63,215 nucleotides of DNA, filler included, from Sluysia triapertura (GCA_046118255.1; 5 parts of 5 records of this genome joined end to end with filler, not necessarily neighbours in it), one strand, 5' to 3'. Counted from the first letter of the whole stretch, positions 1 through 63,215 are shown. A program made the numbers and translations. The notes: a model not told the origin generated them from the letters alone.

Positions 1-936
1 CACACTCGTTTGTTTACATTGCTTTCCTTTCACCCTATTACTTTATGTCTAGAAATATTTCAAGAAAAGACAGAAAGATCGTGTAGTTAAAAAGATAGTA
101 AAGAATTTATGCATTGTATTTTTATTTATTATTATTATTATTATCTTATTATTACTTCTAATCATTTTATTATTATCACATTATTATCATTTTATTATTA
201 TATATTTATATATTTGACTTTGTCATCTTTGTATTATTGTTAATTATTGTTGTTATTATTGTGTACTATTATCATTATTCATATTTACCATGTAATGACT
301 ATTACGTAATAGTCATGATTACGTTGAAAATCAAGCATCAATTTTCTGCCTGTCACCTATCTATATCACCCAATCAGATGAACAGCAGTAAAGAATACAA
401 CCAACAAAATATTCATATCTGATTGGGTGAACCAATAAAAGTACAAAATTTTATAAAACTGTTCATTTCCCATCTTAATGTGAATGTAAAACTCATCTTG
501 TTTTTCAATTGGACGAATACAGAACATGAGTGTGTGCAGAATTGGTCATTCCTATATCTCGATTTGACGATTTTCTATCCAAAATATTAGATGGAATATT
601 TTGAATTTTTGCATATTAGTTAAAAAATTAATAATTGGTTAAAGTTAAAAAATAAATCAATTAAAACAGACTGTGAAAAAGATAGAGAAAAACAGCAAAA
701 ATTGAGAGGTTGAAAATAGATCAGTTAGACAGTCGTTAAAAAAAAGTAATACAAAATTTATTATTTTGGCAGCCGTTATTTTTTGATTAATAGTTCACAA
801 AATTTGAAATCGTGAACAATTAAATATCAGCAAATAAACCAGCCAGAAATAGAAACACTACAATAATTGCTTGAAGAAAAGATTACGAATTAAAAAATTA
901 ATAAAAGCAGTGTAAACCATTGTGAAAAGTCGAGAT

Positions 937-1296
937 TAAAAAGCTTCGATGATATGAATCTTAAAGACAATTCATTTAGAGTGATCAATCCAATATCTAT
1001 GCCGAAACGAACCGATTTAGAAACAGATTATGATAAAGACACTAAAAGCTTCGATGATATGAATCTTGAAGACAATTTATTTAGAGTGATCAATTCAATG
1101 TCTATGCCGAAACGAGCCGATTTAGAAACAGATTATGATAAAGACACTAAAAGCTTCGATGATATGAATCTCAAAGACGATTTACTTAGAGTGGTCAATT
1201 TAGTATCCATGGTGAAACGAACAGATTTAGAAACAGATTATGATAAAGACACTAAAAGCTTTGATGATACGAATCCTAAAGATGATTTACTTAGAG
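937..1296 (+). repeat. 105-bp (35-codon) tandem repeat, ~3.4 copies, of the eIF4A 5' end
   Basis: Equivalent codons at 954, 1059, 1164 and 1269 (period 105); unit KSFDDMNLxDxxxRVxNxxSMxKRxDLETDYDKDT. Confidence 0.95.
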
Positions 1297-1623
1297 ACAT
1301 ATATACATATGGTTCTAAAAGGCCCTCGGTAATTCAACAAATAGCTATGTTCCCTTCTATTGTAAGTAAAGTTGTTATGGCACAAGGTCAATCAGTTATT
1401 GGTAAAACTTCTACATTCAATGTGTCCACTTTACAGCGAATCGATGTAACAAAAAATGAGTTCTCTGTATTAGTTGTGGCGTCGATGAAAGATGACTATA
1501 TGGCAGCAAAATCCTATGAACGCATTAGAGGTACTAAAATGCAGGAAGATGTTGGAAGTCTAGAACGCGGAATTCGCGTCATTGTTGGAACCTCTGGTAC
1601 AGTTAAACATATGATCGAAAGAA
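954..1623 (+). pseudogene. EIF4A: Degenerate, truncated eIF4A (DEAD-box helicase) N-terminal fragment
   Basis: Translation SFDDTNPKDDLLRDIYTYGSKRPSVIQQIAM..AQGQSVIGKT..LQRIDVTKNE..VIVGTSGTVKHMIER parallels eIF4A [52 protein letters not shown].R. Motif Ia (PTRELA) is deleted, Walker A is damaged and no DEAD box follows. The rest of ORF 954-1997 is non-homologous read-through. Confidence 0.85.
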
Positions 1624-2079
1624 GTAATAAAATTAATTTTATTTATCTACTTAAATATCATGACTATCATATCTGTATTATCTTTATTAATTATAATTTT
1701 AGTACAATATACGACAAATCTGGAACCGTGAAGATAGAAACACAAAAGGGAGCAATTTCCGAGGATGCATTGTGTTATGTTGAAAAATTAAAGTTCATAA
1801 TAAACGTTCCTCGTATAACCTTTTGTCCTTGTTGTACATTTATAACCTATAAAATAAATCATCAATATTTTCAGAGATTTTGTTATTTTTTTAAGATGCC
1901 CTGGTATGACAGGTTAATAACGAATAAACATAAGACAGATAATTATCTAAAACCAACAAAATGTCCTGAGGAATTAAAATGTCTCAAACTATTATAATAT
2001 AATGTAAAAATAAATAAAATTACTTATAATCTCAAACAATTAACGCCCTCCATAGAGCGCCAAAACACATTAACAACCA

Positions 2080-3312
2080 CACTACTTTTCTACATTTGTA
2101 TGTATATAAAACTTCACCCATCAATCTACCAAATACTTCTTCTTCTAATGGAAGTAATAGTGTTACTAAATCTGGGTTTGTTATTGCTTTTGCTAATTTA
2201 GTTCTTAGTATTTCTTTATTTAGTTGACAATCTCTAGCTATCATGGCTTGATAAACTTTTTCCAATGATATAAGTCCTAAATGATTAAAAATCAATTTTA
2301 TTATTAAAATATGTATTTAATTGTAAATTTTTTGTAACTATTCCTTTATTGGTTTGTAGTATTATCTTTTCTGATAAATATACTCCTTGATAATTTGTTT
2401 CAGTAATTTCTTGTCCGCATCTGATGACTAATTTTTTTGACACGAATATTAGTCTATCTTCTTCTTTGTTTGCCATTAAAATAGTTGGAGTTTCTATTTC
2501 ATTGAGTCTTTTTCTTTCTGGTATATCTAAATTATCTTTATAAATTTGTTTTTTATTTATTTCTTCTACAGCTAATACATAAATCCCGAAATTAGATGAA
2601 ATTTAATTTGTTTCAAGAATGGACATTGAAAATTTTCCAATTCATATATTAATATAGATTCACCGGTATCATAACTTGTTTGATTACTTTTAAAATATGG
2701 TCTAGACATCATAGTACCTTTTTCTAAGTTAAAACTTTCATTAAAAGATTTTAAACTTACTACATAAATTCCCTGAGCTACAACATTATGGTAAATTTTT
2801 CCTTCGTATTATATTGAACCTCTTTCGCAAGTACCATCCATTAATACGTTACCAACGGTTCTAACATTATAAATATTTTCTAATTATTTTTAATTTTTAA
2901 TTTGTCTCCTTTGTTTAAACTTATGTATCCAGTTTCAAAAGCGTCACGACAATTGTTTGGTAATATCTTGAATGGTTTTAATATATTCGATGTATCAATA
3001 ATCTTAAGAGTGATTGTGATGTCCGCAATACCAAATAACTACAGATCATTTTACTAAGCATTCTCTAACCAGTGTTGTAACCAAATTTCCTTCTTGATAA
3101 ACATTTAACACTTTCATGTCTTATATTTTGACTCTATTTGGTCTTGATTCGGGACAATCTTCACTGTCCAATAAAAAAAACTTTTTTCCAATTTGGGGTT
3201 GGCTACAGTCAAAAGCCTTTATAGCATTGGTTTTATGAATTCCAAATAATGCTAGCAAAACAATTATAAATAACATATTATTTATTGAAGTTCCAAAATG
3301 TGGAAATTTCAT
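2080..3312 (-). pseudogene. Chuvirus-like glycoprotein (env-like), with stops and frameshifts, 3'-truncated
   Basis: Signal peptide, then IKAFDC..LLDSEDC, VRECLVK*SVVIWYCGHHNHS, CRDAFETG, GNVLMDGTCERG..YHNVVAQG and DCQLNKEILRTKLAKAITNPD..GEVLYTYKCRKV. These follow in order the motifs of chuviral-type glycoproteins (AYDC, CGMHSH, C..xH.TG, DG.C.G...NVVVQ, C.LE..VL...L.LA...PD, GEV.H..KC..V). Confidence 0.8.
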
Positions 3313-5289
3313 TTGAATTTCCCTTATAATTAATTAATTTTGATATCATGTTAAGCGGTTCATTTAAATCATTCTTTTCTTTTTTCTTTTTCTTTAATAA
3401 CATTTTAATAATATTTTCTTTAATAATAATATAATAATAATTTATTTAATAATATTTTTCAATCAAGGCACTTAATTTCTTGTCAACAAAGTTTATGACT
3501 TTATCTTTTCTTTGGTTAAAATGGCAGCTTTATTACATTGAAATATTATACAAGCCATTATTATTTCAAGTCTTTCTTTATTAATTCCTGCGTTAATTTG
3601 TTTGTTAATTATATTTTTATATTTACCATTGTTTATGAAATCACTTATGTCCGTATTCTTATATTTTTCCTCCATTATTTTAATTATCTTAGATAATACA
3701 TTTTTATATTCTTTTAATTCAGGTAATAATATCTTATATTTATCAAAGTTAGAAAATTTATTAGGTAGTAATGCGTAAATTATATTCTTAGTAGTTAAAG
3801 TTTCTTCTACATTCTTATAAGTAATTTTTGTTAAATCAATAGGTTTTCTATGTATTGAGGTTGGAATTATTGTTTCAGCATCATTTTCTTTATTTTTTCT
3901 GGGTCTACCTTGTCTTCTTTTAAAAGTATTTGTTTCTTTATTTGTTTAAGTCTACTATATAATCAGGTTTTTCTTCAGTGTAATCATCATTATCATTAGT
4001 AATATCTATAACTTTATTTTCATTATAATTATCTTCCATTAATTCTCTATCTAAATCAATATTATTATCATCATTTATTAATTCATCTAATTTTCTTAAA
4101 TAATCTAAAGGCTTCGTTTATGCCACTGATGCTTCCTCATGGTTTCCATTCATTTATATAATCATTAGGTGATAATTTTCTATCATAAAAATACAAATCG
4201 ACATCAGTTATAGTAGAGTCATTTGACTTGAGTAATTCTATAATATCTTTTGCAATTGAAGTTACTGGAAGTTCCATAGTAATATTCAGGTCATTATTAA
4301 TAATTATACTTATTTTCATTAATTCTTTAGGGTTATCTTTTCTTTCTTTTTGTCTTATTTTCCTTAATAATTTTCTTGCTTTAGTCTTGTATAAACTATC
4401 TCCCATACTTAGAATAGATAATATTAATTTAATATCGTATCCATTTTGTATACTTGATTCTAAATTCAATAAAAGATTTAAATTTTCATTCAAATCTTTG
4501 ACATTTGCCATATTTGATAAAAATTTCTCAACCTTTTGATTAGTTTCTTTAATTCTTATTTCTTATTTATTTCTTATTTATTCTTAATAGCTATCTTCTC
4601 ATTAGCAGTTATTATTATTGATTCCATTTGCTCTATTCCCATTTCTTCTGTGGCACTGTAATACGCATCTTCTTCATCTATCTCGATTTCTTCTGCTTGT
4701 TCTTCATCGTCAGTTTCTTTATTATTAATAATATTATCTATATCTGTTTCTACTTCTTGATCATCACATTATTCATTATTTGATTGTTTTTCTTCTTGAT
4801 TTGATTCTTCTTCTGTTGAACTTGATTCTGTATTTGATTCTTCTTCTATTTCATCATTACTTTCTTTTGATTCAGAATCTATTTCTTTTTCAATTATCTT
4901 ATTTGATTCAGATTTCTTTGTCTTTTTTTCCAATTTATCAATTATTTCTTCAATTCTTTTTCTTTTATCTTCATTTGAAATCAATTCTTTTATCTCTTTT
5001 ATTTGTTCAATACTTTCTTCCAAAGTTGTTCTAATAATTCTCGAATTCTAACCTGAATTGTTTGAATTGTTAATCTATTTTATTTTTTTCTCGTTATTCC
5101 CTTCTCTCTTTATCCTTATGGAATTCCAAATATCTATCATGCATATAACTCATAAAGATTTCTTCTTGTTGTTTATTCTTAAATCTATTTTCATCATAAT
5201 TTAATCCAGTGATATAGAATTCTCATAGCATTGCATTCTTTTCTTCATCAGTAATTAACTTAAGATATTTATCATCTTCTTCATCGCCA

Positions 5290-6220
5290 CTCATTCTCTT
5301 CTTCTTGGTTGTCTTCTACTCTTATTTCTTTTTGCACGATACTGATATTCTTCATCTTCATATTCATCTCTATTGTTTCCATAATCTTTTTGAATTCTAT
5401 AGTTAAAATTCACCTGTCCCTTATTCTTATTGTTATTATTATCATTAAACCTTACTTTCATATTAGGGCTTTGGTATCTTTGTTGATATTGGCCCATTAC
5501 CTTAGTAAAATCTTGGATAAATACATTTTGTCTTAATTTCGTACAATCCCTTGAATGTCCTTTTTATTACACTTGTCACAGATTATTTCTCCCTCTATAT
5601 TAGTTTGAGTCTTATTATTATTTTCGTATCTTATTGAACTATTAATCCTATTCATATTAAAATTAGAACTTGGTGGCCATCTCGGTGCTGGTCTTTGTTC
5701 ATAATTAGAAGTACCATAATTACTTGTTCTATTGCTTTGGAATCCTCTATCTCTATTATTTCCTTTGTAATTATAATTACTGAGTTACCCCTTTAATTGC
5801 TTGAATTACTTTTGTAATTATTTGAGTTGCTTCTATAATTATTTGAATTACTTATAAAATTATTTCTATAATTATTTGAATTCGAACTATCATTGCCTCT
5901 ACGTCATTATATTCTTCATAATTCACAGAATTAAATTTGTTATCATCATAACTATTTATTTTTCTTAATTTCGGACTTTTATCTCCTTTTTCTTCATTGT
6001 CACTTATATAATCAATATTATTCTTATTCTTTTTATATTTATAGGAACGTTCTATATTTCTTAATTACTTCTTTAAAAGGTTTTCCTTCTATGAAGGTAA
6101 CATACGTTATTAATTCTGGTCGTAACCTAGTTTTTAATTTATCTATTAATGTTATTTCTTTTTTTATCTTCAGGGATTTTAGCTCTAGAAACAAGGCTTT
6201 TAAGAGCACAAGCATATCAA
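5290..6220 (-). pseudogene. gag-like remnant (capsid C-terminal domain, N/S/R-rich linker, CCHC zinc knuckle)
   Basis: Manual minus-strand translation; the knuckle needs one frameshift in an A-run; multiple stops. Confidence 0.6.
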
Positions 6221-7469
6221 GATCTAAGAAATCCGTACAACTTCTGAGAATTTAAGAAAAATTATTGTGAAAATGATTAACTATTTATATTTGTTTCAGA
6301 TCGACCTTGGCTTTTTTAAATTTTAAATTTAAATATTAAATTCAAACAAATAAAAATATTAAATTAAATTTAAATATAATATTTACATTTAAACTGAAAT
6401 TAAATTTTAAAAATATTAAATATTACCTATATTTAAAATTTTGAATTATTTCACGACAATCAATAATAATAATTGTAATAATTCCAAAATTAATAAATGT
6501 GAATTCAAATAATTATTGTTAATAATAAAATAATAATTGTAAACATCAATAATCATAATATACACTACACACAAATCGCATAATAGTCAGAATCATAAAA
6601 TCAATAATTTATTTACAAATAGTTAGTATGTACAGTTATTTACAATCTAAAGTTTGATTTAACGTTTTCGTCTAAGGTTTGTATAATTGAATTAAAATTT
6701 TCTATCTGAAGATTGAATTAGCATTTCGTATCTAAGGTTTGTATAATTGATTTAACTTTTTTGTGTAATTGACTTAATATTTGGTGTCTTTTAATAAATA
6801 ATTATAACACTAAAGTTTGTGTTTTTTGATATCATTAACATTTTGTGTTTGATAAATTTTTGAATAAAATAATATTTGAATTAACACTTTGTATCCTTTT
6901 AAATAGTGATTATACCTCACCTACTCTCTAACTATAATAAATTCTCCATCAAGAAAATTCAATAAGTATCTAGATCTAGGAAACAGGTAGAATCAAGAAT
7001 AAGTATAAACATAAACCTCCAGTTCTTATCTTTCTTTTCTTAAGCTGCGAATCTATGTGATTGCCCTTCAGTGGGTAAGTTCAGTATCATAGAGAACTTA
7101 CGTTAAGAATAAGGCATTTAATTCCAATCAAATATCTATCTTTAATCACACCAAATCACAACAATACATTTGTTAATAATTTTTATTTTACTTTCTTATT
7201 TTGTTATTTAATTTTCTTTTGTTAAAAAAATAAAGTAAAAGATTAAAGAACAACGATACGTACAATTTAAGATAAATTATAAGGTAATCATTGAGGTAAG
7301 AATGAACACCACTAAAACAATTTCAAACTTAAATTTATATTTAAGCGATTGTTAAATTTAACGAGTAAGTTAAATCCGCTAATTAATTGCATCAAGAAGT
7401 TAAGGACTCTTTGACATCTTGTGAGTACGTCACGAGCGGACCCAGACTAATTAATAATCGTTTCAGTAA

Positions 7470-8160
7470 TAGTATAAAATCTGAACAGAATTCTTTAAAA
7501 CAACAAGGTTTCTCCGATCTGCCTATCACTAAAGGCTTTAACTTTTCTCCTAATATATTTACTCCCAAGAATATAGTAATTCGATCTTTAGGAAACCTAC
7601 CATTTGTCTTATCCTCTTTAGAAATTGTACATGTTCTGTTTAATAAACAGAATAGTCCGGTTTCGTCACAATTATAAACATTTCTATTCTCATATTCTTT
7701 TAATTTTGATATATGCAATCCCTTAAAATTAGGAATATACCTTTCATCCATGGTTTTTGATTCCCAAATAATTCTTTTGGACGATATCATATGCCTGGAA
7801 AGAAAAGAATTAAGTCGACAGCTTGATGCTTTAAAATCATGATTTCATAAGTGCTGTGCTAATTCTAATACATTCTGTTGCAATATATCAACACTGATAC
7901 TCTGATATTTGTTCACTGAATCTGGAACAATTCATACAGGATGGCATCTACTTTATATTCACTACGTAAATGTGTTTTCTTTTCTGTTTGGTATTCAAGT
8001 TTGACTTCGAAATGGAGTCTCTATATTTCATAAGATTATTTACACAACCTAATGAAAGATTTTATTTTGATGAAAGAAAGCATTGAGAACAACCTTTATC
8101 TTCAACAAATAATTTTAACAATTTCTGTTTCTCTTAGATTTGTATTTTTCATGATCATAA
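7470..8160 (-). mobile_element. pogo/Tigger transposase remnant
   Basis: NVYNCDETGLF..KDRITIFLGVNILGEKLKPLVIGRSEKPCCFK is the pogo DDE_1 signature; a degenerate CENP-B-type HTH (HDFKAS..) lies upstream. Confidence 0.9.
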
Positions 8161-8647
8161 AAGACAGTTAAAATGAATATTTAAACAAAACATATGGAGA
8201 AATTATTAATTTATTTATTAGTTCATATCATAAAACCATACGGTTTTCAATAATTTTTGACTTAAATGTTCATATTGAACAGAGTTAACCCTATTTCAAA
8301 TTAAAAGCTTTAAATGATGAATGAATAAAAATATATACAATATTATAGTATACATTATATAAAATATATGAATTATTTACTTAATATCTTAAGTAAAATA
8401 AATTCCACAAAATATTTTCTAATTAATTTTTGATTGGTTAAGCACTTAATACAACTTTCATTCAACATACGACCAAGTATTGACAAAGTAGTAATATCAG
8501 TGAAATTGATCGTACATTTGTAACTCATATTTCACATTTCTTGCAATTTTTGTCAATCATATTAAGAATAAAATTTATACTAATCAATCTTTATTAATGC
8601 AATTAAATTTTTTATTATTAAATCAGTAGTAAAATAATATTATTCAA

Positions 8648-9027
8648 ATGGTTGGATTAGAAAATCAAAGAATTCGTTCGAAACGTAGTTCCAGTATTCC
8701 TTGTATAAACAGTTCATTGTTATCTACTTCGAGACGTAACAGTGGGACAACACAAGAAGTTTCAGAATGGAAAAATCATTACTTCGTTCATAAAGAATTA
8801 GGCAGAGGTCATTTTGCTAAAGTGTATCATGTTATTCATTCACTTTCGAGACAACATTGTGCTGCTAAAGTAATTCGTCGACGTCGAGCTGGTACGGATC
8901 GTATTGAAAGTATTCGGGAAGAAATTCGAATAATGAAGAAAGTCTGGGATGAAGGATGTTGTACGAGTGTAGTTAAAGTATATGAAGTGTATGAATCAGT
9001 CATTGATATTGGGATCATCATGGAACT
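8648..9027 (+). CDS. STK17: STK17/DRAK-like (DAPK family) Ser/Thr kinase, first coding exon only
   Basis: ELGRGHFAKV..CAAKVIRRRRAGTDRIESIREEI..VVKVYEVYES..IIMEL resembles STK17 ELGRGKFAVV..AAKFMRKRRKGQD..IIHEI..LHEVYET..LVLEY. Ends at a phase-2 GTAAG donor (9028). Later exons not found before the linker. Confidence 0.8.
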
Positions 9028-10679
9028 GTAAGCGTTTTCTAAATTTGGCATTTAAAGATTATTTTTAAAATTAATAATTAATTTGAAGGCATTATCTTTT
9101 GAAATTACAATTAAACGTTATTTATTTATTATCAAAAATTTTTAAATATTAATTATCTAATTCTAAGGTTATATTAATGAAAAATTCATGATATCATTTC
9201 AGATATCGATTATTTAAATATTAATGTAATAACTAATTATTTATTTGCAATACTAATACTAATAATGATAGTTTGATTTAAAAGTTTTGATTTCTGAAAT
9301 TAATCAATGTATTTAACCATTTAACAGTGCAATTTATTTTATTATTAACTTTTTCGAAAACTATTTTTATAATAATATATTAATTTTCATTGCTAAGCGC
9401 TTAAAATAAATACAGCATTATCGATTATAAAGAAACTTGTCTTTAAATCTTCAGTAATTTGATATTTTCAAACAGAAACGGCACACAATGTAATCTTTGT
9501 TGCTACAGTGAATTCTGTATAAAAACATTCATCTTGTAAATACTCATAATTTTGGCATTTTTCTTTTATATAATAAAGTGCCTATTTGTCAAACTTTAAA
9601 ACATGCTAATAGATTTTGACTAAAAATTCGACGTTTTGTTTATTTTGCTTCAACTTCGAACCAAACTAAATACGACTTTAAAAAATAATATAAAATTAAA
9701 TTAAATTAAATTATTACAAATTCAGCCAAATATTTGACAATTACTAAGCCAGGTACAAATATTGTGTCAAATTTTATTGGTTAAATGATGTATTAAGAGA
9801 CAGAAATAATTTATCTGTGTATGTGTTGGTGTGTGCAAGGTTTGTGATTGCACAATTTGCAAATTGTGTTAATGCATTTTTACAGCAGGCATTATTTCAT
9901 GCTGACTCATTAATTTTTAATTTAGCCTAGATTTTTGTGTTAAAAGTACAACAAGAAATATTTCGTAAAAATTTAATCGATTTTATCATAATTTTAAAAT
10001 CTATTTAGATAAAGAAATTTGTTTCGTATAAATAATCGATAATATTAAATATAACAGTTTTTCGTAAGTTTTTATTATTGATCATTTTTATTTTAATTGT
10101 TATCATCATAAAAATTAAAATTAAAAATTGCATTTAAATAAATTACAAAAATAATTAATTAATTAATCGAAAAATGATATATATATATTTATAAAATTAA
10201 TACGTGATCGTTGTTGAATCTTTCTGAATTTCCCATGTATATGTATAATTTAAACACATTTTTACTGGACACTTTGTTTATTTCTTTTTTTTCATTTTGG
10301 TAAGTATATAAACAACAACAAAGATAATATTAATTAAGCGATTTGATTTCTTGTTTATTTTATTTTATTTTCTGTGATATTTCATTAGCTGTTGCTGAAC
10401 CAGAGCTTCCTTGACACGAATTCTGTAAGACCGACTTGGGTGTAGACTTTTCTACAGGATTTTCGCTTAGAATAAAATGATAATTGATTTTATAAAGATT
10501 TGATCTATTGAATGAAAAGGCAATAAAAGACTAATGAATATTTTTATCCCAAGTATATATATAATATATAACTATTTTAATTGTGGATTTGATTCTGATT
10601 TTAATAATATATGTAATATTTAATATTAATATAAGTTAATACTGATGACATTAATATTATTTTGTTAGATTATTCTATG

Positions 10680-11300
10680 ATTCGCGAGCCCCTTGTTCTT
10701 GAAAAACATATTTAATGTATGTTATCCTGAATCGTGGAATAAGGAAGAAGTTATGTCTCCATAGTCAGAAGGAGAAAAGAGAATAAGAACTGTGAATTTT
10801 ATTTTGAAAAATGAGATTAAAATAAATGGTTTTAGAGATTTAGTAGAAAATTACAAATCGAAATTCCCAATCGCGCAGTTAGCAGCGCTGAAGCTGAACG
10901 AGCTTTTAGTTACATGAATAATATCGTTACAATGAAAAGATCTTCTCTCACTGTTAAACACGTTTCAGATTTTATGACGATCTGCTTTAATGGGAAATAT
11001 TTGGAAGAATTTAACCCTAGCCTTTTTAAACTCGTTTTGAAAAATCACTGCTCGGCTCTGAATAAATCTAAAAGATCACAGACAGCTTCTGGCAAAGTTG
11101 TAAATCTTTTCTTGTAGTAGTACTTTTTTACAAATGGTATATTTTTTCTTTATTTTATTCTATTGTATTGTTTGTTCTATTTCTTATTAATATAATATTG
11201 TTGTCTTTTGTATTATTTTGTTTTTTTATGTCCGTCGGAGTGACACATTGCTAGAGTACCAGTTCATACGATTCTCGAGGAAAAAAAGAGCCAGTCCCCA
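10680..11300 (+). mobile_element. hAT transposase C-terminal dimerisation-domain remnant (ZNF862/KIAA1586-like)
   Basis: SAEAERAFSYMNNIVTMKRSSLTVKHVSDFMTICFNG..LEEFNP matches the hAT dimerisation motif (AExERxFSxMN.I.T..R..L); frameshifted. Confidence 0.8.
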
Positions 11301-11597
11301 CTATCTATCTCAAACGATCATATATTTATATTTCCAATAAAAAGTACCGCCAGGAAAGAATATGTGATACCATCCAACAGATTTGCGAGTTCTTTAGAGA
11401 AACATTTATGATTTAGCATATTTCCAAGGTAGTATCTCTCATATTAACGAATTTTTGAAAACGTGAACTTGTTAATTTATTTGTTTGTTAATAAATAAAT
11501 AATCTTATTTATTTAATCTTATTTATTTACAGCATGTTCACTTTGAGACAGTTTCTTCAAGTAGAACGGACAAAAATAATAACTATTCAACAATGTG

Positions 11598-11967
11598 TTA
11601 AAAAGACAAATACTTACTGATTTTATTATTCAACTTCTGCTTCAAATGAGACAATTTCAAAGACTTAATATTCAAATTCGAATGGACTGTTGTCAGCGCT
11701 TGACGAGCACTTCGATAAACACCGCCCGCCCAATACAAATTCAGAATATCGAGTATGACAGCACAACCCAACCATACCATGTCGAACATGTAACCGTGAT
11801 CCATGTGCACCTTCTGGTGCTGCTCTCCGCCAAGGTCGTAGTACACCATTAACCAATAAGGCAAAATGATCCAGTTGCGGACAATGAAAAATATAGCGGC
11901 AAAAACTAAAGTGGAAAATGCCACTCGTTTGTGACTAGTAGTCAAGCCAGCTGTTAGGAAAAACCAT
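11598..11967 (-). CDS. TMEM56: TLC-domain membrane protein (TLCD4/TMEM56-like), terminal exon
   Basis: CAG acceptor, then (R)WFFLTAG..IFFIVRNWII..WLGCAVILDILNLYW, matching TMEM56 RWFF..VFFIVRI..WVISCVVLDVMNVMW; ends in TAA. Confidence 0.75.
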
Positions 11968-12021
11968 CTGGATTAATGTAATAACATTTGTATCGTTATT
12001 ATTTTAATTTATTGTTTAGCA

Positions 12022-12495
12022 CAGGGATCGGCAACGTTTTGGCTACGTGGGGCCGGATTGCGCCTTTTTGATAGAATGCTGTGCCGTTTAACAAATTCAT
12101 CACCCATGAACGGTTTCATAGCTTGCACGGGTACAAAATGATGTCTGCTTATCATCATCTCTCCTGGATTATCCAGTAATTTTGTTTTAAAATTTTCAAA
12201 ATAGTGGGTCATGTAATGGCGCCTGATATTTGTCACTTTATTCACAACAACCTTCTCAAGGCAAATAAGACATGTTGGGTTTCCATTTTGCTCGATAGAA
12301 AAATAATCAAACGTCCAAATATTTCGAAAAATTCGACACTCGCTATCCACTTTGCTGATCTTTGAATTCATGGGTTAATTTTGATGAATATTAAAACACT
12401 TTTTATTTACTAAATTTATTATCGTTATTTAACATGTGGTCATGCGCCAGTCAAATATTTTCATAAGCTTGTCAAAATCCTTTCGCGGGCCGAAT
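12022..12495 (-). mobile_element. Internally deleted hAT (SPIN/Charlie/Buster-type) element
   Basis: SKVDSECRIFRNIWTFDYF..PTCLICLEKV...NIRRHYMTH is the zinc-finger N-terminus of SPIN/GTF2IRD2-like transposases; CAGGGATCGGCAAC terminus at 12022; GGGCCG subterminal motifs at both ends. Confidence 0.85.
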
Positions 12496-12973
12496 CTTTT
12501 ATTATTTGACTATGTGTTTTTGTCTTGAAATTTACAAAGACATATTCGTTGAAGGGCAGAGACATTTTGTTTATTCGACACAATATTTTCGAATCCATTT
12601 AGTTATTTTTGGGAAATCATGATACTCATAATCAACGCTTTACATCCTCAGGAAATATGGTGTTATAAATGCTAACTTGAAGTGGTTTGTTTATTTACTA
12701 TTCAATTTGTGCTATAATTATTTGTAACGTTATCTTCTACAAATATCTACAATAGATTATTTTTATCCTCACTCATTATTTTTATAATCTATTTTCCCTG
12801 TAAACTGTGCGTGCACACACAAGGAAAACAGATGCACACAATTGTACAATGTCTGAGCACACGAAGAAAAAAACGTCAGCACACAAAAGTTTCGTACTGA
12901 GAAAAAAATACTGGTTCAATGTCAAAAACTTTATTTAAATATCAGTTTTGAGAATACCTTTGTCAATATCAAT

Positions 12974-40440: not shown

Positions 40441-41074
40441 AGTATAAATCCAATCATAATTTTTGTTATGCATACAGATTCAAAATTCAATAATACATGC
40501 AATAATAATAATAATACTTAATTATTATTTCACTCTATTCTGGAATATCATACTTGAAAATATTAAAATATTACTTAAAATTAAAATATTACTTATTAAA
40601 TTTATTTAAAATATTACTAATATTATTTAAAATTTATTATAATACACATTTAAAAATTTCCATGCATTGACATTTAACATTTATATTCTATTTATAGTTT
40701 ACAGAAATATTACAGCTATTATAATATACATATATATTATAAATTTATATATTTATTACAGAAATATTACAGATATTATAATACACATATAGTTAGTTAG
40801 TCTATAGTTTACAATTACATACTGTTTCTATTTAATTTCAATTTAATATGATTTTTTTCGATTAAAAAGCTTTTAAATTTTCCTTATGTATAATTTGGCT
40901 TTTATATTCTAATTCATGTTTTTAAGACTATTTTAATCGGATTTTATATTCTTAAAATTGGATTAATTTTACTGTTATTTAAGATGATTTATTGACTACA
41001 AGAATAAGGTTTGATATATATATATATATATGAGAAATTTAAAAGTAAAGTAATAGAATAAAGCGAAAGTTTAA

Positions 41075-41122
41075 CGTGAGTTCACCAACGTACTGGGCTT
41101 ACCGGTTTGGGCCAGCCGTTGG
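41075..41122 (+). other. Structured-motif copy 4 (type A)
   Basis: CGTGAGTTCA CCAACG TA CTGG GCTTAC CGGTTTGGG CCAG C CGTTGG, followed by GTTTT. Confidence 0.6.
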
Positions 41123-43022
41123 GTTTTGTAAATCAAAAAAGTCTCAAGTGGTGCTCAAAAAAATGCTCGAGGACTTCTATGCTTAATTATACTTTTAACT
41201 ATCTGGAGGTAAGTCAGAAATATTAATTGAATTATCTTATCAAGAGTAATAATAATAATGTTAATTAAATGATTTTACGTTGATTCCTTAAAATGGAATC
41301 TATAGATTTATTTTACGTTGTTATATTTAAATTCTAACTTTGGGAGAACTTTTCTAAGCGATAGATTTTATAATTAAAACTATGTAAATTAAATTGGAAA
41401 CAAAAAAAATTAATTTCAAATTATTTATTTAGAACGTTTACTTTGGAGTGAATGACAAATAATAAAAATAACAATTTACACTAATTAACTCGTGAGTTAA
41501 TGAATAATGAGCTTCAGATTAAAACAAAATTTAGAAATTAATTTATTGAAACAAAAAAAATATTTTATAAATTTGTTCTATTTTACGTTAGTTTAATTTA
41601 AAGATTAATTTTTCAAAAGTTTAATTAAAGATTTTATATTAATTATTTTTCAAAAATAAAATTAACAAATTAGACAAAAATTATCGAAACTTACATTTAA
41701 TATAAAAATATACTCTATACTTTCCAAAAATGACAAATAATAAATAATTACAATTAAAATGACTAATATGTTAAATAAATGTGTGTCTTACAATAAATCA
41801 AATCAACAAATGTATAATCAATAAATGTATATATATTGTCTTTATAGAATCTCACTTTCACTTTATATTTAATTGTTATTTGTTATTACATTTTGAATTT
41901 ATATTAACTATATGTAATCTCATTTTAAATTGATACCAAAGCATTATAATCTTAATAATTTTTAACCAAATATTTTATTAAAAATATGTTTAAATATTAT
42001 ATTTTATTAAAACTGAATAAAATGAAGAATGAGCATTGTGTCTATATATTTTGCACTCGTCTCTGATCTAAGAAATGGAAATGCAATTTTGTTTAACAAA
42101 AGAAAATTGACGTTTTCTCCTTTAACTAAATAAAATAGATTGAACCCACTAAGATTTATACATCAAATATAAAAAATAATGAATTAACAGTTTATTATAT
42201 AAAAGGTAATTGGTATAAAGTTCGTGACAAAATAATGAAATGTACCACACGTAAAACGTCTCTAATTTCTCAAAATGTACTCACGTCGTTATTTTAGATT
42301 TATAAAAATTTTCTATTTTATCACTTTTTAAATGTTATTCTGGTTTATATAAAAAACAAAATGAATCAGTATATGTTACTAGTTGATAATTAAATACCTC
42401 GATTTTTCAATTAAAATATGTGGAATTTACTTAAGTTATGTCCTTGTCTTGTATTGACTCGAACTGGTTTGAATCAAATTAATTGGCCCTTGAAATCGAA
42501 TCAATAATTTTCTACCAATGTTGATAGTATTCATCAAGTTTTTATAATAGTGCTAGTTGTAATTTTAATCATAAACAAAATTATTTTTTATTATATAATA
42601 AAACTACTTATTTACTATTGTTTTATTTTCACTATTATTATTATATGATTGAATTATTTTTTTGTTATATAATAGAATTGCTTTTTACCTACTTGAAATT
42701 CATAATGTATTCAATTATTTTATTCAAATATCACAATAGATTTTTTAGTTATTAAGTTTATTGTTTTAATCTTAATTTATTTTGTTTAATTTTATATTAT
42801 TAACAATACAAACAAATATTTATTAGCTGATATCATGCATGTGCTACATAATTTAAATATTCCTAATTTTTCGAACACAGACTATAAAAAATTCACAAGA
42901 TTATAATTTACTACATTGTACAATTAAAATTCCAATTTTTTTTGTACAAATCGAATCGAATATAATACTGCAAGGATTTTAACTTATAAAAGTTTAACTT
43001 ATACTTGCAAAAAGATTCTGGA

Positions 43023-43077
43023 GGTGAGTTCGCCTAATAGACACGACTTAAATCTGAACGAAAGCGTTCGAATTAGG
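43023..43077 (+). other. Structured-motif copy 5 (type B)
   Basis: GGTGAGTTCG CCTAATAG ACACG ACTTAA ATCT GAACG AAAG CGTTC GAATTAGG, followed by ATTTT. Confidence 0.55.
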
Positions 43078-44082
43078 ATTTTAACGAGAAATTCCAATTG
43101 GAGTTTGATAACTTACAAAATGGTAGCATGCTATAATGTGTATTAAAACAGAATACTCGTATTGCTTCAACAGTTTGTAAATCGAAAATTAAATGTTAAG
43201 TTAGCCTTTTACGGTCTGATATATCTGTAAAAAATGTTAATTAATTTAACAATTGATTTATAAGTTCAATACGCCAAAATGTATTATCTACAAAAGAAAA
43301 ACTTTATAAATATAACTACAAACAAATGATTTATACAGGAAATATAAAGAACCAAATTTAGTATTGGTAAAAATTTCAGCACCTTAAGATTAATTCTTAG
43401 GTACAGAAAAATTTGTATTTCAGGTAGAAATTAATATATTCCCAGTTACGGTCTAGGACAAAAATTAGAAATTTAAGTAGAATTTTAAATAATTACATTA
43501 GAGTTTAATTACGATTAGAGTTTAAATTAAAATCTTATCGAAAAATCTTGTATTATTTATAGAAACTTTTATCGAGAAAACAATAAATTTATTGTAAATC
43601 CAAACATTAAAATTTCAGATGTTTATATTATAATTTTCGTCGCCATATTGGAATCCATTATTTCTGTGGTGACCTACTTTATTATTCAAAATTTTAATGC
43701 ATCACAATATACTAAAGTTTATATTTTTACAAGACCTTCATAACATCAAAAATCATTAAATTCGTGATTTGAATTTCAATATAGTAATAGTAATTTAAGT
43801 GGAATGGAATTTCTTTTAACCCCCCTTACTTCACTAACTCTCAATCACAATCTCAACCTTGAAAAGTTGTAAACAACTCGCTTGAATGTAAAAATTCCGA
43901 AGAACTAATTAATGTCGAGCTTCAAGATATTGATAACGAAAAAGAACATTCTAAATATTTTTAAATTGATGGCAAAGAAGATTTTAACAAAGAACAAAAG
44001 AACAAAGAAGATTTTAACAAGTTTTTAAGTACGGATATTTAAAGAGATAGAACATGTTTTGCAAGAGAAGAAATTTCTGTAA

Positions 44083-44118
<36 letters not shown>

Positions 44119-44450
44119 TAATTTATTTTATTTTATTATTATTATAATTATTAATTTTATCACTGCTATTTTTGATTATTATTTTTGGCAATTATTATAT
44201 TGTCAGTTTGGACAGTTTCCAATTATGTGGCTATATTGTTTGTCAGAGTTTGACCGCCTTTTAATGGAATTTTATGTAAATCTAAATGGCAACAAGAGAT
44301 TGCTCTTAATGGCTAACAAGTGCAATTATTATTATTAGTTATTCTCAATTTATTTTTCACAATGCAAATGTTTCAGTTGCAAAAATAATGGTTCAAAAAT
44401 AAACAATTGCAACTTGTGATATTTATAGATAAAATATTTTAATAAAATTA

Positions 44451-44760
44451 ATGTCGAATTTTATTAATCAAACCGAACTATCCGGTAGTCATGAACGTAT
44501 TAAAAAGATCGTTTTAGTTCAAAGTCTTATACTTAATCGATTTAAAGAAACGAATAATATGTTAAATACAGTTAATGAATTATCTAGTAGTAGGTATGAA
44601 GCCATTTCTTATGATTTAAAGAATTGATTGAATTAAAAAAAGATTTAGACAATATTTTTCTAAGAATTAACGCAATAAAAAATATCTTGACTAAAGGGCA
44701 TTCAAGTAAATACAAATTAGTTCGAACAAATAATCGTATATATGATCTAGATGAAGAACG
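44451..44760 (+). pseudogene. KXD1: KXD1 (KxDL-motif BORC subunit) copy with one frameshift
   Basis: IVLVQSLILNRFKETNNMLNTVNELSSSRY..DLK / ELIELKKDLDNIFLRINAIKNIL matches KXD1 (Q..ML.RFEKTNEML..N.LS..R....L.EMKKDLD.IF..I..IK..L). Frame shift at ~44620; no introns. Confidence 0.8.
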
Positions 44761-45635
44761 ATTTAATAATACTAAAGTTAAAGTTAATACAGCAAACGAC
44801 AATATCATTATTAGCCCTATAATATTTCTAAAAGAATCTTTGACTATCAACAGTGGATCGAAATTAATATATGCTTATTCAAACTCGTCAGATTCTTTAA
44901 TATCAGATACTAACAATGCATTAATTCTACCCGAACAATCTATATATGTAATTACAACAAATTTTATAAACAGTATTCATGAGTCAATATTTATTGCAAG
45001 CTTGTTCAATGAACCTCTTCAAACAGCTATTTCTACAGTACCGGTTATCCACATCTAATTAGTTCAAATATGTGTCCATACATCATTGTTTTACGCCATT
45101 TACTTAATAAGTAGATATGTCAAGGTATATTATTATTTTTTTTCGTACTTAATATTACATTTTGATGATGATCATTCTTGCTTTTTATTTTGTTCATGTG
45201 TTTACGTATCTTCCTAGTGTATGGACTGAAACATTTTCAATGATGAATCAACATTTATTATTTTTGTTTAATAAAACAATTTTTTATCAATTGGATAAAT
45301 ATTATGTATAATACATGTCTCAGATTTTACTTTAATTATTTTATCATTAAAATTAACCAAAGAAAGTTTAATAAATTTAAGATATTATTTGGACTAAATA
45401 AATTCATATACAACATCCTTGTAGTAATTAAATCAGAATTTTATAACAATTTTATTTCATACATTAATCAGTTAAAACTTATTCACAATAATATTATAAA
45501 AATATAATAAACCACAAAATAAATAAATGGTGTCTTTTAATGATTTATTTAAACAAATTTTTATTTAAATGTTTTATTTTTATTTTTTACTTATTTTATA
45601 AATGTCTTACTTTACTTCTGTAATTAAAAATATTG

Positions 45636-46036
45636 CCGTATTTTCCGGACTATAAGCTGCACCCAAAAACTTAAAAAGAGTCATAATTTAGGGAATGTGG
45701 TTTATACGTTGATGTTTAAAATCCTCAAAATTTCCTGACTTTAATAAATAAAAAATGTCATTTTTAATGCAAAGTCCTATTCTAATAAACTACATCGTCA
45801 TTGTGTGATATATTTGTTTAAATATTTTAAATTTCTAATAATTAATTATAATAATTTGAGTTTATTTGACGATACAATAACTTGTTTGTGGTTATTCATA
45901 CGTTACGTGAATTTACGTTTTAATAAATTAATTCAATACAGCATCTTAGCTTTAGTATTTTAATGGTGCGGCTTATACGTCAATACATTTTCTGAAAAAT
46001 ATTGGGAAGGTGCGACTTATAGTCCGGAAAGTACGG
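45636..46036. mobile_element. Tc2/pogo-type MITE, ~400 bp
   Basis: TIRs CCGTATTTTCCGGACTATAAG..GCACC / GGTGC..CTTATAGTCCGGAAAGTACGG; TA on the right, TG on the left. Confidence 0.9.
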
Positions 46037-46545
46037 TATTTAGGTAATAAAATATAATTATTAATAAATAATTCAAAATAATAATAAATAGTAAAAAAAT
46101 TTTGTCAAATTAAATTCTCAAAATGTAAATGTTATTATGTATATGTGGATGTGGCTTTATTGTTTATTTTGTAACACTTTTCCATGTGATTTGTTTTTCA
46201 CATTTTCTTTATTTTTTTACTTATATGTATAACTTTCTATACTTTTCCGGTTGAGTATGCAACTGTTTTAATGTAGGTTAATTAATGCTAATTAATGTTT
46301 TCAAATATTTCGTATCCGTGTTTTTGATTTCATATTTTGTATTAATATTATTATATTAAAATATCTCTAATTATAAGTCGAGAAGTTTGCCATAAAATTT
46401 AAAAACCATAGTTTACTTATATCAAGTTTTAACACAGATTTAGTAACTTAATGGTTTAATGATACATTCTATTAATTCCATCAGACGATTTATCTGTAGA
46501 TGATAATTAAATATTCTGAATATATTAATACTAGTGGTTTTTTAG

Positions 46546-47173
46546 GTTAAAATACTGTATGATCAAGAACAAAAAGGTCCAGTGACAGCTCTAACAAGTT
46601 GTCGAGGATTATTGGTAAGTGCTATCGGACAGAAAATGTACATATGGCAGTTACGCGATGGGGAATTAGTTGGTATTGCTTTTGTCGATACAGATAGTTA
46701 CATTTGCAGCCTATCGGTTGTCAAAGATTTGATTCTAGCTGTGGACTTAAACAAAACAGTTCAGTTGGTTCGCTTTCAACATGACTTACGAGTTTTGTCG
46801 TTAGTAAGCCGTGGTCCCCCGACAGGTTCGAAAAATATAAATACAGGAGGCAGTGTCATTACGTCGATCACCAACGATTTGCAGTTGACAAATCTGGGTT
46901 CTGTGTCTAGCTTGATATCTGGTGTGACAAGTACTTTATCACAAACTGCTTTTTTATCATGTGATATCAAACGTAATTTGATGGTACTTGGTTATGATCC
47001 AACAGATGTCAATTCTCGAAATGGACGTCAATTGGTACGTTGGGCGGACGGAAGATTGCCAGTACAATTGTTTGCATCTCTGAAATTAAACGATCGTGTT
47101 AGAGACCCATTATTTTATACTCCCAGTACGCTGCAGTTGTCACATGATGTTTTCAAACAATCCGTGTATTTTA
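46546..47173 (+). CDS. CPSF1: CPSF1/CPSF160, penultimate exon
   Basis: VKILYDQEQKGPVTALTSCRGLLVSAIGQKMYIW..IAFVDT..RVLSLVSR matches CPSF1; TTTTTAG acceptor and phase-1 GTAAGT donor. Confidence 0.93.
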
Positions 47174-47780
47174 GTAAGTTTTATTTAATGAAAATATATT
47201 AATTTCTTTAGTTGATAAACGCAATAAATTAATCGTCTGTATTAAGTTATGGATATTTTTTCAAGGTGCATCTATAATTGATTGTAATATTAATTAAACT
47301 TTTGAACCTAGGCACGTGCCTAAGGCCCGTAATTTTTGCGACCCAAAAATTAGGTTTTTAATTTTTATTTATTAGAAAAACGTGATATTCATAATTATTG
47401 CTGAAACGTATCCTTGATTGATGCAGTGGACGAGCGTTCCCGTGCTTATTGTGCATCCACGCCCGCGAGTGTCTGTGTGCCTTTATCGTGTCTTTATTAT
47501 GCACTGAAAAATAGGCCCAAATGTTACAATTACAATGTTGCCCAGAGCCCGCGTTAGCCTTGAACATGAAGTACAAAGAAATTAGATTTTATTTTTTTCT
47601 ACTGGCGAATAATTTCCGTGCAGTTTCATGCTTTAAATAATTGGTCGAGTAGAACTTAGATTCAAATTCTTAGTTTCTAATACAGCAGGGTTTTTGCCCT
47701 TATTTCAATTGTGCAAAAAGAATAATTAAGTTTTACAAAATTTAAATACTTACCAAAAATGAAATAAGGGCGGAAACTCT

Positions 47781-47841
<61 letters not shown>

Positions 47842-47885
47842 AGCAAGAATTGGTTGTTAAATAAATTAAAACCGTTATTTCTTTA

Positions 47886-48036
47886 CCACGCTAATTTTAC
47901 ATGGCGTGCCAGTCTGACCAAAATGAATATTTTGATGAAATATTATTTACAATAGAACAGTTAATTTTTGAACTCATTCGTGATGCATTTAATTCACTGA
48001 GGTCACCGGTGATCCCCATAGCATTCAACATGTTAA
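47886..48036. mobile_element. piggyBac-type MITE fragment in the CPSF1 last intron
   Basis: ccacgctaattttacatggc.tgcc.gtc..ccaaaatg shared with 12988-13028; ends GCATTCAACATG-TTAA. Confidence 0.7.
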
Positions 48037-48128
48037 AACGAATAGAAAATGTAACAATTTATAAACCAATAATTTTCTTAATTATTTATTATTTTCCCTG
48101 ACATCCAGCGATTATATTTCTATTTTAG

Positions 48129-48445
48129 GCTCAACTCTGGGTTCTGTGTACCGAATATCACCATTAAGTAGTAGTCAATTGACTGAGCTGCAGTTAGCGG
48201 AGAAGAATCTGGCTACATATGTGCATCATTATGCTGGATTGCATTATAAATCGTGCCTGCAATACAAATTCACTAGGAAAACTCTCATGAATTCTGTAGG
48301 TAATATCGCTGATGGAAATTTGTTGTATCGATTTATTGATTTACCACACAGTCAACAAATCGAGATCGCAATCAAAGCCGGAGTTACGATTGATGTTATT
48401 TTAGAAAATTTGACAGAATTATATCTGAGCACTCTGCATTTCTAA
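48129..48445 (+). CDS. CPSF1: CPSF1/CPSF160, terminal exon
   Basis: Phase-1 TTTTAG acceptor; HYAGLH.K..NIADGNLLYRF.DL...Q.EIA.K.G.T.D.ILENL..TLHF* matches the CPSF1 C-terminus. Confidence 0.92.
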
Positions 48446-50328
48446 ATCCAGTGTTTTTTTGTGTATATTGTTCGTTCTGAAGTTATAAATATGGAATTTT
48501 TTTGTTTTTTACAGATACGTTTAGTCAGTGTGTGGTCATTAAATGATTTATTTATTTTATTTATTCAGTAAAATATTATTTTCGACATGCATAAAAAATG
48601 TTCGATAATTTTATTAATAGGCTGCATCTACGCTATTTATTGAATATGAAGATAAAATATCTTCAGCAAATAATTTCTTCAAATAATTGAAATCGAATAC
48701 TAAATAATTTCAATAGATAACTGGAACAATAATCGAATACCAAAAAACTGCTATCCTATCCGAAAAATGTATGTTGCGTGAATGTAGAAGAAACATAAGA
48801 GTTTGACACTAGGATATACATTCGTGAGGGTGTAAGAAAAGAAATATCACATGTAAGTTGTAAGATAATCCAAGAAGTGAGTCTGAGTAATATTAAATAT
48901 AAATATATGGATAGAAATTAACCACAAACAATTGGGATGGTAAAAATGGTGCAAGATAAGATTATTATTATTACTATTCTCTTTCTCAATTATTATTTGA
49001 TTTAAGAAGTACATTTTCTCATGTTTTGTGGTGTTGAAATAAATAATGTATGAAAAATAATTGATGAAATTGAGAACTATCAAGTTGTTTATGATCAGAA
49101 GCGTGAATAACAAACTAAAGTTGCACGAAGAATATAAACCGATATGCAAACTTTTAATTTATAAAGTTCATACATATTTCCACCATATAATCAATAATTC
49201 ACACATTATTACCTTTACTTGATAAGCATTACTTTTTATCATATCTCTTTACAAAAATCTACAAAATTATTTTACAATTCCATTGTAACTAGAACAATTC
49301 TTTATTGTTTTATTAAGTCAGTGATTAATAAAATTGTCAAAAATATAAAAGGATTTTATAACTGGTGCCTTAAGCTAGCTCATATAATTAAAAGGTTACA
49401 TTGCAAAAATCAACTGGTTACAAATCGTAATTTTAATTAGAAGTCCTCATTGAGTTTTTTCAGACTAAATTATAAATTATTTTACTATTTAGTTGTTGGA
49501 ATCCGTTATTGCATTTTTACTTCTTTCTTTTTGAGTGATGTCATTTGTTTTTTCCTTCTTGGTTGAACTTATTTCTTCAAATAAGTTTACTTTGGCACAC
49601 ATTTCTTCCAAGTTTATATTCGGTTCTTTTTTCTCGTTAACTGATATTACTTAATGTTATCTTCATGTTTGCACCTTTACTTACACTTAGCTTATCTAAA
49701 TTTCATCTTCATCGTCTTGCTTTCCCTTCATAATCATCCAGTTTTATTAGTTGAAATTCTTGTAATACCCTTACTTCTTCGTTTATCATAATTACAAATG
49801 ACTTGTCCTTTAGTAATGTTATTTTTCTTTCAAATCTATGTTCCTTACGCTTCGTAGTCTTGTACTTTATTTAATTATTGACTGATTTTAATTTCTTACG
49901 TAATTATGACCTAATTATCTCCCCTTCTACGTTTGTGTTTTATAGTTACTAGTTCCGTCATTGTAATTATAATTATTGGATCTTCCGGTCTTTTGCTTCA
50001 CTTCCTGAAGCTATTATTATGAATAGTTCAAATTCTAGCGGATCAATGTTATTTTGATAATTTCTTTCGAATCCTTGAAAATTATTTGTACTTTGATAAA
50101 TATTTTGAAAAATTCCTATTTTTGAATGATTCATCTCTTAAAAAGTATCGGGTACTTTTATTTTTATTGCTTCAAACAACTAACATTATCTCTTTATTCG
50201 ATTCGGGACATCTCAATGCCTCTTAGTTTCTTAATTCACTCCTAAATTTACCTATTAGAGTTAAACTTAAACTCATAAGTGCAAAGCAAGTTCATGATAG
50301 CTGCATAAGGTATAAAACTTCGAATATA

Positions 50329-50801
50329 CAGTGATGTCCAAATTATTAGACTGTAACAGGAAAAATATGTTTTTTGGTTTTCTTAATAATTGCCACCCTG
50401 GTCTGGAGACTTCAGACATGAATCCCATAGAAAATCTGTGGAAGACTGTCAAAATGAGAGTTTCTACCCATTTATCTCCACCAGGATGAAACCCTGAAAA
50501 AAGTATGACATGTGCCCCAAGCTCATCCACGGTATGTCTTTAAGGAAAATACTGGATAACAAAGGAGGACAACAAAGTACTGATTTGTAGTAAATTGTGT
50601 TATCATTTCTGTATATTTTGGATCTCAGTATTTTTATCTATTATTTTATTTTCACCAGAATTTTTGGAGAAAATAGTTATTTTCAGTGACAATGTTTTTA
50701 TATACATGATTAAAAACTTGATTAATAGTTTCATAGTATCCTTGGAAAACGTTGAATTTTATCAAAAAATTGTCTTTAGTCTAATAATTTGGCCACGCCT
50801 G
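50329..50801 (+). mobile_element. Non-autonomous Tc1 deletion derivative
   Basis: TA-flanked imperfect TIRs CAG.....G.CCAAATTATTAGAC; internal SDMNPIENLWKTVK and a KGG..TKY*-like end. Confidence 0.88.
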
Positions 50802-51507
50802 TAGAGCTTCTTTTTTCTCAACTCATTTGTGAAAAATATTTTGATTGAGGATGTATCTTTGGTAATTGACTAAAATTTATAAGTGATGTTTCTTTTGTGA
50901 AGTTTAGTGATTTGCGTTTTTGTTATTAACATTTGTCGTGTTGTTAACGTCTGGAATTCTTTTATTGAATACTGGCACAGAGATTATTTATTCAGAATGC
51001 ATTTATTGTTTTTTAAAGAATAATTGGTAATTTTGTTATTTCTGTGATATTTATTTGATTATGGAATTAACATTGAATATTTTTAATAAAGACAACGTAG
51101 TTTTGAATTCTCCGCCCAGTTGTCATATTCAAACCAAAAGTCACAAAGCTCTTTTCCACGAAAACTGTCAACAAGTTGCGTTATGAACAAGTCTTTAAAT
51201 CCGTTCATAAGTATGGCTATTCTTAATGCCTCTAACGAATAAGCAGAAGTCTAATTCTAAGAAATATAGAGTTTTCTGTGTCAAAACGTGTATAAACTCG
51301 TTTAACTTTATTAATTTTACTTAAATTATATGATGTACTCTTAAATGAAGGAATTTACATATTCCTTAACCATATGTACGAATGATAGAAATATCTAACA
51401 TTTAAATTAATGGCCAAAATGGACGAATGCTATATATCTAACATTTACATAATTTAATTCCAAAGACAAATAATATTTATAAAAGCATCATGTTACACTT
51501 TATAAAA

Positions 51508-51579
51508 TGGACTGACCGGGAATCGAACACGAGCCATCTCGCTGCGCAGTTTGATCTCTACCCACTAAGCTATCAGCCC
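51508..51579 (-). pseudogene. tRNA-like sequence (tRNA pseudogene or tRNA-derived SINE head), isotype unassignable
   Basis: 72 nt: GGGCTGA/TCAGTCC acceptor stem, A box TAGCTTAGTGG, B box GTTCGATTC, then TTTT. The anticodon arm does not pair and the D and T stems have mismatches. Confidence 0.75.
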
Positions 51580-51857
51580 CGTCTAACAATTTTATTATAG
51601 TCAATATTACTATCACAATTCTTCATGGCACTTTATCCCAACAATCTCATGGACGGTAGGACTGTTCATAAAAATTGTTTAAAATGAGTTTAAAAATCGA
51701 TTTCCATAAAACTTTGCAGTTTTTATAAATTCGTATACTAAAGGTTAAATTATATAACTTCAGTAAAACAAAACATAATATAACTTCCTTATAATAAACA
51801 CAGTAGGGTTTACTATGAAACTCTAAATCAAACTTTGCAAATAAAATCAAGGAGGTG

Positions 51858-52245
51858 TATGCCTTACAAACTACTAAATAAATGAAGAACTTTAAGCATA
51901 AAGTAAGTTTAAGATTAATTAATTAAAATCTTAATTAACTTAATTAAGAAAAGTTCGTTTTTGTGAATAACGTTTGAAGCGGAATGCTATATTTGAAACT
52001 GTTTTATGGTTTGATCGAGTTCATGCAAGGAAAGCCTTAATATTGAGTAAAGTCAAATTTTAATTAATTCTTAATCATAGAATGTTGAATTTTTAATACT
52101 TAGAGTGATGCAAATGTGATGAATGGAATATGAGATGATTGCTATGGAAGAAGAGAATCTGTAAGTGAGTACGAAGTGTTTGTAAAATGGTTCGTTTGAG
52201 AATAAGAACCTTAAAACATTTTTCATTAGAACATTGGGTGCGAAA
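51858..52245 (+). mobile_element. Partial copy of LTR-like repeat (3' part of 57436-58341)
   Basis: Colinear high similarity with ~57906-58353, including the downstream ttgggtg.gaaa. Confidence 0.7.
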
Positions 52246-52651
52246 ATAGAAAATTAATTAAATAATAGAAAGTGAAATTAAATTCATTATTTTTATGTAT
52301 GTTAACAGTATTGCTGATNNNNNNNNNNNNNNNNNNNNNNNNNNNNNNNNNNNNNNNNNNNNTTAATTAATTAANNNNNNNNNNNNNNNNNNNNNNNNNN
52401 NNNNNNNNNNNNNNNNNNGATTTACCTTAAGCGCTTTTGAGTATTTTCGCGGTAGATATGAGCGCAATATAAATTAATATATTATTATTATTATTGTGAA
52501 TATGCAAAATTTCAATATTTTAAATTTTCTATGATATTTAAATTATTTTTTTATCTATAATATTAATTATCTTTTTTACAATAAAAATAATATTTATAAT
52601 TATAATTAAGCTTTATTTTCAATTTTAAGGTTTTGAGTAGCAGTTTTAAAT

Positions 52652-53425
52652 ACAGTAAACTCCCGATTATTTGTGCGCGGATTAACCTTGGATAATATTT
52701 AGAAAATGCATAATTGTTTAAGTAAATATGCATCTATTTATTTTAAGAAGTACAATTTTAATTTTATTGATTTTAAAATTTTTACCACCTAATGTAACAT
52801 CTTTAATTAAACCCATCGATCAAAGAGTTATCACTTTAATGAATCGCCATTATCGCAGTGATCTTCTTAGAAGCTTTTGCAGGGAGAATGAGACAAATTA
52901 ATGAATTTATGGAAAAAAAATGACAATGTTGGATGCAATATATGGAGCTGCTAAATCTTGGAACAAAATTAAGCTAATAAGACCAGTTCGATCGTGGTTG
53001 GAAATTATGTCAAATGCAGAAAATAAAAAATTTAAGTGGCTTTGAAAATGTTGATTACCAAATATTGATTCATCTGATCCAGGATTCCAGATACAGAGTG
53101 ACACGGACATTATTTCAAATCCAAATGAAAATGAAAGTAAGGTATAAGATATTACCAATCGTATTAGTCACGACAAGGCACTGACTTCTGTCGACACTTT
53201 ACTAGAATACGTCGATGAATGGAGCTTCGAATATAATATCTTTAAGAAAAATTCGAGATAGTATTAAAATGTCATCGAGAAATTCGCATAAGCAAACCAA
53301 AATTATCGAATTTTTAATAAAGCATCGAATGCATTTTCATTGTTTTTGTCTTATACTAGTATTTTTTTATTATTTTGCGGATTATCTGTACCGACTCTCC
53401 CCATTATTAGCAGATACAGAAACGT
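52652..53425 (+). mobile_element. Internally deleted pogo/Tigger element
   Basis: TA-CAGTAAACTCCCG terminus; FLPPNVTSLIKPIDQRVI..RHYR (cf. FLPPNTTSLIQPMDQGVI) and C-terminal KQTKIIEF. Confidence 0.88.
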
Positions 53426-54235
53426 AATTGTTATTTTTAATAAATTATTTTTTAGATTTTCAAATCATGAATGAAGGTGGAATTAGTGCCAAAGAATATA
53501 AAACCATATACTTAAAGTGGACTATAATAAAATACCTAGCAAATAATAAACTTACTATTATATTACAATTGGGGACACAGTTTTGTACCGAATAGAATAG
53601 ACCTCAGTTAACGTTAATATATTATAATATACGCAAAACGCCAAATGAATTACTGTAAGGTAAAAACATCGAATTAATTTTGGTAAGAAAGCGAATTTTA
53701 AGTCGTGTCATGCAACGGTACCTTGCTAAAATATATTTTGCCATAGGGTAACATTAAAAACCACAGTAAAATTAATTAGACACAACATAACCCATTACGT
53801 AATTAATTAAACTAAAACTAGATCTTAATTATAAGATCATATTAACGACCTTAAACCTAGGATGATAGATTTATCACTTCCAATTACATTGCTTGATTTA
53901 TTATTGACATAATATAATATCAAAATAACTTATTTTAACAGTATTATAGTTAAATTTTGCTAATCATTACAAATTATATCTAAGAACTAAAACATGTAAA
54001 ACCTCCACTATCATAGTCACAAAGTCCTGTGCTAATTTGTACATCAGTGAAAGATTACAGTTAATCATTACAATTTCCATTTTAATTATATAAATCATAA
54101 TTTAGTATTAAAGTATGTTCGTACCAAACACCTTTACATAACCACTTAATTGCATCATAAATTACAAGCCGAATCAAGATAATTTATTGACAAATATAAA
54201 CACAACAAATTCAATTTGTCGAAAAATATTGCTTT

Positions 54236-55897
54236 TCATCCCTTCAACGATTCAAGCCCAGCACGCATCATTTCATCAACCAACAACAAATTAGTCGCAA
54301 TGACACAAGACGAGTCCAAAATTTGCTTTTTGACGCAGTAATTGTCATATACTCCATTTTCGTGAGGTCGCATAGGTTCTCCACTATCTAAATCGATTCC
54401 TACGGCAGTTTCACCAGTTATTTTCACATCTCCACTACTCTCAATTTTACGAGATTCGTGCAACAATTTCACCTCAGAATCTTTAACATCGAATCCGGAA
54501 TTTTGAGCTAACACTCTTAAAATTACAAGTAAAGCATTTGCGAACGCTACAACACCGTATACAACACGACCACTCAAACTTTCACTATATTTCATCAAAT
54601 CTAAATAAGCACAAACTTCAAAAGCACCTGCTCCAGGAATTACACAACCATCATCAATCGCATTTTTCACCGCCTTTAATCCATCATTGATTGCATCTTT
54701 GATTTGAGTTAAAGTATGACGATGAGGACCTTTAATTAACAAAGTTACAGATAAAGGATTCTTACAATTTTCAACAAAAGTAAATTTTTCATCACCTAAA
54801 GTATATTCATAAACCAAGCCAGCTTTTCCTAAACAATCTTCACTCAATTCATCAACTGAATTAATTGCAAATCCACCACAAGCTAAGGCTAATCTTTCCA
54901 TATTTCTTCTTTTTGCACGACGCAAACCCAAAATACCCTCTTTAGCCAGCATATCTAATGATAATGGATCAATACCTTTTTGATTGATTACAACAAAAGT
55001 TGATTTAACTTTTGAATCTGCTTTATCGCAAACTTTTCGTTTAAGTTCCACTATTTTTCTCACTCTTTCATCGATAAATTCTCGTTCAGCTTGTACTAAC
55101 TTTTCTCGTTCTGCAGCACTTTTGTAAAAAAACCCACTGTTTATTTCAGTCTTTTCATATTCTAATGATACATTACATGTCAAAATAAAAGCATTTTCTA
55201 CTCTTTTTGGCATATCTGGATGTCGACCACCATGATCAAGTACAAGGCCACGAATTAAGGTACTGTCCATATCTTGTTTGTGCTGCATTTGCATAATCTC
55301 AACTCTGTGTAAATCTAATTCTTCACTAGTAGTAGGATCATATACTGCTAAAACTGAATCAACAATATCATTACTTAACTTTTCTGCCAATTCCACATTC
55401 AACTTGGTTTTAATTGAAGTTAAGGCAACTTTCACTAAAGTACTTCTGTCAAGCTTTTCGGTTTTGATTTTTAATTTATCTAATAAACTTAGACAACGTA
55501 TTTTGGCTAAATCAAATCCTTCCGTAATAATTCTGGGATGTAATTGTTGAATAATCAATCCATCATACATTAAACCATCAGCTTGTCTTAATAATTCTGC
55601 AATCATGAGAACAATACTCGTAGTACCATCTCCAGTAATATCATCTTGGGCTGTAGCTACACGAGCTATTAAACTTGCAGTTGGATGTTTAATCTGCATT
55701 TCTTGAAGACAGACATTACCATCTTTAGTAAGTTTAATATCACCTGCACCCGAAACCAACATTTTTAGAGTTCCCTTCGGTCCCAAATTTGATTTCAAAA
55801 CATCATACAAACCTTTAGCTGCTGTTAAATTAATATTAAATGCATTCTGAGATTTTGCATATTCTGCTTTAGGATTTAAAGCTGCAATTGATGCCAT
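54236..55897 (-). CDS. CCT6: T-complex protein 1 subunit zeta (chaperonin CCT6), full length, single exon, 553 aa
   Basis: [85 protein letters not shown]; uninterrupted ORF. Confidence 0.97.
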
Positions 55898-57365
55898 GGT
55901 TTTCTCGAATTATCCAATCAATGAAATTTAAATTTAAATTAAATGAAACAATTTTTACTTTAATCTGAAAAAACAAACTAATAAAACGTGTATTAAATCT
56001 AAATAATTTTAATTTATTTAAAATAAAATAAAATTATAAGCAATTTTACTAATCAAGAAAATAAAATAATAAAAAGAAAATAATGAATAATCTACTTTAA
56101 ATTTGAACAGCTTTGACTTACATATATTTTTTGTCATTTTTAGATAATCATTAAATGTTAATGCACTTCTCAGCAGTGAAATTAATTTAAAATGCATTAC
56201 TAAAGTTTAGAGATTAAAATAAGCTATGTTATTAAAAACGAATCCATGTCATGCTCAAATCTATATGAAAAGATCCTAAATGGATTTTAATATATTTAAC
56301 CGAATTTTAGATTTACATGAAGTAAACAAGTGATGCGATTTTTCTTATTCTTATCTGCGGAAAAATAAATTTTAGTATAGTCTGGTTGAAGTATACAACT
56401 TACGACGTAAATAAGGTGCACCTGTAACTAAAAGTGATAAGATTAACTGCATATCTCTAAATCTTAGTTTCTGTATTAGATTTTAATTTAATTGTACCTA
56501 CTCCGTAGAAAAATTATATTTTGTATACTGACTTTGTAAATTTAATTCATTTTTCAATTAACTTACAATGATTATTTCATAAATTAACAAGTGAACAATC
56601 TTTTAACTAAAAATTATATATAAAATAAATATAAAACAATAATACAATTAAGGCGCCAGATACACAAGATAGAAAGATTGAGAAGATTTTAAAATTAAAA
56701 CTTGTTAGGACTTTAATTTTTCAAAACTTCTAATTTTAAATGATAATTTAAATTATAATTAACAGGAGATTGGTAGGAAACATATGACCATATGAATTCC
56801 CCTTTGGTACTTCGAAACAACTATAAAAAACAACTTACAATATTAATTTATCTTATTTTCTAAGAAACATTCTAGAATTTAACTCGTTTATGATTGGCTA
56901 TTGGCTTATATAAGTAGCTGAAGTTAATCATAAGTCCTCACTAGTTATTGGTTAATTGTTGTTTTTCTTGTTTTTTTGAGCTGGTTCATTAGTACAAATA
57001 ATATTAATGGCTGCATAATTCTAAATTGGTATCGAATTTTTCAAATTCCGCAATTTGGATTGCTGACGAGGAGCTTTACTGATCAGTTTGTATCTTAAAT
57101 TTCCAGGCAAAGTTGCTTTTTATAAGGTTGTTTTCATTTTTCCTGTTGAAGTAAAAATATTAAAATGCACTTAAAATCTATGTAAAAGATATTTTTTTAT
57201 CGTGATGTAATAAGGAGAATAATTTACAGTTAAATTCATTTATATATTGAAAAAATTAAAGATCTTACTTGATTTTAATTTTAAAATATTAATTATTTTT
57301 ATTTGTTCTGTCTATTTTATTTTGGTATTTCAGTGTTGTGTCTTTAATAGATTTTAAGTTGTTTG

Positions 57366-57431
<66 letters not shown>

Positions 57432-57435
57432 GAAG

Positions 57436-58341
57436 TGTTAGGATGTCCAACCGTGCAATAGGAGATGAGTAAGGACATATAGAACTATAAAGTCATGGAA
57501 GAACTGATACAAAGTGATGGATTGAACATTATAAACATTCTTGAAATAAGAATCATGAAAAGAAAACATTTATAATGATGTTAATAGCTAAAGAATATCT
57601 TAAGGGTTTGAGACCTTATGGAAGCTTGAGATAAACTTTAAAAACCTTTAGGAGCATTAAGTTACCTTTGAACTAGTGAACCTTTAGATCATTTAAGACC
57701 TTAGTAACCTTTAAGTATCTTGGAACATCGATAAGCATTTGAGATCCTTTATTAATCTTATAAAGTGATTAAAATCTTTAAAATAATTGAGAAATAAAAT
57801 CATTGTTATTGATATTAAGAATAAATCTAGTATAGTAATAATTAACATGAATAAGTAGAATAAGGAATCAGAGAGGCGAATGTGAAAACATATAGAGCCT
57901 ACTGAATGCCTTATAAACTACTAAATAACTTTAGAACCTTAATATAACCTCTAAACATAGAATAAGATTAAGTCTAAAAATAGATTAATTAATTAAAATC
58001 TTAATTAACCTAATTAAGAAAAGTATATTTTTTGTGAATAACTTTTGAATGTGAATGCTATGTTGAATTTGAAACTGTGTATATATTTGTTTTAAAAGAC
58101 CTTTCGATTAAGGTACGGTTTGAACATGTTCATGTAAGGAAAGCCTTAATATTGAGCAAAGTCAAATTTTAATTAAATTTTAATTATGGAATTTTGGATT
58201 TTTAATACTTAGAGTGATGGAGATATGATGAATGGAATATGAGATGATTGCTATGAAAGAGGAGAATCTTTAAGTGAGTTTGAAATGTTTTTAGAATTGT
58301 TCGTTTGAGAATAAGAACCTTAAAACATTTTTTATTAGACA
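57436..58341 (+). mobile_element. Putative LTR (~0.9 kb, TG...CA) followed by a TGG primer-binding-site-like sequence
   Basis: Starts TGTTAGGATG, ends ..TAGACA, then AT-TGGGTGTGAAAC; 3' half repeated at 51858-52245. Boundaries are inferred. Confidence 0.5.
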
Positions 58342-59669
58342 ATTGGGTGTGAAACGTACGATTGACGCACAACGTTTTATTGTGAAATATTTCTGTGTGA
58401 AATAAATTTATTATTTCCTGAATTTTATCGTTAAATTAAATTGACAAATTATGATATTATTATAAAAGCAGTGTAACAATGATTTTAAATTTTAATTAGA
58501 TGGTATTAAGAAGATAAGGGATTTTTTTCACAAATCCCACTATCTTTATATAATTGGAATGATAATAAAGTTGAACAAAGACGAAATTGCTGTCGACATT
58601 TAATCGGCGAAAGTATTCGGCTTATTACCGACTAAAAGAGAATAGACAACTTTAATTTCCGTCTTGTTCAATTTCTTATTTTTAATTTCCTGAAAATATC
58701 ATAATCAGTTACAATTTTGCATAAAGTTAGAAAGCAGAAAAGAGATAGAGATAAGCATTAAGAAGATTAAAGAAAACTTTCTAGCTGCAGGGACGTTGCT
58801 TCATTTCATCAGTAGATATTTACTTAGAAATCAGCTAGTTAGTGAATTATTTTGTATTAATACGGATGCGGTTGTGGTTTGTTTTTTAAAGAATAATTTA
58901 TATCTTTTGTGATAATTCTGAATTTGTTTAATTATTGAGTTTTTAATTGATAATTTGTAAAAATAAAAAAAGATACAAAAGACATAACAAATCTATGTAA
59001 CTAGAAACTTACTACTTGAAAATTAATCGATAAAAATGATTTGATTTAGTTTTGTGGATTTTCGAATACTGATATTGACGAATCTTAAGGATTAAAGTTA
59101 TTCAACCGTTGCAAATTTAACTCAAAAAATTTGAAGAATTGTAAATATCAAAAAATTGTAAAAATCAAAATTGTGAGTGAAAACTATAAAATAATTGCTA
59201 TGTATCTTCTTTAAAAAGTCCATTAGTATCTATTTTATAATCTAGAATCCATTAATGTATATTAATTTTATTTTCACAAATTTCATCAATTTAATTGACT
59301 ATTTCATTAATATCGATTAATTTAATGAATTATTTTATTTTATTTATTTCGTTTTATTTATTTATTTCGTTAATTTAAGAGATTTCTTTTTTTCATAAAT
59401 TCCTAATTAATTTTAAAATTTGTATTTTTTTATTTTAATTAAAATTTGTAGATAATACTTATAATATTTTATAATAAAAATACAAATTTTAATACAAAAA
59501 ATAAACTTCTTTTTACATATATTATTATTATCATTACAATTATTATTACTATTATTATTATTATTATGTTTATCATCGTTCAAATTAACTTTCTTTTCAG
59601 TTTTGACAATACTAACATCTGGAATATCATCCATAAAATTTAATGAATTCAAAATTATCGACATAAGTC

Positions 59670-60195
59670 TTACGCATTGGCCATCACCTTAACGATCACG
59701 ATGATACAACACGATCAATAATGTCACCAATTTCAATATCTCTATCGTTTAAACAAGAATCACCAAAAGAATCTCTAAAATACGATAATTCAAGTGATGA
59801 TAATTATAATAGAGAAATATCTGAAGCAACCACGTCAGTAATGGAAAATGGTCAATATTGTACTACTCTAGTTTCTAGATGAGCTAAATTAATTTCTATA
59901 ACTGATCATTTTTAGTTTAGTAATGAAACTTTATATCTAATTGATGTTTACGGAGAATTTAGACTTCATTTTATGAAAGTAGTTATGAAGCTTGAAATAA
60001 AAAGTGGAGCTATTGATTTGCAAGATTTTAAGCTATCAAAGAAGTGTTTATCTTCATCTACTAAAATGATACGGATTGAAATTCCATCTAATTCATTGAC
60101 GAAAATTGTTGATATTGAAGTAGTTAATAAAATTAACGAAAGTTTTGCTAAGAATATTTATGTTATAATTGATAATACATTTTTATTACAACTTT
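59670..60195 (+). pseudogene. CTH: Cystathionine gamma-lyase (CTH) pseudogene, N-terminal half, intronless
   Basis: RSIMSPISISLSFKQESP..YCTTLVSR*..LIDVYGE..STKMIRIEIPSNSLTKIVDIE..IYVIIDNTFL parallels CTH RAVVPPISLSTTFKQGAP..YCLAFASG..MDDVYGG..ETKLVWIETPTNPTQKVIDIE..LVVDNTFM. In-frame stops; ends before the PLP lysine. Confidence 0.82.
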
Positions 60196-63138
60196 GTCAA
60201 TTAACTTTAAATCATGTTGTTTACGTAACAATGTATTTATTAACAAAACATGTCAAAATTAATAAAAGTGTTTCGATAAGAATATAAATGTTGTATTTGA
60301 TAATACGATTTTATCAACAGCTTTTAAACAACCTTTAAATCATGATGCTTAAGTAACAATTCATTTATAAACGAACTATATGAATGTTATTCAATACCTC
60401 ATGACAATCTTTACAAATGTAAACTGAAAACATCAATATGATATAATTGACACAAATGGCAGTTTCATTATTATCTCGGCACGATACAATACATCGATTA
60501 TCGGAAGAACATTTGGCGAATCGTGATTCAGCTCCATAGATGAAAAACTATGTTATTTGCCACTTCAAGTACGATATTTTAAATTTTATTCTGATTCCTT
60601 TTTAGTTGATTTTTATTCTTATTTCGATACCTTTAAAGTCCTGCCTACAAAATGTTCAGTGATGTTCCGATATTTTATGCTATATAAATTATCATCATTT
60701 GAATGTTTAAATATAGCTCAGCTAAAGTACATGTTTAATAAATGCTTTTTACATTATTTTTCTTATTCATTTTTTGATAAAGTTAATTTAAGTCTTAGAA
60801 TGCATAAAAGAAGTTTTAATAGATGTAATTTAATAATGAAAGTTAATAATTATTATTCAATTGAGCTAATACTAAATAAATCTAAATCTTATTTTAATAA
60901 CCGCACACCAAATAAATTTAATCAATTCAATAATTATCATTTTTGTAACTTCACACCAAATGCTTAAGTTTGTATGTAAACTTAAGTCAATAATATACTA
61001 TTTACAATAATAAGTAGTATATTATTGATAAAAATTAACTAAACAAAGACGTTAAGTTTTTAGTAACTTATTGGTTTTAGACATTATTTTGCTTTTTTTA
61101 TGTTGAATGCTATAAACGTATTCAACAAAGAAAATATGACTCATTATTTATCACAACTAAATTTTTTTATTTATTATTATTTTATAAAATTATTTTATTT
61201 ATACTGAAGTAAGTTTTGCTATTAATATAATTAATGTGTTTTAGTATGAAGTAACAGAAGAAGAAATGTGATTTTTGGAAAGTTGTCAAAGAACAAGATA
61301 GTTCAGAAATCAAAAATATTGAGAAGTAATTTTTTATTAAATTAAATTTTAGATTATTTACAAATGGCAAACAAATCGAAATTGGAAATAACATGAAGAA
61401 GGTATATTGAGAAATTCGTAAGGGAGGTATAATAATAATACAGGAAGAATTTATATAAAATGAAGGAAAAACAGTAAAACATTGTTAAATTAAGAATGAT
61501 GAAGATGAAAATATCTGCATTCATTTTGGAAATTGAAGAATACCTTAGAATTCCAAAGACTGAAGAGAAGGCCTGAAATTGGCTTGGACACTCTTCCCGA
61601 TTAAATTTTTAAAATATTTAAGCATCATTACTTTTTTAAACTTTCTAGATATTGATATTTTTACTGTTTGTTGCGTCACTCCTGGTTTTTTAAGATATAT
61701 TGTTATATCCTTGATACTATTATAAACGTTATTGTTAATCTCGTCATTTTAGTTATTTTTAGTATTGTTTATAATTGGAGATTTATAATAATAATAATTT
61801 GTATTAGATTTTTGTTTAACCATTAAATTACTGTGCTGTTCTTATTAATTTGATTTTCCAAAACTTAATTTTGGGATGAATATTTATTATCGGAATAAGA
61901 GAATAAGTGAAAACTTATACTTGATATAGTGAGTATTTAAATCATTGAGATACTTTTTAAGTTAATTAAATTGACATGACTTATCGTAGCTAATAATTTT
62001 CAAAGACGCAACATTTATAGAATGTTGTTTATTTGTATATCATTATTTTATTTTCACTAAATCAAACTTACCTAAGCAAAATGTACCTTAATGGTTATGG
62101 GTTTACATAGAGTATGCGGTTTACTTTTACTTTACTTAATTAATTATAATTTTTTCTTGTATGCTAAATTCAATAATTTGTTCAAGCCTTTTTCTTCTAA
62201 TAACTTAAGGGTCTAATTATTGTTACTGATAGTTGATCTGATTCTTATTCTTAAATTATTGATTAATAATAATAAGTAAGGAAAACTTAACTTGAATAAA
62301 CTTAGGGATTTTAATAAAAAATTTCCAAAATCAAAGTGTTTCTAGAATCGATAATAATATGAATTCTTCAAAATCAAATGTCGCTGCTGATTGATATGTA
62401 AATCTACTAAGGTTATAAGAAGATTGATAAGTATTGTTAAATAATTTTTGTGGCTATTCGCAAAAATACTCTTCTTTATATACTTATTTAATTTAATCAT
62501 AAATACATTTTTTACACGATTTTAACTAAAACAAACATAAATTAAACTAATTTTAATTTAAACAAATTTAAAATTTAATAAGATATTATAAGTAAAAGTA
62601 ATCTGACACATTTAATGTATCTTCGAGAAACTACATTACCTATGAATTTAACTTTAATGCCTGATACAAAAATATTTAGGGGAAGAAAATTATCAACAAA
62701 TAATGAAGAAAATTATTTTATTATGCAAAATTATTTTATTATTTCTATGGGTTTGTCTATAATCTATGATTTATATTTTTGTGAAAGATCTATCAACGAC
62801 ATTCTAGCTACTCATATTTATTACTTTTTTCTACTTTGATTCGTGTAAACTTCAATTAAGAACTTTCGGTTGATCATAAATATTTTATGATAATTTTAAT
62901 AATACAACGTGATTTTCTTAACAATGACTTATAGTTTGTAATTCTAGTTAATAACAATAACTATATTAACAAGAGCGACTAGAATGACACTACTCTAGTT
63001 TATTAAAACCTAATGAATAAATTATACTTTTAAAAATGATTTTATTACTATCGTATTAAGATAGCAGAAATACTTACAGTTTATACTTACCTTTTAGAAA
63101 AGAATCGATCGAACAAGTTTGTCATAGATTAACATGGA

Positions 63139-63215
63139 TTAACCCTTTGACTACCAATGGGACGATGGGTCCCACAGAAACTATGTTCTACATCAGTAGG
63201 TTAAAAGTAGCTTTA
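63139..63215 (+). mobile_element. piggyBac-type terminus (TTAA-CCCTTTGACTACC…), runs off the window
   Basis: Near-identical inverted match to 28480-28554. Confidence 0.85.

Follow-up and report, generated by a model that had tools for sequence, protein, structure and literature searches.

A decayed multicopy retroelement fragment with a chuvirus-type env, a likely remnant of planarian GAG-ENV-POL Ty3/Gypsy errantiviruses

Chary and Hayashi (eLife 2026, PMC13524379) described 1512 env-carrying Ty3/Gypsy elements, nine of them in flatworms; in the available text of that study the flatworm errantiviruses are all of the gB type with the order GAG-ENV-POL, Schmidtea carries six errantivirus families of 1 to 215 copies each, and the authors argue for an ancient inheritance of env. 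Smed_errantivirus_1-6 (cysteine type C1a) combine a flatworm host, a gB/chuvirus-type Env located between gag and pol, and a multicopy state. Other Gypsy elements of planarians are known as Burro/GYPSM1 (Arkhipova and Yushenova 2019, PMC6431247). As far as the accessible part of that paper goes, Burro exceeds 30 kb and encodes in one polyprotein, in this order, a Gag with two or three CCHC knuckles, a Ubi/SUMO-like domain, a BCL2-like domain, an in-frame env matching mononegavirus fusion glycoproteins, and PR-RT-RH-IN; its ORF of 4,873-5,140 aa also bears MATH, BIR, ankyrin and dUTPase domains, and decayed Burro fragments with stops occur in Dugesia japonica. In mosquitoes, the available portion of the work of Dezordi (2020, PMC7642597) describes Anakin, a BEL/Pao element with a chuvirus glycoprotein.

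The window, by which we mean the whole stretch of DNA that was analysed (63,215 nucleotides), contains on the minus strand a remnant of about 4.2 kb (2083..6320) composed of gag-like, accessory and chuvirus-type env sequence, riddled with stops. Contig depth in the public run X1 and env homology indicate that it comes from the interior of a GAG-ENV-POL retroelement present in many copies and that it is truncated at both ends, the 5' break lying within gag and the 3' break within env; both LTR and pol are absent from the remnant. From the sequence comparisons described below we consider it very likely that this is what is left of one of the compact, Burro-like errantiviruses of planarians (Ty3/Gypsy, GAG-ENV-POL), a dead multicopy flatworm retroelement. 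The class of the family is drawn from relatives that share no more than 28-66% identity with it in env; no pol or LTR of its own was seen, and env can in principle move between backbones. Unlike Smed_errantivirus_1-6, the window copy is dead and truncated, and it has no capacity to encode its proteins.

Env (2083..3327, minus strand) corresponds to the 5' three-fifths of a Monjiviricetes/chuvirus-type class III fusion glycoprotein, as indicated by Pfam family PF24664, tblastn and motifs. The sequence-only reading had described here a signal-peptide glycoprotein of chuvirus type with ordered motifs, and both points were borne out: AFDC (3216), CGHH (3027), HNHS (3018), DGTCERG (2838) and GEVLYTYKC (2118) follow one another on the minus strand in the order given, each with a single occurrence over all six window frames, and a hydrophobic signal-like stretch, read from the sequence, lies upstream of AFDC at 3276-3223. 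PF24664 (Monjiviricetes_fusion) matches 2575-3276 (E 2.7e-18, positions 5-194 of the 653 of the profile) and 2035-2316 (E 6.5e-8, profile 325-387), and the env frame as a whole, with stops read as X, matches at E 1.5e-25, which passes the curated threshold (27 bits). The copy retains about 59% of the profile (3-387 of 653), without the transmembrane end; decay is evident from nine in-frame stops in the first 234 codons and from frame changes near 2575-2530 and 2288-2283. These data support, at the level of sequence, the assignment of a chuvirus-type (class III, gB-like) glycoprotein as the env of a retroelement. The window env matches the Jingchuvirales (chuvirus) glycoprotein family above its curated cut-off; it differs from chuviruses in being part of a retroelement, and a scan of 26 ORFs showed neither nucleoprotein nor RdRp. 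A match to GP41 (E 0.012, below the cut-off) was taken as a chance coiled-coil match and discarded. A word-index search of longer proteins with two env pieces gave none out of 366 and none out of 188 candidates, which is weak evidence; viral contigs gave no relative for three queries, and a PDB sequence search with the query P0001 returned unrelated repeat proteins only.

The window env and the Env of the Schmidtea errantiviruses (Platyhelminthes_C1a rows) share both motifs and indel pattern. Among 229 published Env sequences, the single match to CGHH and two of the three matches to DGTC, motifs taken from the sequence-only reading, fall in Schmidtea rows, and four motifs chosen after viewing one Schmidtea row gave 12 matches, all within five of the six Schmidtea rows. 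HNHS, CGQE, YCGHH and AFDC had no match in the available supplement of PMC13524379, in which gaps hide motifs and AFDC falls outside the region given. Two ungapped blocks placed by eye, 76 residues in total and chosen because they align with the Schmidtea row, were identical at 35 positions to Smed_errantivirus_2 and at 14 to mosquito BEL-51. Anakin shares the broad Env class with the window and differs in its BEL/Pao backbone and insect host; by the same by-eye measure (14/76) the Env of mosquito BEL elements is far less similar to the window env.

A stop-free piece of env (P0003) retrieved three loci, 61-66% identical, among 428 candidate metagenome stretches; these relatives (L001, L002 and L003) all come from one metagenome sample, and P0001 found no relative among the metagenome contigs. 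The window env aligned to the env of the three relatives in three colinear tblastn pieces (E 1e-51 to 1e-62, 28-66% identity). L003 is a single ORF of 3,703 aa, L001 has an ORF of 3,426 aa with an open 5' end, and L002 has an ORF of 999 aa, a stop, and then Env up to the end of the contig. Their Pfam matches come in the order zf-CCHC, ubiquitin (weak, E 0.0047 and 0.018), Monjiviricetes_fusion, aspartyl protease, RVT_1, RNase H and integrase. The resulting layout, Gag - helical/ubiquitin-like module - Bcl-2-like - Env - protease - RT - RNase H - integrase, is seen in full in L003, from the ubiquitin-like part onward in L001, and as far as Env in L002. Linkage of gag and env, which the earlier reading required in other copies, is seen in the relatives L002 and L003. 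Direct repeats of at least 40 nt were absent from the contig sequence of L001 and L003.

We then used profiles built only from these relatives on all 1230 window ORFs of at least 25 aa. Four pieces upstream of env rank first to third of 1230, in the same order and strand as in the relatives; each of these assignments is weak alone (E 0.045-2.1) and other ORFs score alike. Direct tblastn with the relatives gave no gag or accessory match in the window at E <= 1.

The C-terminal part of the Gag capsid domain was located at 6048..6315 (minus strand) with the L002 and L003 capsid profile, which gave colinear matches at 6216-6151 (profile 107-129) and 6167-6048 (profile 126-164), with a frame change near 6168; the first piece ranked 2 of 1230 ORFs (E 2.1), a score reached by none of 1000 shuffles, and the extension to 6315 was made by eye and by depth. 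The CCHC zinc knuckle of the nucleocapsid (5543..5580, minus strand) is single and degenerate, being split over two frames and one residue short before the last Cys, so that the pattern C..C....H....C is found in none of the six frames. Around it, the nucleocapsid profile of the relatives gave colinear matches at 5622-5563 and 5554-5411 (ranks 3 and 2 of 1230, E 0.45 and 0.045, respectively), the score of the latter being reached by none of 1000 shuffles. Pfam gag and zf-CCHC families had no match in the window (26 ORFs; three frames), and the Gag assignment comes from the relatives' profiles only, as weak colinear matches across two frame changes. Of the gag-like region with a CCHC knuckle that had been read from the sequence, the knuckle is real and lies on the same strand as env; its degenerate state, its division over two frames and the missing Pfam gag match qualify the rest. 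The distance from knuckle to AFDC is 2364 nt (788 codons) versus 824 and 723 codons in the relatives, and the stretch in between is element sequence, not filler.

This stretch includes a charged, acidic low-complexity spacer (4574..5300, minus strand), recognized in the translations, multicopy in X1 and with no family match. The spacer is followed by an accessory module (4140..4562, minus strand) consisting of a four-helix domain and then a likely ubiquitin-like domain, which was the first of the 1230 ORFs for the L002/L003 module profile (E 0.062; 1 of 1000 shuffles reached the score). When the alignment of this module (A1) was compared with the PDB, ubiquitin-like chains made up all but 5 of the best 60 of 105 matches. 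The structural model of ORF 4140-4562 (pLDDT 62.7) displays four helices and a beta-alpha domain. Foldseek found no match for it at E <= 0.001, with ubiquitin-like chains absent among the matches listed, and a VIA comparison of the same model had no ubiquitin-like chain among its best 50 rows, all of them filled by residues 1-80.

Residues 1-80 of this model resembled, in VIA, HEAT-like repeats and TFIIS-N (TND) domains with Z 7-9.6, values within the chance range for helical bundles. The TND matches, small domains aligned along most of their length, were the LW domain (Z 8.7, 79/84 residues), the LEDGF IBD (Z 8.1), MED26 (Z 7.6) and Elongin A (Z 7.5); unrelated HEAT repeats equal or exceed these scores (Z 9.6). 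It is conceivable, though doubtful, on the basis of the model, that a compact planarian enveloped Gypsy polyprotein carries a TFIIS-N-terminal (TND, LEDGF-IBD-like) module, twice in L003. If so, the element would encode for itself a fold that HIV integrase takes from its host cell; possible uses would be the tethering of integration or the capture of elongation factors. A TND-like domain is undescribed in the available parts of the cited Burro, errantivirus and chuvirus-env papers.

The last piece before env (3496..3945, minus strand) includes the motif RGRPRK at 3895-3918, presumably AT-hook-like, also found in L002 before the matching domain, and at about 3532-3816 a decayed, likely Bcl-2-like domain located with the L001-L003 profile (rank 2 of 1230, E 0.53; 2 of 1000 shuffles reached the score). 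Comparison of the domain alignment (A2) with the PDB gave Bcl-2/Bcl-xL in 41 of 46 matches, the best of these with E 0.089, after two designed repeat proteins in the ranking. A low-confidence model made for the domain in L002 (pLDDT 50.8) was matched by Foldseek to Bcl-2-family chains in all the rows listed; the best had E 7e-3, and no match reached E <= 0.001. Taken from sequence profiles and a model, the pre-Env domain is likely Bcl-2-like.

The domains assigned ahead of Env in the window and its relatives (likely ubiquitin-like, then likely Bcl-2-like) come in the same order as in Burro, the matches being weak but concordant. Unlike Burro, the polyprotein of L003 has 3,703 aa and the window has a gap of 788 codons from knuckle to Env. 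Pfam families for MATH, BIR, ankyrin and dUTPase had no match in L001-L003 (E <= 0.05) or in the three frames of the window (E <= 3), where decay could hide domains. The available main text of PMC13524379 has no mention of Bcl, ubiquitin, accessory or exonuclease. These comparisons suggest that the ubiquitin-like and Bcl-2-like cassette of the giant Burro is also present in compact relatives (the window and L001-L003); if so, the cassette would predate the growth of Burro.

To place the remnant among other copies we used X1, a run that is possibly the window's own source, from which 11,073 contigs aligned to 1950-6450 at 85% likeness. Since 7,902 of the 11,073 are less than 95% alike, most of them would represent other, diverged copies. 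Summed depth was 3,096-289,696 in all 28 bins of 2101-6328 and 0 in bin 6329-6450, compared with 77 and 26 at 8401-9000, in single-copy-like DNA; thus high repetition extends over gag, the middle region and env alike, with one sharp common upstream edge inside gag. Contig depth was rejected as a copy number, as it sums over overlapping contigs and X1 may be the source of the window itself. A single contig has 3161 joined to 4262, which hints weakly that env and the middle region are linked in another copy, and this one joint is the support for such linkage in X1.

Env homology to the relatives stops at 2083 by tblastn. For pol, tblastn gave no match at E <= 1 anywhere in the window, and the relatives' profiles gave none beyond 6400 at E < 0.9; LTR-like repeats flanking the fragment were absent among the 20 direct-repeat families listed. 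This lack of pol, the high apparent copy number over exactly the gag, accessory and env parts, and L002, which likewise ends before pol (though at a contig end), could be read as signs of a non-autonomous family of just these parts, one that always lacked a pol and relies on a related Gypsy element for copying in trans. We regard such a family as very unlikely: L001 and L003 have pol in frame behind env, and the window copy stops within env, at 2083, so that whatever came after it is simply missing. Under the preferred reading of a truncated GAG-ENV-POL element, the relatives indicate that the pol of the window's family would most likely lie downstream of env, beyond that break.

Less probable still is the proposal of the sequence-only reading that a Gypsy element of this host group independently acquired a chuvirus glycoprotein and forms a lineage not recognised so far. 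The Pfam family matched by env does bear the name of Monjiviricetes fusion proteins, a clear Gypsy capture was not found in arthropods according to the available text of PMC10084718, and GAG-ENV-POL elements are not monophyletic in the available text of PMC13524379. However, planarian Gypsy elements that share the env subtype and the layout, with env lying between gag and pol, are already in print (accessible parts of PMC6431247 and PMC13524379); the CGHH and DGTC matches among the 229 Env sequences are mostly in Schmidtea rows (1/1 and 2/3), and the likely accessory domains also follow the order of Burro. Since the remnant likely belongs to a kind whose layout has been published for planarians, it is a new example and not a new lineage, and its env was most likely inherited with the lineage rather than newly captured.

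As for the class of the backbone, the closest PDB chain to the RT-RNase H of L003 is yeast Ty3 (E 6e-90 versus 3e-56 for the next chain); the PDB is not known to include a BEL/Pao RT that could compete with Ty3. Pao-type Pfam domains (Peptidase_A17, DUF1758/DUF1759 and DUF5641) were absent among the 17 families matched in L003 and the 14 matched in L001, and likewise from those matched in L002 and in the window. Least probable of all is a gB-type env in a BEL/Pao backbone of the Anakin or Tas kind, for which one may cite this env type in mosquito BEL/Pao (available text of PMC7642597), BEL/Pao elements in Schmidtea (available text of PMC3118150) and the lack of a pol in the window for direct exclusion, and against which stand the Ty3-like RT and missing Pao-type domains of both pol-bearing relatives, the fit of the window gag pieces to profiles of the relatives, and an env that by eye resembles the Env of Schmidtea Gypsy elements much more than that of mosquito BEL (35 versus 14 of 76). 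Gypsy rather than BEL/Pao, as the earlier reading held, is likely right because the relatives have a Ty3-like pol without Pao domains and the window keeps their order and spacing. The marker on which that reading relied, a single knuckle, proved not to be diagnostic: knuckles number one in L002 and two in L003, and two or three in the Gypsy-type Burro, and knuckle number was rejected as a class marker.

By analogy with what is established for Ty3/Gypsy elements and class III fusogens, an intact element of this kind would multiply through reverse transcription and integration. Env might be directed to the secretory pathway, and released from the polyprotein, by an internal signal sequence, whereas protease and pol would remain in the cytosol, past the transmembrane helix of Env. 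Trimers of Env could allow the fusion of particles with other cells, with possible cell-to-cell spread, and the Bcl-2-like domain may damp host-cell death by apoptosis.

On its own the remnant, a dead piece of an element type already in print, has little significance; it adds one more flatworm genome to the range of the planarian GAG-ENV-POL Gypsy elements. The accessory cassette is of some interest, because an anti-apoptotic region of Burro1 is reported to support planarian stem cells (cited in the available text of PMC13465017).

The nature of the host can be approached through an intronless CCT6 gene at 54236-55897, whose best full-length named matches are those of flukes and tapeworms (65-67%). 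In a FastTree tree of 34 of 121 CCT6 sequences, the window CCT6 groups with two other sequences (support 1.0), as sister to flukes and tapeworms (0.85). This placement points to a flatworm host that belongs with neither the flukes nor the tapeworms sampled and is likely a planarian. Separately, two fused proteins of other taxa outscore the fluke and tapeworm CCT6 matches by length.

In the polyproteins of L001 and L003, two metagenome relatives of the retroelement, the Pfam scan revealed two or three protease-like stretches, these and extra segments lying at about residues 1290-1940 and 3000-3426 of L001 and 1950-2230 and 3330-3703 of L003. Both polyproteins carry long extra segments with hydrophobic helices C-terminal to the integrase, and L001 also has such sequence ahead of the last protease; none of these segments had a match in the Pfam scan. 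In L003 the helical plus ubiquitin-like module is present twice, in tandem, at 1660-2100 and 2329-2856, as seen in the alignment of this module (A1).

The third relative, L002, has one in-frame stop (3058-3060) between the Gag-accessory ORF and Env, whereas the reading frame of L001 and L003 is open at the matching position; the stop may be either decay or a read-through site. Downstream of the polyprotein, a separate ORF matches the RNase_T (DEDDh-type) exonuclease in L001 (10617-12107; Pfam E 1.4e-5) and L003 (12085-13473; E 1.1e-3), and in both a short coiled-coil ORF adjoins it.

Elsewhere, the window contains a stop-free frame of 367 codons (894-1997, +), in which the repeat search found three 105-nt repeats (939-1307). 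Behind these repeats the frame continues into a degenerate DEAD-box piece, eIF4A-like in appearance, whose match to Pfam DEAD (E 3e-5) falls below the cut-off. Contig depth in the public sequencing run X1 was 4,000-12,000 across 901-1800, which suggests that the frame is itself multicopy; it is perhaps a helicase piece borne on a different repeat.

Judging by domain scan, and for CCT6 also by homologue comparison, the host genes are an intronless CCT6 with a length of flatworm type (54236-55909, -), CPSF_A exons (46546-48445, +), and single exons of a protein kinase (8633-9031, +), a TLC-domain protein (11598-11972, -) and a Cys/Met-metabolism enzyme (59916-60287, +). Pfam matches to DDE_1, hAT dimerisation and Spin-doc zinc-finger domains, all below cut-off, mark putative DNA transposon remains at 7392-7844 (-), 10836-11117 (+) and 12009-12374 (-). 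The repeat search also detected two repeats that are likely of the dispersed kind: a 241-nt direct repeat (88%; 52005-52245 and 58114-58354), whose copies bracket CCT6, and a 75-nt inverted pair (99%; 28480-28554 and 63139-63213).
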